Position numbers and translations under genes: made by a program. A stretch of 64,000 nucleotides of DNA, from contig JAFXRI010000024.1 of the NCBI GenBank assembly GCA_017526445.1, positions 11 to 64,010 on the forward strand, read 5' to 3'. Under the pieces are notes generated by a model. The model searched no databases and had not been told where the DNA came from. It worked only from the letters and a program-made list of their open reading frames with translations. Positions 1 to 64,000 of the stretch are shown here, piece by piece (within the stretch, counting starts at the first letter, position 1; every line of letters starts with the position of its first letter). The DNA is from Ruminococcus sp. (GTDB lineage: Bacteria > Bacillota > Clostridia > Oscillospirales > Ruminococcaceae).

Positions 1-281
1 ATTCGACGCAGGCTTGCAAGCGAAGTTCACTTCGCTTTACGCAACGTCAAGGAGAATTTGGGTAATATGACGGAAAGCTGGCAAGCAGATGACGTGCAGA
101 GGCGTTAGCCGTGGGTTGTGCGGTGTTGCCTATATGAATATCCTTTTCTGTTTACCGGATACGATTCTTCCCGCAGTTGATGCGGATATGTTCATCGTCA
201 ACTGTCCATTGATCCGATATGCTCTGATCCGTCAAAACAAAAGGATACTCAGAAAAACATTTCACTGTAGGAGAGAACATT

Positions 282-1118
282 ATGCAAGCGATAGTAATAG
301 CCGTGTCAATAGTCTGCATCCTGGTCATTGCCTGGGGACTCAACCGTGTCAACCACGTGGTCTTCATCAAAATCAGGAAAAAATATAACGGCCTTCAGTT
401 CCGCTTTCTTGAGAGGTTCACCACCGTCGTCATAATAGTAATGGCAGTGATCTTCTGCTTCGCCGTCTTCGGCGGAATGGATAAGGTCTGGTCAACACTT
501 CTCGGAGGAACAGCTATCTTCACCGGCGTCGTGGCCTTTGTTGCCCAGGACGTCATAAAGGATATCCTCGCCGGACTGATGATAAGCATATATAAGCCCT
601 TTGAGATCGGCAACCGGATCGAGCTGGAAAACGGCATCTGCGGCATAATCAAGGACATCACGATGCGCCACGTCGTTATGCTCACCATTGATACCCAGAT
701 GATAATCATTCCCAACAGCAGGCTCAATTCAATGGTGCTGAAAAATTACAGCTACCACAGCGCACTGCGCTCCGCCATATTCAATTTCCGCGTCGCCTAC
801 GGCACCGATTTGGAGAAAGCAATGAACATCATCCGTATCGCCGTTATCGAGTCGGAACTCAGCGTTCCCCAGGAACGTCCCGACGGCAGCAAGGGCTACC
901 CCTCCGTCTATTTTATGGCCTATGAGGACAGCAGTCTCCAGCTGACAACAACTGTTTACTACAAGGCCGGCACCCCATCGGAAAAGCTTATCTCCGATAT
1001 CAACCTCCGTGTTGACCAGGCCCTCAGAAGCAACGGCATCGAGATACCCTATAATTACCTGAACGTTATGTTCCCCGACAAGGCGGGAGAACATAAAGCC
1101 TTCATAAATAAACAGTGA
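282..1118 (+). CDS. mscS: Small-conductance mechanosensitive channel (MscS family)
   Basis: N-terminal TM helices; AQDVIKDILAG..KPFEIGNRIE..GIIKDI..IIPNS pattern; C-terminal GIEIPY. Confidence 0.9.
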   Translation: MQAIVIAVSIVCILVIAWGLNRVNHVVFIKIRKKYNGLQFRFLERFTTVVIIVMAVIFCFAVFGGMDKVWSTLLGGTAIFTGVVAFVAQDVIKDILAGLMISIYKPFEIGNRIELENGICGIIKDITMRHVVMLTIDTQMIIIPNSRLNSMVLKNYSYHSALRSAIFNFRVAYGTDLEKAMNIIRIAVIESELSVPQERPDGSKGYPSVYFMAYEDSSLQLTTTVYYKAGTPSEKLISDINLRVDQALRSNGIEIPYNYLNVMFPDKAGEHKAFINKQ

Positions 1119-1159
1119 CATACGGACGCTTTGCAGCTTTGCTGCGGGGCGAAACTGTG

Positions 1160-1199
1160 CAAAAACGGTACCTCCCCTGCAGGGAAGGTGCCGTTTTGC
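1160..1199. terminator. Bidirectional hairpin between convergent mscS and fprA
   Basis: GCAAAAACGGTACC...GGTGCCGTTTTGC inverted repeat. Confidence 0.6.
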
Positions 1200-1214
1200 A
1201 TCAGTAAGTGTATT

Positions 1215-2375
1215 TTACTTTACAAGCGCGTCAGCAAGCTCTGCCAGCTTAGCCTCGCTCTCGGGAGTAAGCGCCGATCTTATCGTCACCACAGGCTCAA
1301 CAAGAGTTACGTTCTTCAGTCCTTCGATATATCCCTTGATGACTCTTCCCGCCGAGGGCGCCCAGCTGCCGTTCTCAACAACAGCTATCTTGCGGTTCTG
1401 ATAGGCCTTGGCTTTCAGATGACACAGGAAGTCTTCCATTATCGGGAAAACTCCGCCGTCATAGGATGCCGACATTATTACCAGTCTGTCATACTTGAAT
1501 GCATCCTCGATCCCCTCTGCCAGATCGTCTCTCGTCAGGTCGGAAAGCGATACCTTTTCCGCGCCCTTTGCTTCCAGCATCTCCTTCAGCTTCTCCGCAG
1601 CCTTCAGAGTGTTGCCGTGTATGGAAGCGCAGGCGATGAATATGCCCGTCACCTCCGGCTCATATTTGCTCCAGGTGTCGTAAAGGCCTACATAGTATCC
1701 TAAGTTCTCCTTGAGCAAAGGTCCGTGTGTCGGCAGTATCATAGCTATATCCAGCCCGGCTGCCTTTTTAAGCAGAGCCTGTACCTGTGCGCCGTACTTT
1801 CCGCAGATGTTGAAGTAGTAACGTCTTGCCTCGCAGGCCCAGTCCTCGTCTGTATCAAGAGTTCCGAATTTTCCGAAAGCATCTGCCGAGAAAAGTATCT
1901 TCTCGCTGGATTCGTAGCTGACCATTACCTCGGGCCAGTGTACCATCGGAGCCATATAGAAGGTCAGCCTGTGACTGCCCAGTTCAAGGACGTCACCCTC
2001 CTTGACGGTCATCCTCTCACCGCCAAGCCCTGCAAAGAACTGATCCACAAACTGGAAGGTCTTGGCATTGCCAACAAGCACAGTCTCCGGATACTTTTCA
2101 AGCAGTGCTGCTATGGATCCGGAGTGATCAGGCTCAACATGATCCATTATAAGATAGTCAGGCTTTCTCCCCGCAAGAGCTCCCTCCAGGTTAGCGAGCC
2201 ACTCCCCTGTTACTCTGTGATCAGCGGTATCTATCACAGCGATCTTATCATCGAGTATGACATAGGAGTTGTAAGCCATACCGTTGGGAACGATGTACTG
2301 GCTCTCGAACAGATCAAGATCCTTGTCGTCAACGCCGATATAAACAACGTTCTCGGAAATAGTTATGTCTCTCAT
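1215..2375 (-). CDS. fprA: Flavodiiron protein (metallo-beta-lactamase + flavodoxin domains)
   Basis: HVEPDH, HWPE, FSADAFG motifs; flavodoxin SIHGNT; RBS GGAGG before ATG 2375. Confidence 0.92.
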   Translation of the reverse strand: MRDITISENVVYIGVDDKDLDLFESQYIVPNGMAYNSYVILDDKIAVIDTADHRVTGEWLANLEGALAGRKPDYLIMDHVEPDHSGSIAALLEKYPETVLVGNAKTFQFVDQFFAGLGGERMTVKEGDVLELGSHRLTFYMAPMVHWPEVMVSYESSEKILFSADAFGKFGTLDTDEDWACEARRYYFNICGKYGAQVQALLKKAAGLDIAMILPTHGPLLKENLGYYVGLYDTWSKYEPEVTGIFIACASIHGNTLKAAEKLKEMLEAKGAEKVSLSDLTRDDLAEGIEDAFKYDRLVIMSASYDGGVFPIMEDFLCHLKAKAYQNRKIAVVENGSWAPSAGRVIKGYIEGLKNVTLVEPVVTIRSALTPESEAKLAELADALVK

Positions 2376-2560
2376 TAGCAAAACCTCCAGTTCAATAATA
2401 TATTCATATTATATCATATTTCCGATAATAAATCAATAGCTTTTGGACAAGTTTTTCGATCATACCCATATCCGCAGCCTTTGCGGAGGCAGAATCAGTA
2501 TATACTGTCCTCCCTGCTGTTGTGATAATAAAATAATTTTGCAATTTGTATCTCCCGCTC

Positions 2561-2589
2561 TTGCATTTTGAAAATAAATGTGCTACAAT
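2561..2589 (+). promoter_or_regulatory. SigA-type promoter of alaA
   Basis: TTGCAT-17bp-TACAAT. Confidence 0.55.
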
Positions 2590-2673
2590 GGTAAATAGTG
2601 TATTGTCAATTATACAATATCGCCCCCGGCACAGTTATTGCCCGGGAAAAGACCTGATTGGAGTGTTTTTAAA

Positions 2674-3891
2674 GTGAGGACCTTTGCAAAATCCACAAAA
2701 CTTGACCATGTATGCTATGATATCAGAGGACCTGTCATGGATGCAGCCGATGCAATGATAGCAAACGGCGAGAAGATACTGAAGCTCAATATAGGAAATC
2801 CTGCACCCTTCGGTTTCCGCACCCCCGACGCTGTCCTTGACGCTATGAATAAAAACCTCATCAATGCCGAGGGATATTCCGACTCAAAGGGTATCACCGA
2901 AGCAAGAGAAGCTATCATAAAGTATCACGCCTCAAAGGGCATCGAGGGCGTGGGCATCAACGATATTTATACCGGCAACGGCGTCTCTGAGCTTATCGTT
3001 ATGGTAATGCAGGGACTTCTCAATAACGGCGACGAAGTTCTCGTCCCTGCCCCCGACTATCCTCTCTGGACAGCTGCCGTGACCCTCTCCGGCGGAAATG
3101 CAGTACATTATATCTGTGACGAGCGCAGTGACTGGAATCCTGATATAGAGGATATGCGCAGAAAGATCAGCAGCAAGACCAAGGCTATCGTACTCATCAA
3201 CCCCAATAATCCCACCGGCGCAGTTTATTCCAAAGAGATACTTATGCAGATCGCAGACCTGGCCAGAGAGAACGAGCTTATCATATTCTCCGACGAGATC
3301 TATGACCGTCTGCTTATGGACGGCACAGAGCATACATCTATCGCATCACTCTGCCCCGACCTTTTCTGTATCACCTTCAACGGCCTTTCCAAATCACATA
3401 TGGTCGCAGGCTACCGCTGCGGGTGGATGGTGCTCAGCGGCGACAAGAGCAAGGTCAAAGGCTATATCGAGGGTCTGAATATGCTCTCGTCTATGAGACT
3501 CTGCTCCAACGTCCAGGCTCAGTATATCATCAAGCCAGCCCTGGAGATACCCCACAGCGCCGATCCTATGCTCCGTCCCGGAGGAAGAGTATGGGAGCAG
3601 CGTGAGCATATCTGGAAGGCTATGAACTCTATCCCCGGGCTGTCAGCAGTCAAGCCAAAGGCCGCATTCTATATCTTCCCGAAGATCGATCCCGCAAAGT
3701 TCAATATCCGCAACGACGAGCAGTTCGTCCTCGATCTGCTCAGGGATAAGAAGATACTTCTCGTCCACGGCGGCGGCTTCCATTGGGAACAGCCCGACCA
3801 CTTCCGTATAGTGTATCTCCCCTGCATCGAAACTCTCAGAGAGGCCACCGAGAAAATGGCAGATTTCCTCACATATTATAAACAGAAGTAA
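2674..3891 (+). CDS. alaA: PLP-dependent alanine aminotransferase, class I/II
   Basis: YDIRGPV, LNIGNP, INPNNPTG, SDEIY, NGLSKS..GYRCGW; GTG start after GGAG. Confidence 0.88.
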   Translation: MRTFAKSTKLDHVCYDIRGPVMDAADAMIANGEKILKLNIGNPAPFGFRTPDAVLDAMNKNLINAEGYSDSKGITEAREAIIKYHASKGIEGVGINDIYTGNGVSELIVMVMQGLLNNGDEVLVPAPDYPLWTAAVTLSGGNAVHYICDERSDWNPDIEDMRRKISSKTKAIVLINPNNPTGAVYSKEILMQIADLARENELIIFSDEIYDRLLMDGTEHTSIASLCPDLFCITFNGLSKSHMVAGYRCGWMVLSGDKSKVKGYIEGLNMLSSMRLCSNVQAQYIIKPALEIPHSADPMLRPGGRVWEQREHIWKAMNSIPGLSAVKPKAAFYIFPKIDPAKFNIRNDEQFVLDLLRDKKILLVHGGGFHWEQPDHFRIVYLPCIETLREATEKMADFLTYYKQK

Positions 3892-3901
3892 GGAGAACGC
3901 C

Positions 3902-4651
3902 ATGAAAAAGCTTATCAGACTCATCGCCCTCACAGCCGCCGCAGTCCTCTGCACAGCTGCTATGGTTTCATGCCAGCACAGGCTCGACAGCGCCAATGAC
4001 AGTACAGCCGAGGATCTTGTACCGGACGGCATGACCACCACAACAACTGCCGCCGAGGATACTGCCGATGAGGGATTTATCGGTACCGCCGAAAGCAGGA
4101 TCGAGGTCGATCCATCCAGGCTCAGCAAGTCGCAGAGCTTTGTCATATCCCTGTATACCGAATATGCCCCCGAGACCTGCGCCCAGTTCAAGGGCCTTGT
4201 GGAATCAGGCTACTACGACGGGCTCATCTTCCACAGAGTATATAAAGGCTTTATGGCACAGGGCGGCGACGGCTCCTACTACGGCAGAACAGTAAATAAA
4301 ACAATTAAAGGTGAGTTTTCCGAAAACGGGATAGAGAATACCCTCTCACATACCCGCGGCATAGTTTCAATGGCAAGATCCACAAGCTATGACAGCGCCA
4401 CCAGCCAGTTCTTCATAGTCTATGACGACTCGGCTCAGCAGAAGCTCGACGGCAAATATGCAGCCTTCGGCAAAGTCATCGAGGGAATGGATGTAGTTGA
4501 CAGCTTCCTGAACGTCCCTATGACAGATAACGGCCAGGATAAGATCGCCACCTTCCCCTCTCAGCCAATAACTATTCTGAAAGCTGAGCTCGACGGGACC
4601 GACAGCGAGGGACATACGCTCTGCCGCTTCTATATGCAGGTCGGCAGCTGA
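3902..4651 (+). CDS. Cyclophilin-type peptidyl-prolyl isomerase, lipoprotein
   Basis: FHRV..FMAQGGD, SMAR, SQFFI, LDGKYAAFG; signal peptide with lipobox MVSC. Confidence 0.9.
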   Translation: MKKLIRLIALTAAAVLCTAAMVSCQHRLDSANDSTAEDLVPDGMTTTTTAAEDTADEGFIGTAESRIEVDPSRLSKSQSFVISLYTEYAPETCAQFKGLVESGYYDGLIFHRVYKGFMAQGGDGSYYGRTVNKTIKGEFSENGIENTLSHTRGIVSMARSTSYDSATSQFFIVYDDSAQQKLDGKYAAFGKVIEGMDVVDSFLNVPMTDNGQDKIATFPSQPITILKAELDGTDSEGHTLCRFYMQVGS

Positions 4652-4852
4652 CTCCGCGCAGTACCTGACGGTCCGCCTCCGGGAGTATTAGGATACTGTC
4701 TTTTCCCCGCAGGCAGCCGTTCCTATCATAAAACAAAAAATCGTGATACCGCACAAAATGTCTTTACCCTTAACTGTGCTGTATCACGTTTTTATTTTTG
4801 CAATTACGCGCGGCTGTGCGCGTCGGGGCATTACCCCGGAACCTGAAGCTGT

Positions 4853-6607
4853 TCAGCCCTCCGCCAGCTTTTTCACAAGCTCCTCGTCAGGAGTGACGTA
4901 TAACGTCTTGTTCGAGTAGAATATCACCATACCGGGCTTCGCGCCGGCAGGCTTCTTCACGTTCTTTATCAGCGTATAATCCACCGGGACCTGCGACGAT
5001 GACCTTCCCTTGGAGTGATAAGCCGCAATAACAGCAGCCTCGGTTATCGTTCGCTCGGGCGGCTGTTCTCCGTGACAGGATATGACCGTGTGCGAGCCTG
5101 TAATGTCCTTCGTGTGCAGCCAGATGTCCAGCTTTTCCGAATCCTTGCAGGTAAGGCGGTCGTTCTGCTTGTTGTTGCGCCCGACTCTTATCTCATAACC
5201 GTCTGATGAGATAAACTTCAGCGGAGGACGGTTCTTCATAAGCTTCTGCTTCGATTCGCTCCGCTTGACATATCCCTGCTCGGAAAGCTCCTCCCTCAGT
5301 TCGGCTATGTCAGTCTCCCCCGCTGCACGGGTGAGCGCATCAAATACCGAGTCTATATAGGCAAGCTCCTCCTCACCCTGCTTTATTAGCTCTCTCAGCT
5401 TCTTCTCAGCAGTGACGGCCTTGCGGTACTCCTTGTAGTAGCGCTGTGCATTCTGCGTAGGAGTCAGCCTTCTCTCAAGAGGTATATGCACCGTAGGGCT
5501 ACCTTCCTCGTAAAAATCCTCCACATCAGCCGATGCATCCCCCTTCTGCAAGCGGTAGAGGTTGGACATTATAAGGTCGCCGTACTTTTTCAGCTTATCC
5601 CTGTCAGCGCACTCTTTAAGCTCCAGCTGCTGATTGGCAGTTCTTCGTGAGATACGCTCCGAGGTGTTGACCAGGAGCCTGAACAGATCCTGAGCTTTCT
5701 GCTTCATACGCGCAGTCCTGTCACGCTCCGAATAGAATCTGTCCAGAGTCTCGCAGGCAGAAGCCGCCTGTGAGGTCACCATAAGATTTTCGTACTGTCT
5801 TATCTCTGTGAAGCAAAAGTCCTTGAACTGTCCGTCCGGAGTGCGCAGGATAGTGTACCTGTTACTGCCCTCTGACAGCTCCGCCGCAGTCTTTTTAAGA
5901 TAAAAAGCCAGCCTGTCTAACTCGTCCGCCGTCATTTCCGGAACAGTCAGCTCCCGTCCCCTGCCGGCATAGAACTCCGCCTCTCTCGCAAACACCGGCG
6001 AGATGCCCTCCATAACGCTCATAAGCGCCTTGGGCAGCTTCATATTTCCGGCGCCCCGCACTGCAGCGGCTATCTCCGAAGCCTCGTCAGAGATCAGCGA
6101 CAGCCTTGGCTCCTTGGGCGGGAGAGTGTACTCCATCCCCGGCAGCACCGGTCTTACCTGGGACATATCCTGTCCCACGCGTTTTATACTGTCGATTATC
6201 CTGCCATCGCTGTTTATCAGGATAAGATTTGAGTGCCTGCCCATTATCTCGATAGCCAGCGTCAGCCGGCAGATGTCTCCCATTTCGTTTGAGGAGTCAA
6301 AGTCGAAATAGAGTATCCTTTCAAGGCCGTCCTGCCTTATCCCCATTAGCTTGCCGCCTGACAGCTGTTTCCTCATAAGCATACAGAACATAGGCGGGAC
6401 CTTGGGATTTTCTATATCCGTTCTTGTGGCGTGTACTCTTGCGGTCCCTGCCCCGGTGTTGAAAAGCAGCCTGTACGCTCCGTCACGGGTGCGCAGGGAT
6501 ACAAGCAGTTCCTCCCTTGAGGGCTGATGTATCTTATCCACTCTGCCGCCGATAAGCGGCTCCAGTTCCCTTTTCACAAGATTCAAAAACACTCCGTCAA
6601 GAGCCAT
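4853..6607 (-). CDS. rqcH: Ribosome quality-control protein RqcH (NFACT/FbpA family)
   Basis: MALDG start, PPMFCMLMRK, EIMGRHSN, VGRNNKQND, WLH..GSH, KPGMVI. Confidence 0.93.
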   Translation of the reverse strand: MALDGVFLNLVKRELEPLIGGRVDKIHQPSREELLVSLRTRDGAYRLLFNTGAGTARVHATRTDIENPKVPPMFCMLMRKQLSGGKLMGIRQDGLERILYFDFDSSNEMGDICRLTLAIEIMGRHSNLILINSDGRIIDSIKRVGQDMSQVRPVLPGMEYTLPPKEPRLSLISDEASEIAAAVRGAGNMKLPKALMSVMEGISPVFAREAEFYAGRGRELTVPEMTADELDRLAFYLKKTAAELSEGSNRYTILRTPDGQFKDFCFTEIRQYENLMVTSQAASACETLDRFYSERDRTARMKQKAQDLFRLLVNTSERISRRTANQQLELKECADRDKLKKYGDLIMSNLYRLQKGDASADVEDFYEEGSPTVHIPLERRLTPTQNAQRYYKEYRKAVTAEKKLRELIKQGEEELAYIDSVFDALTRAAGETDIAELREELSEQGYVKRSESKQKLMKNRPPLKFISSDGYEIRVGRNNKQNDRLTCKDSEKLDIWLHTKDITGSHTVISCHGEQPPERTITEAAVIAAYHSKGRSSSQVPVDYTLIKNVKKPAGAKPGMVIFYSNKTLYVTPDEELVKKLAEG

Positions 6608-6664
6608 ATGAGTTCACCTTCCCTCAGGGCAAAAGCCCCATGATTTGTCAGCAGCCCCGAACTG

Positions 6665-7432
6665 TCAGAACTGATAGCTGAGTATATCCCTCTCGGAGGG
6701 AGCTACTTCAAAATGCACCCCGGGGAACTTCTCCGAAAGCACGTTGCGCATATACTCGCAGAAGATCTCCTCCGTGTGGTAATGCCCGGCATCTATGACC
6801 ATCACGCCGGCATTGTAAGCGTCGATGAACACATTGTGCTTAACATCGCCGGTGATAAGGCAGTCAACGTTCTTGGCGATCACGTCTGGAAGTAAGCTTC
6901 CTCCGCTGCCGGAGCACACCGCTGTACGGTTGATCTCTCCGCCCATATTGTTATATCTTACGCAGGTGGTGCCGAGGGCTGCCTGTATGCGTGTGACAAG
7001 CCTTTCCGGTGTCATATTGGCACACTCGCATATATACCCTGTCGGAACGCCGTTCTCGACCTTCAGCGGTTCAGTAGGTATGAGCTGCAGCTTATCACAG
7101 AGGATATCGTTCATCTTAGCGCTGTCAAAGCTGGTGTGAGCACTTATTACGCTGATACCGTCAAAAGCCAGCCTTCCGGCCACAGATCTGAAATCGATCT
7201 GTCTGATCGGATCGAATATCACAGGATGATGCGTGATGATGAGCTGAGCGCCGATCTGTTCCGCATCGCGGACAACATCGCTGGTGGCATCAAGCGCGAT
7301 AAGCGCCGACTTGACTTCGTCGTCTCCCCAGCCGATATTGAGCCCGCTGTTGTCGTAGCTCTCCTGATCCTTGAAAGGCGCGATCTTGTCAATGTAATCG
7401 TAGATGTCTTTTACTGTCGTCATTTGCTTCAC
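6665..7432 (-). CDS. Nif3-like dinuclear metal-centre protein
   Basis: DNSGL, ITHHP, AHTSFD, TGDVKH, DAGHY. Confidence 0.9.
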   Translation of the reverse strand: MKQMTTVKDIYDYIDKIAPFKDQESYDNSGLNIGWGDDEVKSALIALDATSDVVRDAEQIGAQLIITHHPVIFDPIRQIDFRSVAGRLAFDGISVISAHTSFDSAKMNDILCDKLQLIPTEPLKVENGVPTGYICECANMTPERLVTRIQAALGTTCVRYNNMGGEINRTAVCSGSGGSLLPDVIAKNVDCLITGDVKHNVFIDAYNAGVMVIDAGHYHTEEIFCEYMRNVLSEKFPGVHFEVAPSERDILSYQF

Positions 7433-7585
7433 CTCATATATTTATTATCAGACTATCCCTTTGTCCTTCCGCAGGCCGGATGTCTGTTCATCAGCGCTGA
7501 GTCTGCCGGGAAAAGGCCATTCCCGGATAAGACCACACCCTGAAAGCAGTTCTCCCGTACATAGAAAGCCGCAGGGATAGCTGTA

Positions 7586-8665
7586 TCATACTTTTCGCCT
7601 GGTGCCCATAAGGAAGCGGAGCGGCGGTATCCTTATGCATATCTCGCAGGAAACGAACGCTGCTGCATATGCAGGAACTATGGGAGCAAAAAACATTATC
7701 GCCGTACCGCAGCCCGAATACGTCCCGAGAAGATACTGGAACAGGACTATCCACACATAGTGCAGGATATAAAACATAAAAGATCTTTGGGACATATACC
7801 TTGTAAAACTGTTGGACATATTGAAGCGTTCCCCGGCGGTACTGATCAGTCCCAGAACCGTGAACCATTCTGTTCCCCACCTTGCGGCGGTGTTGAGCGT
7901 TCTGACTGCTGCGCTCTGATCCGCCCAAAGGAACAGGTATGTATCCAGTACACCTGCCGCCAGACCGATGCCCAGCAGCAGCCATCTGCATTTTGAGAGC
8001 TTCTCGGTGACTCTGTCATCCGAAAGCAGGTAATAGCCTGCCATAAACATATACAGGTATTCTGCTATACTCTTGCCGCCGATCTGAAGCACCTCGTGCA
8101 GGGGCAGCAGCGGAAGCCCGAGAAGGATCATCCCCCAGACCGGGATCCTGCTCACATCGAAGCGTTTCCCACAGCGGATACCGATCCGCCGTATCACAAT
8201 AAAGATCACCGAGATAACGAACAGGAACAGCAGGAACCAGAAATGTCCCACGGAAAAACCTCCGTCCCCGCCGGTAAGGTCTGTGAACTTCGTAAAGAAC
8301 ACCTTATAATGCGACAGCAGCGAGCCAGTATATCCGCAGTTGAAGCGGTCGGCCAGCCAGCTCATCACAGGCATAACGGTAACTGTGCCGAAGACGAAGG
8401 GTATCAGCAGTCTCCTGACTCTTTCGGCGAGGTACTGCCGCTCGGTCCTTTTGGCGAGGGCGTATCTGCTGCTCATCCCTGCCAGAGCGAACAGAAGCGG
8501 CATCAGAAAAGGGCTCAGGAACACAACGATGCTGATGACGGCACGGTTTCCCTCAAAGAAGATATAATTCGGTTCATCCCAGGTGTTCCAGGCCATTGCG
8601 GCGTGATAAACTATCAGAAGGCTCACGGCGCTCCATCTGAGATTGTCCACATAGTTCCTGCGCAT
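7586..8665 (-). CDS. Acyltransferase family 3 membrane protein (OpgC-like)
   Basis: YVDNLR..IVYH, MPLLF, RRLLIP, HFWFL, FYILH; many TM segments. Confidence 0.85.
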   Translation of the reverse strand: MRRNYVDNLRWSAVSLLIVYHAAMAWNTWDEPNYIFFEGNRAVISIVVFLSPFLMPLLFALAGMSSRYALAKRTERQYLAERVRRLLIPFVFGTVTVMPVMSWLADRFNCGYTGSLLSHYKVFFTKFTDLTGGDGGFSVGHFWFLLFLFVISVIFIVIRRIGIRCGKRFDVSRIPVWGMILLGLPLLPLHEVLQIGGKSIAEYLYMFMAGYYLLSDDRVTEKLSKCRWLLLGIGLAAGVLDTYLFLWADQSAAVRTLNTAARWGTEWFTVLGLISTAGERFNMSNSFTRYMSQRSFMFYILHYVWIVLFQYLLGTYSGCGTAIMFFAPIVPAYAAAFVSCEICIRIPPLRFLMGTRRKV

Positions 8666-8679
8666 ACCGCAGCACCTCT

Positions 8680-9135
8680 TTATGTTTCGTCCGGAGCGGA
8701 CTGCTGCTCATCGTCCTTTTCCTCGCTGTCAGGCTCATCAGTCTTGTTGAGTCCGAAAAGGTGTCTTATCATCTCATACAGCAGCGAGACACCTGCAAAA
8801 GCGCCCATCGTTACGATAAGAGTGGTATTATAGCTCCCGCCCAGCATCTCGAAATTACCGCCGCCGTTGACCGTCCTTGTAAGCAGGAACGCTGCCGGGA
8901 CAGCTCCCAAAGCGCAGCTGAACCACCTCTGGCGCCTGGTGAGCTTCACCAGCGACACACGGTAGAGTATCATCTGCAGGACGACTGCCACAGCCACAGC
9001 AGCGGCATACGATGCCTCGCCGCCGGAATTAAGGCTTATGAGCAGCACAGTTATAAATACTCCCCACACAAAAGAGGCAGTAAGAAGTGCCATACCTATA
9101 CAGAGCAATATTCTGAGTACACGCTTCTTTGACAT
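8680..9135 (-). CDS. Hypothetical membrane protein (~4 TM)
   Basis: Hydrophobic ORF with RBS, acidic C-terminal tail. Confidence 0.7.
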   Translation of the reverse strand: MSKKRVLRILLCIGMALLTASFVWGVFITVLLISLNSGGEASYAAAVAVAVVLQMILYRVSLVKLTRRQRWFSCALGAVPAAFLLTRTVNGGGNFEMLGGSYNTTLIVTMGAFAGVSLLYEMIRHLFGLNKTDEPDSEEKDDEQQSAPDET

Positions 9136-9174
9136 CCTGACTCCTCACTCTCTTCGCCCGGTACGGGCATGTGA

Positions 9175-9858
9175 TCATTCTGTGCTTATCTTTGCTCTTA
9201 GTGCTTCAGCAGCGCTAAGATACTTCTCAGCCTCATCCGACCGGGCTGCATCACGCCCGATGCCTCTGCCCACGGCCTCCAGCCTCATAGCCTGCCGTTC
9301 GAGGTATTCAGCACCCTCACAGGTATCACCGCTGACGAGCCCTCCGTAAAGGTATTCAAGGGAACACTCGCCCTCGGGACCTGCTCCGGAATATACGGCC
9401 TGCATCACCGAATAGACGAACCTGCCCTCCTTGCAGGGCAGCTCGCGGATGACATTAAATCCGCTGGCGTGCAGAAATCTCCGCAGGTGGTCCCACTTGG
9501 TCATAGGCTGCAAAATGAGGTTGACACGGTTTGTCTTTATCCACTCCGCGCGGGCGATTATATCGGCAATGAGCTCACCGCCCATACCTGCGATGACCAC
9601 ATCGGTTATCCCTTCCTCAGGGACGCTGTCCAGCCCGTCGGAGAGCACTGTCTCTATCTTATCCGAGAGACCTGCCCTGGCGATGTTCTCTCTTGCCGAG
9701 GCAAGGGGCATCTCGTTTATATCACAGGCAACAGCGCTGCTGCATATACCCTTTTCTATCAAATACACCGGAAGATACCCGTGGTCTGTTCCCACATCAG
9801 CGGCACGCTCCCCGACGCACAGCTCAGCACAGCACAGCAGCCTGCGGTCATTCAACAT
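9175..9858 (-). CDS. trmK: tRNA (adenine22-N1)-methyltransferase
   Basis: DVGTDHGYLP, SDGL, IAGMGG, LILQP; start re-set to ATG 9858 (GAGG RBS), the longer ORF runs through a repeat. Confidence 0.92.
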   Translation of the reverse strand: MLNDRRLLCCAELCVGERAADVGTDHGYLPVYLIEKGICSSAVACDINEMPLASARENIARAGLSDKIETVLSDGLDSVPEEGITDVVIAGMGGELIADIIARAEWIKTNRVNLILQPMTKWDHLRRFLHASGFNVIRELPCKEGRFVYSVMQAVYSGAGPEGECSLEYLYGGLVSGDTCEGAEYLERQAMRLEAVGRGIGRDAARSDEAEKYLSAAEALRAKISTE

Positions 9859-9929
9859 CCTCACCTCTTTGAAAATTGCCTGTTCTTTTCTCTGTCCGCT
9901 TGGGCCGTGACTGCTCGGAAGTATAAACT

Positions 9930-10165
9930 TTATTGGGGCAAACCTTTCTGAAGAAAGGTTATTCCCCCCTTGCTCCGCAAGGTTCCCCTCTTCCCAAGAC
10001 TTCTGGTACTTTTTTGGCAGGGGGTAACACAAAGCCGTAAAAAAGCACAAATTTATCGGCTTATGCGTTCTGTCGGAAAAACTGCTACCCCCTGCCAAAA
10101 AAGAATTAAAAGTTTTAGGAAGGGGGTTCGGGGGACAACCCTTTTTCAAAAGGGTTTCCCCCGGT
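9930..10165. repeat. Nested palindromic (REP/MITE-like) element
   Basis: Terminal hairpins GGGGCAAACCTTTCTGAAGAAAGGTTATTCCCC and GGGGGACAACCCTTTTTCAAAAGGGTTTCCCCC; internal IR TTTTTTGGCAGGGGG/CCCCCTGCCAAAAAA. Confidence 0.75.
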
Positions 10166-10263
10166 AAGGTCTGTGCTTCTGAACGGTCACGGCCCAAACG
10201 GACAGAGAAAGGGGCAGGCGGTTTTAAAAAAAGCTGCCGCAGGGATGCGGCAGCACGTGGTGG

Positions 10264-10467
10264 TCAGCCTGCAAGATGAGAATTGAGCTTCTTCACCATA
10301 GCATCGGCGTCAACGCCGTGGACCATGCAAGCCTCTTCGAGCGTCTCGCCTCTGGAGGCAGGGCAATACAGACAATGCATACCCATCTCTACAAAATACT
10401 GGGATGTTGTTTCATCATGATCGAGGATATCACCGATAACGGTATCCTTTGTTACTTCAAAAGCCAT
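10264..10467 (-). CDS. DUF1858-type small protein
   Basis: GMHCLYCPASRGETLEEACMVHG. Confidence 0.85.
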   Translation of the reverse strand: MAFEVTKDTVIGDILDHDETTSQYFVEMGMHCLYCPASRGETLEEACMVHGVDADAMVKKLNSHLAG

Positions 10468-10620
10468 ATTTACTCTCCTTTAATTTCACTCGGCACCATA
10501 CTGCCTGCAGATATATTATAACCTATTTCGCAGCATATTGCAAGTACTTTCGGCAAAAAAAGCGCTCCGCAAAGCGCACTGCCTTACGGAGCGTTGTGGA
10601 CTTAGGTATAGGCCGGTATA

Positions 10621-10902
10621 TTACTCCTGGTCCTGCTTGAGCTGTGCAAAGCACTCGCTGCAGTAAACAGGTCTGTCCTCTCTGGGTTTAAAGGGGATCT
10701 TAGCCTCGTTGCCGCAGTTAGCGCAAACAGCTGTATACATCTGTCTGCCCTCTCTTGATGCGTTCTTTCTTGCATCGCGGCATGCCTTGCAGCGCTGGGG
10801 CTCATTCACAAAGCCTTTCTCTGCATAGAACTCCTGCTCGCCGGCAGTGAAAACGAACTCGTTTCCACAGTCCTTACATACCAATGTCTTGTCCTCGTAC
10901 AT
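10621..10902 (-). CDS. Zinc-ribbon protein (zf-trcl + CxxC-x17-CxxC)
   Basis: CKDCG.EFVFTAGEQEFY..P.RCKAC and CANCG..PF.P..RPVYCSEC. Confidence 0.9.
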   Translation of the reverse strand: MYEDKTLVCKDCGNEFVFTAGEQEFYAEKGFVNEPQRCKACRDARKNASREGRQMYTAVCANCGNEAKIPFKPREDRPVYCSECFAQLKQDQE

Positions 10903-10928
10903 GATTCTTTACCTCGCTGTGAATTTTT

Positions 10929-10998
10929 TTGCCTCGGCCGGACTTGCACCGGCACCTTTGTTGGAACAAACAACGCTCTGCAATTAAGCTACATGGCT
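10929..10998 (-). ncRNA. Degenerate tRNA-like element (pseudo-tRNA or leader RNA)
   Basis: Cloverleaf: D-stem GCTT/GAGC, stem TTGTT/AACAA with 6-nt loop, T-stem GCCGG/CCGGC with loop TGCAAGT, imperfect acceptor stem, no CCA. Confidence 0.6.
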
Positions 10999-11001
10999 AT
11001 A

Positions 11002-11562
11002 TCATCTCAGGACTTCCCTGAGTTTTTTCCTCATCCTCTGCACCGCGTTATCCACGGCTTTCCTGGACATACCGAGTCTGTCAGCGATCTCCTGATAGGG
11101 TATTCCGGAAATATAGAGCATAAACACATCGTTCTCCCGATTCGACAGGGTATCGGCGATAGTTTTATACAGTTCATCAAGACCGGCTTTCTGCACCACG
11201 ATATTCTCAGGGATATTTTCGTCAGTATCAGCCCTATCCAGATCCTCCGGCAGTTCCTCATAGTCGGTGCTGACGCTCTTATAGACATTTATCATCCTGT
11301 TTCTGATACAAAGCTGGGCGAAGGTCCCGAAGGATGCGCCCCTGTCCGGCGTAAACTTTCTGACTGCATCCAGCAGGGCAAGGAAGCCTTCCTGGGCAAG
11401 ATCGTCTTTGAGCGAGCCCGCAAAGGAAGCAGCTCTTTTTCTGACAGAGGGAGCGAACCTGGCGATCAGTTCGGCGACGGCCTTCTCGTCATTCTCTCTG
11501 CAAAGCAGGATAAGCGACTCGTTATCGAGCTCCCCGAGAACAGTTTTGCCATCTCCGACCAT
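11002..11562 (-). CDS. sigH: Sigma-70 family factor, SigH-like
   Basis: DDLAQEGFLALLDAVRKF..ASFGTFAQLCIRN; C-terminal YQEIA..KAVDNAVQRMRKKL; start uncertain (11562 or 11580). Confidence 0.75.
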   Translation of the reverse strand: MVGDGKTVLGELDNESLILLCRENDEKAVAELIARFAPSVRKRAASFAGSLKDDLAQEGFLALLDAVRKFTPDRGASFGTFAQLCIRNRMINVYKSVSTDYEELPEDLDRADTDENIPENIVVQKAGLDELYKTIADTLSNRENDVFMLYISGIPYQEIADRLGMSRKAVDNAVQRMRKKLREVLR

Positions 11563-11755
11563 ATAATACCAACCCCGCAATTCGCCTTAGATGTATTTAT
11601 ATCATATCATTTGATTTTTTCAAAGTCAAGTAAACTTTCAAAAAAATTTAATAAAGATGAAATATTTGTATTATTCCACATATTTAACGAAGTTATAATA
11701 GTTATTTTGACGAATAAAAAGGGTTCATACTGCTGCCATGTCAGATAGCTGAACG

Positions 11756-11783
11756 AAAAAAGGAGACTGCGCAAGTCTCCTTT
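11756..11783 (-). terminator. Intrinsic terminator after the fumarate hydratase beta gene
   Basis: AAAGGAGAC/GTCTCCTTT stem with T-run on the minus strand. Confidence 0.65.
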
Positions 11784-11792
11784 CTCATAATT

Positions 11793-12347
11793 CTATAGAC
11801 GTGCGAACTCAGCTCTGCCTCGCTCAAAAATGTCGCCGCCGAAGCAATCGTTAGCGACTATGAGCGGGAAATCCTCGACATAAAGTCTCTTAACAGACTC
11901 ACAGCCCAGGTCCTCAAAAGCTATGACCTCGCAGCTTTTGATACATCTGCAGGCAAGCGCACCGGCGCCTCCCACGGCGCACAGATATACTGCCTTATTG
12001 CGCACAATAGCATCTCTGACCTCACGGGAGCGTTCGCCCTTGCCGATCATACCGCCCAGCCCCATATCGAGCAGAGCTGGGGCAAAGCGGTCCATCCTGC
12101 CCGAGGTAGTGGGACCGCAGGAGCCGATCGGCTTTCCTTCGGGGGCAGGAGTAGGTCCGGCATAATAGATCACGGCGTCCTTTATATCATACGGGAGCTG
12201 TCCGCCCTCGCTGATGAGCGCCATTATACGCTTATGTGCGGCATCCCTCGAGGTATAAACCGTACCTGAGAGAAGTATTTTCTGACCACAACGCAGCTCC
12301 TCGGCTCTCGCCTTGAGCTGCGCTGCATCGATCTTTAACAGTGACAT
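11793..12347 (-). CDS. Fe-S hydro-lyase (class I fumarate/tartrate hydratase) beta subunit
   Basis: TSRDAAH, YYAGP, GPTTSGRM, MIGKG, EDLGCE. Confidence 0.9.
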   Translation of the reverse strand: MSLLKIDAAQLKARAEELRCGQKILLSGTVYTSRDAAHKRIMALISEGGQLPYDIKDAVIYYAGPTPAPEGKPIGSCGPTTSGRMDRFAPALLDMGLGGMIGKGERSREVRDAIVRNKAVYLCAVGGAGALACRCIKSCEVIAFEDLGCESVKRLYVEDFPLIVANDCFGGDIFERGRAEFARL

Positions 12348-13297
12348 TATTCTTCAACGAGGTCGAGGCCTTCGTCAATGAGGTCTCTCGCCTTATTAGC
12401 GGAGCCAATGGAAGCACCGAACAGATCATTGAGCGAAGAGATGACCTGAGTGATATTCTCGTTGAGATTGGTGTACTCGTTTCTGACAGAATTTCTGAGG
12501 TCAGCGGACTTAGCTTTGATGATACCTGCTTCTGCGTTGGCGTCATCAACAAGCTTCTTAGCCTCAGCCTGGGCATTGGCGGTAGTAGCTGCAGCCTCGC
12601 TCTTTGCGGTGCTGGTAAGTCTCTCAGCCTCGGCATAAGCGGCGCCTCTGACCTGATCGGCCTCAGCCTTAGCGGCAGCGGTCATAGAAGCAGCATTAGC
12701 CTTAGCCTCGTCAAGCGTTCTTGCGGCATCGTTCTGAGCATTGGTAACGGTGCTCTCAGCCTGAGAATTAGCGTCATCGATAATCTGATTAGCCTGAGCC
12801 TCAGCCTCATCAGTCATATTCTGAGCGGCCTTCTTAGCTTCGGAAACAATCTTATTGGCGGTATTCTGAGCCTCGATGAAAACATTACCGAGGTCGAACG
12901 CCTGGGAATTGGTAGCCTGGCCGGCATTCTTCTCTGCCTGCTCCAGCTTTTCCTTCAGATCCTCGATCTCGATCTTCTGATTCTCGATCTCGGAATTCTT
13001 ATCTGCGATCTGCTGCTCATAATCAGCGATCTGCATTTTCATCGTATCGGTGGAAGCCATAAGCTCGGCAACTCTTGTCTTAGCCTCTTCGACCTTCTTT
13101 TCGAGCTCAGCCTTGCCCTCGAAGTTGTCATTGGAAGCGCTTCCCTCTGCTTCATAGCGGGCGATAGCTTCCTCCTGGTCCTTTACCTTGGACTCGAGGT
13201 TATAGATCTTGGAGTTGAGGTCGTCAACGTAAGCAAGCACGTCAGACTTATCAAATCCGCCCATACGGACGGTCCTTAAATAACCGTTATTTCCCAT
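12347..13297 (-). CDS. DivIVA-domain long coiled-coil protein
   Basis: N-terminal GGFDKSDVLAYVDDL; Ala/Glu-rich ~11-residue repeats. Confidence 0.75.
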   Translation of the reverse strand: MGNNGYLRTVRMGGFDKSDVLAYVDDLNSKIYNLESKVKDQEEAIARYEAEGSASNDNFEGKAELEKKVEEAKTRVAELMASTDTMKMQIADYEQQIADKNSEIENQKIEIEDLKEKLEQAEKNAGQATNSQAFDLGNVFIEAQNTANKIVSEAKKAAQNMTDEAEAQANQIIDDANSQAESTVTNAQNDAARTLDEAKANAASMTAAAKAEADQVRGAAYAEAERLTSTAKSEAAATTANAQAEAKKLVDDANAEAGIIKAKSADLRNSVRNEYTNLNENITQVISSLNDLFGASIGSANKARDLIDEGLDLVEE

Positions 13298-13514
13298 AAT
13301 TGATTACCTCCATAAGATAATATCTTCATTTTTTATTATACAATGCTTTTGTGTTTTTTTCAACTGATTTAATCTTATTTTTAAAACTTCATACAAACTG
13401 ACAAAAATCGAATAATCTTTTTGTAGACATTCACTAATCAGCCATTGAAAAACGCTGAAATTTTCAGCAAATATGAAGGGACGAACAAAAGGCTTGTCCG
13501 TCCCATACGAGCGT

Positions 13515-14639
13515 TTACTTTGTCTTGAAGATATTAAAAATGTCGTCGTAATAGTCAGGATTATCGGCAGCCTTTACGCCGGCCTTATGTCTTGCCTCGG
13601 CATCTGCCTTGGCATCTGCTTCGGTATTGGCGGTATAGCTTGCAGAGAAAGCAGCTCTTCTCGTATTATCGGCGTGGATCTCAGCATCGTCAAAATCTGC
13701 GGCGATAACGGTAACATATACCTCATCGCTGGCATCGGGATCGTAACCGTTGCCGAAGATGATCTCAGCGTCGTCGTCAACTGCCTCGGTGATAGCATTT
13801 GTCAGCTCATCGATCTCGTCAACAACGATGTCCTCGCTCATAGTGATGTTTACGAGCAGTCTCTTAGCGCCCCGGATGGATGTCTCAAGAAGATCGCTGG
13901 AGATGACCTGAGAAACAACGTCCTGGACCTTATCCTTGCCGGTGCCGTGGCCCTTAGCCATATGAGCGAAGCCTGCGTTCTTGATGATAGTGGTTATATC
14001 TGCGAAGTCAACATTGATATCGTCGTGTCTTGTGATGATCTCAGCGATGGAGATAACGTCGTCCTTCAGCACCTCATCGGCGAGAGAGTAGCTCTGCTTC
14101 ATAGTGAGCTTCTGGCCGTTGGAGAGGAGGTTCTGGTTGGGGATCACGATAAGAGCGTCAACGTGCTCGAGCATTGCAGCGATACCCTTCTCGGCCTTCT
14201 CCATTTTCTTTGCGCCCTCGAATTTGAAAGGCTTTGTAACGACGGCGACTGTGAGCTTATCCATCTCCTGAGCGATCTCGGCAACTACGGGAGCAGCACC
14301 TGTACCGGTTCCGCCGCCCATACCAGCGGTGATGAACACCATATCTGCATCCTTGATGACCTCAGCGATCTCTTCCTTGCTTTCCTGTGCGGAAGCCTCA
14401 CCGATCTCCGGCTTTGCTCCGGCACCGAGGCCGTGCGTCAGCTTTGCGCCGATCTGGATCTTCTCGGTCGCTTTGGAATTTTTAAGTGCCTGGATGTCGG
14501 TATTTATAGCAATATAATCAACATTACCGGTAATACCCTGGCTGGCGATACAGTTAAGAGCGTTTCCGCCGCCGCCGCCTACACCGATGACTTTGATTCT
14601 TGCTCCCTCAACAGGTGCTTCCACATACTCGTAAGACAT
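13515..14639 (-). CDS. ftsZ: Cell division GTPase FtsZ
   Basis: [24 protein letters not shown]; RBS GGAGG before ATG 14639. Confidence 0.97.
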
Positions 14640-14940
14640 AAATTTTTCCTCCTGTGTATTTTTGAATTTCATCCGTAAATTTTTACACCATAAGGTCTTT
14701 TCCGGCAAAGTATCTGCCGTTTTCAGACATAATTACCCTATATGATATAGATACATAAATATTTTAGCACAAACGCTCAAAAAAGTAAAGCAGGTTACAC
14801 AACATCTGTCAAAATTTCAGCAAATATATAAAAATCTGTCCTAAAAATTGGATATATTGTTCAATTTACACAATGCCTTTTATAATGTATAGTGCCTACC
14901 GGCGCTAAAGTCTCCGAAAATGCAGCGAAACTGCGAAATT

Positions 14941-16041
14941 CTACTGCTGCCAGCCGTTATATTCCTGAGCAGCGGGCTGTTCGGCGGGCTGAGGCTCCTC
15001 CTGCTGCCAGCCGGTATATTCCTCTCCGGCGGGCTGCCCGGCAGGCTGCTCTGCCGGCTGTTCGGCAGGCTGTGTCTCGGGCTTGACTTCATCTATCAGC
15101 GGCTGCTCGGCAGGAGTTTCCGGCTGAGTTTCGACGGGCTGGCCGTTCTCGTCAGTGACGGGCTGTTCAGTCTGTCCGTCCTGTGCCGCCGGGGTCGTTG
15201 TGGTCTGAGCAGGAGTGGTCACAGGTCTGTTAAGTGCTCCCTTAGGTATAGCGGAGATACCGCTGTTGGCACCGTTATACTTGAGGGTGCCCTCATAGGT
15301 ATCGCTAAGCTTCTGGTCAATGACTGCTTTAAGTGAAGCGAGCTTATAATCAAGGTCGATCGAGCTTCCGAGCTTGATCTGTATGCGTCCGTCATAGTCA
15401 AGTAAAATATCTGTACGCTCGGTGATGTCTATGGCGGTGATCTTTTCAAAGCCGGAATTCCTTATAGAATCGAGGAGATTGAGCAATACCTTAGCTTTAT
15501 GGTCGTCCTCGGAAACTATCTTTTTATTCGTCTCAGGATCCTTCAAGGAAAAGCCCTTTACAAGCGGGAGCTTGGCATTATGCTCCGGGTTGGCGGCTTC
15601 GAGGATCTTTCCCGACTCGGCGATAACATAATATCTGCCGTCCTTCTCGATCTCAGCGCACTTGACCTCTTCGACGATAGTGATATTCAGTGAATTGGGA
15701 TAATCCTTATCCACAGCGGCGCTCTTTATATATGGAAGGGTATCGGTAAGGCGCTTTTCGATCACCGAGGTATTAGTTCTGATAAGGTTTGCACCCGACT
15801 CCACTCCGCCGACGGCGAGAATCTGGTCGTTGGTATAGAGAGTCACACCGGTGACCTTGACTTCCTTCAGATCAAAAAGGAAGCAAAGACAGGCAACGAG
15901 ACCGATAGCCGTAAATACGGCCACGGCCAGCGCGGAATAGGTCATAACATTACTACGCCTTCTGCGGCGGGTAAGTCTGACCTTTTTCCCGTTTATGACT
16001 TTGTATTCATCAGCTGCCTGACTTTTTACGATGTCCTTCAT
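14941..16041 (-). CDS. ftsQ: FtsQ/DivIB (TM + POTRA) with low-complexity C-terminal tail
   Basis: Basic N-terminus, single TM, POTRA LPYIKSA..YPN; position between murA and ftsZ. Confidence 0.85.
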   Translation of the reverse strand: MKDIVKSQAADEYKVINGKKVRLTRRRRRSNVMTYSALAVAVFTAIGLVACLCFLFDLKEVKVTGVTLYTNDQILAVGGVESGANLIRTNTSVIEKRLTDTLPYIKSAAVDKDYPNSLNITIVEEVKCAEIEKDGRYYVIAESGKILEAANPEHNAKLPLVKGFSLKDPETNKKIVSEDDHKAKVLLNLLDSIRNSGFEKITAIDITERTDILLDYDGRIQIKLGSSIDLDYKLASLKAVIDQKLSDTYEGTLKYNGANSGISAIPKGALNRPVTTPAQTTTTPAAQDGQTEQPVTDENGQPVETQPETPAEQPLIDEVKPETQPAEQPAEQPAGQPAGEEYTGWQQEEPQPAEQPAAQEYNGWQQ

Positions 16042-16058
16042 TTCAAACTTTCCTTCTG

Positions 16059-17318
16059 CTATTTAGTAACACGTTTTATATCAGCGCCTACAGAAGCAAG
16101 CTGCTTCTCCAGCGACTCATATCCTCTGTCTATGAAGCGGATGCCTTCGATCTCCGAGACGCCTTCTGCTGCAAGGGCTGCGGTGACAAGGGCTGCTCCC
16201 CCTCTCAGGTCGGCAGCGACTGTTCGTGCTCCGTACAGTCTGCTCACGCCGTTTATGACGGCGACCTTGCCCTCGGTCTTGATGTCGGCGCCCATCCGTA
16301 CCAGTTCATCCACATGGCGGAAGCGGTTCTCGAAGATATTCTCCACGATAACGCCGGTACCGGCGGCCTTTGTCAGCGCGGCCATCACAGGAGCCTGCGC
16401 GTCTGTAGGGAAACCGGGAAAGGGCATAGTCCTGATCATTTTCACGCTGCAGAGCGGTCTGCTCCTGCAAACGTATATCCTGTCTGAATAAGTATATACA
16501 CTGCAGCCCATCTCCTCGAAGACCGGTATAACAGCGCCGAGGTCAGAAGCCCTTGCACCGATCAGAGAAAGCTCTCCACCGGTGACAGCGGCTGCGGACA
16601 TAAGCGTAGCTGCGGCGATCCTGTCGGGCATAACGCTGTACTCACACCCGGTGAGCGTTTTCACTCCCCGAATGACGACTGTATCGCTGCCGGCACCCTC
16701 TATCCTTGCGCCGCACTTATTAAGGAACCCTGCGAGATCGGCGATCTCCGGCTCCCGCGCGGCATTTTTTATAACGGTAGTACCCTCGGCGAGGACTGCT
16801 GCCAGCATAGTATTCTCCGTTGCGCCCACGGATGGGAACGGCAGCTGTATATCTGCGCCCCTCAGACCGCCGGGGCTGCTGCATCTGAGCATACCGTATC
16901 TTTCGGAGATGTCGGCGCCCATTTTTCTCAGAGCGGAAAGGTGCATATCGATAGGTCTCGGGCCCAGCTCGCATCCTCCCGGGAAGGAGAGGTAGCATTC
17001 ACCCGTCCTGCCCAGGACGGCGCCGAGGAAGACTATCGACGAACGCATTTCCCTCATAAGTTCATCTGGGACGCAGCACCCGCAGGGCTCGTCGGCTCTG
17101 ACAGTGACGGTATTCCCAAGGACAGTACAGTCACAGCCGAGGCAGCCGAGTATGCGGCAGGCTGCGAAGACGTCGCTGAGTCTCGGGCAGTTATGCAGCA
17201 CGGTCTCCCCTTTTGCGAGAAGTGCCGCTGCGATAAGCGGAAGTGCGCTGTTTTTGGCGCCCTGCACTTTTATCTCACCGCCGAGACGTTTTTCTCCCTC
17301 TACGACGAACATTTGCAT
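16059..17318 (-). CDS. murA: UDP-N-acetylglucosamine 1-carboxyvinyltransferase
   Basis: GAKNSALP, PGGCELGPRP, SVGATEN, PGFPTD, DLRGGA, IDRGYE. Confidence 0.95.
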   Translation of the reverse strand: MQMFVVEGEKRLGGEIKVQGAKNSALPLIAAALLAKGETVLHNCPRLSDVFAACRILGCLGCDCTVLGNTVTVRADEPCGCCVPDELMREMRSSIVFLGAVLGRTGECYLSFPGGCELGPRPIDMHLSALRKMGADISERYGMLRCSSPGGLRGADIQLPFPSVGATENTMLAAVLAEGTTVIKNAAREPEIADLAGFLNKCGARIEGAGSDTVVIRGVKTLTGCEYSVMPDRIAAATLMSAAAVTGGELSLIGARASDLGAVIPVFEEMGCSVYTYSDRIYVCRSRPLCSVKMIRTMPFPGFPTDAQAPVMAALTKAAGTGVIVENIFENRFRHVDELVRMGADIKTEGKVAVINGVSRLYGARTVAADLRGGAALVTAALAAEGVSEIEGIRFIDRGYESLEKQLASVGADIKRVTK

Positions 17319-17420
17319 AGCTCTCTCCCCTTTGCGAGATGTAGTCAAAACGCAAGCTGTCGGCTCACGCTTTATACTATGCATCACTTGCTGCGGGAGT
17401 GAATGGGCAATGCTCAGTTA

Positions 17421-18293
17421 TCAGGTCTCGGAAGTGCCGGTTGTGCTGTCGAGTCTGTAGTCTATCATATCAGACACAAAGATGAACGCAGGCACACAGG
17501 GTATCGGAACAGGGCCGATGTGCTTCTTCATACCGTTGGTACGGAGCACCAGGCTCCTCATAGCCTCTGTGAGCTTCTTCTCATCCAGTTCGCTGATATT
17601 TACAAGTATCTCCACTGTAAGGGTAGTGACCTTGAACGGCGAGAGATCTGCCTTGCCGTCCTGGAGCTTTACGCTGACGAATTTGTCTCTGTAAAGGGGA
17701 TCGGCGGAAACGATGCTGAACCCGGGTATCTCCACGGAATAAGGCGAGAAGTTTCTGACGTCTATCTCAACAGTGCAGACGCGGTAATTCTCCGGCTTCT
17801 CTGAAGAAAGGTTTTCGATGTCATATACATTGGAGTCACTGAGCAGGTCCACCTTGAGCTGAGCCATATTGCTCTGCTCAAAGACATTCGTATCCAGCAC
17901 TTTGCCTACCGTACCGGAAAGTGACAGCGGAGGAAGGAAGGTCACTACAACGAACAGTGCGATGACTGCTATGATGGCTATACGTCTTACGAGCCATCTT
18001 GCGTGATACTTTCCGCCGAACTTAATGCCCTTTTCCTTCGGCTTCTTATCAGCCTGCTTCTTACGCTCCTCGATAAGTTCATCGAACTCATCGATCTCTT
18101 TTTTCTCCTCCGTCCTTTCCGGCACACTGACCGGTGCGGCGGTATCGAAATTTGCTCTTACGGTATTTGTAAAGTCATCGATGCCTTTTTCCTTATACAC
18201 CCGTCGGCTGTCGACGTATCCGCCCTGGAGGTTTTTTATTTTATCCTCGTCCGGAAGATTTATGGAATCCATTGATTTATTTGAACTACGCAT
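17421..18293 (-). CDS. Hypothetical bitopic membrane protein
   Basis: Charged N-terminus, one TM, beta-rich C-terminal domain; RBS GGAG. Confidence 0.75.
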   Translation of the reverse strand: MRSSNKSMDSINLPDEDKIKNLQGGYVDSRRVYKEKGIDDFTNTVRANFDTAAPVSVPERTEEKKEIDEFDELIEERKKQADKKPKEKGIKFGGKYHARWLVRRIAIIAVIALFVVVTFLPPLSLSGTVGKVLDTNVFEQSNMAQLKVDLLSDSNVYDIENLSSEKPENYRVCTVEIDVRNFSPYSVEIPGFSIVSADPLYRDKFVSVKLQDGKADLSPFKVTTLTVEILVNISELDEKKLTEAMRSLVLRTNGMKKHIGPVPIPCVPAFIFVSDMIDYRLDSTTGTSET

Positions 18294-18310
18294 TTAGATC
18301 TCCTCAATCT

Positions 18311-19447
18311 TTATTTCCCTTCGATAAGCGGACGAAGGGTATCATAGATCCTGTCATTGGTATCGCTGATATAGAGTGCTGCGGCATTTGCCGAAAGGTC
18401 GGCCATACGCTGAGGTTCGTCTATCAGCTCAGCTACCTTATCGATAACGGTGGTCTCGGTCAGCGTCTTCTCCTCGAAAACGAAGCCTGCGCCGGCATTC
18501 TGAAGCACCATACCGTTATGGTACTGGTGGTTCTCGGCCACCATAGGCGAGGGGATGAGGATCGCTCCCCTTCCGACAGCCTCCAGCTCGGTAAGGGTGC
18601 TGGCGCCGCATCTTGTTATAACGAGGTCACAGGCCGCGAGAGACAGCGGCATATTCACATACTCGCTGACTATGAGCCTTTTATTCCCCTTGACCTTCAC
18701 GCCGTCTGCTTCAAGTTTGTCAACATAGCCGGCGTAGTCCTTATATGTTCCGTAAGAATGGATATGACAGATATCCTTGCCGTTATCCTGATACCATTTG
18801 AGCAGTTTTTCCACGGTATCGTTTATAGTTTTTGAGCCCAGGCTGCCGCCGGCCGAGAGGATAACTATATCGTCGTCGGAGAAGCCCAGCTCACGTCTTG
18901 CTTCCTGTTTTGTCTTACGCTCAAATGCACGGCGGACGGGCAGGCCGGTGACAACAGCCTTGCTTTTCACCGACTCGTCGAGGTTCTTGGTCTCGGCGAC
19001 GGTGAGCATTATCTTATCCACCTGTTTACTGAGCAGCTTGGTGGTAACGCCCGCGAAAGCATTGGCTTCGTGTATAGCGGTCTTTATCCCCATTTTAGCG
19101 GCTTTCCTCACGACAGGTCCGGAGACATATCCTCCGGTACCGATCACAAGGTCTGGCTTGAAGTCACGGATTATCTGTTTGGCGCGTCTTCCGGAATGGA
19201 TGAGGTAATGCATGGCCTTGACATTACGCTTGACGTTCTCAGCGCTGAGGTGTCTTTGTATGCCCTCGATCTTTATAGGCTCGAAGCGATAACCCGCCTG
19301 GGGAACGATCCTGGCCTCCAGCTTATTTGGGTTGCCCGCAAAGCAGAATTCCGCATCGGGGTGATGCTCCTTTATTATCTCGGCGATAGCCATTGCGGGG
19401 TTGATATGTCCCGCGGTGCCGCCGCCTGCAAGTAAAACTCTAAGCAT
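18311..19447 (-). CDS. murG: Lipid II GlcNAc transferase
   Basis: GGGTAGHINP, GTGGYVSGP, HEAN, GGSLG, HQYHN. Confidence 0.95.
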   Translation of the reverse strand: MLRVLLAGGGTAGHINPAMAIAEIIKEHHPDAEFCFAGNPNKLEARIVPQAGYRFEPIKIEGIQRHLSAENVKRNVKAMHYLIHSGRRAKQIIRDFKPDLVIGTGGYVSGPVVRKAAKMGIKTAIHEANAFAGVTTKLLSKQVDKIMLTVAETKNLDESVKSKAVVTGLPVRRAFERKTKQEARRELGFSDDDIVILSAGGSLGSKTINDTVEKLLKWYQDNGKDICHIHSYGTYKDYAGYVDKLEADGVKVKGNKRLIVSEYVNMPLSLAACDLVITRCGASTLTELEAVGRGAILIPSPMVAENHQYHNGMVLQNAGAGFVFEEKTLTETTVIDKVAELIDEPQRMADLSANAAALYISDTNDRIYDTLRPLIEGK

Positions 19448-19486
19448 AGTGATCTCTCCGAACTCCGGCAATTATCTGCCGGGAAA

Positions 19487-20713
19487 TCATTTCCTGGTAT
19501 TGGACTGGCGCGATATGCTGAGCAGTATGCCCATTTCGGCCAACTGTATGAGCAGGGCTGTTCCGCCGTAGCTGAAAAACGGCAGCGAGATGCCCGTATT
19601 CGGGAAGGCGTTGCTGGCCACAGCGATATTCAGCAGAGCCTGTGCGCCGATCTGGACGGTGATGCCTGTTGCAAGCATCATTCCGAAACGGTCCTTGGCA
19701 CGGCTGGCGATATAGAATCCGCGGAGTATGAACATAACGAACAGTAATATTACAGCCAGTGCGCCGATAAGCCCCAGCTCCTCACAGACGACTGAGAAAA
19801 CGAAGTCGTTCTGCGACTCGGGCAGGTAGAGGTATTTCTGTCTTGACTCGCCGAAGCCGAGGCCGAACATGCCGCCTGAGCCTATGGCGATCAGGGAGTT
19901 ATAGGTCTGGAGCGTTTTATCCTCGGGGTCAGAAAGGGGATCCTGCCAGCTCTGGATACGGTCGGTGATATAGCCGAAGTCCTTATCTATAAATATCTTA
20001 TAGAGCACGAGTCCTGCGCCGAGGGCAGCGGCCAGTGCGATGAACGCAAAGAAATGCTTTTTGGGCATACCGCTGACGAACATCATAGTAACGCCTATGA
20101 TAGCCACCAGCATAACTGCGGACATATGTCTCTGCTTCATAAGCACGAGTATCACTGCCCCGAGTATCAGTGCGAAGGGCAGCGTAGAATAGCGCCACTT
20201 ATTGAAGCTCTGGAAATTGACCGAGATGATATAAGCGAAGACTATTATAACAGCGATCTTCAGAAACTCCGACGGCTGGAGCTGGAATGAACCTATCTCG
20301 AGCCAGCGGGTAGCGTCGGCGGTCGAACTGCCGACGAAGGATGTGATGAGTGTGACAACAAAGGTCACGGCGAACACAAGATAAGCGATCACGGTATTCT
20401 GGAAGAAATGGTAATCCAGGAAAGACACGGCGATCATCAGGCCGAGACCTATGATTCCCGCACGGATCTGTCTTGTTACATAGTAATAACCGTCGCCCTC
20501 GATAGCGAGAGCTCTTGCATAGCTGGCCGAGAACATCATCACTATGCCGAAGACCAGCAGAACGAGTATCAGCAGACAGAACGGCTTATCTATCTCGGCG
20601 CTTATCAGGCGGAAATTTACGTGTTTTCTGGCCTGAGCGACCCTCTGCTTGCCTGCGCCCTCATTAGGAACGGACGTCTCCGCTGTGTCGGCGCCTGCGG
20701 TATATTCATCCAA
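19487..20713 (-). CDS. ftsW: SEDS peptidoglycan polymerase FtsW/SpoVE
   Basis: QPSEFLK, GSGG..GLG.SRQK..LPESQNDF, PNTGISLPFFSYGG. Confidence 0.92.
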   Translation of the reverse strand: MDEYTAGADTAETSVPNEGAGKQRVAQARKHVNFRLISAEIDKPFCLLILVLLVFGIVMMFSASYARALAIEGDGYYYVTRQIRAGIIGLGLMIAVSFLDYHFFQNTVIAYLVFAVTFVVTLITSFVGSSTADATRWLEIGSFQLQPSEFLKIAVIIVFAYIISVNFQSFNKWRYSTLPFALILGAVILVLMKQRHMSAVMLVAIIGVTMMFVSGMPKKHFFAFIALAAALGAGLVLYKIFIDKDFGYITDRIQSWQDPLSDPEDKTLQTYNSLIAIGSGGMFGLGFGESRQKYLYLPESQNDFVFSVVCEELGLIGALAVILLFVMFILRGFYIASRAKDRFGMMLATGITVQIGAQALLNIAVASNAFPNTGISLPFFSYGGTALLIQLAEMGILLSISRQSNTRK

Positions 20714-20727
20714 GGATCTTTACCCCC

Positions 20728-21801
20728 TTAATCAACGACTAAAACTATCCCCTTCGCATACACAGCGAAGATAAGCGACAATGCGGCGCCTGCGAGACCT
20801 GCCAGCGCAAAGAGAAGCAGCACGGTATGGCTGCCGAAGCCCTTTTCACGCCATAGCATCCGCAGCGGGCGCCTTGGAGATATGTCCCCGCGCTGCGGCT
20901 TAGGTATATGTTTGAATCTTATATAATGGATCACTGCGGCTGCCAGGTCCGCAAGCTGCGGGACAGCAGCGGTCAGCAGCAGAAGCTCCAGCCCGGACAG
21001 TACAACGGAAGCGGCAAACAGTGCTCCTATGAACATAGAGCCCGACTCCCCTGACCAGATCTTAGACGGCGGGAAGGTGAACAGGAGCATACCGATACAG
21101 GCACCTGCGCCTATGTCGGCCAGCAGAGCGCCGCCGTAGGCTGTGACGATCTCACAGCACAGGCCGACTGCAAGCAGCGAAACGGCTCCGGTAAGCTCAC
21201 ACAGTCCGCCCACAGCGGTGCTGTAATCACTTCCGAAGCAAAAATGCAGTTTGAAAACGTTCACAGCTGCGGTCATAAAAAACGCTGTGACGGGATAGTA
21301 AAAGACTCCCGCATCCGCATAGCCCAATCTGAACGGCAGAAGTACTGCAGTGCCCGTATCTCCGTTCTTTGAGAAGCTCAAAAGCAATGTCAGGCTGAGC
21401 AGGAAGATCAAAAGCTGCTTGAACGCTGCGGGGAGCCCGGCGGGCCTTGCGAGGAATTTTCTGAGCCTATCCTCAGCCGCACCCACACACATAATCATTA
21501 TAACATAAATTCCCGCGAAAATCAAGTCCCCGCGAGAATTCTGTGTTATACTTCCATTTAGATCGGCAAAGGCTGCCAAAGGAAAGAACCAGGCTGCAAA
21601 GCCCAATGCTGCAACAACGCCTCCCATAGACGGTTCGGAGCCGTCGGCAGAAAAGCGTCTGCCTATTTTCCATTCGAGCCTGCCTGTTTTTTTAGCCCGC
21701 AGCAGCGGTATCGCTGCCAGCCCGATCAGGAAAACTGTCGGGATCACGAGCATACAAGCTATTATCAAAGCAGCAAGCTGCGATCCGAATGCATCACCCA
21801 A
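20728..21801 (-). CDS. mraY: MraY-like membrane protein with degenerate catalytic motifs
   Basis: Position between murF and ftsW; ~10 TM; PSMGG and PPSKIWSGESGS remnants of MraY motifs; TTG start uncertain. Confidence 0.7.
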   Translation of the reverse strand: MGDAFGSQLAALIIACMLVIPTVFLIGLAAIPLLRAKKTGRLEWKIGRRFSADGSEPSMGGVVAALGFAAWFFPLAAFADLNGSITQNSRGDLIFAGIYVIMIMCVGAAEDRLRKFLARPAGLPAAFKQLLIFLLSLTLLLSFSKNGDTGTAVLLPFRLGYADAGVFYYPVTAFFMTAAVNVFKLHFCFGSDYSTAVGGLCELTGAVSLLAVGLCCEIVTAYGGALLADIGAGACIGMLLFTFPPSKIWSGESGSMFIGALFAASVVLSGLELLLLTAAVPQLADLAAAVIHYIRFKHIPKPQRGDISPRRPLRMLWREKGFGSHTVLLLFALAGLAGAALSLIFAVYAKGIVLVVD

Positions 21802-23158
21802 GGCTTTCGACTACCTCCTCGAGCTTCATTCCCCTGCTGCCCTTAAAGAGCACGGCATCTCCTTCGGAGACCTGAGTTTTCAGGTACTCGGCCAGTTCCT
21901 CTCTTGTGTCGAAATGTTTGCAGGCATCGGCGGGGAATCCCTTCTTCACGGCTCCCTCGATATAGAACTGTGAGTTCTCGCCGAAACAGAGCAGCATATC
22001 GGCCTTCGATGAGGCAACGTGCTCTCCCACATTCTTATGGTAGAGCCTTGCATTCTTTCCAAGCTCCAGCATATCGGCCAGGACGCAGATACGCTTGCCG
22101 TTTTCTGCAGCGGAGACCTGTGACAGTACCGAAAGGGCGGCTTTCATCGAATCGGGTGCAGCATTATAGCAGTCGATTATCAGGGTAATACCGTTTCTGA
22201 CGCTCACATTCTGTCTGAGGCCGCCGGGCTTATAGTCTCCGGCACCTTTGGCGCACTCAGCAGGATCAATGCCGAGCATAACGCCGACACAGAAAGCTGC
22301 CAGGGCATTTCTGATATTATGCTCACCCAGGACCTCCAGCTCAGCGGGGTACTTTCCGCCGTTATAGTTTATAGTAAAGGTTATGCGGTTATTCTCGCTG
22401 ACGATGTTGGAGGCATAGACGTCGCAGTCCTTTTTGCGCAGCGAGTAGTACATTGCACGTCTGCCGCCGTGAAGCTCAATACCCGCAAGCAGTTTATCGT
22501 CGCGGTTGAGGATCAGCGGAGCATCTGGAGCTGCACCGTCGAGTATTTCGAGTTTTGCTTTGAGTATATTCTCCTGCGAGCCCAGATTCTCGATATGAGA
22601 AACGCCAATATTTGTTATCACGCATATTGTGGGAGCTGAGCAGCTGGAGAGCCTTGACATCTCGCCGGCGTGGTTCATACCCATTTCGATAACAGCGGCT
22701 TCATAGCTGTCGTCGAGCCCGAAGAGCGTCTGGGGCATACCGACCTCGTTATTATGGTTGCCTTCTGTTTTCAGAGTCTTGAACTTTCTTGCAAGCACGC
22801 AGGCGATCATATCCTTGGTGGTAGTCTTTCCCACGCTGCCGGTAATACCGACGAGGGGGATGGAGAACTTCTCTCTGTAATAATGGGCGAGATCCAGCAG
22901 AGCCTTGGCAGTGGAATCGACGATGATACACTTTGCGCCTTCGACAGGTCTTTCGGTGATAACAGCGGCTGCACCCAGCTTCATAGCCTCGGCGGCAAAA
23001 TCGTGGCCGTCGAAGTTCTCACCCTTGAGGGCTAAAAACACTGAGTTTTCGGTTATCTTTCTTGTATCCGTCGAGATGCTGTCAACAAGCGTATCCGAGG
23101 GATAGCCGAAGCTCCCATCGACAGCCGAGACGATCTCTGCCAAACTCATTTTCTTCAT
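21794..23158 (-). CDS. murF: UDP-MurNAc-tripeptide--D-Ala-D-Ala ligase
   Basis: ITGSVGKTTTK, NHNNEVG, EMGM, DCYNA, KGSRGM. Confidence 0.95.
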   Translation of the reverse strand: MKKMSLAEIVSAVDGSFGYPSDTLVDSISTDTRKITENSVFLALKGENFDGHDFAAEAMKLGAAAVITERPVEGAKCIIVDSTAKALLDLAHYYREKFSIPLVGITGSVGKTTTKDMIACVLARKFKTLKTEGNHNNEVGMPQTLFGLDDSYEAAVIEMGMNHAGEMSRLSSCSAPTICVITNIGVSHIENLGSQENILKAKLEILDGAAPDAPLILNRDDKLLAGIELHGGRRAMYYSLRKKDCDVYASNIVSENNRITFTINYNGGKYPAELEVLGEHNIRNALAAFCVGVMLGIDPAECAKGAGDYKPGGLRQNVSVRNGITLIIDCYNAAPDSMKAALSVLSQVSAAENGKRICVLADMLELGKNARLYHKNVGEHVASSKADMLLCFGENSQFYIEGAVKKGFPADACKHFDTREELAEYLKTQVSEGDAVLFKGSRGMKLEEVVESLG

Positions 23159-23203
23159 AACGGATGTCTCCTTACTTATGGTATGTGCGGTCTTTGCGGG
23201 GGT

Positions 23204-24637
23204 TCAGCACTCGGCAAGAGCCTCAGCCACGACCTCTCTTTCATCAAAGTGGATCTTGACGCCGCCTGCAAGGATCTGATAATCCTCATGTCCCTTGCCG
23301 GCGAGGACGATTATATCATCCTTCTCAGCGTTCCTGACTGCCCAATGGATAGCCTCACGTCTGTCGGTTATCTTGATATAGGGAGTATTCTTGCCTTCGA
23401 GTCCTTTCATTATATCGTTTATGATATCCTCGGGATCCTCATTGCGGGGGTTATCCGATGTGATGATGAGGAAATCGGCGTTATCAGCAGCAGCTGCTGC
23501 CATAAGGGGGCGCTTGGTGGCGTCTCTGTTTCCGCCGCATCCGAACAGGCACTTGACCTTGCCCTCGGCACCGTTTTTTATGGCTGAGAGGACATTGACA
23601 AGGGCATCAGGGGTATGGGCATAGTCGCAGATAACAGTAAAGTCCTTGCCGGTTGGGATCACCTCTGCTCTGCCGCGGACGCCCTGCATCTTATTGAGCT
23701 GACGGATGACCTTTTCGGCATCGAAGCCGAGAGTCTCACAGCAGGCGATAACGGCCAAAGAGTTTGATACATTAAACACGCCGGGCATTTTGAAATCCAC
23801 GTTATGCTTATTTCTGCCGTCGCAGTACACATACTTGACGCCGCTTGCCGAGAGGAGTATATCCTCAGCATAGAAGTCGGCCTTCTGCTCGGCGGAATAG
23901 GTATTCTTGGGGCAGCTGATCTCCTCGAGATAGCGTCTGCCGTAGAAGTCGTCGATATTGATTATGGCCTGAGCCGACACATCGAAGAGCAGTTTCTTAG
24001 CCTGATAGTAATTTTCCATAGAGCCGTGGACGTCCAGGTGGTCCTGGGTGAGATTAGTGAATATACCGACAGCAAACTCGCAGGGGCCGAGGCGCTTCTG
24101 CTCCAGGCCCTGAGAGGAAGCCTCCATCACCACATACTCACAGCCCTCGTCGGCCATTCTGCGGAACAGCGCGAAAAGCTCATAGGGCTCGGGAGTTGTC
24201 ATAGTTGTGGGTATAAGGGTGCTGCCGATCTCGTTCTGACAGGTCCCGATGAGTCCCACTTTTTTGCCGAAGCCGTCGAGGACCTTCTTCATAACGGTAG
24301 TAATAGTGGTCTTGCCGTTGGTACCGGTCACGCCGATAAGCTTCAGCTGTTTCTGGGGATCGCCGAAATATCTTGCGCACAATGCGGGATAGGCTGCTCT
24401 TGTATCGGGTACGATGATCTGATTATCAAGCCCGAGGTCATGCTCGCACACGATAACGGAAGCGCCTTTTGCGATCATATCGTTTGCGGCGTTATGCCCG
24501 TCGAAGGTATTGCCCTTGATGCACACGAACACAAACCCTTCGGGCATTTCCCTTCGGGTATCTGAGGTGACATCGGAGATCTCCCTGTCAGGCAGTTCAG
24601 TCTGCGCTATGCCTTTAATCAAATCATACAGTTTCAT
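23204..24637 (-). CDS. murE: UDP-MurNAc-dipeptide--meso-DAP ligase
   Basis: GTNGKTT, DYAHTPD, DNPR (DAP-specific), AGKGHE. Confidence 0.95.
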   Translation of the reverse strand: MKLYDLIKGIAQTELPDREISDVTSDTRREMPEGFVFVCIKGNTFDGHNAANDMIAKGASVIVCEHDLGLDNQIIVPDTRAAYPALCARYFGDPQKQLKLIGVTGTNGKTTITTVMKKVLDGFGKKVGLIGTCQNEIGSTLIPTTMTTPEPYELFALFRRMADEGCEYVVMEASSQGLEQKRLGPCEFAVGIFTNLTQDHLDVHGSMENYYQAKKLLFDVSAQAIINIDDFYGRRYLEEISCPKNTYSAEQKADFYAEDILLSASGVKYVYCDGRNKHNVDFKMPGVFNVSNSLAVIACCETLGFDAEKVIRQLNKMQGVRGRAEVIPTGKDFTVICDYAHTPDALVNVLSAIKNGAEGKVKCLFGCGGNRDATKRPLMAAAAADNADFLIITSDNPRNEDPEDIINDIMKGLEGKNTPYIKITDRREAIHWAVRNAEKDDIIVLAGKGHEDYQILAGGVKIHFDEREVVAEALAEC

Positions 24638-24682
24638 AGTTCTTCCTTCTCTCTCGGTTTTAGGAAATTGTGATCCGTAGTT

Positions 24683-27037
24683 TTACTCGTCCTTGAACGT
24701 TACCGACACGGCCGTCCCCTCCGGTACGACTGTCTGCGCGGCATAGTTCTGGTCGCCGTCCGCGACGGCTGTTTCGCTGTCAGCAGCGCTGCCAAGTGTA
24801 GTAAGGTTCAGACCTGCCTCTTCAAGTGCTGCTTTCGCCTTTTCTCTGGTAAGGCCCTTGAGATTCGGTACAGTTACCAGCTTCTCGGTATAGCCTTCCT
24901 CGGTGTAGAGAACGACGGTGCCGCCCTTTTCGATGTTGCCCGTAACGGGGACCTGCTTGACAACAGAATCGCCCTTGCCCTGCACATTCACTTTGAGCCC
25001 CGCCTCATCGAGTGTCTTCCTTGCGTTCTCGATAGGAGCGAACTCGACATTCGGTACAGTTACCTGGAGCTGTGCCAACTCGTCATCGGTGTACTGAGGG
25101 AAGTATCCCAGGTAAGGGAGGACCTCGCTCATTACCTCGACGCACACAGGAGCTGCAAGCTCAGAACCATAGTACATCTGACCGGTAGGATGGTCGATCA
25201 TCACCAGCATTATTATCTCGGGATCGTCTGCGGGAGCAAAAGCACAGTAGGAAGCGACGTAGGTATTACCTGTCTCGTCCTCATCCAGCTTCTGCGAGGT
25301 ACCCGACTTACCGCCTATACGGTAGCCCTTGATATTGCAGTTGCCCGTAGGTTCGGAGACGACCACATTTTCGAGGATCTCTCTCATAGTCTTTGAAACA
25401 TCCTCGGAGATGACCTGTCTTTTCATAACGGGCTCGTTATCGGTGATGACATTGCCCTTGGAATCGACTATCTTATCCACGACCTGAGGAGTCATAAGGT
25501 AGCCTCCGTTGATAACAGCCGAAAAAGCTGAGATCATCTGTATCGGGGTGATCTTATTGGACTGTCCGAAGCTGGAGGCCGAAAGATCGACGATGGTCAT
25601 ATCCTCTTCACGGTGGTATATCGAATCGGCCTCGCCGGGGAGGTCGATACCGGTCTTTTCGGTGAACCCGTAGGCACGGAAGAACTTGGAGAAGCCTTCC
25701 ACGCCGAGCCGCTGTCCTATCTGGACGAAAGCGGGGTTACAGGAATTGGTCATTGCAAGCGCCAGATTCTGGGAGCCGTGATCGACGAAGGACCAGCAAT
25801 GCATCTGGTGGTCGGCGACCTGTATGAAGGTATTGCAGGGGAAGGTATCGTTCAGTGTGATGACCTGCTGCTCCAGCGCGGAGGAACCGGTTATTACCTT
25901 GAACACGGAGCCAGGGTTATAAAGCTCGGAAACGGCCTTATTCTTCCACTGCTCGCTCCAGGCTTCCAGCTGGACCTTCTTATACTCCTTTGAATCCTCC
26001 GGCAGTGCGGCGAGTTTTGCCGCTGACTTATCGTCGGTTATATCAGCCGGAGAGTTGGGATCATAGCTGTAATTGGTGGCCATAGCCAGCACGGCGCCTG
26101 TTTTCGGGTTCATAACTATGCCGCAGGCTCTGTCCGTGGGGTTTGCTATAGATACGCCCTTTGCCAGAGCTTTTTCCAGCTGATACTGGATATTGACGTC
26201 GATATTGAGCACGAGGGACGAGCCGTCCTGCGCGTCATAGGACTGTCTGTATCTATAAGGTATCTCTGTACCGTCGCGGGCGGTGGCGGTGATGACTCTG
26301 CCGTCTATACCGCGGAGGTAGTTATCGTAATAAGCCTCGATGCCGTAGATGCCGTCGCCGTCATAGCTCAGATGTCCGAGAACATTGGCGGCAAGGGCGC
26401 CCTGGGGATAGAATCTTTTCGTAGCGGGCTCGCACCTTATGCCGTCGAGCTTCTCCTTGGTGAGGTATTCCTCTATCTTGGAGGCAACGGTCTTTTCCAC
26501 ATTCTTCTTGATTATCTCGTATCGGGATTCCTTATTTGTGCAATGCTCTCTTACCGACTCAGGCTCGACTTTCAGCGTCTGCGCCAGAAAGCTCACCAGC
26601 TCGCTGTAGGACTGATCGGTAGATTTGGTCTCGGCAAGCCTTTCCTGATATCTGAGCAGTTTGGACTTATCGTCCTCATCCTCTATGAGCTCTTTGAGTT
26701 CCTTTATCTTTGCATCTCTTTTATCAAGGTAATCATCCCACAGCATCACAGGGTCCACATATACTGTATAGACCGTAGCGCTCTGTGCGAGGACCTGGCC
26801 GTTGGTATCGAAGATGGAACCTCTTGACGCAGGGATGACTGTACTTCTCACCTGCTGAGAGTTAGCCAGCTCCTGCCACTGTTCGGCCTCGGTGACTGAC
26901 ACCTTGAAAATCTGCGTTATTATATATATCACTATCAGGAACAGGACGAACACGACATACCGCGTCAGCCTGTTTTTCATTACCCTTGTAGGCGCGTCTG
27001 CCTGCGTGGGCTTGGGAGCTTTTTTCAAACGGAACAT
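24683..27037 (-). CDS. Class B penicillin-binding protein (FtsI/SpoVD-like) with PASTA domains
   Basis: SVFK, SCN, KSG motifs; two C-terminal VPN.. PASTA repeats. Confidence 0.92.
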   Translation of the reverse strand: MFRLKKAPKPTQADAPTRVMKNRLTRYVVFVLFLIVIYIITQIFKVSVTEAEQWQELANSQQVRSTVIPASRGSIFDTNGQVLAQSATVYTVYVDPVMLWDDYLDKRDAKIKELKELIEDEDDKSKLLRYQERLAETKSTDQSYSELVSFLAQTLKVEPESVREHCTNKESRYEIIKKNVEKTVASKIEEYLTKEKLDGIRCEPATKRFYPQGALAANVLGHLSYDGDGIYGIEAYYDNYLRGIDGRVITATARDGTEIPYRYRQSYDAQDGSSLVLNIDVNIQYQLEKALAKGVSIANPTDRACGIVMNPKTGAVLAMATNYSYDPNSPADITDDKSAAKLAALPEDSKEYKKVQLEAWSEQWKNKAVSELYNPGSVFKVITGSSALEQQVITLNDTFPCNTFIQVADHQMHCWSFVDHGSQNLALAMTNSCNPAFVQIGQRLGVEGFSKFFRAYGFTEKTGIDLPGEADSIYHREEDMTIVDLSASSFGQSNKITPIQMISAFSAVINGGYLMTPQVVDKIVDSKGNVITDNEPVMKRQVISEDVSKTMREILENVVVSEPTGNCNIKGYRIGGKSGTSQKLDEDETGNTYVASYCAFAPADDPEIIMLVMIDHPTGQMYYGSELAAPVCVEVMSEVLPYLGYFPQYTDDELAQLQVTVPNVEFAPIENARKTLDEAGLKVNVQGKGDSVVKQVPVTGNIEKGGTVVLYTEEGYTEKLVTVPNLKGLTREKAKAALEEAGLNLTTLGSAADSETAVADGDQNYAAQTVVPEGTAVSVTFKDE

Positions 27038-27147
27038 CTGTAATTACCTCGTGATCTGACCGGAAAGCATTCCTTTCCGGCGCACATGATATAGAACAAG
27101 AAAGCTAAGCACATACTTTTGTCCATAGCTTTCTGATTAATTCTATT

Positions 27148-27630
27148 TTATTGAGCGCCGATATATTCCAGCACGCCCATAAACCAGTTCTTTATGCTCA
27201 CAAACACATTATCGTCCTCGGGAGCATCTGCTTCGGCCACCTTGGATTTAGGCACCTCAACATATTCGATCTGGTACTTGTCGAGCTTTTTAAGGCCCAA
27301 CTGATTTTCAGCATACTCCTCGACCTTAGTAAGACCTGTCTTCTGCGCGAGTTCAGACTCAAGACTGACGTTCTCGTTGCGAAGCCTTGAAAGCTCAGTC
27401 TCCAGCTCGCTCTGCTGTGAATAGAGGCTGGAAAGCTCTACTCTGCCGTAGATCATATAGCAAAGCAGTGCAAGAGCGCAGGCAGCGAGGAGAAACGCCT
27501 TTATAATGCTGACAGTCCTGCGGGCAGGAGCAGAAACAGCTTTCGGTGTCTTAGGCTTCTCGCGTGAAAGTTCTTCTTCGTCGTATATGCTGTAATCATA
27601 AGCCAAGTTATGAGAATTGAGATCTGCCAT
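27148..27630 (-). CDS. ftsL: FtsL-like protein
   Basis: NLAYD motif, TM + coiled coil, A..QLGL; between rsmH and pbp. Confidence 0.75.
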   Translation of the reverse strand: MADLNSHNLAYDYSIYDEEELSREKPKTPKAVSAPARRTVSIIKAFLLAACALALLCYMIYGRVELSSLYSQQSELETELSRLRNENVSLESELAQKTGLTKVEEYAENQLGLKKLDKYQIEYVEVPKSKVAEADAPEDDNVFVSIKNWFMGVLEYIGAQ

Positions 27631-27660
27631 ATATATCACCTTACCAGAAATGAACAAACA

Positions 27661-28590
27661 TTATTTTATCTTCCTGATGATGCGCAGCTTTGCGCTGCGG
27701 CTGCGGTTGTTCTCCGCAAGCTCATCCTCCGAAGGCTCGATCGGCTTTCTTGTGACGATCTCTCCCCTCGGTGTCTTGCCGCACACGCACACCGGGAATT
27801 CCGGCGGACAGGAACAGCCTCTTGCGAAGCTTTGGAATCTTTGCTTGACGAGCCTGTCCTCCAGCGAATGGAAGGTTATCACTGCCAGTCTTCCGCCGGG
27901 ATTAAGGCAGTCAAAAGCTTCGTCCAGCGCCCGGTCCAGGTGTCCGAGCTCATTATTTACTTCTATCCTTATAGCCTGGAAGGTCTTCTTACAAGGATTC
28001 TTCTCACGTCTGACCTTCTGCGGCACGCAGTTTTTTATGATCTCTGCCAGCTGAAAGGTCGTCTCTATCGGTTTTTCCTCTCTTGACCTGACAATGCCGG
28101 ATGCGATGCTTCGGGCGTATTTTTCCTCTCCGTACTCGAATATGATCTTAGAGAGCTGCTCGTAAGGGTACTCGTTGACCACGTCCCTTGCTGACATACC
28201 CTCGCTGCTCATCCTCATATCCAGCGGGGCATCCTGATGATAGGAGAACCCGCGGCTGCCGTTATCGAGCTGATAGCTTGACACGCCGAGATCGAGCAGG
28301 ATACCGTCGGCACCCTTTATACCTCTTTCGGCAAGCACGCTGCGCATCTCGGAATAGTTAGCCTGTACGACCTCTGCGGGGAGCCCTTTAAGCCGCTGTC
28401 CTGCGACAGCCACAGCCTCGGGATCCCTGTCGAGGGAGATCAGTCTTCCCTTCCCTGCTTCGAGCCTTGCTGCTATCTCGCGGGAATGTCCCGCTCCGCC
28501 GGCCGTTCCGTCAACATAGATGCCGTCCGGCCTGATGCAAAGCCCTTCGATGCACTCGCCGAGCATTACCGGATAGTGCTTGAAATCCAT
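27661..28590 (-). CDS. rsmH: 16S rRNA C1402 N4-methyltransferase
   Basis: HYPVM, DGTAGGAGH, DLGVSSYQ, FHSLEDR, NNRSRSAKLR. Confidence 0.97.
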   Translation of the reverse strand: MDFKHYPVMLGECIEGLCIRPDGIYVDGTAGGAGHSREIAARLEAGKGRLISLDRDPEAVAVAGQRLKGLPAEVVQANYSEMRSVLAERGIKGADGILLDLGVSSYQLDNGSRGFSYHQDAPLDMRMSSEGMSARDVVNEYPYEQLSKIIFEYGEEKYARSIASGIVRSREEKPIETTFQLAEIIKNCVPQKVRREKNPCKKTFQAIRIEVNNELGHLDRALDEAFDCLNPGGRLAVITFHSLEDRLVKQRFQSFARGCSCPPEFPVCVCGKTPRGEIVTRKPIEPSEDELAENNRSRSAKLRIIRKIK

Positions 28591-29036
28591 TAAAAGTCAA
28601 GTCCTTCCAAAGCGTCCATAAGTGCGCCGAGGTCAACACTGTTGTTGAAATCCTCCCACTTCTGCTTATCCCAGATCTCGCACCTGTCGGACACACCTGT
28701 TACAACGATCTCCTTATCGAGGCCTGCAAGTGTTCTCAGGGCAGGAGGGATAAGTATCCTTCCCTGCTTATCGGCCTCGACCTCGCTCGCATTAGCCATG
28801 AACACGCGCTGGAAGTTCCTCGCCTGCGACATAGGCAGGTTCCTGATCTTCTCGGCACGCAGTTCAAAGTCTTCTTTTGAATACACGAACAAGCAGCCGT
28901 CGCTTCCCCTGGTGACGATGAACCTTTCGCCGATGATCTCGCGCAGCTTTGCAGGGAATGTCATCCTGCCCTTTACGTCCATTGACTGATAATAGGTACC
29001 CTTCAGGGTATGTCTGGCGTTCTCATTTTCCGACAA
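28590..29036 (-). CDS. mraZ: dcw cluster repressor MraZ
   Basis: DVKGR and DKQGR repeats; probable TTG start after GGAGGTG. Confidence 0.93.
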   Translation of the reverse strand: MSENENARHTLKGTYYQSMDVKGRMTFPAKLREIIGERFIVTRGSDGCLFVYSKEDFELRAEKIRNLPMSQARNFQRVFMANASEVEADKQGRILIPPALRTLAGLDKEIVVTGVSDRCEIWDKQKWEDFNNSVDLGALMDALEGLDF

Positions 29037-29110
29037 AGTGTTCACCTCCCGACCTGTGATGTAAGGCTTGACGAGCGGCTTCTGCAAATTCTGGTGAAAT
29101 TTCAGGGAAC

Positions 29111-29177
29111 TTTCACCACTTTTTTGCACTTTTCACCACTCTGTCACTATTATACACCACTGATCCGGAAATTGCAA
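29111..29177 (-). promoter_or_regulatory. dcw promoter with MraZ-binding direct repeats
   Basis: TTGCAA-17-TATAAT (extended TG), followed by AGTGGTGAAA/AGTGCAAAAA/AGTGGTGAAA at 10-bp period. Confidence 0.8.
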
Positions 29178-29394
29178 CAGCTAAATCGATCTTTTTTTGC
29201 CTTCGGGGCATTATGCAGGCCAAATCCGTCCTAAAACCGCAGATTTTTTCTGAGAATTTTGTAATATTTACTCGAACTGCATTAACCTAATTGTAATTTA
29301 TAGATTAAATATGAACGGCAAAATACGGTAAAAGAATTAACTTTTCCGAACGGACGGCATCGGCCCTCTAAAATCCCGAATTTTCCTTACTGAT

Positions 29395-29423
29395 ATTATA
29401 CCACAACATCTTGTATAGGTCAA
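29395..29423 (-). promoter_or_regulatory. Second SigA-type promoter upstream of mraZ, NrdR-box-like spacer
   Basis: TTGACC-17-TATAAT; spacer reads CCACAACATCTTGTAT on + strand. Confidence 0.6.
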
Positions 29424-29675
29424 CACCTTTTTTTGGAATATACACAATTTTCAAAAGATTTTTCCTGCGGGGAGTTTTTTTGTACTCATTGCGGCGAATA
29501 AGTTACAGAATCTTCCATAAAAGTTACAAAATAATTTTGTTTTTTCATTTAATTATTACAAAATGCAATCGAACATATATTTAAAAACTTTTTGTTAACA
29601 TCTTTTTGTAACTATTTGTAATTCACAAACACCGGTTTGTAAGATACGTTCTGGCTGCGGTCTGTGATCCCGGGC

Positions 29676-29711
29676 AAAAAAAGGGCTCCCCGGTACGATA
29701 CCGGAGAGCCC
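29676..29711 (-). terminator. Terminator after ppa
   Basis: GGGCTC..CCGG/CCGG..GAGCCC stem plus T7 on minus strand. Confidence 0.7.
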
Positions 29712-29741
29712 CGAAGAGTATTCCTGATACATTCCTGCCCT

Positions 29742-30272
29742 TTATCGGCAGAACTTTTCGATATAGTTATCTATGCAATGCTGGACGATCTCCTTAGCTG
29801 CGGCAGCATCGCGGACGTCGTCGATGACAGTATCCTTATCCTCCAGCTGCTTATACACGGTAAAGAAGTGGGACATCTCGTCAAAAACGTGCTTGGGCAG
29901 GCTGCCGATGTCGGTATAGACGTTATAGTTGGGATCGTTGAGAGGGGTGCAAATGATCTTTTCGTCATTTGCGCCGTTATCCAGCATAAGGATGACGCCT
30001 ATTGGTCTGCACTGTACCAGCGAGAGAGGCTGGAGAGTTTCCGAGCAGAGCACGAGGACGTCCAGCGGATCTCCGTCGTCGGCATATGTACGGGGAATGA
30101 AGCCGTAGTTGGCGGGATAATGGGTGGAGGTATATAGTATCCTGTCCATACGCAGGAGACCTGTTTCCTTATCAAGCTCATACTTTATCTTCGAGCCCTT
30201 GGGTATCTCAATAACAGCGGTAAAGAACTCGCAGTTGATATTCTTGGGTGAAATGTCGTGCCAAATATTCAT
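29742..30272 (-). CDS. ppa: Family I inorganic pyrophosphatase
   Basis: KYELDK, YPANYGFIP, DGDPLDV, DEKI, FFTVYK; ATG 30272 after GGAGG. Confidence 0.95.
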   Translation of the reverse strand: MNIWHDISPKNINCEFFTAVIEIPKGSKIKYELDKETGLLRMDRILYTSTHYPANYGFIPRTYADDGDPLDVLVLCSETLQPLSLVQCRPIGVILMLDNGANDEKIICTPLNDPNYNVYTDIGSLPKHVFDEMSHFFTVYKQLEDKDTVIDDVRDAAAAKEIVQHCIDNYIEKFCR

Positions 30273-30286
30273 ATATCTTCCTCCAT

Positions 30287-30892
30287 TCAAAACTCTACGG
30301 TCTGGGCGTAGTACATTCCCTCGCGGGAGAGGTTCTCGACGATGTCGGGGCACTGCTCCCCTTCTATCTCCACTGCCATACAGGTGCCGCAGTTCTCCGG
30401 CGAGAAGCTGTCGGAGATAAATCTGAGCTCATCCTTCCGCTCTATGCCGAGGTCGGTATAGGCTTTTTCGTATCTCGCGGTCTTGCCGTAAACGAGTATC
30501 TGCTGATAATCGCGGACATAGATCTCCTCATTGGTCTTGTTTGATCCAAAGCCGAAGCGGACAAGCCCGTCGTTTATGAGAAGGTCTCCGTAGCGGTCGA
30601 TGATCGCCTTAGTGACGGGAGCCGTGCATCCGTCAAGGTAATAGACTTTATAATGGAACGGATCGCTTCGTGTCTTTCTGAGCTCCTTCTCCTCATCCTC
30701 GGAGCAAGGCAGTTCAACAAAGAAGAAGTGCGGTTCCTCCAGCATAGCCGAAGCCTTATACAGAAAAGGCTTGATAAGCTCGGCCGAGAGCACAGAGTCT
30801 ATGACACCGTCATCGCATATCTTATACGCTGAGCAGACGCCGTCGAGCGACTCGCTGCTCACGGACACTCCCTGTATCGTTTCAAATCCCAC
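30287..30892 (-). CDS. Hypothetical protein
   Basis: 201-aa ORF with GAGGAGGTG RBS, in operon context. Confidence 0.75.
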   Translation of the reverse strand: MGFETIQGVSVSSESLDGVCSAYKICDDGVIDSVLSAELIKPFLYKASAMLEEPHFFFVELPCSEDEEKELRKTRSDPFHYKVYYLDGCTAPVTKAIIDRYGDLLINDGLVRFGFGSNKTNEEIYVRDYQQILVYGKTARYEKAYTDLGIERKDELRFISDSFSPENCGTCMAVEIEGEQCPDIVENLSREGMYYAQTVEF

Positions 30893-30936
30893 GGGCTCCG
30901 CACCTCCTCAGATAATGATCTTGCCTGTGCGAGGGC

Positions 30937-31179
30937 TTATCTGCCTCTCTGCATCAGGATAGTTACCATTTCTCCTACGTCCTTCATTCCGCTCACTTCA
31001 CCCATAGAGAACTTCATTTTGAATTCTTTCTCCACAGCGGAGATAAGGGTGATATGCTCGATAGAATCCCAGTCGTCGATGTCATCTGCGGTGGTATCCT
31101 CATAGAGGGTAATGCTGTCGTCGTCGAACACGTCGCGGAAGATCTCTTCAAGCCTGTCAAATACTTCGTCTCTTGTCAT
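30937..31179 (-). CDS. Acyl carrier protein
   Basis: WDSIEH phosphopantetheine site; acidic 80 aa. Confidence 0.9.
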   Translation of the reverse strand: MTRDEVFDRLEEIFRDVFDDDSITLYEDTTADDIDDWDSIEHITLISAVEKEFKMKFSMGEVSGMKDVGEMVTILMQRGR

Positions 31180-31193
31180 TTAAATACATCCTT

Positions 31194-32993
31194 TCAGATA
31201 CGGTCTGTTACCTTGATAACGTGATTTTTATCTTCATAGTCCGATATATCCAGTTCCCACACGGTGCTGCCGTCCTCGGAGGCAGACACAAGCGAGAAGC
31301 CGAGGGTATCGGGATAGAAGTCCTTTACCATTTTATTTTTGGCGGTAGGCAGGTATTTGCCGACGAGCTTGGTATAGCCTGCGGCTTTAGCCTGCTTTAC
31401 GATGCCGTCCAGCATAGCGAGCTCCATATCTCGTTTGAGCACGCGGCAGCTCATAAGCCAGAGTATCAGTTCGAGGCACTCCTCGCCGGCAGCGGGATGC
31501 TTGCTTCTCTGCCCTACCACCACCGAGACTACTCCGTTATCGCCGAACTTATCCACCAGCTTGCCGTACTGGGTGATATGGTCGGGGGAGGCGGCGAAAT
31601 CCGCCATCTGCTCCTGTGTGCAGCGGAGCGTAGTGAGGTTGAACTGGTTGCTCTTATTGGTCAGCTGGGCGATACGGGCGAGATATACGTCTCTGAACGG
31701 TGCGATCTCGCCGATCATTTCAAGGCTGAGCAGATAGTCAGTATAGCTTGCGAACTTTGCCTGAGCCTGGGCGCGCTGGATATTGGCCTTATACATTTCT
31801 CCGCGCTTGAGGTCGTCAGCGGAAAGAGTTGTGACCTCAAAATACTGGGAGCGGTCGAGGACACGGATATAATCGGTGACCTCTCCGATCTCGGGTACGG
31901 CGCAGGGAGTCTGCTGTCTGACGATCTCACGCTCGGCGGGATTATCGTCAGCAAAGACTATTGAATCAGGCATAAGGCTGAGCTCCTGGGCGGTATTCTC
32001 CAGGTTTATGCTCTTAGGCTCCCAGTTGGCCTTGATAAGGGTGAAATCGTCGGGGCGTACTGCGCCCTCAGGGTGGTCAAGACCTGCAAGAGCGTTTTCT
32101 TCCTCGTTCTTGGAGCATACAGTCAGCAGGATGCCCAGGTCTTTATGGGCCTTGACGTACTGCTGGAACTCATAGAAAGCCTGAGAGGTGCCGGTCTCCT
32201 GACCGATCTCCAGGTTCTCGGCGCCGTCGTCGCCGACGATGCCGCCCCACATCGTATTATCGAGATCAACTGCGATTACCTTCTTGTTTTTCCCGAACAG
32301 CGAGCGTATCACAGCGCAGAGCTGATAGGCCAACGGCGGGATAGCTTCAAGCGCCATAGCGTACTTGAACATATACCAATACTTGGTATCGGCCCATTTT
32401 TCAAGTCCTATATTTGCGGCGAGCCAGTTTATATCGTTGATATAGAAGCCCTCATGCGAACAGGCATAAGCATACATTTTCTCATTGAGCCTTCCGATGA
32501 AATTTGAAAGGCCGTGGGGATCATATGCATCGCGGCTGCCGAGAAGTCTGAAAAACGGCAGCTCAAAGTTATTCTGTATAACCGGGCAATGGAACCTTCC
32601 GAGGGCCTGCCACATCTGTTCGAGCCTTGAAAAGCGCTCCTCGAGGGCGGAAGTGATCTCCTCCTCGCTCATACGGACATTGGGAGTAAAATCTACATTA
32701 CGGGCTGTGGTATGGATATAGATGATATCCGGGGCGAAGCTGTCAAGTTCGGGATTACCGAACACTGCATCCTGCCAGTACTGCTTGTACTCCGACTCAT
32801 AGAACTCAGGCTCGATACCTGAATCCAGCAGGAAAAGCTCGAGGGCGGCAATAACGTCGCTGGTAGTTGATCCGCCGAGGACGGCGATCTTCTTTTTGAT
32901 GCGTGCTCTGCCGTCGGCCAGCAGGGTACGCTTTAAGGATTTTTTCTTTTTCAGTATCCATTCACTGTCAAAGGGGTATTCAAGCTCTTTCAT
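31194..32993 (-). CDS. FkbH-like HAD-IIIC protein (glyceryl-ACP loading)
   Basis: DLDNTMWGG, SKN, DDNPAER, KSNQFNLT, DKFGDNG, MSCRV. Confidence 0.92.
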   Translation of the reverse strand: MKELEYPFDSEWILKKKKSLKRTLLADGRARIKKKIAVLGGSTTSDVIAALELFLLDSGIEPEFYESEYKQYWQDAVFGNPELDSFAPDIIYIHTTARNVDFTPNVRMSEEEITSALEERFSRLEQMWQALGRFHCPVIQNNFELPFFRLLGSRDAYDPHGLSNFIGRLNEKMYAYACSHEGFYINDINWLAANIGLEKWADTKYWYMFKYAMALEAIPPLAYQLCAVIRSLFGKNKKVIAVDLDNTMWGGIVGDDGAENLEIGQETGTSQAFYEFQQYVKAHKDLGILLTVCSKNEEENALAGLDHPEGAVRPDDFTLIKANWEPKSINLENTAQELSLMPDSIVFADDNPAEREIVRQQTPCAVPEIGEVTDYIRVLDRSQYFEVTTLSADDLKRGEMYKANIQRAQAQAKFASYTDYLLSLEMIGEIAPFRDVYLARIAQLTNKSNQFNLTTLRCTQEQMADFAASPDHITQYGKLVDKFGDNGVVSVVVGQRSKHPAAGEECLELILWLMSCRVLKRDMELAMLDGIVKQAKAAGYTKLVGKYLPTAKNKMVKDFYPDTLGFSLVSASEDGSTVWELDISDYEDKNHVIKVTDRI

Positions 32994-33133
32994 TTTACGC
33001 CTCCTGAAAACTTCTTATTATATTTTAGCAGATTCCTCCCAATAAAGCAAGGGGGGACGAAAGATTTTTTTCAAAGGTATTATTTCCGCTGCCAGTGGCA
33101 TAATACTGTCAAACTGAAAAAGGAGTGGAGCAT

Positions 33134-33571
33134 ATGCAGAAAAACGACACCATAGAGCTTCTGAGGGAGACAAATTCGGGGATAAAAATGGGTATCGACT
33201 CGATAGACGAGCTGCTGCCGAAGGTAAAAAGCGAGAGATTCAGGCACATCCTGGAGGAGTGCAGGTCCACTCATCAGCGGCTGGGCACTCGCTCGCACAA
33301 GCTGCTGAGCGAATACGGCGAGGAGACAGCCGGTCCCAATCCCATAGCCAAGGGGATGTCCTGGCTGAAGACCAACATCAAGATGGCAGCCGAGCCCACA
33401 GATCCCACGGCGGCCGATCTTATAACAGACGGCTGCAATATGGGAGTCAAGTCGTTAAACGGTTATATCAACAAATGCAGGGATGCAGATCCGGAAGCTG
33501 TCAGTCTTGCCAAGCAGCTGATACGCTCGGAGGAAAAGCTCTGCGCTGATGTCAGGGAATTTCTCAGATAG
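33134..33571 (+). CDS. Small ferritin-like helical protein, probably spore-associated
   Basis: KMG..SI, A..I.DGCNMGVKSL pattern; upstream GTATT-17-CATAATA resembles a forespore (SigF/G) promoter. Confidence 0.6.
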   Translation: MQKNDTIELLRETNSGIKMGIDSIDELLPKVKSERFRHILEECRSTHQRLGTRSHKLLSEYGEETAGPNPIAKGMSWLKTNIKMAAEPTDPTAADLITDGCNMGVKSLNGYINKCRDADPEAVSLAKQLIRSEEKLCADVREFLR

Positions 33572-33574
33572 CAT

Positions 33575-33603
33575 AAACGCTCCCCTTTTCAGGGAGCGTT
33601 TAT
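33575..33603. terminator. Bidirectional terminator
   Basis: TAAACGCTCCC/GGGAGCGTTTA stem between convergent units. Confidence 0.7.
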
Positions 33604-33607
33604 GATC

Positions 33608-33963
33608 GTCGGCCGACCGATAAGCCGGGTTTTGTCGTGTGCGGCAATCTATCTGAACCGACCGTCGCCGGCCGGCTTTAGCCGCCTACAGCCTGGAGTC
33701 TGACGAGCAGCCATTGACTCTTCGGCTGCCATTGGCGTTGCACCGGATAAGGTTTACATGGCAGCGCCGTCTCCGGCGCTCCGGTGAGCTCTTACCTCGC
33801 CTTTCCACCCTTACCGTGTCCTGCGTACAGGGCGCGGCGGTATATCTCTGTTGCACTTGCTCGGAGGTCGCCCTCGGCAGATGTTATCTGCTATCCTGCT
33901 CTGCGGTGCCCGGACTTTCCTCACAAACATAAAAGCGTTTGCGCTGCCGCATAGCCTGCCGAC
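33608..33963 (-). ncRNA. rnpB: RNase P RNA (type A)
   Basis: GAGGAAAGTCC near 5' end, AGTGCAACAG, ACAAAACCCGGCTTAT at 3' end, paired GTCGGC/GCCGAC ends; TTGACA-17-TATAAT promoter at ~33970-33998. Confidence 0.95.
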
Positions 33964-34038
33964 ATACTTATTATACCAGTATTTCTCTTTCCTGTCAACC
34001 GCTGGGGATGTATTTACATACAGCGCCGCCGGTATCAC

Positions 34039-34722
34039 CTATACATTGCTGCTGTCCTTGCTGCGGGCAAAGAAAGTCTCTGCATCCACGGTCTCGTCAG
34101 TTTCGAAGTAATACACAGCGAAGATCTCCGCCTTATCGGATTCCCCGGGCATAGCGCCGTTATAGCAATAGAGGGTGGCCTTATCCAGCTTATGGTGCTT
34201 ATCCTCGGCTTTGAGTACGGCGCCCAGTTCTTTGAGGACGGGACCGAGGTCGCTGACGGACTTATCTGTACCGATATAAAGGATATGCGAAAGGTCGTTA
34301 TTCCACATCAGTCTCAGGCCGTTAGCCTTTGCGATTTCATCGGCCTTGGAGGAGGCTGCTTTTTTCAGATACCCGCAATAGGAGTCTTTCCAGTTATCGG
34401 AAGTATTCTCGCCGTAGCCCACAACAGTTGCATCGAAGTATTTTTTCTCCGTGCTGCTGACCACAGAGAACTCAAATCCGCACAGCTCGTCTCTGAATCT
34501 GAACTTCACGCCGTCGCTCAGAGTTTCCTTTCCGGAATACTCAGCGGCAGGGTAATTTTTGCTGACATACTCTTTAGCCTGATCCTCGGTGAGGAGCTTG
34601 ACATCCTCTGCTTTCCCGGCACATCCTGTAAACATCATAACGCAGGCCGCCAAAGCGAGAACAGCAGCGAATGCTCTTAACTTAAATGATATCATATCAT
34701 TTTTCCTCTTTTCAGCTGTCAA
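34039..34722 (-). CDS. Hypothetical lipoprotein
   Basis: Signal peptide with lipobox FTGC. Confidence 0.75.
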   Translation of the reverse strand: MTAEKRKNDMISFKLRAFAAVLALAACVMMFTGCAGKAEDVKLLTEDQAKEYVSKNYPAAEYSGKETLSDGVKFRFRDELCGFEFSVVSSTEKKYFDATVVGYGENTSDNWKDSYCGYLKKAASSKADEIAKANGLRLMWNNDLSHILYIGTDKSVSDLGPVLKELGAVLKAEDKHHKLDKATLYCYNGAMPGESDKAEIFAVYYFETDETVDAETFFARSKDSSNV

Positions 34723-35323
34723 TGATGTCGATATAAGCCTTGATGATCTTCACGCAGACAGCGAAATCAAGGCGGCTGGTATCGAGGCAGATATTATAAT
34801 TCGTAGCATTGAGCCAGTCGCGGCCGGTATAATACTTATAGTACTGGCTTCTGTCCTTATTGGTCTTCTCCACCAGTTTGCGAGCTTCCTTCTCGTCCCA
34901 GCCGTAAGCCTCCATAACATTCCTGACGGCTGTGGCCTCATCGGAGCATATAAAGAGCTTTATCACGTCGCTGCGGTCAGAGAGTATGAAATCGGCGCAT
35001 CTTCCGACGATGACTGCCGGCTCCTTATCAGCGAGCTCCTTGATTATCTTAGCCTGAAAATTAAAAAGGTTTCGGTCGGAGGTGAAATCCTTGCTGGAGG
35101 GATCGATAACGCCGCCTTTATAGACGCCGCCGCGCTTGATGAATGAGGTCTTGAGCTTCTCATCGACTCTGCCGAAAAAGGCTTCGTTGATGCCGCTGTC
35201 CTCACTGGCGAGTCTGATAAGGTCCTTATCGTAATACTTTATCCCCAGCTCTTCCGAGAGCATTTTTCCGATAGTTCTTCCGCCGCTGCCCATACCGCGT
35301 GCGATAGTGATTATGCGTGCCAT
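34712..35323 (-). CDS. Cytidylate kinase-like family protein
   Basis: ITIARGMGSGG, VIVGRCAD, R..YY.YYTG..W. Confidence 0.88.
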   Translation of the reverse strand: MARIITIARGMGSGGRTIGKMLSEELGIKYYDKDLIRLASEDSGINEAFFGRVDEKLKTSFIKRGGVYKGGVIDPSSKDFTSDRNLFNFQAKIIKELADKEPAVIVGRCADFILSDRSDVIKLFICSDEATAVRNVMEAYGWDEKEARKLVEKTNKDRSQYYKYYTGRDWLNATNYNICLDTSRLDFAVCVKIIKAYIDIIDS

Positions 35324-35337
35324 ATCCGAAAACCTCC

Positions 35338-36048
35338 TTACTCGCCGAGATAAGCCTTCTTGACCTTTTCGTCGTTGATAAGGTCGGAGGCTTTGCCCGA
35401 GAGAGTTATCCTTCCTGTTTCAAGTACATAAGCCCTGTCGGCGATAGCAAGCGCCTTTTTGGCGTTCTGCTCGACAAGAAGAACGGTCATACCGTCCTTT
35501 CTGATTGACTCGATTATATCGAATATCTCGCTGACGAATATGGGTGAAAGCCCCATAGAGGGCTCATCCATAACGATGATCTTAGGTCTTGACATCAGGG
35601 CCCTTCCCATAGCGAGCATCTGCTGCTCACCTCCCGAGAGGGTGCCGGCGATCTGGGACTTTCTTTCCTCAAGTCTCGGAAAGCGCTTATAGATCAAATT
35701 CATATCCTCGGCGATGCCGTCCTTGTCATTTCTTGTGAAGGCGCCGAGCTTCAGGTTATCGAGCACTGTCAGCTGCTGGAAGATACGCCGTCCCTCGGGG
35801 ACGTGGGCGATGCCCATTTTGACTATCTTATGTGCGGGAGTCTTCGTAAGCTCGGTCCCGTTGAACATAATAGAGCCGGATTTCGCAGGAAGGATGCCTG
35901 TAAGCGTATGCAGCGTAGTGGTCTTGCCTGCGCCGTTCGCACCGATCAGCGCGATGACCTCGCCCTCATTGACCTCAAAGGAGATGCCTTTGAGGGCCTG
36001 TATAACTCCGTAGAACACGGATAGGTCTTTTATCTCTAACATTGCCAT
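35338..36048 (-). CDS. livF: Branched-chain amino acid ABC ATPase
   Basis: GANGAGKTT, VPEGR, LSGGEQQM, DEPSMGL. Confidence 0.93.
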   Translation of the reverse strand: MAMLEIKDLSVFYGVIQALKGISFEVNEGEVIALIGANGAGKTTTLHTLTGILPAKSGSIMFNGTELTKTPAHKIVKMGIAHVPEGRRIFQQLTVLDNLKLGAFTRNDKDGIAEDMNLIYKRFPRLEERKSQIAGTLSGGEQQMLAMGRALMSRPKIIVMDEPSMGLSPIFVSEIFDIIESIRKDGMTVLLVEQNAKKALAIADRAYVLETGRITLSGKASDLINDEKVKKAYLGE

Positions 36049-36061
36049 AATGCTGCCCCCC

Positions 36062-36820
36062 TTACTCGCCCAAGTAGGCCTTGATGACTTCCGGATCGGA
36101 GAGCACCTCGCTGGTCTTGCCCTCGCAGAGCAGCTGACCGAAATTGAGCACAGAAAGCTTCTCGCAAATACCGGATACCAGGAACATATCGTGCTCTATG
36201 AGCAGCACCGTTACCTTGAAATCGTCTCTTACCGTGAGGATCGTGTTCATAAGCCCTGCCGTTTCCTTCGGGTTCATACCCGCCGCAGGCTCATCAAGGA
36301 GCAGCAGCTTGGGATCGGTGGCAAGAGCTCTCGCTATCTCGAGCTTTCTCTGCTTGCCGTAGGGCAGGTTGGAAGCAAGGGTATCCGCATCGTCAACGAG
36401 GTCGAAAGGCCTGAGAAGCTCCATAGCCCTTTCGGTCATTTCCTTTTCCTTACGGAAATACTTAGGCAGCCTGAATATGCCAGCCGCGGTGGAATATGCA
36501 TAGTGGTTCGAGAGCCCGGCCTTGACGTTATCAAGTACGGAAAGGTTTGAAAAGAGCCTTATATTCTGGAAAGTTCTGGCGATGCCGGCTTTATTGATCT
36601 CGATATTGCTTTTGCCGGTGATATTCTGCCCATCAAGGCGGATAGTGCCGTCGGTGGGTTTATATACGCCGGTGAGCAGGTTGAAGATAGTGGTCTTGCC
36701 GGCGCCGTTCGGCCCGATGAGGCCGTAGAGATCTCCCTTTTCGATAGTGAGCGAAAAATCGTCAACGGCACGCAGACCTCCGAAGGAGATGCCAAGTTTT
36801 TTGACTTCAAGCAATGCCAT
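36062..36820 (-). CDS. livG: Branched-chain amino acid ABC ATPase
   Basis: GPNGAGKTT, ARTFQNIRLF, LPYG, DEPAAGMN. Confidence 0.93.
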   Translation of the reverse strand: MALLEVKKLGISFGGLRAVDDFSLTIEKGDLYGLIGPNGAGKTTIFNLLTGVYKPTDGTIRLDGQNITGKSNIEINKAGIARTFQNIRLFSNLSVLDNVKAGLSNHYAYSTAAGIFRLPKYFRKEKEMTERAMELLRPFDLVDDADTLASNLPYGKQRKLEIARALATDPKLLLLDEPAAGMNPKETAGLMNTILTVRDDFKVTVLLIEHDMFLVSGICEKLSVLNFGQLLCEGKTSEVLSDPEVIKAYLGE

Positions 36821-36821
36821 A

Positions 36822-37904
36822 TCACTCACCCTCCTTTACAGCGGAGTCCTTCTTGAATACCAGCCCTTTGAGTCTGCTTAAGCTGGCGGCAAAGAATCCG
36901 CGGATCTTAGCGTTGGAGGTAAATATCATCATAACGATGAGCACGATGGAATAAATGAGCATTCTGTAATTGTTGATGCTTCTGAGGACCTCGGGCAGAT
37001 AGGTCAGCACGATAGCGGCGATAACGCTTCCGCGGATATTCCCGATACCGCCCAGGACGACGAACACCAGCACGAGTATCGACAGGTTATAGTCGAACTT
37101 GGAAGCCTGGAGCGAAGCGAGGTTATGGGAGAACAGCGAACCTGCGACGCCTCCGAGAAAAGCGGTGAGACCGAAGGTTATGAGCTTATACTTAGTGATA
37201 TTTATACCTATGGACTCGGCGGCGATGCGGTTATCCCTGATAGACATAACGATCCTTCCGGTCCTGGAATTCACGAAGTTATAGAGTATTATGAGCGACA
37301 GCATCAGGACGATGAAGCCGATCTCGAAGGTGGAGTCCTTGGGGGTGCCGGAGATACCAAGGGCGCCGTTTATGAGCATTTTGCCGTCGGGTGCCAGGCC
37401 GAGGTCTCCCTGACTGGTCAGTGAAAAATGGAGCCCGCTGCTGTCATAGCCCACATAGAGCGCTGCAAACACGTTTTTGATTATCTCTCCGAAGGCAAGG
37501 GTAACTATAGCAAGATAGTCACCGCGGAGCCTTAGGACGGGTATCCCGATGAGCACGCCGAACAGAGCTGCAAAGCAGCCGCCAATAAGGATAGCGATAG
37601 GGAACCTGACCCACGCAGAGGTTATAGTATCCTTGGTAACGACGGAGAATATAGCGCTGGAATAGGCGCCTATACACATAAACCCGGCCTGTCCGAGACT
37701 GAGCTCACCGAGGACGCCGACTGTCAGGTTAAGGGATGCGGCGGCTATGGAATATACACAGAATGGTATGAGCAGGCCTTTGAACATATTGCTGGCGCTG
37801 CCGGTGGAGATCATTATCTCTACCGCAATGAACGCGGCGATGAGCATTGCATAGGTTATGAAGCTCTTGCGCGCTGCAGGTTTTAAGAATCGCTTCAAGA
37901 TCAT
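36822..37904 (-). CDS. livM: Branched-chain amino acid ABC permease
   Basis: LRLRGDYLAIVTLAFGEI. Confidence 0.92.
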   Translation of the reverse strand: MILKRFLKPAARKSFITYAMLIAAFIAVEIMISTGSASNMFKGLLIPFCVYSIAAASLNLTVGVLGELSLGQAGFMCIGAYSSAIFSVVTKDTITSAWVRFPIAILIGGCFAALFGVLIGIPVLRLRGDYLAIVTLAFGEIIKNVFAALYVGYDSSGLHFSLTSQGDLGLAPDGKMLINGALGISGTPKDSTFEIGFIVLMLSLIILYNFVNSRTGRIVMSIRDNRIAAESIGINITKYKLITFGLTAFLGGVAGSLFSHNLASLQASKFDYNLSILVLVFVVLGGIGNIRGSVIAAIVLTYLPEVLRSINNYRMLIYSIVLIVMMIFTSNAKIRGFFAASLSRLKGLVFKKDSAVKEGE

Positions 37905-37920
37905 CGTTCCTTTCTCCGAA

Positions 37921-38802
37921 TCAGACTTTTTCGTTGACCTTCTTGCCGAGTATGCCGGTGGGCTTGACCATAAGCACCACTATAAGCACAGCGAAGACTA
38001 TCGCATCGGCAAGCTGCGGTGAGATATAGGCTCGTCCGAGGATCTCGATAACGCCGATGAGCAGGCCTCCGATCATAGCGCCGGGGATAGAACCGATGCC
38101 GCCGAAAACTGCGGCGACGAAGGCTTTGATGCCGGGCATAGCGCCGGTGGTATTGGAAAGTACGGGATAAGTTGAACAAAGCAGGGCGCCTGCAACTGCA
38201 GCGAGGCCCGAACCTATGGCAAAGGTAAGGGAGATAGTCTTATTGACGTTGATGCCCATAAGTCTTGCTGCGTCCTTATCCTCGGAGACAGCGAGCATGG
38301 CGCGCCCGCTCTTGGTCTTATTGATGAACAGCGAAAGGAATATGACTATCAGCACAGATATGATTATGGATGCAACAGCCTCGCTCTTGATAACGATCTG
38401 TCCGTCGAAAAGGGATATTTTCGGGATATTCACGACAGATGTAAATGTAACGGGCTTTTCGCCGAATATGAGCAGGGCCATATTCTGCAGGAAGTAGCTG
38501 ACGCCTATGGCGGTTATCAGCACAGCCAGCGAGGTAGCCTGTCTGAGCGGCTTATACGCGATCTTCTCAATGACTATACCGAGTATGGTACAGCAGAGAA
38601 TGGCGATCAGCACCGAGAGGTAGCCGTTCAAGTGCATAGATGTCATTGCGGTAAAGATGACATAACCACCCACCATTATGACATCGCCGTGTGCGAAGTT
38701 GAGCATTTTGGCGATACCGTAAACGAGCGTATAGCCCAGAGCGATAACGGCATAGATGCTTCCGAGGCTTATGCCGTTTATAAGGTTGTCCAGAAAAGCC
38801 AT
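37921..38802 (-). CDS. livH: Branched-chain amino acid ABC permease
   Basis: ALGYTLVYG..LNFAHG, KAFVAAVFGGIG. Confidence 0.93.
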   Translation of the reverse strand: MAFLDNLINGISLGSIYAVIALGYTLVYGIAKMLNFAHGDVIMVGGYVIFTAMTSMHLNGYLSVLIAILCCTILGIVIEKIAYKPLRQATSLAVLITAIGVSYFLQNMALLIFGEKPVTFTSVVNIPKISLFDGQIVIKSEAVASIIISVLIVIFLSLFINKTKSGRAMLAVSEDKDAARLMGINVNKTISLTFAIGSGLAAVAGALLCSTYPVLSNTTGAMPGIKAFVAAVFGGIGSIPGAMIGGLLIGVIEILGRAYISPQLADAIVFAVLIVVLMVKPTGILGKKVNEKV

Positions 38803-38937
38803 TACAGAACATTCCTTCCGATAATTATAATCAAATATAGTATATTATAACATATCTGCGCAGCAAATGCAACACCAAACAGTTAAAAAATCTCATTTTG
38901 TTACAATTCGTTTCGATACATTATGCACAATCACCTT

Positions 38938-38974
38938 AAAAAAAAGCCGGCAGCGGGTCAAACCGCCGTCGGCT
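38938..38974 (-). terminator. Terminator after the liv binding-protein gene
   Basis: AGCCGACGGCGG/CCGCTGCCGGCT stem plus long T-run. Confidence 0.7.
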
Positions 38975-39002
38975 CTCTGATGATGAATATTTATGCTGTG
39001 AT

Positions 39003-40208
39003 TTACTGGAGAGCGGAATAAGCGCCGTCCTTGATGACAACAGCCTTAGGTGCCTTGGAAACTGCACCGTCAGCAGTCCAGGTCATACCAGTACCGGTAA
39101 GGCCGTCGAAGCTGAAGCCGTTGGAGATAGCAGCCTTGAGCTTGTCGCACATCTCAGATGCGGACATATCAGCAGTGATGCCCTCCTGCTTAACGAGCTT
39201 GGCTATGACCTTTACGCAGTCGTAAGCATCAGCAGCGAACTGGTTGGGAGTCTCGTCATTGTAAGCAGCCTTATAGTCTGCAACGAACTTCTTTGTAGCC
39301 TCGTCGTCAGCGTCTGCAGCGAAAGGAGTCAGGAGCATAACGCCCTCAGCCAGCTTGGTGTCGAAGTTCTCAACAGAAAGGATACCGTCAAGGCCGTCGC
39401 AGCCGAAGAAGATAGGCGAATAGTCAGCGCTCTTGGACTGGGAAAGGATCAGAGAAGCCTCGGTATAGTAGATAGGCAGGAACACGAGCTCAGCGCCCTT
39501 GTTCTTTGCATCTGCGATCTGAGCCGAGAAGTCGGTCTTGGAATCCTTGGTGAATGCGCCCTCGGAAACGACCTCAAGTCCCTTAACTGAAGCCTCAGAC
39601 TTGAAGGTGTTGTAGATACCGGAAGAATAAGCATCGGAGCTGTCATAGATGATAGCGACCTTCTTAGCTACATTCTTGTCTGCGATATAGTCAGCGGAAG
39701 CCTTGCCCTGGTTGGGGTCAGTGAAGCATACCTGGAAGCAGTTGTCGTTCCTGATGACATCCTGAGCGGAAGCGGAGGGAGTCAACTGGAAGATGTTATC
39801 TGCCTTGGTCTGGTCGATAACAGCCAGGCAGGAGCCTGTTGTTACAGTACCTACCATAATGTCCATACCCTTATCCTTGAGGGTATTGTAAGCATTTACA
39901 GCCTTATCGGCGGGATCTGCCTCGTCGTCCTCGAATACGACAGAGAACTTGATATCACCAAGCTCGCCGGAAGCGTTAACGTCCTTAACGGCAAGCTCAA
40001 CAGCGTTCTTAACGCCTACGCCGTACTGTGCAGCACCGCCTGTGAGAGGGCCGCTGCCGCCGATCACGATAGTATTGGAGCTATCGCCTTCCTTACCGTC
40101 GCCGGAACCGCCGGATTTGCCCGAATCTGTGCTTCCGCAGGATGCAAGGCAGGAAGCTGCCATTACAGCGGTAAGCGAGAGAGCGAGCATTTTCTTGATC
40201 ATTTTCAT
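39003..40208 (-). CDS. livK: Branched-chain amino acid-binding lipoprotein
   Basis: Lipobox LASC; GPLTG.AAQYG, TPSAS, CFTD; adjacent to livHMGF. Confidence 0.88.
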   Translation of the reverse strand: MKMIKKMLALSLTAVMAASCLASCGSTDSGKSGGSGDGKEGDSSNTIVIGGSGPLTGGAAQYGVGVKNAVELAVKDVNASGELGDIKFSVVFEDDEADPADKAVNAYNTLKDKGMDIMVGTVTTGSCLAVIDQTKADNIFQLTPSASAQDVIRNDNCFQVCFTDPNQGKASADYIADKNVAKKVAIIYDSSDAYSSGIYNTFKSEASVKGLEVVSEGAFTKDSKTDFSAQIADAKNKGAELVFLPIYYTEASLILSQSKSADYSPIFFGCDGLDGILSVENFDTKLAEGVMLLTPFAADADDEATKKFVADYKAAYNDETPNQFAADAYDCVKVIAKLVKQEGITADMSASEMCDKLKAAISNGFSFDGLTGTGMTWTADGAVSKAPKAVVIKDGAYSALQ

Positions 40209-40473
40209 ACTTGTCACTCCTTACAATATTTCAAAACAACAGTTTTGGATATTATCAATATAACACCTTAAAGCGCCCTTTGTCAACGTTAAATCCTACA
40301 AACTTTTTAAATGGCCCGGGAGCATTATAGGCATTTTACACACAAAAAAGCATACATTATTGTACAACACTGACATACAGCATTATAAGGCTCTGTATCA
40401 GGCGCAGATGCGGCAGCATAGTATGAATTGTCACACTAAAAACAGTGACAGAGAATACAACAGGAGGATATAT

Positions 40474-40719
40474 ATGGACAATACAGATACAAGTCTGCTG
40501 GGCAGGCTTCTGGCATCCGACGGCGAGAGCACGGCCGGTGCGGTGATATGTGAAACTCCGAGGGCTGTTCTGCCGGGGGAGATGCCTTACGCTATGGCAT
40601 ACGTACCCTACCAGCAATGGACGAAGGTATATGACAGCGAGGCAGGGCTGGAGCGGGGGACGGTATTCCCCTGTCTTGACAAGCCCTTCATCGGGGAGGA
40701 GGCAGTAAAGAATGTCTGA
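40474..40719 (+). CDS. cotJA: Spore coat protein CotJA
   Basis: AMAYVPYQQW..GLERGTVFPCLDKPF. Confidence 0.88.
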   Translation: MDNTDTSLLGRLLASDGESTAGAVICETPRAVLPGEMPYAMAYVPYQQWTKVYDSEAGLERGTVFPCLDKPFIGEEAVKNV

Positions 40720-40984
40720 CGGGAAAATGAAGCTATTGAAAAAGATACAGGCGGAGTCCTTTGCAGTAGTTGAAGCGAACCTTTATCTTGACACTCATCC
40801 GACCTGCAAAGACGGGCTGGAATACTTCCGCAGGCACAAGGAGCTGTGCGAAAAACTGAAAAAGGAATACGAAGAGAAATACGGTCCGCTTACGGCAGCA
40901 GCCTCTGAGAGTACCAAGAAATGGGAATGGGTGACGGAGCCTTTTCCCTGGGAGCTTGATGCAAACAAAGGAGGGAACAACTGA
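40712..40984 (+). CDS. cotJB: Spore coat protein CotJB
   Basis: LYLDTHP, YGPL, W.W...PFPWE. Confidence 0.9.
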   Translation: MSDGKMKLLKKIQAESFAVVEANLYLDTHPTCKDGLEYFRRHKELCEKLKKEYEEKYGPLTAAASESTKKWEWVTEPFPWELDANKGGNN

Positions 40985-41580
40985 TGTGGCAATACGAGAA
41001 GAAATTACAGTACCCGGTAAAGATAGCGAACCCTAATCCTACGCTGGCAAAGGTCATTATCTCACAGCTTGGCGGTCCTGACGGTGAACTGGGTGCTTCG
41101 ATGAGATATCTCAATCAGCGTTACTCAGCGCCATGCCGTGAGGTACAGGCCATTCTTTCAGACATCGGTACTGAAGAACTGGCGCATATGGAGATGATCT
41201 CGGCGATCCTTTATCAGCTGACGCGGGATCTTTCGGTGAAGGAGATCAAAGAGGCGGGCTTTGACGCATACTTTGTGGACCACACCACCGGGATATATCC
41301 TCAGGCGGCTTCGGGAGTTCCCTTCACTGCGGCATACTTCCAGTCAAAGGGAGATCCTATCACTGATCTGCACGAGGATCTGGCAGCGGAGCAGAAGGCA
41401 AGGACCACCTATGACAATCTGCTGCGGCTGATAGACGATCCGGATGTACGCGATCCGATAAAGTTCCTGCGTGAGAGGGAGATAGTCCACTACCAGCGTT
41501 TCGGAGAGGGACTGGCGATGGTTCAGGAAATGCTGGACTCGAAGAACTTCTATGCTTTCAATCCTTCATTTGACAAGTAA
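40984..41580 (+). CDS. cotJC: Spore coat Mn-catalase-like protein CotJC
   Basis: MWQYEKKLQYPV, GGPDGE, TEELAH, REIVH. Confidence 0.93.
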   Translation: MWQYEKKLQYPVKIANPNPTLAKVIISQLGGPDGELGASMRYLNQRYSAPCREVQAILSDIGTEELAHMEMISAILYQLTRDLSVKEIKEAGFDAYFVDHTTGIYPQAASGVPFTAAYFQSKGDPITDLHEDLAAEQKARTTYDNLLRLIDDPDVRDPIKFLREREIVHYQRFGEGLAMVQEMLDSKNFYAFNPSFDK

Positions 41581-41824
41581 GTACTGACCGTCCGTATAAT
41601 AAAGGGACGGATCGCAGTTTGTGCGGTGCGCAGGATGCGGGTATTACCCACATCCTGCTTTGCCATGTAAGCTGTTTATAGGGATGCATCATCGCATATA
41701 TGACTACTGCCGTGAGCGATACATATATATTGTGATTTAATCATTGACAAAACAGCAGGTCTTGTGTTATAATAAAGTTTGGTATGTTCGGCATTATATA
41801 AATAGGTACGAAAGGACGTTTCTG

Positions 41825-43819
41825 ATGCCCAAGAAAAAGGATTACGATAACGAATCTATGAAGCTCCTCAAAGACGAGGAGCGTGTAAGACTGAGACCTG
41901 CCGTTATCTTCGGCTCCGACGGTCTCGACGGATGCAAGCACGCTGTTTTCGAGATACTCTCCAACTCCATTGACGAGGCGAGAGAAGGATACGGTGACAA
42001 GATCGTTGTCACCAGATACAGCGATCTCTCGATCGAGGTGGAGGATTACGGACGCGGCTGCCCGGTAGATTACAACAAGATCGAAAAGCGCTACAACTGG
42101 GAGATAGTTTACTGCGAGCTGTACGGCGGAAGCAAGTATGACAACAACTCCGGCGAAAACTATGAATACTCTCTCGGCCTTAACGGTCTCGGTGCCTGTG
42201 CGACGCAGTATGCATCCGAGTATATGGACGTGGAGGTCTGCCGCGACAAGCAGATCTACCGTCTGCACTTCGAGAAAGGCAAGAACGTGGGAGGACTCCA
42301 CTCCGAGCCCACTCCACGCAAGCGCACCGGTACCCGCACCCGCTGGAAGCCGGATCTTGAGGTGTTCACCGACATTGACATAGAGCCGGAGTATTACCAC
42401 GATATGCTCAAAAAGCAGGCCGTGGTAAACCCCAATGTGCAGTTCGTTTTCCGCGAGCAGCAGCCCGGAGGAGCCTTCAAAGAGACAGTTTACTGCTACG
42501 AGAACGGCATCGCTGACTATGTGGCAGAGCTTGTGGGCGAGGATGCCCTGACTTCCATCCAGTTCGTTCAGGGAGACCGCAAGGGACGCGACCGCGAGGA
42601 CAAGGACGAATACAAGGTAAAGCTGGGCGTGGCATTCACCTTCTCCAATAAGATGAAGCTGCAGGAATACTTTCACAACTCCAGCTTTCTGGAGCACGGC
42701 GGCTCCCCGCAGGAGGCTGTCAAGGCGGCGTTCCAGTCCCAGATAAACGCCTACCTCAAAAACAACAACAAGTATCTTAAAAACGAAAAGGCTATATCCT
42801 TTGTGGATGTGGACGAAAGCCTTGTGCTGGTGTCCAGCTCCTTCTCGACGCAGACCTCCTACGCCAATCAGACCAAGAAGGCTATCACCAACAAGTTCAT
42901 AAAGGAATGTATGACCGAGTTCTTAAAGCATCAGCTTGAGGTCTATTTCATCGAGAACCCGGACGAGGCAGTAAAGATCGCCGAGCAGGTACTGATAAAC
43001 AAGCGCAGCCGCGAGCACGCCGAGAAGTCCCGTCTTAACATCGCCAAGAAGCTGACCGGGACCATTGATCTTTCCAATCAGGTGCAGAAGTTCGTTGACT
43101 GCCGCTCCAAGGATCTCTCCAAGAGGGAGCTCTACATCGTGGAGGGCGACTCGGCCCTGGGTTCCGTCAAGATGGCAAGGGACTCGGAGTTCCAGGCCGT
43201 TATGCCGGTAAGAGGAAAGATACTCAACTGTCTGAAGGCTGACTACGACCGCATTTTCAAGAGCGAGATAATCACAGACCTTGTTAAGGTGCTGGGATGC
43301 GGTGTTGAGGTAAAGAGCAAAGCAAACAAGGATCTGTCACTGTTCAATCTGGAGAACCTGAAATGGAACAAGATCATAATCTGCACCGATGCAGACTATG
43401 ACGGTTTCCAGATCAGGACACTGATACTGACGATGATCTACCGTCTGTGCCCGACGCTTATCGAGCAGGGCTATGTGTTCATTGCAGAGTCACCCCTTTA
43501 TGAGATCACCGTGAAGGAAAAGAAGGGCGAGAAGAAATACTTCGCCTATGACGAGACGGAAAAGGCTGATATACTGAAGCAGATCGACGGGAAGAAGTAC
43601 ATCCTCCAGCGCTCGAAAGGTCTCGGTGAGAACGAGGCGGATATGATGGCTCTGACTACGATGAACCCGGACACCCGAAGGCTCATCAAAGTCAACCCCG
43701 ACAACGTGGAGGACACGGCTTATATGTTCGATATGCTGCTCGGAGATGATCTCCAGGGCAGAAAGGATTTCATCAGCAAATACGGACACGACTATATTGA
43801 AATGGCTGACATCAGCTGA
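41825..43819 (+). CDS. Type IIA topoisomerase subunit B (ParE/GyrB-like)
   Basis: ENSIDE-type EILSNSIDE, D.GRG.P, VEGDSA, PVRGK, DADYDG, KGLGE; TTGACA-18-TATAAT promoter at 41744-41773. Confidence 0.92.
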   Translation: MPKKKDYDNESMKLLKDEERVRLRPAVIFGSDGLDGCKHAVFEILSNSIDEAREGYGDKIVVTRYSDLSIEVEDYGRGCPVDYNKIEKRYNWEIVYCELYGGSKYDNNSGENYEYSLGLNGLGACATQYASEYMDVEVCRDKQIYRLHFEKGKNVGGLHSEPTPRKRTGTRTRWKPDLEVFTDIDIEPEYYHDMLKKQAVVNPNVQFVFREQQPGGAFKETVYCYENGIADYVAELVGEDALTSIQFVQGDRKGRDREDKDEYKVKLGVAFTFSNKMKLQEYFHNSSFLEHGGSPQEAVKAAFQSQINAYLKNNNKYLKNEKAISFVDVDESLVLVSSSFSTQTSYANQTKKAITNKFIKECMTEFLKHQLEVYFIENPDEAVKIAEQVLINKRSREHAEKSRLNIAKKLTGTIDLSNQVQKFVDCRSKDLSKRELYIVEGDSALGSVKMARDSEFQAVMPVRGKILNCLKADYDRIFKSEIITDLVKVLGCGVEVKSKANKDLSLFNLENLKWNKIIICTDADYDGFQIRTLILTMIYRLCPTLIEQGYVFIAESPLYEITVKEKKGEKKYFAYDETEKADILKQIDGKKYILQRSKGLGENEADMMALTTMNPDTRRLIKVNPDNVEDTAYMFDMLLGDDLQGRKDFISKYGHDYIEMADIS

Positions 43820-43862
43820 TATACAGTACAAACGACTATCAAAACGAATGAGGTAGAATGAT

Positions 43863-46109
43863 TTGGCTAAGAAGAAAAAAGATGAGACAAGACCTAAGCT
43901 CACTCCCGAGCAGGCGAACGCCTATATCGCAGGTGCAGGACAGGTGGTTGAGGAACCTATCACGCTGACTCTCGAAAAAAACTATATGCCCTACGCTATG
44001 AGCGTTATAGTATCGCGGGCGTTCCCGGAGATCGACGGATTCAAGCCCTCGCACAGAAAGCTGCTTTATACAATGTATAAAATGGGACTGCTCACCGGCG
44101 GACTCACCAAGAGCGCAAATATCGTCGGTCAGACTATGAGGCTCAATCCTCACGGCGACGCAGCCATCTATGAGACTATGGTACGTCTTGCAAAGGGAAA
44201 CGAGACACTGCTGCACCCCTATGTTATGTCTAAGGGGAACTTCGGAAAGGCCTATTCGAGAGACATGGCTTACGCTGCCTCGAGATACACCGAGGCAAAG
44301 CTGGACCCGATATGCAACGAGCTGTTCCGTGACATCGACAAGGACACCGTGGACTTCGTACCCAACTATGACAACACGATGCAGGAACCCACGCTGTTCC
44401 CTGCCACTTTCCCGACCATACTCGTAAATGCAAACGTGGGCATCGGTGTATCCATGGCTTCGTCGGTGTGCTCCTTCAACCTTGCGGAGGTATGCGAAAC
44501 GACGATAGCTTTGATGAAAAATCCGGAGCACAATGCTCTTGAGACTCTCAAAGGACCGGACTTCCCCGGAGGGGCTTCCCTGCTCTATGACGAGGAGGAG
44601 CTTGACAGGATCTACCGCACAGGACGCGGCTCGGTAAAGCTCAGGGCGAAGTATCAGTTCGACAAGGATACAAAGACTATTGAGATAATCGAGATACCGG
44701 CGACCACGACCATTGAGGCGATAAAGGAAAAGATCATAGCCCTCGTAAAGGCAGGAAAGATCAAAGAGATCTCCGACGTGCGCGATGAGAGTGATCTGAA
44801 CGGTCTGAAAATAGGCATCGACATCAAGAAGGGCGTTGATCCCGACAAGCTGATGCAGAAGCTGTACAGGCTGACTCCCCTGCAGGATTCCTATGCCTGC
44901 AACTTCAATATACTCGTTCACGGCTATCCCAGGGTAATGGGAGTATATGACATAATCCGCGAGTGGGTGGCCTTCCGTATGGACTGCGTGAAGCGCCGCA
45001 TCACCTTCGATCTCAATAAGAAGCAGGAAAAGCTGCATCTGCTCAAAGCTCTCGGAAAGATACTTCTTGACATCGACAAGGCGATCAGGATCATCCGCGA
45101 GACCGAGGAGGAAGCTGAGGTCATCCCCAACCTGATGATAGGCTTCTCCATAGACGAGGTTCAGGCTGAGTACATTGCTGAGATCAAGCTGCGTCACCTC
45201 AACCGCGAGTACATTATGAAGCGCCTCGACGAAACAAAGTCGCTCGAACAGGAGATCGCCGAGCTGAAGGACATCCTCGCCAGCGACAGGAAGATCAAAA
45301 ACGTTATGATCGCCGAGCTGAAAGAAGTGATCAAGAAATACGGTCAGCCGAGAAGGACTCAGTTCTTCTACAAGAACGAGATCGAGGAGGTCGAGGAGGA
45401 TGACGAGACTCCCGACTATGCCTGCACCGCGTTCCTGTCGCGGAGCGGATACTTCAAGAAGATAACTCCCCAGTCGCTGAGAATGGCCAGCGAGCAGAAA
45501 TACAAGGAGGGCGACTGTCCTTCTCAGGAGATAGAGATCACCAACAAGACCGAGATACTGTTCTTCACCGACAAAGCACAGGTCTATAAGTCGAGGGCTT
45601 CCGCCTTTGAGGATACGAAAGCATCGGCGCTGGGCGATTTCATACCCGCAAAGCTCGGCTTTGACGAAGGCGAGAACGTGACCTCGATGGTAGTTACTGC
45701 CGATTATGAGGGATACCTGATCTTCGTATTTGAAAACGGCAAGGCAGCCAAGGTACCGCTGAACGCCTATGAGACCAAGCAGAACCGCAAGAAGCTTAAT
45801 AACGCTTACTCATCCAAGTCGAAGCTCGTGGCGGTGTTCCACATCGGAACGAATGAAGAGATAATGCTCCGCTCGTCAAACGGGCGGGCGATGATCTTTG
45901 ACACGGCTCTCCTGCTGCCCAAGACGACGAGAGACACTCAGGGCGTGCAGGTGATGACGCTCAAAGCCAAAGGCTCACAGGTGGACAAGGCATTCATTCT
46001 GACTCCCGAGCAAGCTGACGGTCTGGCGAAATACCGCAGCAAGACCATCCCCGTAGCCGGGAGCTTTGCCAAGGACATCCCAGATCCCGATCAGATGACG
46101 ATACTGTAA
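43863..46109 (+). CDS. Type IIA topoisomerase subunit A (ParC-like)
   Basis: DGFKP, PHGD, AASRYTE active site; no recognisable GyrA-box QxRGGxG. Confidence 0.9.
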   Translation: MAKKKKDETRPKLTPEQANAYIAGAGQVVEEPITLTLEKNYMPYAMSVIVSRAFPEIDGFKPSHRKLLYTMYKMGLLTGGLTKSANIVGQTMRLNPHGDAAIYETMVRLAKGNETLLHPYVMSKGNFGKAYSRDMAYAASRYTEAKLDPICNELFRDIDKDTVDFVPNYDNTMQEPTLFPATFPTILVNANVGIGVSMASSVCSFNLAEVCETTIALMKNPEHNALETLKGPDFPGGASLLYDEEELDRIYRTGRGSVKLRAKYQFDKDTKTIEIIEIPATTTIEAIKEKIIALVKAGKIKEISDVRDESDLNGLKIGIDIKKGVDPDKLMQKLYRLTPLQDSYACNFNILVHGYPRVMGVYDIIREWVAFRMDCVKRRITFDLNKKQEKLHLLKALGKILLDIDKAIRIIRETEEEAEVIPNLMIGFSIDEVQAEYIAEIKLRHLNREYIMKRLDETKSLEQEIAELKDILASDRKIKNVMIAELKEVIKKYGQPRRTQFFYKNEIEEVEEDDETPDYACTAFLSRSGYFKKITPQSLRMASEQKYKEGDCPSQEIEITNKTEILFFTDKAQVYKSRASAFEDTKASALGDFIPAKLGFDEGENVTSMVVTADYEGYLIFVFENGKAAKVPLNAYETKQNRKKLNNAYSSKSKLVAVFHIGTNEEIMLRSSNGRAMIFDTALLLPKTTRDTQGVQVMTLKAKGSQVDKAFILTPEQADGLAKYRSKTIPVAGSFAKDIPDPDQMTIL

Positions 46110-46185
46110 ACCAAAAGCCCGGTCGGCGTCCTCATACGCAGATCGGGCGATTTTCTGTCCTGTGAAAAAAAGTTCGGTTTACCCC

Positions 46186-46214
46186 TTGACAAACTGTTCG
46201 GTTTTTGGTATAAT
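46186..46214 (+). promoter_or_regulatory. SigA promoter of tRNA-Ala
   Basis: TTGACA-17-TATAAT. Confidence 0.85.
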
Positions 46215-46233
46215 ATATAGGTACTTGATGTGC

Positions 46234-46309
46234 GGGGTATTAGCGCAGCTGGGAGCGCACCACACTGGCAGTGTGGGGGTCAGGGGTTCAAGTCCCCTAT
46301 ACTCCACCA
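46234..46309 (+). tRNA. tRNA-Ala (anticodon GGC)
   Basis: 76-nt cloverleaf GGGGTAT...ATACTCC-A-CCA, anticodon loop CTGGCAG, GGTTCAA T-arm, G3:U70 pair. Confidence 0.96.
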
Positions 46310-46397
46310 AATCACAAACCGCGTAGATGCGTAAACCGCGCAAATACGCGGTTTGCTTTTATCCTCAAATTTGATAAATTATCTGTATTTCAATAAA

Positions 46398-46440
46398 ATA
46401 TGACACGTTTCAATATATATATGACACGAAATATGACACG
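46398..46440. repeat. Three ATATGACACG direct repeats (probable integrase arm sites)
   Basis: Exact 10-mers at 46398, 46419 and 46431. Confidence 0.7.
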
Positions 46441-46556
46441 AAAACGCCTGAGATCATTTCCCAGGCGTTTATTGTTCTTATGAAATCCTCATTGTTTGCG
46501 CAAGCTCTCTTTTTCGTATGATTGCACAAAACAAAGGCCATTTTTTTGTGCAAAAA

Positions 46557-46587
46557 AATAAAAGCCCCGAAAAAGGGCTTTTATTTC
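46557..46587 (-). terminator. Terminator at the end of the phage late operon
   Basis: AAATAAAAGCCC/GGGCTTTTATTT stem. Confidence 0.7.
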
Positions 46588-46621
46588 CTGCTTCGCCTAT
46601 TTCAGCTCCCCGAACAGCATC

Positions 46622-47329
46622 TCATTCTCCTAAAGCAATTACACCTGAAAAAGCATATTTATCAGATGCTCCAAGCTGCACGATCTTTCCTGAGATAACA
46701 AAGTCGCCTACATACGGAGACATCAGCGCCATATAGATTCCAGGTATCACACTTCCTGCCGATGTTGCAACAGGGAGAATTGACATTATAGCTGAATTGT
46801 ATATCCCTCCAAAAACAATCGGCCCTGACGCAGATTGTGATGTGTATTTATAAGGTGTAATATCATATGCCTGTGTGGTATTCTCAATATCCCAAACTTC
46901 TATACTTCTAAGACCGGAATTGCCTATTGATGTTGATACATTTGCTATCGTGATAACACAAGTATCTCCGTCGGTGTTTTTGCAAATGAACACCGAGCCT
47001 GTTGACATACAGGCAAGAAAAATGCCCTTTGAAGTCTTATATGCTGTTTTGATATTCCCAGTTGAAACACCCGAAATATTCCAGAAACATCTTGTCACAG
47101 CAGTTTCCGACCCGACAGGGATGATAGATATATCTGTTCTGTATATCCTGCTCGAACCACTTCCCGAGATGTTGTATGATATGGAAAGCACAACCTGTTC
47201 GCCGATCTTGCATTCGATCGTACTGCCGTTCATCGCTATTTCGTCAAAGTAGTCAGCAGCATTGTCAATGAGCCAAGCCCCGACTTCGTTGATAGTGTAA
47301 TTGCTGAATACCGTTTTTTCTATCGCCAT
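46622..47329 (-). CDS. Phage hypothetical protein (beta-rich, AT-richer)
   Basis: 235-aa ORF with GGAGG RBS, last gene of the operon. Confidence 0.75.
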   Translation of the reverse strand: MAIEKTVFSNYTINEVGAWLIDNAADYFDEIAMNGSTIECKIGEQVVLSISYNISGSGSSRIYRTDISIIPVGSETAVTRCFWNISGVSTGNIKTAYKTSKGIFLACMSTGSVFICKNTDGDTCVITIANVSTSIGNSGLRSIEVWDIENTTQAYDITPYKYTSQSASGPIVFGGIYNSAIMSILPVATSAGSVIPGIYMALMSPYVGDFVISGKIVQLGASDKYAFSGVIALGE

Positions 47330-47332
47330 TGC

Positions 47333-47479
47333 TTATTCCTCCTCAAGTTCCTCAAGTTCTGTGACCGTTCCTGCTGTTCCTGCACATCCGGCTTGCAGGA
47401 TGACTGTTTCTCCGATCAGATTCTTCTCGACCATCCCCACGATACCGAAGAAAATATCATTTCCGTTGATTGTCGCCAT
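47333..47479 (-). CDS. Small phage protein (48 aa, not in the ORF track)
   Basis: MATINGNDIFFGIVG...ELEEE, AAGGAGG RBS, fills the gap exactly. Confidence 0.7.
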   Translation of the reverse strand: MATINGNDIFFGIVGMVEKNLIGETVILQAGCAGTAGTVTELEELEEE

Positions 47480-47492
47480 AGTCTATACCTCC

Positions 47493-48455
47493 TTAGTCTA
47501 TAAGAAACTCACAGTCAAGCTGCACCCAATGGGAACCCGTGACCGTGTCTCCTGAGTAGGTTTTAAAATAGTTGATATTAATGGTCCCCGCAGCAGTTAT
47601 GTAAAGACGTGCCTGTCTGTCGCCCTCTCCGGGGACAAGCCTGTAAGTGCTCTTTGCAGGCGTGAACCCCGCGGGAAGATTTGCAAAAACTGTTGTGATC
47701 TCCGTTACTGCATCCATATCAACAATGATCTGACCTCTGACATATACCTTTGTACCGATGCGTCTGTATTTGGGGACGGGCGAACCTGCCGAGAAGCCCG
47801 CTCCGGATATTTCAAGATCAAACCAGCCCGCCTCATTCGATAAGCATACCCACCCGGAGAGCGATATGCCGTCCGGGGAGTAAAAAGCTGTGCAGTAATA
47901 CCGCTTATACCCACATACAAACTCGAACACGCCCGTTTTATCATCTGTGACCGTCAGCGTTACAACTGCAGCCTGAGAACTTCTGGGGTCGTTTACGACA
48001 ACAGCCGGATATATGTCAGTATTGCTTGTACTCTCGATACGGTAGACCTTGATCCCGCTTCCGCCGTAGGTACTGAATATCTCCTGAAGGGGAATCGTAC
48101 TGTCGAGGGTGCCGAGATCTTTTATCCGCCCATCCATTTCCGCTGCAGCCTGCTGTAATGCTGCGATCGCTGCAAGCACGTCTTCGGCACTGGTGTCGTC
48201 GGTTTTGATGTACAGAACGTTCGGCAGAGGCTCGAGGATATTATTATATTCTTCGGTCGTACCCAGCCAGATCCGAAAACCTACACCGTGATTGATCTCG
48301 TTCAGGGTAGTAATAGATCCTACAGTCACATCGGATATTACGCCGGACTCGATGATCTGATAAAGCATTGTTGAGATCTGCTCGATCGTAACGCCTCTGG
48401 CTTCCATTTCCTGCAAAGCAGCCTTTCTGCTCATTAAGATATCGATTATATCCAT
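47493..48455 (-). CDS. Tail fibre / receptor-binding-like protein
   Basis: WLGTTEEY..NVLYI motif; C-terminal YRRIG..VYVRG..LPAGFTP typical of siphophage fibre ends. Confidence 0.6.
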   Translation of the reverse strand: MDIIDILMSRKAALQEMEARGVTIEQISTMLYQIIESGVISDVTVGSITTLNEINHGVGFRIWLGTTEEYNNILEPLPNVLYIKTDDTSAEDVLAAIAALQQAAAEMDGRIKDLGTLDSTIPLQEIFSTYGGSGIKVYRIESTSNTDIYPAVVVNDPRSSQAAVVTLTVTDDKTGVFEFVCGYKRYYCTAFYSPDGISLSGWVCLSNEAGWFDLEISGAGFSAGSPVPKYRRIGTKVYVRGQIIVDMDAVTEITTVFANLPAGFTPAKSTYRLVPGEGDRQARLYITAAGTININYFKTYSGDTVTGSHWVQLDCEFLID

Positions 48456-48680
48456 TTACTCCTCACCTCCCCACTCGTGCCACTCGTTGTCGAATCCCAG
48501 CAGGAACACCCTGCCCTCGTCGGGGATCAATGCCGCCGAACCCGGAACCATGATACGCCCGCTGAGGCCGTCATATGCCGGCAGGCTGGACACGTTCGAT
48601 ACAAAAAGCGTTGCCTCGACTGTCCTGACACCATTAGGGGCATCAAGAGATATGGTCTTTTCCTCGCTGATCCTTACCAT
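48456..48680 (-). CDS. Small phage protein
   Basis: 74 aa, AAGGAGG RBS, abuts the next gene. Confidence 0.7.
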   Translation of the reverse strand: MVRISEEKTISLDAPNGVRTVEATLFVSNVSSLPAYDGLSGRIMVPGSAALIPDEGRVFLLGFDNEWHEWGGEE

Positions 48681-48693
48681 AATTTCGCCTCCT

Positions 48694-49392
48694 TTACTTC
48701 AATGCCTCATAAAGCCTGCGGACGAAGTTCTCGCCTGCACAGCCTGTTTCCTTATATCCCCAGCGCCTTTGCAGGGCTGACACTGCCTTTACTGCGCTGT
48801 CGTCATACACCTTGCTGTCGCTCACGGTGAAATTGTGGAGCTTTATGATCTTTGCGAGCTTGAGCATAGACTTCACGGCGAGAGAACCGACGGTCTTGTC
48901 GCCCTTTTTATAGCAGCTGCCCTTGTCAAGTACAGGCAGGTCGCCGAGGACCTTACTCTGATCCTTTGCCCGAAGGACTCCGAGCACAGGATTACAGCCG
49001 TCCACGCCGTAGCTGTAAGCGAAGTGATGCTCTACACGCTGTGTTGGTTCGTGCTTGCCCAGGGTGTTCTGCTCTATCGAGCTGAACCAATCCTTGTTTC
49101 CTGAGCCGTCTGCAATGGCAACGTGCCCCCAGGTCCCGCCGCCCCAGATGACAATGTCTCCCTTCTGGCAGACAAGCTCTCTGCTGTTGGGTATGCGGTC
49201 AAAGCTTTTCACAAGTGCAGGATAGCTCGCAAAGTTGTTATAAAAATCTCTTGCCCCCTGCACCCATACGCCGGTGATCCCGAAAACGTCTTTCAGATAC
49301 TGATCGGCGAGATCCACGCACTGCACGCCCGCTGTACCGTCGTAGTCCACGGCTTTCCCGAGATACTTTTTCTCGAATTCGTTGTAGGTCAT
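48694..49392 (-). CDS. Endolysin, CHAP domain + putative cell-wall binding domain
   Basis: QCVDL, GHVAI, EQN; follows holin. Confidence 0.88.
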   Translation of the reverse strand: MTYNEFEKKYLGKAVDYDGTAGVQCVDLADQYLKDVFGITGVWVQGARDFYNNFASYPALVKSFDRIPNSRELVCQKGDIVIWGGGTWGHVAIADGSGNKDWFSSIEQNTLGKHEPTQRVEHHFAYSYGVDGCNPVLGVLRAKDQSKVLGDLPVLDKGSCYKKGDKTVGSLAVKSMLKLAKIIKLHNFTVSDSKVYDDSAVKAVSALQRRWGYKETGCAGENFVRRLYEALK

Positions 49393-49781
49393 TTTTCATC
49401 CTCCTTGTCTTTATTATCGCCTATAAGGCGGAAACGCTTGATAAGCTTCCCGATCCACCGAGCATCGGGGAATATTTCGGAGAGGTTCTCCAGCACCGAG
49501 ACGATCTCCATTACTATTATGTAAATGAACACCCCGAATGCGGTCACCGCGCCTGAGATCTCTGTCAGCTGAGGGCTTTCATAGTATCTCCCGAGTTGTT
49601 CGAGACCGATGTTCAGGCCTATGGCTGATCCCATAATGAAAACTTCACAGACCTTATTGAGGCCGCCTATGCGCATTTTTTTGCTGTTTACTGTGCTTGT
49701 GCCGTAGGCTTTTATGTAGCCTGTTACAAAATCGGTAAGCGCAGCACCTACCACGATAAGCAGCATAATGATATACTTCAT
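49389..49781 (-). CDS. Holin
   Basis: DFVTG..KA..NS..MR.G..K, E..SVLEN pattern with TM segments; start re-set to MKYII. Confidence 0.85.
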   Translation of the reverse strand: MKYIIMLLIVVGAALTDFVTGYIKAYGTSTVNSKKMRIGGLNKVCEVFIMGSAIGLNIGLEQLGRYYESPQLTEISGAVTAFGVFIYIIVMEIVSVLENLSEIFPDARWIGKLIKRFRLIGDNKDKEDEK

Positions 49782-49794
49782 GCTCTCACCCCCT

Positions 49795-50976
49795 TTATGT
49801 CGGGATGACAAACGGTGTTGAACTGCCGTTATCATAAAAGCTTCCCGTGATCTTGTCGAGAAGCCCGATATGGCCGTCGGTGTCTCTCTGAGCAGGGACG
49901 AGGTTGTGAAGTAGCGTGCCGGATGTGTTGTCATAGATCTTGGCGCTGTATAGAGTCATTTGTACGATGCTGAAAACTATGTCGTTGGCCGGGACATCGC
50001 CTCGGAACCCGAAAAGTCTGATAGGAACAGCTGTGCTTCCTTGACAGCCGCCAACAAGTGTCCAGGTATGGCGCTCTGCCCATATATTCTGCGACGCTGT
50101 AGTTTCCGTTAACTCAGCGCCGTTATAGCTTCCCATTGCCACCTGCGGTGCAGCGCTGATCGTGTCCATAAACATAGCGATCTTCTCAGTGGATGTAATT
50201 GGCGAGATCGCTGTCGCGGCACCAAAGAAAAAGTCTCCGGAAGCCGGCTCAAAATTTGAGAACATACAGTCGAATTCGATCCTCTGCGAGCTGAGGTCCA
50301 TATAAATGTCTGTATCGACGAACTGCTGCCCGGTGCTGCGAATGTACTCGATCTCTGAATATCCCGATGAACGAGTATATCTGACCGTTACATAAGCCTT
50401 GCAGCTGCTGCGGTCGGTGGTACCGTTATATACTGTCAGATCTGTATCGGACAGGCTGTAACAGGTAGCATCGATGGGAACGGCCGAGGCTCCGTCGGTG
50501 CCTATCGGCATACACTCCAACGGCCGGGAAAAACCCGATCCGATAAGCTGTCCTCTGCTTTCAACTATCTCTCCGAGGGAAGATATGCCGAGAGATACGG
50601 TGACCGCCCTTGAGGTGCTGTCTCCGAGGGGTGATACGACGTATGTTTTCTCGAACAGTGCGCTGCCATCTATCCAGGTTCCGATGCACTGTTCCGTTGC
50701 AGAATAGACACGGCGAGGCACGGGCTCGCCGCTGCGTAAAGCGATATACCCGCTTGAGGGCAGCGTGCGGTACTCTATCCACACGCTGTCACCTTCGGTG
50801 AGTGTTTCCGAGCTTTTATTCAGCAGCTCGTGTTCTGTACCGCCCGTGAGCCTGACTCTCGCTTTCTGCTGAAGGCTGTCTACCGACAGCACCACGGCAG
50901 ATTCACGCTTCACAGGCTGCATCTGACTGATTCTTTCTGACGCAAGCTTGCCCACAAGCTCGTTAAGCTTATTCAT
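49795..50976 (-). CDS. Modular tail tip/fibre protein
   Basis: YSATEQCIGTWIDG and IEYIRSTGQQFVDT modules; located between baseplate and holin genes. Confidence 0.6.
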   Translation of the reverse strand: MNKLNELVGKLASERISQMQPVKRESAVVLSVDSLQQKARVRLTGGTEHELLNKSSETLTEGDSVWIEYRTLPSSGYIALRSGEPVPRRVYSATEQCIGTWIDGSALFEKTYVVSPLGDSTSRAVTVSLGISSLGEIVESRGQLIGSGFSRPLECMPIGTDGASAVPIDATCYSLSDTDLTVYNGTTDRSSCKAYVTVRYTRSSGYSEIEYIRSTGQQFVDTDIYMDLSSQRIEFDCMFSNFEPASGDFFFGAATAISPITSTEKIAMFMDTISAAPQVAMGSYNGAELTETTASQNIWAERHTWTLVGGCQGSTAVPIRLFGFRGDVPANDIVFSIVQMTLYSAKIYDNTSGTLLHNLVPAQRDTDGHIGLLDKITGSFYDNGSSTPFVIPT

Positions 50977-52171
50977 ATCCGATCACGCTCCTGTTTGAGG
51001 GCATAAAGGCTGTATTTGATGCCTTGACACCCATTGCTCTGCTGCCCAGGTCTATGCTCAGGCTGTCTATGACGAAATCCTCGTCTTTATAGCGTATCAC
51101 CTTGTCAACGTCGAAATGTGGGAGGTATATGCTTGTAAAAGCTTCCGAAACGCTGTCCCGCGTTCTCTGGAGGAGCAGATACTCAGCGTACTCCCGGCAC
51201 TTAGCAAGGCTGTCGCCCGAGGATGTATCGCCTATGGAGATATACCTCACGGGCGGATCCGCCCAGCGCTCCCCGACTGCTCCGACGTTGACAGGCGACT
51301 GAGCATTGAGGTTTCTGGCAGTATATGATACTGTCTCGCCGCTGACACTGTCCGAGGCTACAGTAACGCAGTTGACGCCGTCAAAGCGGTGTGTTCCCAC
51401 CTCCGAGCCTGCCTGCACCGTCTTGTCCCGGTCACTGTATCTGTAGATATACCCAAGGTGAATATACCACTCCGGACGGCTGTATGTAGGCCTGCGCTGG
51501 AATACCAGATGCCCCGCGGGATTGTAGTAACAGTCAGCGCCGTACATCTCCGCAAGCCGTGTGATGATGTCGCCGTAATGCTGCCCTGCTGACAGAGCTA
51601 TGTCGGAATAGAGCGGCTCTGCGTCGAAATACGGATCTATGAGCGGAGGCACGGGATCTATGGGATACCCGCACCCGATATCGCGGAGCAGAGCCTCGCG
51701 GATGACCTCCCCGACATAGACCGTCCCTCGGGAGATATCTGTGGAGAACGGGGTGCTGAGCGTGCCGACATTGTACTCGCCGTTAAGGTTTGCGTACTTA
51801 TCGACTCCAGAGAGTCTGACGACCCCCCGAGTGATCTGAGCTTCGCTGCACAGAAACACCCCTTGTGAGAAACGGTAAGTGTCGGTACCGTCGCTGAGTT
51901 CTGCCAGGATCTTGATCTTCCTGTTGTACCAAATATCCGAGTTCTTGTTTGGCGTGAAGATGCCGTCTTTGTCGTAGAGCTTCAGCGAAAGGCTTCTGCG
52001 GCATCCGTTCCCCTTGTTTACAGTCAGGCCGCTTTCACTCCTGACGATCTCGGCGCTGTACTCGCCCAAGGCATTCTCCCAGTGGTCCAAAGGCTGTATC
52101 AAGAACTTTACGGCGCTGTCTTTATACAGAAGTTCCTCGCAGGCCTGCGAGATATAATCAGTGTAGATCAT
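50969..52171 (-). CDS. Baseplate hub / Tal-like tail protein
   Basis: RRSLSL, GVF, YYNPAGHLVF, N.VTV pattern; position after TMP. Confidence 0.6.
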   Translation of the reverse strand: MIYTDYISQACEELLYKDSAVKFLIQPLDHWENALGEYSAEIVRSESGLTVNKGNGCRRSLSLKLYDKDGIFTPNKNSDIWYNRKIKILAELSDGTDTYRFSQGVFLCSEAQITRGVVRLSGVDKYANLNGEYNVGTLSTPFSTDISRGTVYVGEVIREALLRDIGCGYPIDPVPPLIDPYFDAEPLYSDIALSAGQHYGDIITRLAEMYGADCYYNPAGHLVFQRRPTYSRPEWYIHLGYIYRYSDRDKTVQAGSEVGTHRFDGVNCVTVASDSVSGETVSYTARNLNAQSPVNVGAVGERWADPPVRYISIGDTSSGDSLAKCREYAEYLLLQRTRDSVSEAFTSIYLPHFDVDKVIRYKDEDFVIDSLSIDLGSRAMGVKASNTAFMPSNRSVIGYE

Positions 52172-53790
52172 ATCATCGCCTCCCCGGTCCTGCAGATCTC
52201 TGTCCAGCCGATGGTGTATGCCGTCATTCCTGTTTTGTAGTCCCTCGCTCTCGACAGAGAGGTCACAGTTACGATCCGTGCAGTCCCTGCGTTGTCGAGC
52301 ATCAGGAAGGGCCCTTTGTATGACAGGAAACTATCCAGTGACGACTGGCGTCCGATACCGTCTATGATCGGCTCGGAGATGTCTCCCATCTGGTCTGCGA
52401 ACACGGTCAGGCTCCCGCTTTCATACTCTGTCTCGTCATATATCGGCGAGGGCTGTCCTGTCTGCGTGCCGATAAGCTGAGTGCCGAGTACTCTGTCTGT
52501 ATCGGACTGTTCGCTGTTGATATCGAAGTACATAGATCCTATGATGCTGAATTTCCGCCTGTGATATGATCTCTCGCCCTCGCGGAGCTTGGAGATCCTT
52601 ACACGGCGGGATGTGACAGTGATGGTGCATACCGCAGGATCTGTCAGCAAACTGGCTGCGATGTAGGTATAGTTTTTTCCGCTTTCAGCGAAGCAGTCAT
52701 CGAGATAGCTCCCGTGACCAAGTATGCCTACAAGCACGGCATTTCCGATACTTTCTGCGTCTGTGAATGTGCCTTCTGCCCGCCAGATGAACAGAGGGAT
52801 CGAAAAGTCGTTCGAGCCCGTGATCCTGATCGTTCTTGCTGTTATATTTTCCTCGGCTGAGACCGAAGCACTCCCCCTGAACGGAGGCGATCCGGGAACG
52901 GCGCTCACCTGCACGCTCTTGTTTTCCTGCGTCATAACAGTGCAGCTCACTGCAAGCGGAGCTGTTCTCCACGGTGTTGGAAAAAGATCGGTGAAGGTAT
53001 ATGAAAAACTCTTGTCGCCTTGCTCATTATTGTACGAGAACCGATACCACTGCATAGCGACGTCTTCGTCCTGCTCATATGTTCCTTCTACTTTCACACC
53101 CTGGTAGTTTGTGCCGTCATATTCCGCGATGATCGTCACCTCGGGATCGCTTCGGCAGTACCAGAAAAACGGTTCGCATTCCAGGTAGTTAGAAATAAGT
53201 CTGAAAGGCGTGCCCGCCGTGACTGTTACGTCGCTTTCGAGCGTTGCTATGCCGGTATTCTTGCTGTAGCTGCTGATGAGCGTCTGGACTCCGCCGATTT
53301 CCAACATACAGCCGCCGATCAGTCTTCTGTTCGGCTCTTCACCGTAATAAACCGCGGGAATGATCGACGTGATGTCCTTCCCGATATTTACCTCTGTCGC
53401 AGCCGTTGCATCCTGCTGGATCCTGCCCGATCCCAGCAGTACATCATACTTTCCGGGGCCTGTGTTCTCGGGATGCTCAACAGACTCGGGGTAGTTCTGG
53501 AAGATCGTGGGGACCTCGGTGTAATCGTGGCCGAGATAGTATTCGAGGCCGGGGACATTGCCTCCGAAGCTCCCATAGAAGTATTCGCCGTTATGCTTGG
53601 CGATCATCTGCCCGCCTCTCGGATAATGCCAGGTGCGATGAGTGCCGGCAGTATTGTCATACTCCGAGAAACTGATCCACGAAAGGCTGTCACAGTTGAC
53701 TTTGAATGAGAGCGTGTGAGTTTCGGTGGCATCCAGCGCCTGACCGTCTATGTTTATATTTGTAATCGTTCTGAGAGTTGATCTGCTCAT
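52168..53790 (-). CDS. Tail protein (distal tail-like, beta-rich)
   Basis: 540-aa ORF directly after the tape measure gene. Confidence 0.55.
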   Translation of the reverse strand: MSRSTLRTITNINIDGQALDATETHTLSFKVNCDSLSWISFSEYDNTAGTHRTWHYPRGGQMIAKHNGEYFYGSFGGNVPGLEYYLGHDYTEVPTIFQNYPESVEHPENTGPGKYDVLLGSGRIQQDATAATEVNIGKDITSIIPAVYYGEEPNRRLIGGCMLEIGGVQTLISSYSKNTGIATLESDVTVTAGTPFRLISNYLECEPFFWYCRSDPEVTIIAEYDGTNYQGVKVEGTYEQDEDVAMQWYRFSYNNEQGDKSFSYTFTDLFPTPWRTAPLAVSCTVMTQENKSVQVSAVPGSPPFRGSASVSAEENITARTIRITGSNDFSIPLFIWRAEGTFTDAESIGNAVLVGILGHGSYLDDCFAESGKNYTYIAASLLTDPAVCTITVTSRRVRISKLREGERSYHRRKFSIIGSMYFDINSEQSDTDRVLGTQLIGTQTGQPSPIYDETEYESGSLTVFADQMGDISEPIIDGIGRQSSLDSFLSYKGPFLMLDNAGTARIVTVTSLSRARDYKTGMTAYTIGWTEICRTGEAMI

Positions 53791-56700
53791 TATTGACCTC
53801 CCGTCTGCCGGTCTCTGTCGGCTCTGTCGATATAATCTGAAAGATACTCGTCGAAAAACTTCCGCGCTTCGGAGTTCATCAGCGTGCGGAGCTGCTCCAC
53901 CGTTCCGCTGTCGGCGGAACCTGATATATAGATGTTCCCGGCGTGATACTCGACGTTTACGTTCTGCTGCTTCGAGGATCCCGCCGAGGGCAGCCGCATC
54001 CCGGAAAGATCGGGCAGGAGGCTTGACAGATCATATCCTTGCAGATCGGGTGCCTTGATATCAAAACCGAACTTCTGTGAAAGCAGGGATGCAAGCTCCA
54101 GCTGCTTGGATTGCAGAGCCGCTGCAGCCTTGTCTATGGCTGCGGTGTCCTGCTCGGTGTGAAAACCTGCTGCAGCTGAAAAGACGTTCACCTGCTTGTT
54201 CTCTGCTCCCTCCAGCTGACGCCTTGCATCCCGGACAGCATTGATACGGTCGAGGAGTGTCTTTGTGTTTGACAGCTCTTCCTCCTGCTGCTTTTTAAGC
54301 CCGCTGTAAACTGTTTCCTCCAGCTTCTGATACTCTGTCAGATACTCGGCTCGGTTCTCGTAGTAGCGCTTGTTTATCTCCTCGAGCCTGCGGTAGTACT
54401 CCTCGGCAGAGATCTCACCCATTTTATAGAGATGCTCAACCTGGGTGATCTCCTGCTCGGCTGACTGTTTCCAGTAATCGGCCGCAGAAGACTGCGCGGT
54501 GCTGGAGACTGTGGAGGAGGCGCCATCGAAGTACTTGCCCGAGAAGATATCAGCGCATATCTGCCTGTATTCTTCTGCCCTGCCCTTGGCATCGCTCCAC
54601 TGTTTATCAGCCTCGTCAAACTGCTTTTTCAGCTCCGGGAACAGCTGTTCATCGCTGAGACCGTACATCGCAGTTCGGCTCCGCTCATAATTGTACTTGT
54701 ATGCGACGTCGTCATAGTCCTGCTTGGCAAGCCGTTCTGCTTCCTCGGCCTCGGTAAGCATCAGCCGCGCCTTTTCCTCGATGAGCTTCCGGATGCTTTC
54801 AGCTTCCAGCTCATAGCCCTCTGAGGTCTGATGTATGCTCCCGGCGAGCTCGGGGTATTTCTCGATGAGATCAAGCATCTGGGCGGTGGAATATTTCGTA
54901 CCGGAGTTCACCTTGCCCAGCTCAGAGATAAGCGATGCCAGCTCGCTTTTATATGACGAGGCGGCAGACTTGGCGTCCTCAAATGCGTCGGAAACTTCTT
55001 CGAGCGCTTCGGAGGTGTCGCCCGCAGCTCCACAAACCGTATCGATTGTGCCGGCAGTATCGGCGAGAGTGTCTGAATAGTTGCTTGTTAATTCCGTAAT
55101 ACTGTCGAGGTCTCCCTGCAATTCTTTAACCTTGTCGGATGCATCATTGAATCGTACAGTTATAGCCGACTCTTGCACTTCTAATTCGCGCAGCTCTTTT
55201 TTTAGTGCTTTGTTGTCAAATGCTATCTCATTTCCGCTCGAATACTGTTCTTGCCATGCTTTATCAATCTCTGAAATGAATTCGTGAACAGATTTCTTTT
55301 CTTCAAGCCCATATTTTTGGGCTATTTCCTTGATTTTATCTTGCTTAGCCTTTGATATGCTTTCAAGCTCAAGTTCCAGCTTGTTTCTATCGAGCTGAGC
55401 TGACGTCAGGTCCTGAGCAATGCTTTCCTGATTTGCCAGTGCCGCCTTTGCAAGGGCAAGCTCTTTGCTCTTTTCAATGCTCTTTTCGATCTCGTCTCGC
55501 TGTGTCCTGAGCTCGGCGGTCTCTTTATTGAAGGCGATGCTCAGGCCGTCAACTCCGCTTTCAAGCTTGCTGACGATCTCGGCCATTTCGGCCTTCTGAT
55601 CCTGCGATTTGCTTTCGACCTCGCTGAGTTCATAGAGCCGCTCGACCAGCTTCTCATATCCGTGGTACTCACCCTCGATGTCCGAGGTCGCTTTCTGCCT
55701 CGCTTCACGGTTCTGGTCTATCTTGTCTTTAAGCTGATCATAGCTCTTTACGGCTTCGTTATTCTGCTCAAGCTCTTTTTCGACCTTGTCAAAGAACTCT
55801 CCGAAGGCGGCATTCGCTTCGTACTGAGCAGCAACAAAGTTCATTATCCCGGTTATAGCAAGAGTCGCTACCGCCGCGATGACTGCATATGGGTTGGCAG
55901 CTGCGGCTGCATTCATGCCGTTCTGAGCAGCTGTGGCCGCTTCGGTGGCGGTTGTGAAATACTTGATCGTTCTGGTGAGAGCGCTTACTATATTTGAGAT
56001 GCTCATTGCTGCCTTATAAGCGATCAAAGCCTCTACGCCTGCCAGTATCGCAGAGCGGTACTCATAGATGAATTTTGCAGCCGAGCTCACGACAGACACA
56101 AACCCCTCGACAGCTGAAGCTGCAGCATCCGCGATCTCCGCAAGGGTGCCGTCTTCTTTGGCCTCCTGTACCAGCTTCAGCAGACGGTCAGCTCCGCCGA
56201 ACAAGCTGTCAAAGCTGTTCACCAGCTCCCCTCCGATTATCATTGATGCGCCCTTGAGCTGCTGCTTGGAGATATCGAGCTTATCATTCATCTCGTTGAG
56301 ATTGTCAAGCGTCTGCTGATCAAAGATTATGCCCATACTCTCGGCCTGATCGCCGTAGTATTTGAGTGCCTCGGCTCCCGCTTTAATGAGAGGGTTAAGA
56401 TCCTGAGCCTGCCGGCCGAAGATCTGCATCGCGTAAGCATCACGCTGTGTCTCGTTCTCCACCTTGCCGAGGGCATCGATAACTTCATAGAATACATCGA
56501 GATTATTTCTCAGCTCACCGCTGCCGGTCCTGATGTTGATGCCAAGAGCTCCGAAGGCCTCTGCAGCATCTCCTGTGCCGTCCTTGGCGCCCTGCATATT
56601 TCTCACAAGACGCTGCAGAGAACTCTGCAGGGTGCTCACATCAACATCTATAAGACTGCTGGCATAGCTGAACTTCTGCAATTCCTCGGTGGAGATGCCT

Positions 56701-57230
56701 GTCACCTTGGAAAGAGTGTTTATATCATCCGCAGTCTTGGCCGAAGTAATCGCTATGCCCCCGAGGGCTGTCACGAGCGCTCCGACGGTCTTAGCAGCAG
56801 TCTTGACCTGCCCGGCTAACTTTTCGATAGAGTCGCTGAGGTCTTTCTTGATCGCATCGCCTGCCTCTTCGACCTGCTTTTTGAAGTTAGAAAGCGTTGT
56901 CTCCGTCCTGGCTATCTCGCGCTGGAGATCCTTGTATCTTGCCTCGGCGCCGTCAACGCCGTTGGCAATATCCGCCTGTGCAGAGGCCTGGGCCGATCTG
57001 AGCATCTCCAGACGCTTCTGCGTTACCTGGATGCCCTCGGACAGCTTCTGAAACTTCTGACTTGTCAGTTCAACATTCTTCGAGTCGAATTTCAAGCCCT
57101 TGTCTATCTCCTTGAGATCTCCGTTGATGCTCTTGGCCTGGGTGTCGATATCTTTCAGGGCCTTTCCGAGGCCTGTGGTGTCGGCTCCGAACTTGACGGT
57201 TATACCCTTGTATGTATTGTTATTCGCCAT
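53790..57230 (-). CDS. Tail tape measure protein
   Basis: KGITVKFGADTT start, Ala-rich helical, 1146 aa. Confidence 0.92.
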   Translation of the reverse strand: MANNNTYKGITVKFGADTTGLGKALKDIDTQAKSINGDLKEIDKGLKFDSKNVELTSQKFQKLSEGIQVTQKRLEMLRSAQASAQADIANGVDGAEARYKDLQREIARTETTLSNFKKQVEEAGDAIKKDLSDSIEKLAGQVKTAAKTVGALVTALGGIAITSAKTADDINTLSKVTGISTEELQKFSYASSLIDVDVSTLQSSLQRLVRNMQGAKDGTGDAAEAFGALGINIRTGSGELRNNLDVFYEVIDALGKVENETQRDAYAMQIFGRQAQDLNPLIKAGAEALKYYGDQAESMGIIFDQQTLDNLNEMNDKLDISKQQLKGASMIIGGELVNSFDSLFGGADRLLKLVQEAKEDGTLAEIADAAASAVEGFVSVVSSAAKFIYEYRSAILAGVEALIAYKAAMSISNIVSALTRTIKYFTTATEAATAAQNGMNAAAAANPYAVIAAVATLAITGIMNFVAAQYEANAAFGEFFDKVEKELEQNNEAVKSYDQLKDKIDQNREARQKATSDIEGEYHGYEKLVERLYELSEVESKSQDQKAEMAEIVSKLESGVDGLSIAFNKETAELRTQRDEIEKSIEKSKELALAKAALANQESIAQDLTSAQLDRNKLELELESISKAKQDKIKEIAQKYGLEEKKSVHEFISEIDKAWQEQYSSGNEIAFDNKALKKELRELEVQESAITVRFNDASDKVKELQGDLDSITELTSNYSDTLADTAGTIDTVCGAAGDTSEALEEVSDAFEDAKSAASSYKSELASLISELGKVNSGTKYSTAQMLDLIEKYPELAGSIHQTSEGYELEAESIRKLIEEKARLMLTEAEEAERLAKQDYDDVAYKYNYERSRTAMYGLSDEQLFPELKKQFDEADKQWSDAKGRAEEYRQICADIFSGKYFDGASSTVSSTAQSSAADYWKQSAEQEITQVEHLYKMGEISAEEYYRRLEEINKRYYENRAEYLTEYQKLEETVYSGLKKQQEEELSNTKTLLDRINAVRDARRQLEGAENKQVNVFSAAAGFHTEQDTAAIDKAAAALQSKQLELASLLSQKFGFDIKAPDLQGYDLSSLLPDLSGMRLPSAGSSKQQNVNVEYHAGNIYISGSADSGTVEQLRTLMNSEARKFFDEYLSDYIDRADRDRQTGGQ

Positions 57231-57359
57231 TGTGTCACCTCGATTTGGATATAATAAAAGCACCTTGCCCGCAGGCTTGGTGCTGTGTGGTCGTATTCAA
57301 TTTTGGATATAAGAAAACCGCCTTGCTGCGGGCGGTTAACTGAATTATTAGCTAAATTA

Positions 57360-57572
57360 TCAGTTAGAAATTGGTTTGATTCCAAATATTTGCTCGGTTT
57401 CAAATCTAATTATATCCGAAGAAGTTGCGTTCGGGTTCGCTTTGATAAATCCAATCACCCTATCGGCATATCCTTCGTCAGATTCAGCCTCCATAATCCC
57501 GCCCTCGACAAAGTCGTCATAAGAATCATCAACAGATTCAAGCAGAGATCTGAGTTCCTCTACCTTTGTCAT
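57360..57572 (-). CDS. Small acidic protein, putative immunity partner
   Basis: 70 aa, 16 D/E vs 6 K/R; ATGA overlap with upstream gene. Confidence 0.6.
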   Translation of the reverse strand: MTKVEELRSLLESVDDSYDDFVEGGIMEAESDEGYADRVIGFIKANPNATSSDIIRFETEQIFGIKPISN

Positions 57573-57973
57573 TTCTTATGCTCCTTTACTCTGTAGATAT
57601 TGTAATCGCCTATCCCCCGGTTTTCAAAATAATAGGTCTTCTTTGTGGTCGTGTATCTGCACAATTCCTTACCTTTATACTTTGAATGCCATGTACGTCC
57701 AACCTGATCGGTAAAATTCTTATACTCCTTCGGCGGCAAATATACATTGGGATAATTGAACGGTACTCCGTTACTATCAAGTCTAACACTTTCCTGCGTA
57801 TTTGTCAAGTCGCCGCCCGTACCCGAACCGCCACTTGTCCACCTTCCGTCAGGTCCTCTTGACTGGTCATCAGAATATTTTACCAAATACTCAAACCTTC
57901 TGCCTTTGATTTTCAAAACCTCTATCTCCCGCCGAATACTCAGCATCACAATCTTTTCTTTCTCGGTCATCAT
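57569..57973 (-). CDS. Putative capsid-loaded effector/toxin
   Basis: N-terminal REIEVLKIKG, YSDDQSRGPDGRWTSGG motif, Gly/Ser linker, basic C-terminal domain; AT-rich. Confidence 0.55.
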   Translation of the reverse strand: MMTEKEKIVMLSIRREIEVLKIKGRRFEYLVKYSDDQSRGPDGRWTSGGSGTGGDLTNTQESVRLDSNGVPFNYPNVYLPPKEYKNFTDQVGRTWHSKYKGKELCRYTTTKKTYYFENRGIGDYNIYRVKEHKK

Positions 57974-58485
57974 AGCGCATCAAAGTCCTCCTGCGTAGCC
58001 GGGCGGGCTTCTTCTTTCTTGTAGCCCTTGATGCGGCACCATTCATCAAATATGCCGATGACCATAGGCAGGGGCATATCGTCAAGGTCGTTCACCGACA
58101 GACCGCAGGCAAGGGTGGAAGCTATCAGGTCCTCAGATGTGAACTCACGCCCGCTGTTGTTTCTTGCGGGCTTATCGTCTGTCCCAAGAGACGAGATGAA
58201 AAGAGCCTCGGCTGTCATTATGGCCTCGGCGAGATCGGGGACATCGAATTGCAGGATCCAGTCCGTAAACGGCAGGAGGCTCCTGTCAGCCGCTCTCGCC
58301 ATAGCCCAGAGCAGGCGCATCCCTATCCCCGCCACCTCCGCGATGCGGTCACTCGGAGAGATGTTCTGCAGGGCCTTGTAATCATCCTTGTATTCGCTGC
58401 GGAATTGCTTTTTATAGTGGATCAGCGCACCCGCACTTGCACTTAGCTGCACGGGTGTTCCGCCGATGATTATTTTCTGTGTCAT
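57970..58485 (-). CDS. Tail assembly chaperone (G and T parts in one frame)
   Basis: YKKQF..LLWAMA..W..QF G-like half; GLSVNDLDD...ATQEDFD T-like half. Confidence 0.75.
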   Translation of the reverse strand: MTQKIIIGGTPVQLSASAGALIHYKKQFRSEYKDDYKALQNISPSDRIAEVAGIGMRLLWAMARAADRSLLPFTDWILQFDVPDLAEAIMTAEALFISSLGTDDKPARNNSGREFTSEDLIASTLACGLSVNDLDDMPLPMVIGIFDEWCRIKGYKKEEARPATQEDFDAL

Positions 58486-58495
58486 ATTATCGTCC

Positions 58496-59035
58496 TCAAT
58501 AGAGCGCACTGAACCAGCTGTTAAAAACAGCTGCATTCGTTTCTTTTGCTATGCTCTTTTTTATGGCCCGTGATCCGAAGATGTCCCGGTTGGCGACAAG
58601 CTCCAGACTCCGTGTCTCGATCCGAGATGAACCGGAGAGTGTCGATGCATCGAATCTCGGCTTTCTGCACACGCAGTCAAGATAACTGTGTCTGATCATG
58701 TCCCCGCTCGTCGTGTGTGTCTCATAGAGCAAGGCAAAATGCACTGCGGGGTGCTCATTCTCGACGAGCACCCCGTTTGCATCTATGGTATAACCCAGCA
58801 CATCAGTGAGAAACGTCACAGGCAGACTTACGATCTCCAGACCGAGCTTGATGCCCTTGTCCATATAAGAGGCAACATACTCGGTCGGCTTGCCGATGAC
58901 ATTCGGGACTATCTTCAATTCCTGCATATTCGGCTCGCGTGTGAGCCTCACGGCTCCCGGCATCGGCACAGGGACCGCGTTAGCCGTCCTCAGACAGTAG
59001 TGGAAATTCTTAAAGCCGCAATGCGCGTTTCCCAT
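58496..59035 (-). CDS. Second, divergent major-tail-protein paralogue
   Basis: GFKNFHY, MPGAV.L, LP..F..DVLG, FALLYE align with 59049-59858. Confidence 0.7.
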   Translation of the reverse strand: MGNAHCGFKNFHYCLRTANAVPVPMPGAVRLTREPNMQELKIVPNVIGKPTEYVASYMDKGIKLGLEIVSLPVTFLTDVLGYTIDANGVLVENEHPAVHFALLYETHTTSGDMIRHSYLDCVCRKPRFDASTLSGSSRIETRSLELVANRDIFGSRAIKKSIAKETNAAVFNSWFSALY

Positions 59036-59048
59036 GATGCTTCACTCC

Positions 59049-59858
59049 TTACTGTGCCGCTGTAGCGGTTATAGTGATGGCTCCGGTGACCTCCGAGATC
59101 GAGATCACGCCGGTGCCGGAATTGTATGCGGTGGATGTCACATCAGTTCCACCCATAGTGACGGTGACCGTACCCATAGTGTAGCCTACCGCCTCGGTGA
59201 GGGTAGCCGTGAAAGCTGCACCCTTTTCGGTCTCCGTGCCGGTGAAGCTGGAAGCTGCGTGTGTGAGAGTCTGTGTAACAGTCACATACTCGGTAGCATC
59301 AGGCGACACAAAGTCATCAGGATCCGGAACCTCGCTGTAAAAACCGTCGTAAACATCCCAGTCCTCATAGCACTTGCCCTTGATGTCATATGTGTCGAGA
59401 CGAGGCATACACTTGATGTTCAGAGTGTCGGTGTCGATCTGGAAGTTCTCGCCCTTGGTGCGCTGAGAGATCGTCGGGCGCTTGGTAAGCTGAGTTCTCC
59501 AGAAGCAGTAACGGCCCTTCTTCTGATCGCCGGTGAACTCGACGAGCATTGCGAACTCTGCCGACTTGGTCTCGGAGTTCTCAATGCCGTTTGTGTCGCC
59601 GAGGATATCCTTCTCAAACTGCTCGGGCAGCAGAGCCACCTCGACAGTGCCCTCGTAGCCGTTGTTAGCGGTCTCGGAAGCGTAGTCCTTGATGTCATCG
59701 GCTGCTATGTTGGTAACGTTCATCTGGCTGTCCAGGTTCAGGGCGATAGCGCCGGGGATGTGGAAAGGAGTGCCGAAGGTATAACCCCCTGCACTGCCCG
59801 CCAGGATCTTGGCGACATACAGCTTCTTGATACCGTATTTAACCTTGTTCTTTCCCAT
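59049..59858 (-). CDS. Major tail protein (phi13-like) with C-terminal Ig-like domain
   Basis: NKVKYGIK, IPGA, ADD, NNGYEG; Thr-rich VTVTMGGTDVT..ITITATA tail. Confidence 0.88.
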   Translation of the reverse strand: MGKNKVKYGIKKLYVAKILAGSAGGYTFGTPFHIPGAIALNLDSQMNVTNIAADDIKDYASETANNGYEGTVEVALLPEQFEKDILGDTNGIENSETKSAEFAMLVEFTGDQKKGRYCFWRTQLTKRPTISQRTKGENFQIDTDTLNIKCMPRLDTYDIKGKCYEDWDVYDGFYSEVPDPDDFVSPDATEYVTVTQTLTHAASSFTGTETEKGAAFTATLTEAVGYTMGTVTVTMGGTDVTSTAYNSGTGVISISEVTGAITITATAAQ

Positions 59859-59873
59859 TTTTCTTCATTCCTT

Positions 59874-60206
59874 TCAGATGTTATAAACTATCTGCATTTT
59901 CTTCTCCTCCCGGAGATATACCCGTGCAGACTTGATGTAGTAGATGTCGTTTCGCTCGAAAATACTCTCTATGAGCCCCTCCGAGGTATAGTCGCGCCGC
60001 TTGGTGTAAAGCTCGACTGCGTATGTGGGCCTGCTGTAATATGCCTTGTCGTCGGCGTCGAGTGTATCGGGCTTCAGTTCAAGGATAGCACAGTAGGGCG
60101 GGGACTTCGGGCGCTCGTCGGGAGACACCTCCGACCAGTCATACTGACAGGTCGGGAAATGCTCCGAGAGGATTGTGTACAGCTGTTCAGGTGTCATCGG
60201 TTGCAT
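59874..60206 (-). CDS. Tail terminator / completion protein
   Basis: PPY, ADDKAY, ELYT..R pattern; position. Confidence 0.7.
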   Translation of the reverse strand: MQPMTPEQLYTILSEHFPTCQYDWSEVSPDERPKSPPYCAILELKPDTLDADDKAYYSRPTYAVELYTKRRDYTSEGLIESIFERNDIYYIKSARVYLREEKKMQIVYNI

Positions 60207-60573
60207 GCTCCTTTATGTCCTCAATATAGGCCTCGATCTCTTTGTCGGCATTGGCGTTGATATGAGGCTGCGCATTAACGCGGGTGCCGTCTGCGGCGAT
60301 ATGCCCGTGCTCCAGCAAGTGAGTGAGCCGGTATTTCTTGGAGTTTTTGACTTCGTACTCGTAATAATCAACGTTTGAATACCCCTTGCGGGAGCTCCAT
60401 CCGTCATTATAATGCCCTTTGCGGCGATTGCTTTTCGGATCATAAGGCGAAGCCTCTTTGATCGTCTGCGCCAGCTTGGAAGCGTGCTTCTTGGCGATCT
60501 TGTCGCTGTTGCTCTTGATCTTCACGACCGAGCCGTTAAGGATCGCAGCCAGCTGCTTGTCAAAGTCCTCCAT
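60187..60573 (-). CDS. HK97 gp10-like neck protein
   Basis: G.Y..GW, YRLTHLLEHGH, V.AQPHI. Confidence 0.8.
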   Translation of the reverse strand: MEDFDKQLAAILNGSVVKIKSNSDKIAKKHASKLAQTIKEASPYDPKSNRRKGHYNDGWSSRKGYSNVDYYEYEVKNSKKYRLTHLLEHGHIAADGTRVNAQPHINANADKEIEAYIEDIKEHATDDT

Positions 60574-60913
60574 TTATCTCGCCCTCCCTGCTGACAGCTG
60601 AGATTATCAGCATATTGTCCTCATATCTCACATTGTCGATGTGATCGATGTCAAAGACCTTCTCGCGGAAGATCAGGCGGTAGTCTTCTGTGCCGATGCT
60701 TGCCAGCTTAGGAGAATACCGTACCGTCAGCTTGACGGTCTGCTCGACTCCGAGCTGCCTTGCGGCATAGTACTCAGAGCCGAACAGGTTGTTAGCGTAA
60801 GCCCGACAGGTGAAGTAATCCTCCCACTCTCCGTCAGGGTTGCCGCGAGAGTCCTTTTCGGAGATATTTCTTTGTATCGTGACCTTTTCACGCATAAGAC
60901 CGGGGTTTATCAT
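60560..60913 (-). CDS. Head-closure (head-tail adaptor) protein
   Basis: G.MREKVTIQ, EYYAA, VRY, FDI..IDN. Confidence 0.85.
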   Translation of the reverse strand: MINPGLMREKVTIQRNISEKDSRGNPDGEWEDYFTCRAYANNLFGSEYYAARQLGVEQTVKLTVRYSPKLASIGTEDYRLIFREKVFDIDHIDNVRYEDNMLIISAVSREGEINGGL

Positions 60914-60921
60914 CGTATCAC

Positions 60922-61215
60922 CTACCCGATGTGGTTTTTCGCATAAAGCGAGAGGATCGTTTCGAGAGTCTTGTTTTCGGCGGTATTGGACACCGTCGCA
61001 GATCGGGTGTCGTAGAAATCCTCACAGATGATAAGATAGGCAATTGTCAGGTCCTCGTGATCGTCGAGCTCTTCCTCGGTCAGAGCGGTCCGTCCGATAA
61101 GGTTGGCCTTTGCCGCAGGCATAATGGCCTCGACCATAGCAACGGCATCAGCGTCCTCCTTATCCTCGCGGATGTAGTCCAGCACGAAGTCGGCTGTGAT
61201 CTCACTTATCTTCAT
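60922..61215 (-). CDS. Head-tail connector (gp6-like)
   Basis: YIRED, EDLTIAYL..DFYDTR. Confidence 0.85.
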   Translation of the reverse strand: MKISEITADFVLDYIREDKEDADAVAMVEAIMPAAKANLIGRTALTEEELDDHEDLTIAYLIICEDFYDTRSATVSNTAENKTLETILSLYAKNHIG

Positions 61216-61228
61216 CGGACCGCCTCCC

Positions 61229-61618
61229 TTATTCAGACTCCAGTGTCAGGCCGTCAAGCGGTATTTCCTTGATCACGGCGCCTGCAGGGCCATAATCTGC
61301 CACGGCCATTATGCTCTGCTCGGTGCTCTCGATCCTGGCAATCATGATCCCATGCACGGGCAGCCATATGACATTGGAGTTTCCTCCTATAAGCTGGACC
61401 GTGATCGACTCTGCACCCGGAGCGTCGAAGTGAAGCATCAGGAAGTTGCCCTCCTGGAGCTCCTCATCTTCCGAAAAGCCTGTGTAATCGGACACATACT
61501 TGAGGGTGCCTGTTACGCCGTCCTCACCGACCTCAATGTCTTCCTGAAGGTCTTCTACTGACTTTCCAAAGTAGTCGCCTGGCGGTATGTCAGCATCTAC
61601 CGACAGGCTTACTGAGGG
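61229..61618 (-). CDS. Probable frameshift-accessed C-terminal extension of the major capsid protein
   Basis: Frame open 61633-61229, overlaps the capsid 3' end in the -1 frame, no ATG/RBS at its 5' end. Confidence 0.6.
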   Translation of the reverse strand, partial: PSVSLSVDADIPPGDYFGKSVEDLQEDIEVGEDGVTGTLKYVSDYTGFSEDEELQEGNFLMLHFDAPGAESITVQLIGGNSNVIWLPVHGIMIARIESTEQSIMAVADYGPAGAVIKEIPLDGLTLESE

Positions 61619-62778
61619 TCCGCCGCTGCCATTTTAAGCACAGCGATCTTCTCAGCATTCTCGACTTTGGAATCCATCTCCATATATGCGCAGACGCCGA
61701 TCGCGTGCTGAGTTGCATACTTCTCACGGAGCACTTGGATCTCGGCATTCTCGGAGATCTTAACGGCAAGGCCAGAGAAATCGCCGTAGAATACAGCTTT
61801 TTTGTTAGCTCCCATATCGGACATATTCTTGGAGATATATACGTCCTTGCCCAGCAGGACATAACCCCACCTTGCGGTATAGTCTCTGTTGAGGAGGTAA
61901 TTGCCCTCACCGTCGCGGAGCTTGCGGATAGCCTTGCGAGTCTTTCTGGACATGATCCATACAGCATTGCCCTGATATACATCGGGGATGGACTCCTGAA
62001 GGTCGATAAGCTCATCAGACTGGAGGTATGTCGCTGCTGTGGCGGTAACTGATGCTGCGAGCTTGGACAGGCCGTCGATCTTGTCTGCGGTGCCGTTGAT
62101 AAGCTCGCCCTCAGCCCATACAGCGAACTTCTCGGCGATCTTGTTGATGACATAGCCGAGAATGTCGAAGTTGGAATTGTTTATAAGGCTCTTGCTGATC
62201 TTGGTCAGCACGCCGGCCAGGAAGCCTGTGAGGCTGATAGACTTGAAGGAACCGGCGGTGGAGGTCAGCTCGGTGAACTCCTCCGAATATGCGACTGTTA
62301 TGTCGCTGGTGTCGCCGTCATAATAGGGAATGGACAGCGTGCCCTTGGCGTTATAGCGTGTAGCCATAGCAAACAGAGGCGAGATCTCAACGACCTTGCC
62401 GATGATCTTGTTGACGATAGAGGAAGGCACCACAGCGCCGTTGTCTCCGAATGTGATGTTGGTGTCTGTGGGCTCACCGTCGCGCATTTCAAGAGCCTTG
62501 CTGCGCAGGTAATTCTCGAAGCCCTTTTCTTCGAGGTTTACCACGTTCTTTTCGGCTGCTGTAGGCTCCAGCAGAGCGTCTCTGCGCTCGATGCTGCGCA
62601 TCTCCTCACTGGCGCTGATAGTAGCATCAAGAGCGGCGATCTCCGCCTTCATCTTCTCGTAGTCTGCGAGCTCTTCGTTGGAGAAGGCTCTGGTTTCCTC
62701 GGCGGCCTTGCCTGCCAGCTTTTCCATAGCATCTACAATGCCGTTTCTCTTCTCGATTAATGCCTTGAGATTGATCAT
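61609..62778 (-). CDS. HK97-fold major capsid protein with N-terminal delta domain
   Basis: Coiled-coil N-terminus, GAVVP, ISKSLI, LLGKDV, YGDFS. Confidence 0.93.
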   Translation of the reverse strand: MINLKALIEKRNGIVDAMEKLAGKAAEETRAFSNEELADYEKMKAEIAALDATISASEEMRSIERRDALLEPTAAEKNVVNLEEKGFENYLRSKALEMRDGEPTDTNITFGDNGAVVPSSIVNKIIGKVVEISPLFAMATRYNAKGTLSIPYYDGDTSDITVAYSEEFTELTSTAGSFKSISLTGFLAGVLTKISKSLINNSNFDILGYVINKIAEKFAVWAEGELINGTADKIDGLSKLAASVTATAATYLQSDELIDLQESIPDVYQGNAVWIMSRKTRKAIRKLRDGEGNYLLNRDYTARWGYVLLGKDVYISKNMSDMGANKKAVFYGDFSGLAVKISENAEIQVLREKYATQHAIGVCAYMEMDSKVENAEKIAVLKMAAADPQ

Positions 62779-62780
62779 TT

Positions 62781-63944
62781 TTACATCTTTCCTTTCAGTT
62801 TTAAAATTTCTATTTCCCGCTGTCTTGTAGCGATCATAGCTTTGATCTTGTCGAGAGCATCACTCTCCGTGTATGTTTTGGTCACACCAGCTGAAGGCTG
62901 TGCAGGAACGGCCACAAAGGACCATTCGTAAGCGTCGGTGGGTTCTTCAAGGATTCCACAGCATATCACGCCGTCATAGATCTTGCCCTTGATGTGCTCG
63001 CAGGGTTTTTTCCACCTGTCAGCACCGCATACCGAGCAGGTGTTTTTGGCTACACAACACCCTACAGAGACCTCCTTTTTGATCCCGCCCTCGATCTCTT
63101 TGATAAGATCGGCGTTGGCTGCGGTTCGTATCATATATGCCTTAGCGATGAGCTCGGCGTACAGCTCGCCGTAGGATGTTCGCTTGCTGCTGTCTATGAT
63201 CGCTTCGGCGTGGAAGATCCTTGCCGTCTGGTTGTCGCTTTTGGCATCGTGGTCGAATATCCCCGTCTTCCCCACATAAAGCTCCGCAAGCTTCGACAAA
63301 GCTCCCAGTGAAAAACGCTCTCCGTCGCGGTCGATCTCGTTATCACACAGCCGGACGGGGAAGACATACACATCCTCTGCTTTCATCCTGCCGCGGGTGA
63401 ACTGGTTGATCTGTTCGAGCTCTTCGGCGCTGACCTCCGGAAGGTCGTCAGCTGTGCGCGTTTCGACATCCGCACCGTCACGAAGCTCTATGGATGTAGC
63501 GTGGTATGCAGGGCGCTTTGTGAGCAGCGAGACTTCCACAAGGTCCAGCTTGGAGATCTCCCGCTTGTATGTGCCGTCACTCGCCTTGGAATAGTCGCCG
63601 AGGGCGTTCTCCATACCGAAGCTCCAGCCTTTCAAACGGCCTGCTCTGGCGGCGGTAACAGTTTCCTCGTCGTCCACCGTAAGCTCGGCCCGCAGACCGA
63701 TATTATCCTCGGTCAGGACGAGATTGCGGCCGTTCTCGCCGATAGTCCGGTTATGGTCGAGCATCAGCTTGACAGCCGGGAGCCTGCTCAGACTGTCGGC
63801 GAAGACGCCCTCCTTGATGCACTCCCGAAAGTCTCCGGGAGCATCCCTGCCCTTTGAACGGGGCAGGAGCTCGGACTAGCGCTCGACAGCATTGACATAG
63901 CCGCTGATCGTGAGCTCGCTGTCCGATCTTATCTCGATCTTCAT
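62781..63944 (-). pseudogene. Prohead protease (two tandem protease domains) interrupted by an in-frame TAG at codon 23
   Basis: RBS AAGGAG + ATG 63944: MKIEIRSD..GYVNAVER*SELL..MLDH..GWSFG..EVSLL..PAY, then a second domain DRDGERF..FDH..EVSVG..EWSFVAVPAQ. Confidence 0.75.
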
Positions 63945-64000
63945 AATATCAACTCCTTTTGGGTATAAAAAGAGCACCTTGCGGCCGACATTTATTTTAT

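Follow-up and report, generated by a model that had tools for sequence, protein, structure and literature searches.

MraY is treated as a universal, essential, and single-copy enzyme and as an antibiotic target. Its canonical form is modelled by the curated equivalog TIGR00445 and has structures from Aquifex (PDB 4J72/5CKR), Clostridium bolteae (5JNQ), and E. coli (8G01). In Aquifex MraY, D117, D118, and D265 form the essential DDD motif, with Mg2+ bound by D265; T75, N190, D193, and G264 form the uridine-adjacent pocket, G194, L195, D196, and F262 the uridine pocket, and loop E holds H324 and H325 (PMC6606608). Two mraY genes in one genome have been described for Planctopirus limnophila, where mraY1 and mraY2 can each be singly deleted (PMC10632474). 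WecA/TagO-type enzymes belong to the same PNPT superfamily and occur as a second GT4 gene in other families of the order treated here. A few sequences from Ruminococcaceae, Ruminococcus, and Treponema have been said to be ones that “could be divergent MraY sequences” (bioRxiv 10.1101/2022.11.30.518518), and this passing remark is all that the literature searched gave on a dead, second, or divergent MraY in these bacteria.

We analyzed a window of 64,000 nucleotides from a Ruminococcus sp. assembly (GCA_017526445.1, contig JAFXRI010000024.1; family Ruminococcaceae, order Oscillospirales), in which the dcw cluster carries a degenerate mraY orthologue, hereafter the relic. A second MraY-family gene, MraY2, lies elsewhere in the genome. 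Our joint claim, which we hold to be the probable one, is that the relic is a dead orthologue under selection and MraY2 the working enzyme; the activity of MraY2 and the function of the relic are inferred.

The relic resembles canonical MraY in its fold, its dcw slot, and its tree position, and in retaining D118, the PxK motif, and the Gly/Pro framework; it differs in that the DDD motif, the uridine pockets, and the loop-E His residues are replaced, in an 8-residue insert, and in scoring 43 bits where the TIGR00445 cut-off is 192. MraY2, which is annotated as MraY in Ruminococcus, R. albus, Butyrivibrio, Lachnospira, and Lachnoclostridium phytofermentans, shares with the relic the PNPT superfamily, the MraY fold, and the genome, but keeps all catalytic motifs, lies outside the dcw cluster, and forms a separate clade. 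The sequences of the bioRxiv remark are probably these same proteins, left unannotated there; two copies, lost catalytic residues, dcw position, and displacement go unmentioned. Planctopirus limnophila likewise has two mraY genes in one genome, but no catalytic degeneration is reported for it and wall synthesis is non-essential there (PMC10632474). WecA/TagO-type PNPTs are alike in superfamily and in a loop A (xPRxGG) that resembles that of MraY2, but are orthologous to neither the relic nor MraY2, and the genus has no such third gene.

The dcw cluster and its degenerate mraY

The initial annotation had described an intact frame of 357 codons with normal-looking mur neighbors, and this held; the strand is minus. 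The uninterrupted ORF has a TTG start and encodes 357 aa. Its 5′ end overlaps the murF stop by 8 nt and its 3′ end lies 14 nt ahead of the ftsW start. The gene order on the minus strand is mraZ, rsmH, ftsL, PBP, murE, murF, degenerate mraY, ftsW, murG, a 290-aa ORF, murA, and ftsQ, as follows.

27148..29129, minus strand: mraZ, rsmH, and ftsL, head of the dcw cluster (TIGR00242, TIGR00006, weak TIGR02209 match)
24683..27037, minus strand: class B PBP with PASTA domains, ftsI/spoVD type (PF00905, PF03717, PF03793)
23204..24637, minus strand: murE (Mur-ligase domains)
21794..23158, minus strand: murF, Mur ligase (three Mur-ligase Pfam domains; 66–69% identity to murF of genus relatives)
20728..21801, minus strand: degenerate mraY orthologue, the relic (PF00953 37.3 bits, TIGR00445 42.9 bits, motif table, fold, dN/dS)
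19487..20713, minus strand: ftsW/spoVE-type SEDS protein (PF01098, 297 bits)
18311..19471, minus strand: murG (PF03033, PF04101)
17421-18293, minus strand: 290-aa ORF between murG and murA, without a Pfam or NCBIfam match
14941..17387, minus strand: murA and ftsQ/divIB, end of the cluster (PF00275; PF08478 and PF03799)

Apart from ftsL, with its weak match, the named neighbors score far above the Pfam/NCBIfam cut-offs. The murG product uses lipid I; therefore, lipid I must be made in this organism. A scan of the cluster for promoters and terminators gave nothing useful above background. We also observed that murD is missing between the mraY slot and ftsW (window 19487-23158), unlike in many dcw clusters.

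The dcw gene passes PF00953 (37.3 bits, cut-off 27) and fails TIGR00445, the NCBIfam mraY equivalog (42.9 bits versus a cut-off of 192); its orthologues in the genus score 21–133 bits on the latter. All the motif substitutions listed in the initial annotation are present when the protein is aligned with 31 canonical MraYs of the same family and order: TPTMGG has become EPSMGG, DD has become ED (AAEDRLRK), NxxNLTDGxDG has become NVFKLHFCF followed by the 8-residue insert and VGG, MGDTGS has become SGESGS, and PIHHHFE has become PLRMLWR. Position by position, with canonical residues numbered by Aquifex MraY (PMC6606608) and K70 and T75 mapped by our own count from the PDB alignment, the correspondence is as follows.

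Canonical residue: residue in the window protein
K70: D53
First Thr of TPTMGG: E56
T75: S58
D117: E110
D118: D111, retained
N190: K184
D193: F187
D196: G198
F262: W249
D265: E252
Loop E HHH: R-M-L (R314/M315 at H324/H325)

The insert lies between the D193 and D196 positions. The motif changes are common to the orthologues across the genus and are therefore not chance, and the D265 position is unconstrained, being E, Q, T, or V among them. Two grades of the gene occur within the genus. The mild clade has ED, keeps D193 and D196 around the insert, and has GE or GQ and an H-A-H in loop E; in the severe clade, to which the window belongs, D193, D196, and the loop-E His residues are gone. Of the features expected of a functional MraY, the dcw protein lacks the full DDD motif, the uridine and uridine-adjacent pocket residues, and the HHH of loop E. 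We infer that it most likely no longer works as a phospho-MurNAc-pentapeptide translocase; there is no enzymology, and with acidic residues (E, D, and E) at the DDD positions a weak or altered catalysis is not formally excluded.

Fold, orthology, and selection

The dcw protein keeps the MraY fold, as predicted by an AF2 model with mean pLDDT 90.8 and pTM 0.91; the 48-sequence alignment behind it contained canonical MraYs, which helps the model. By our count the prediction has ten transmembrane helices; a short hairpin separates helices four and five, and the last cytoplasmic loop contains a further helix. Foldseek aligned it over its full length with solved MraY structures (9B70, 5CKR, and 5JNQ) at TM 0.72–0.84, ahead of human GPT. 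Synteny and phylogeny together make the gene the positional and phylogenetic orthologue of mraY: its slot is in all cases the one that separates murF from ftsW, and a tree of 89 PNPT proteins under a mixture model places it inside the canonical MraYs of the family and order, with long branches that leave its placement approximate.

Selection was estimated as pairwise NG86 dN/dS, with the following ranges.

Relic: 0.07–0.27
murF: 0.06–0.23
ftsW: 0.04–0.13
MraY2: 0.05–0.13

In the least saturated pair (dS about 0.5–0.7), the values are 0.109 for the relic, 0.088 for murF, 0.038 for ftsW, and 0.068 for MraY2; within the window’s clade, the relic has 0.17–0.23 at dS above 1.2. Most pairs have dS > 1, so those values are approximate, and saturation in the window’s clade would push omega up, not down. 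The relic is thus relaxed ∼1.5–2-fold in most pairs, yet it is not neutral and evolves under purifying selection. Of the 22 genus genomes with an assembled locus that still contains the gene, 20 have it intact and at full length, and contig ends truncate it in the remaining two; the locus is unassembled in two further genus genomes.

Among 19 genus sequences of the relic, 34 columns are invariant, about two thirds of which map by homology to the former cytoplasmic active-site face. Positions kept on this face comprise loop A residues from P32 to G61, G107, D111, C188, G199, P245, K247, G251, S253, G254, and G259. Eight residues that are invariant or nearly so (D53, G54, S55, E56, C188, F189, S253, and D285) are specific to the relic and absent from canonical MraY. 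The site has therefore been remodeled and then held, and is not simply dissolving, which favors a retained or new binding function, with no ligand identified.

With catalytic residues lost, the frame intact, and dN/dS well below 1, the gene qualifies as a pseudoenzyme, the reading that the initial annotation had proposed; motif loss, fold retention, and the dN/dS range support it, the non-catalytic role itself being inferred. Neutral decay of homologues, named there as a possible refutation, is not met at these dN/dS values; the gene has nonetheless been lost in some lineages.

Absence of canonical mraY and a divergent second gene

Across the 25 genus genomes covered by the search, of which several are 99–100% complete, TIGR00445 has no match above the cut-off, and hence none has a canonical mraY by this search, whereas canonical MraY (213–309 bits) was found in 15 of the 16 other families of the order. 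Each genus genome holds up to two sub-threshold TIGR00445 genes, the dcw gene (21–133 bits) and a gene of ∼320 aa (62–92 bits). In G020 and G013, both complete genomes, the dcw gene and MraY2 are the two PF00953 genes, with no others. The window’s own genome, a 78%-complete MAG, has the same two PNPT genes, and for it the absence of a third rests on these complete relatives. We rejected the possibility that a canonical mraY is hidden in the unassembled 22% of the MAG, as relatives that are 99–100% complete also have none. A single-sequence search for related loci with the window protein found nothing, and alignment-based scans succeeded. Separately, an 85%-complete genome from another family of the order (G035) gave only a 69-bit WecA-like TIGR00445 match and no canonical MraY, which might reflect incompleteness or possibly another displacement.

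The initial annotation had placed the active mraY elsewhere in the genome. That proposal is supported with an amendment: no canonical copy exists among the genes found, and the second gene, MraY2, is a divergent subtype whose activity is inferred. Its surroundings in the window’s genome, on a contig other than that of the window, are as follows.

L001:1468-2433 (contig C40, about 17130-18095): MraY2, 321 aa, outside the window
L001:2-1444: flippase-like gene (LPG_synthase_TM / TIGR00374) and PssA-like CDP-alcohol phosphatidyltransferase gene, following MraY2
L001:2711-3772, plus strand: two-domain PPK2 polyphosphate kinase, divergently upstream of MraY2

The neighbors of MraY2 are lipid genes, not wall genes. 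The trio of MraY2, flippase-like gene, and PssA-like gene is conserved throughout the genus as well as in G079 and R. albus (L001, L039, L043, L045, L048, L061, and L184), and is absent from most other MraY2-bearing genera.

MraY2 is present in all 27 genus genomes examined for it, and it is also widespread beyond the family; at least 581 MraY2 loci occur in the genome contigs searched (153 clusters at E<1e-30). Its signature is GKPRGAG / DD / NVxNCSDGVDG (NVTNCSDGVDG in its fuller form) / MGDAGS / PxHDH, then GWSD. No catalytic position (DD, N..D..D, GD, or the loop-E His) varies among 11 genus sequences, nor among a wider set of 27 that also covers other genera, R. albus, and Lachnospiraceae. 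Loop E reads H-D-H instead of H-H-H, and loop A has Lys/Arg (GKPRGAG) where MraY has TPT, a resemblance to WecA/TagO-type enzymes. Mean column identity is 68% for MraY2 versus 54% for the dcw gene.

TIGR00445 gives MraY2 66.5 bits, below the cut-off, and a MraY2 profile run against all PDB sequences matched MraY alone. An AF2 model built from MraY2 sequences only (pLDDT 88.9) has a predicted hairpin between the fourth and fifth helices and is closer to the MraY fold (TM 0.77–0.82) than to GPT (DPAGT1; 0.57–0.70). At NCBI, relatives of MraY2 carry the name phospho-N-acetylmuramoyl-pentapeptide-transferase and relatives of the dcw gene the name “hypothetical protein.” In the 89-protein tree, MraY2 is a separate, fully supported clade with a long stem; in this quick tree it groups with WecA-like proteins, a join that we flag as long-branch.

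Two other identities for MraY2 were considered and rejected. A WecA/TagO-type enzyme was rejected because MraY2 shows no orthology with the second GT4 genes found in other families, because its matches were to MraY models and structures alone and to no WecA model, and because it is the sole PNPT in several genomes. Contamination as the source of contig C40 was rejected because the MraY2 on it shares 79% identity with its counterpart in a genus relative and the MraY2 tree mirrors the relic tree within the genus. The agreement of the two trees within the genus indicates that both genes are vertically inherited there.

Genomes in which MraY2 is the only PNPT

Three genus members (G017, which is 93% complete, G006, and G004) have no relic, and murF directly adjoins ftsW in them, with gaps of 145, 73, and 166 nt, respectively; their only PF00953 gene is MraY2. 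Two genomes from other genera, G132 and G122, both 99% complete, likewise lack the relic at a clean murE-murF-ftsW-murG junction, and there TIGR00445 at E<=0.01 finds only MraY2 (PF00953 was not used for these two). All five keep murE, murF, ftsW, and murG.

The same is seen among Lachnospiraceae. For Lachnospira pectinoschiza M83 and Ca. Weimeria, PF00953 matches MraY2 alone, and for Lachnoclostridium phytofermentans KNHs2131 and Butyrivibrio sp. XPD2002 what it matches besides is insignificant (15–18 bits). The MraY2 genes of these four cultured Lachnospiraceae (L183, L185, L186, and L187) score 67–105 bits on TIGR00445, below the cut-off, and lie outside any murF-ftsW context; the Lachnospiraceae with MraY2 as their only significant PNPT keep murF.

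These organisms have peptidoglycan. With peptidoglycan present and murF kept, the sole PNPT must be an MraY, an inference from essentiality without an assay. We therefore regard MraY2 as the probable lipid I synthase, a role inferred in the absence of enzymology or expression data.

Graded erosion and the origin of MraY2

A scan of the family covered 151 genomes, with two from this genus and one from each other genus, and found MraY2 in 15 genera, 13 outside this genus. The mraY slot of these 13 shows every grade from canonical to deleted: four have a canonical dcw MraY (226–287 bits), five have eroded dcw copies (115, 62, 57, 43, and 42 bits), two have ORFs of 307 and 341 aa in the slot with only 17–18 bits on PF00953, and in two the dcw copy is absent. 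We interpret the 307- and 341-aa frames, listed here, as relics near the detection limit.

L101:537-1457 (G189): barely recognizable relic, 307 aa, in the mraY slot, overlapping an ORF called ftsW in another frame
L102:448-1470 (G077): barely recognizable relic, 341 aa, in the mraY slot

When a FastTree of MraY2 is given canonical and WecA-like proteins as its root, the earliest branches are those of Lachnospiraceae, and the main Ruminococcus clade has a nested position; the MraY2 copies of genera that still have canonical MraY group with Lachnospiraceae. This topology suggests transfer into Ruminococcaceae, perhaps more than once. The direction of transfer is not settled because the rooting is on long branches.

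Interpretation and rival explanations

Our analysis shows the motif loss, fold retention, orthology, and purifying selection of the relic, its deletion or erosion in relatives, and the presence of MraY2; the role of MraY2 as lipid I synthase and a non-catalytic function of the relic are inferred. The sequence of events that we favor is as follows. MraY2 would most likely have been acquired from, or shared with, Lachnospiraceae, and would have made the native dcw enzyme redundant. The redundant gene would then have lost its Mg2+-binding and catalytic Asp residues, together with the residues of the uridine pocket and the His residues of loop E, lipid I now being made by MraY2. The relic would have been kept as a folded membrane protein, probably with a role outside catalysis in those steps of wall synthesis that occur at the membrane, a role that may use its remodeled cytoplasmic face, the new residues of which are invariant across the genus. 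Since the relic is dispensable in several lineages, this role is not essential. A scaffold or regulatory role is our best guess, with a neofunctionalized pocket as the alternative.

That alternative is the rival that survives best. It holds that the relic has become an enzyme or receptor with a new ligand in the remodeled pocket, not a mere scaffold with an ancestral role. In its favor, the eight relic-specific residues (D53, G54, S55, E56, C188, F189, S253, and D285) cluster by homology on the former active-site face, where D111 and K247 are also retained. Against it, no ligand or partner has been identified, the remodeled motifs erode further in other genera, and the gene is dispensable in some lineages; we consider it unlikely.

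A second rival holds that the dcw gene is still a working MraY with an unusual active site (Glu for Asp), and that MraY2 serves another polymer. The acidic triad E110/D111/E252 is kept, the former active-site face is the best conserved part of a protein under purifying selection, and loop A of MraY2 is like that of WecA/TagO enzymes. However, close relatives have T, V, or Q in place of D265, F and G stand where D193 and D196 were, and none of the three loop-E His residues is left; moreover, the dcw gene is deleted in the five genomes described above that keep murE, murF, ftsW, and murG (G017, G006, G004, G132, and G122), and MraY2 is the only significant PNPT match in the four Lachnospiraceae. 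We judge this reading very improbable. Equally hard to sustain is an ordinary pseudogene in neutral decay whose frame is open by luck: loss or erosion past recognition in several related lineages and a relic dN/dS roughly 1.5–2 times that of the neighbors in most pairs speak for it, but the frame is full length in 20 of 22 genomes separated by dS of 0.5 to over 1.5, dN/dS is 0.07–0.27, 34 columns including relic-specific ones are invariant, and the fold is confidently predicted.

Returning to the favored reading of a dead orthologue beside a working MraY2, a bolder form of it is possible, in which MraY has a catalysis-independent second role that a foreign MraY2 cannot supply. Conceivable candidates are the organizing of MurF, MurG, and FtsW at the membrane, or the sensing or holding of a precursor or carrier lipid. 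The remodeled pocket (D53-G-S-E56-P, C188-F189, S253, and D285) might then be the functional core of a regulatory or binding protein newly derived from an essential enzyme.

Implications

If the inferred activity of MraY2 is correct, abundant gut and rumen Clostridia (Ruminococcus with R. albus, and several Lachnospiraceae) would run wall synthesis on a divergent MraY subtype, one that the curated equivalog model TIGR00445 misses. Loop A residues of MraY2 are changed where canonical MraY lines part of the uridine-adjacent inhibitor pocket (T75 to Arg), and sensitivity to nucleoside antibiotics and to MraY-targeting phage lysis proteins may therefore differ. The relic, dead but selected within the dcw operon, offers a natural handle on any non-catalytic role of MraY, and Ruminococcus would, if the bolder reading is true, amount to a separation-of-function mutant that arose in nature. 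Running from canonical to deleted, the series documents the displacement of an essential gene with unusual completeness. Cultured strains make the displacement testable, among them R. albus, Ruminococcaceae bacterium FB2012, and L. phytofermentans; in R. albus KH2T6, the layout is the same as in the window.

Follow-up and report, generated by a model that had tools for sequence, protein, structure and literature searches.

In phage HK97, the C-terminal tail region of the protease gp4 directs the protease into the assembling prohead. According to work by Duda, Oh and Hendrix from 2013, this region reportedly brings about encapsidation and targets the capsid, both for the protease itself and for engineered fusions. 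By means of a short terminal peptide, encapsulins take up cargo on the inner side of their HK97-fold shell. Temperate phages also encode MuF polymorphic toxins, for which delivery from the capsid has been proposed (Zhang et al. 2012, PMC3482391; Jamet et al. 2017, PMC5576092; Apk2 and Bxa, PMC11699363). Effectors fused to portals or to MuF proteins, as well as assemblin-like peptidases at the C-termini of polyvalent proteins, were described by Iyer et al. 2017 (PMC5512222). Finally, in the T4 internal proteins and Alt and in P1 DarB, short N-terminal capsid signals load non-structural proteins, and the T4 capsid targeting sequence is removed by the prohead protease (PMC7411985, PMC9024508).

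We analysed a stretch of 64,000 nucleotides (the window) from a Ruminococcus sp. assembly, a MAG that is 78% complete. The window carries a prophage of a gut Clostridia-type bacterium, probably in a defective copy. Within it lies a two-gene cassette that we consider likely, though well short of certain, to be a head-loaded polymorphic effector-immunity pair of a siphophage with an HK97-type head. We favour this reading because of the homology between an N-terminal tag on the effector and the C-terminal tail of the phage's prohead protease, the co-variation of tag and tail, the signs of purifying selection on both, the fusion of the same domain to portals and proteases, the polymorphism of the cargo and the strict pairing of effector and partner.

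Like the MuF toxins, the putative system combines a head-module gene, a constant carrier with variable C-terminal toxins and an adjacent downstream immunity gene. Unlike them, its proposed carrier is a copy of about 30 aa of the protease tail, whereas MuF is a structural domain of about 300 aa. The effector ORF has no Pfam match to the MuF domain (PF04233, PF06152) at E<=1, and the stretch from portal to protease has no MuF gene in two related loci, L001 and L007. An earlier sequence-only reading of this stretch had called the effector MuF-independent, which stands for the lineage of the window, given these two head modules; in other phages, however, the family is found immediately behind MuF genes. 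As in the systems of Iyer et al. 2017, portals carry this effector domain with its junction motif, and the junction is found between polyvalent modules; unlike those systems, the window protein is a free single-domain effector with a tag, and effectors on HK97-type prohead proteases are not described in that paper (PMC5512222). With the T4 and P1 signals the tag shares its form, a short N-terminal peptide, here a putative loading signal by homology and co-variation. The T4 signals bind a separate scaffolding core and are unlike the protease, whereas the tag is a paralogue of the protease tail and changes from phage to phage. As with HK97 gp4, the tag has its donor in the C-terminal tail of an S78 protease, and the phage has no separate scaffold gene; what sets it apart from the gp4 work is that the signal is copied by natural cargo genes. 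Position counts against the loading reading: the tag stands at the N-terminus of a free protein, the HK97 signal at the C-terminus of the protease. Encapsulins differ in being non-viral and in neither cleaving nor ejecting their cargo, and their peptides are unrelated in sequence.

By ORF calls and Pfam/PHROG matches, the minus strand from 50 to 64 kb is a siphophage late operon, and all features given below lie on that strand. The prohead protease gene (62781..63944) encodes an HK97/S78 domain (PF04586, E 1.1e-15) followed by a second domain (phrog_16951); TIGR01543 also matches, with E 4.9e-9 and 36.5 bits, which is under its curated cut-off of 59. A single in-frame TAG (63876-63878) interrupts the gene. 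A viral contig that is 95.6% identical (L016) has TGG at this position, so the prophage copy of the protease is probably defective, and with this nonsense codon the head-loading system may be inactive in the window prophage. The C-terminal tail of the protease (DKIKAMIATRQREIEILKLKGKM, 62784..62852) is the sequence that the effector tag copies. Next comes the major capsid protein (61609..62778), assigned by Pfam/PHROG, with an HK97 fold and an N-terminal delta-like region; it is the presumed binding partner of both tail and tag, a binding that we infer. The head-tail genes follow the capsid gene in the operon, and then a tail tube protein (59049-59858), a shorter tube-like paralogue (58496-59035) and a 188-aa chaperone-like ORF (57970..58536). 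This last ORF matches phrog_709 and phrog_3033, both unannotated, and has homologues of 169–172 aa in L001 and L007; from its position, it is a probable tail assembly chaperone.

The cassette lies directly behind it. The effector ORF (57569..57973) encodes 134 aa with a pI of 9.6 and consists of the tag, a junction motif, a Gly/Ser linker and a conserved C-terminal domain. It shares an ATGA (57970-57973) with the 188-aa ORF upstream and another (57569-57572) with the immunity-like ORF directly downstream (57360..57572; 70 aa, pI 4.1). A terminator-like hairpin followed by a T-run (57316..57337) separates the cassette from the tape measure protein gene (53790..57263), whose homologues carry PF10145. 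The cassette forms a low-GC island, with 38–45% across 57200-57900 versus 52–59% in the flanks. The sequence-only reading had described overlapping ORFs of 134 and 70 aa, low in GC and encoding a basic domain and an acidic partner, and our ORF calls, GC content and pI values (9.6 for the C-terminal domain, as for the whole effector) agree with it throughout. It had also placed the pair between a tail chaperone and a tape measure gene; the neighbours are as described, and the name "tail chaperone" holds by position only. Neither the effector nor the 70-aa ORF matched any family in Pfam, PHROG or NCBIfam. The 134-aa ORF as a G/GT frameshift extension of the chaperone was ruled out by an in-frame TGA two codons before its ATG.

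The tag spans residues 3–33 of the effector (57875..57967), with a predicted helix at residues 4–26 and the core RREIEVLKIKG at 57902-57931. Residues 13–25, IRREIEVLKIKGR, align with the end of the protease, TRQREIEILKLKGKM (core at 62790-62819). Identity is 8/14 residues, four of these eight encoded by different codons, and 28/42 nucleotides. Each of the 422 window ORFs of 40 aa or more was compared by Smith-Waterman with the first 33 residues of the effector; the C-terminus of the protease scored 54 and the runner-up 33, and none of 2000 shuffles reached 54 (z 8.2). Conversely, an HMM built from five protease tails, searched against 7070 six-frame ORFs from the window and all fetched loci, gave the effector N-terminus as its top non-protease match (E 0.05; next E 2.5). 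The match had been noticed from the letters, with coordinates that proved right to within 1 nt, and had been read as maintained at the protein level. With dN 0.28 and dS 1.8, synonymous sites are indeed the more diverged.

If the tag is a copy of the tail, it might be expected to follow the tail from phage to phage, and co-variation in homologues had been set beforehand as the test of the idea. We compared 19 homologues of the 134-aa protein from syntenic phage contigs. Their N-termini vary; what they share is a junction, Y(S/R/N)xxQxRDxxGR(F/W) followed by a Gly/Ser linker, and a conserved C-terminal domain of about 75 aa (type A). In the L001 family, the protease tail ...SREIEILKMKGRKNYES... 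is matched by the effector N-terminus ...KIKEIEILRLKFRY... with a score of 47 (next best 36, z 6.7); 8/15 residues are identical and dS is saturated. In L011 the tail, ITAAELEQRYNAAVMKSYEASIYDG..., is wholly unlike that of the window, and the effector N-terminus, ITLNELKMRYDAALLRSIESSVYDG..., matches it with a score of 90 (next best 33, z 17.4), with 15/29 residues identical, nine of them via different codons, and dS again saturated. In L039 the 66-aa tail within a protease-effector fusion has a 66-aa copy on an effector (score 307, next best 38, z 42.8). The match is weak in L026, where the tail RQAELDLIKLRGV and the effector N-terminus IQFDLIKIRHGV score 28, as does the next-best tail (z 2.4). 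The exception is L007, where two tagged effectors do not significantly match the tail of their own protease (z 0.1 and 1.6) and instead resemble L018/L026-type tails more than that of their own phage. Thus L011, L039 and L001 bear out the co-variation, and by these alignments the tag matches the protease tail of its own phage in three unrelated tail-sequence families.

Scanning of contig collections yielded few further loci, 9 from viral, 5 from genome and 9 from metagenome contigs. The contigs of two homologues (P0042, P0065) were too short to inform. On four further contigs (P0054, P0103, P0077, P0148) no protease was found, and they therefore provide no test of co-variation; on three of these four the effector lies directly behind a MuF gene. 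The N-terminal extensions of effectors from MuF phages showed no similarity to MuF C-termini. In L049, the effector extension matches the N-terminus of an adjacent 225-aa protein. The extensions in MuF phages thus obey other rules, and this weighs against the head-loading reading.

The resemblance could have arisen without any role in the capsid, the tag being a relic of the duplicated 3' end of a fusion gene, or a recombination arm through which orphan toxin cassettes enter the protease gene, as in CDI/Rhs orphan modules. The L039 locus speaks for this account: its protease continues through tail and junction into an effector of a second kind, which has an acidic ORF of its own behind it, and the gene that follows encodes a standalone type-A effector. 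The first 66 residues of the latter copy the tail of the fused protease, with 174/186 nucleotides identical (93.5%). This tag is a recent duplicate, so some tag-tail identity reflects duplication rather than long-term selection. In L007, moreover, a junction-plus-domain cassette without a start codon (12550-12954) resembles an orphan module. The L039 pair, however, young as it is, already has a dN/dS of about 0.08 (dN 0.02, dS 0.27). In the window, L001 and L011, tag and tail are 51–67% identical in DNA and share no long identical stretch, too little for homologous recombination, and amino acids have been conserved while dS became saturated. In addition, the standalone effector genes have their own start codons and ribosome-binding sites. 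By the pattern of substitutions, both tag and tail are under purifying selection, and we regard the relic or recombination-arm account as unlikely.

Equally, the tag could act through the protease, by pairing with the helix of its tail or by serving as its recognition or cleavage site, with the effector still ending up in the head. Tag and tail are both predicted to be amphipathic helices, and the likeness is to the protease itself, so self-association would explain it as well as shared binding to the capsid does. The C-terminal region of HK97 gp4 reportedly targets the capsid, which speaks against this alternative, and we give it only a small chance of being correct.

The sequence that joins carrier to cargo, KYSxDQPRDxxGRW followed by a Gly linker, also occurs outside this family. 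In the window the junction, K-YSDDQSRGPDGRW with the Gly/Ser linker, occupies residues 32–54 (57812..57880); both KYSDDQSRGPDGRWTSGG and the linker, noted earlier from the translation, are present. In the fetched loci the junction precedes at least five unrelated C-terminal domains, each with its own kind of small downstream ORF; no Pfam match to these junction-linked domains was found. In L007 the same tag and junction are found on two different C-terminal domains, and the tagged effector of L026 bears yet another. The description of the effector as "swappable" is therefore apt, with two domains on one tag in L007 and at least five junction-borne types overall. Giant proteins of 800–3800 aa, which are polyvalent proteins as defined by Iyer et al. 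2017, have the junction too; in them, 4–9 copies of KYSDDQPRDDHGRW(T/S)xGGGG separate modules, GNAT and ART-PolyVal among them. No mention of the junction linker was found in the text of Iyer et al. 2017 (PMC5512222).

The type-A domain is also found at the C-termini of known head proteins. At least nine portals carry it (P0020-22, P0024-25, P0048, P0059, P0158, P0090), and portal-fused copies occur in L018, L023, L024 and L026 as well. It also forms the C-terminus of three HK97-type (S78) proteases (P0023, P0035, P0039) and of an XkdF-type protease (P0069), and in one case lies behind a NUDIX domain (P0061). The seam in every fusion is the same junction motif. The C-terminal parts of the portal and protease carriers lie inside the head. 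These fusions therefore support, independently of the tag, a head association of the effector domain. As the protease-effector fusions run from tail through junction to cargo, the window effector is colinear with their C-terminal part; it is a separate ORF with its own start codon and is not joined covalently to a head protein, whereas its homologues are.

A further layout was seen in three protease lineages (L011; L019; L020/21/22/34/36/37), in which the protease ends at a TGA stop and the junction and effector continue in frame. In L011 and L019, this in-frame stretch has no start codon after the TGA. Recoding of TGA was ruled out as the cause, as TGA ends about half of the long ORFs there. 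Since it is an ordinary stop in these loci, the layouts are candidates for low-level read-through, which would yield a few protease-effector fusions per head.

The conserved effector domain of the window comprises residues 60–134 (57572..57796) and is predicted to form one helix and a three-stranded sheet. Its family has 186 cluster representatives at E<=1e-3. Among 86 diverse members, Glu117 is the sole invariant residue, and Asp66, Gly69, Glu83, Tyr84, Tyr114, Phe116, Tyr124 and Asn125 are nearly invariant; at position 119 most members have His, and the window effector has Arg. The model of the whole effector has a pLDDT of 65, and that of the domain alone 91.9. Structure searches with both models (Foldseek, VIA-align wide, Atlas) returned no significant match, the best values for a hit of any kind being a Foldseek E of 0.06 and a VIA Z of 4.0. 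In the list of weak structural neighbours, Roadblock/LC7 and RelE/ParE-type chains share the top ranks, and RelE, ParE, HigB, YafQ, YoeB and CdiA-CT chains make up about a third; RelE, ParE, HigB, YafQ and YoeB have Z values of 2.5–3.2 and Foldseek E values of at least 0.19. The Atlas neighbours were RelE/ParE toxins and portal proteins, at a TM of about 0.5. Pfam, including its PBECR families, left the effector unmatched, and a profile search of PDB sequences gave no credible match. The domain resembles RelE/ParE (BECR-fold) toxins in its size, in a helix packed on a small antiparallel sheet, in its basic charge and in its acidic inhibitor (predicted to bind). It differs from them in having three strands against the usual four or more, and in the invariant Glu of FEN(H/R)G. 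Our best guess, weakly held, is that the domain is a small RNase-like toxin.

Immediately behind each type-A domain, be it free, fused to a portal or linked to a protease, comes a homologue of the 70-aa ORF (22 distinct), with the consensus ...SDSYxDFVxG...TSDI..F.TE.ILGIKP. Type-B domains are followed by a different family of acidic ORFs (76–96 aa). The family thus has both a constant N-terminal part with variable C-terminal domains and a cognate downstream gene that changes with the C-terminal domain, as in polymorphic toxins. Co-folding of residues 60–134 with the 70-aa ORF gave 0.84, against 0.00 for the best of three controls; 58 of 80 solved complexes, but 2 of 110 mismatched pairs, attain this mark. 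Three runs agreed in at least 98% of contacts, the pLDDT of the partner was at least 90, and among the predicted contacts are residues 113 and 115, which share a strand with Glu117. This modelling supports binding of the 70-aa protein to the effector domain, in line with the toxin-partner pairing proposed from the sequence.

A toxin with an acidic partner is also what an ordinary moron might encode, namely a toxin-antitoxin or abortive-infection pair that serves the lysogen or the stability of the prophage and is never packaged. The low-GC island and the terminator-like hairpin fit such a pair, as do the small basic toxin with its weak RelE/ParE-like structural neighbours and the intact state of the cassette in a prophage with a broken protease. 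A moron would not account for the co-variation of the tag with the protease tail or for the fusion of the same domain to portal and protease C-termini in many phages, and the cassette is always found within late structural operons. In type II toxin-antitoxin systems, furthermore, the antitoxin is usually encoded upstream and binds DNA; here the toxin gene comes first, and the downstream partner has no match to a DNA-binding family in Pfam, though it may still bind DNA. Overall, we consider the moron explanation very improbable. A tail-associated cargo or assembly factor, as the place between chaperone and tape measure genes might suggest, is hardly credible, as in relatives the cassette may precede or follow the chaperone gene, or lie behind the small terminase gene, directly behind the protease gene or behind MuF, so its place is not tied to tail genes, and the effector N-terminus showed no similarity to tail proteins among the 422 window ORFs.

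For the head-loaded effector-immunity pair, we propose the following course. The tail-junction-cargo part of a fusion protein would have become a separate gene, and this gene, a low-GC island, would have been inserted beside that of the tail chaperone. The N-terminal helix of its product would mimic the C-terminal tail of the protease, and through this mimicry the effector would co-assemble, in low copy, inside the procapsid. The junction and linker are the probable place where the prohead protease frees the domain. The freed basic domain of about 75 aa would then leave with the DNA and act in the infected cell, possibly as a small RelE/BECR-like RNase with an essential Glu. The acidic 70-aa protein would cover the face of the sheet carrying the invariant Glu and so protect the producing cell, and possibly the lysogen, from the domain.

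More generally, and more tentatively, HK97-type phages may use the C-terminal tail of their own protease as a portable address for head cargo, with the junction as a shared release site; we see some chance that this wider reading is correct, at less than even odds. Whatever protein bore this tail would then be loaded. There would be three ways to acquire it: direct fusion, low-level read-through of the TGA stop of the protease, by which copy number would be set, or a copy of the tail on a free protein. As the same junction occurs in portal fusions and in giant polyvalent proteins, one rule would cover loading, cutting and injection of effectors in very different phages. In the searchable literature, we found neither natural cargo genes that copy the protease tail, nor effectors on HK97-type proteases, nor the in-frame protease-TGA-effector layout, nor the junction motif.

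Phage-delivered toxins and anti-defence effectors are known mainly as MuF or portal fusions, or through T4 and P1 signals that were found experimentally. Our finding suggests a third natural route, readable from sequence, in which the cargo copies the encapsidation tail of the prohead protease. As the co-variation extends across unrelated tails, the hypothesis is directly testable through tag swaps. If true, it would provide a rule for spotting virion-carried effectors in many HK97-like phages without MuF, and a ready, phage-specific tag of 15–60 residues for loading foreign proteins into such capsids. It would also define a large uncharacterised effector-immunity family, together with a widespread junction motif whose role could be tested in polyvalent proteins.

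A recurrent order was identified in which a TGA terminating the prohead protease gene is followed, in frame, by the junction motif (of the KYSxDQPRDxxGRW type) and an effector domain. Among the loci of related phages, the terminating TGA lies at 18769-18771 in L011, at 9956-9958 in L019 and at 4033-4035 in L020, with the same arrangement in L021, L022, L034, L036 and L037, and three protease lineages are represented overall. In both L011 and L019, the junction-effector frame behind the protease TGA lacks a start codon. Judged from sequence, we consider TGA stops of this type candidates for programmed read-through, which would yield low-copy protease-effector fusions.

The prohead protease gene of the window contains a single in-frame TAG (63876-63878, minus strand), located after ...GYVNAVER. 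By sequence comparison, this position is TGG in the viral contig L016, which is 95.6% identical, and AAG in the related phage locus L001. The TAG has the appearance of a nonsense mutation, which would make the prophage probably defective, unless the codon is a variant introduced by the assembly. In the same protease, the S78 domain is separated from the tail that the effector tag copies by a second domain of ~200 aa (62781-63440, minus strand), which matches phrog_16951 at E 3.8e-93 and has Cys-rich motifs of the form CxxC...C.H. This second domain is missing from the short proteases of the related phages L011, L018 and L026.

Around the cassette, two neighbouring minus-strand ORFs, one of 269 aa (59049-59858) and one of 179 aa (58496-59035), each give a match to phrog_88, a family of major tail proteins, and the pair is also kept in L001 and L007. 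In the adjacent 188-aa chaperone-like ORF (57970-58536, minus strand), residues 18-128 match phrog_709 and residues 139-187 match phrog_3033; these segments may represent the G and T parts of a tail chaperone fused in one frame. A tandem pair of hairpin-plus-T-run elements (57243-57337, minus strand) lies behind the cassette and ahead of the start of the tape measure gene; of the two, the hairpin scan reported the first only (57337-57316).

Junction-bearing effectors also occur in other settings. For a second prophage of the same MAG (L045, contig C30; 7256-7924, 9132-9914 and 11827-13398), whose contig stops short of the protease gene, two such effectors have an N-terminal (I/L)KITNRRI peptide in common, one of them has a JAB/MPN-enzyme-like HSHP...S..D motif, and the portal carries a type-B effector domain at its C-terminus. 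In L007, an open frame without a start codon (12550-12954) begins at the junction motif and continues into a further, different C-domain, with a 60-aa ORF behind it. This arrangement resembles the orphan toxin-immunity cassettes of CDI/Rhs systems. In the MuF-bearing phage L049, where a 225-aa coiled-coil protein and an adjacent effector occupy 6817-7494 and 7504-7875, the effector N-terminus (MTKTQLMLLGTRIRLT...) matches that of its neighbour (score 52; next best, 26), and the two proteins may thereby share another type of N-terminal cargo tag.

Finally, giant proteins of 800-3800 aa (P0055, P0063, P0072, P0074, P0076, P0082, P0086 and P0097) contain 4-9 copies of the junction KYSDDQPRDDHGRW with a Gly run, placed between modules that include GNAT and ART-PolyVal. 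In polyvalent proteins, the KYSDDQPRDDHGRW-Gly junction is possibly a common site of cleavage or a common linker.
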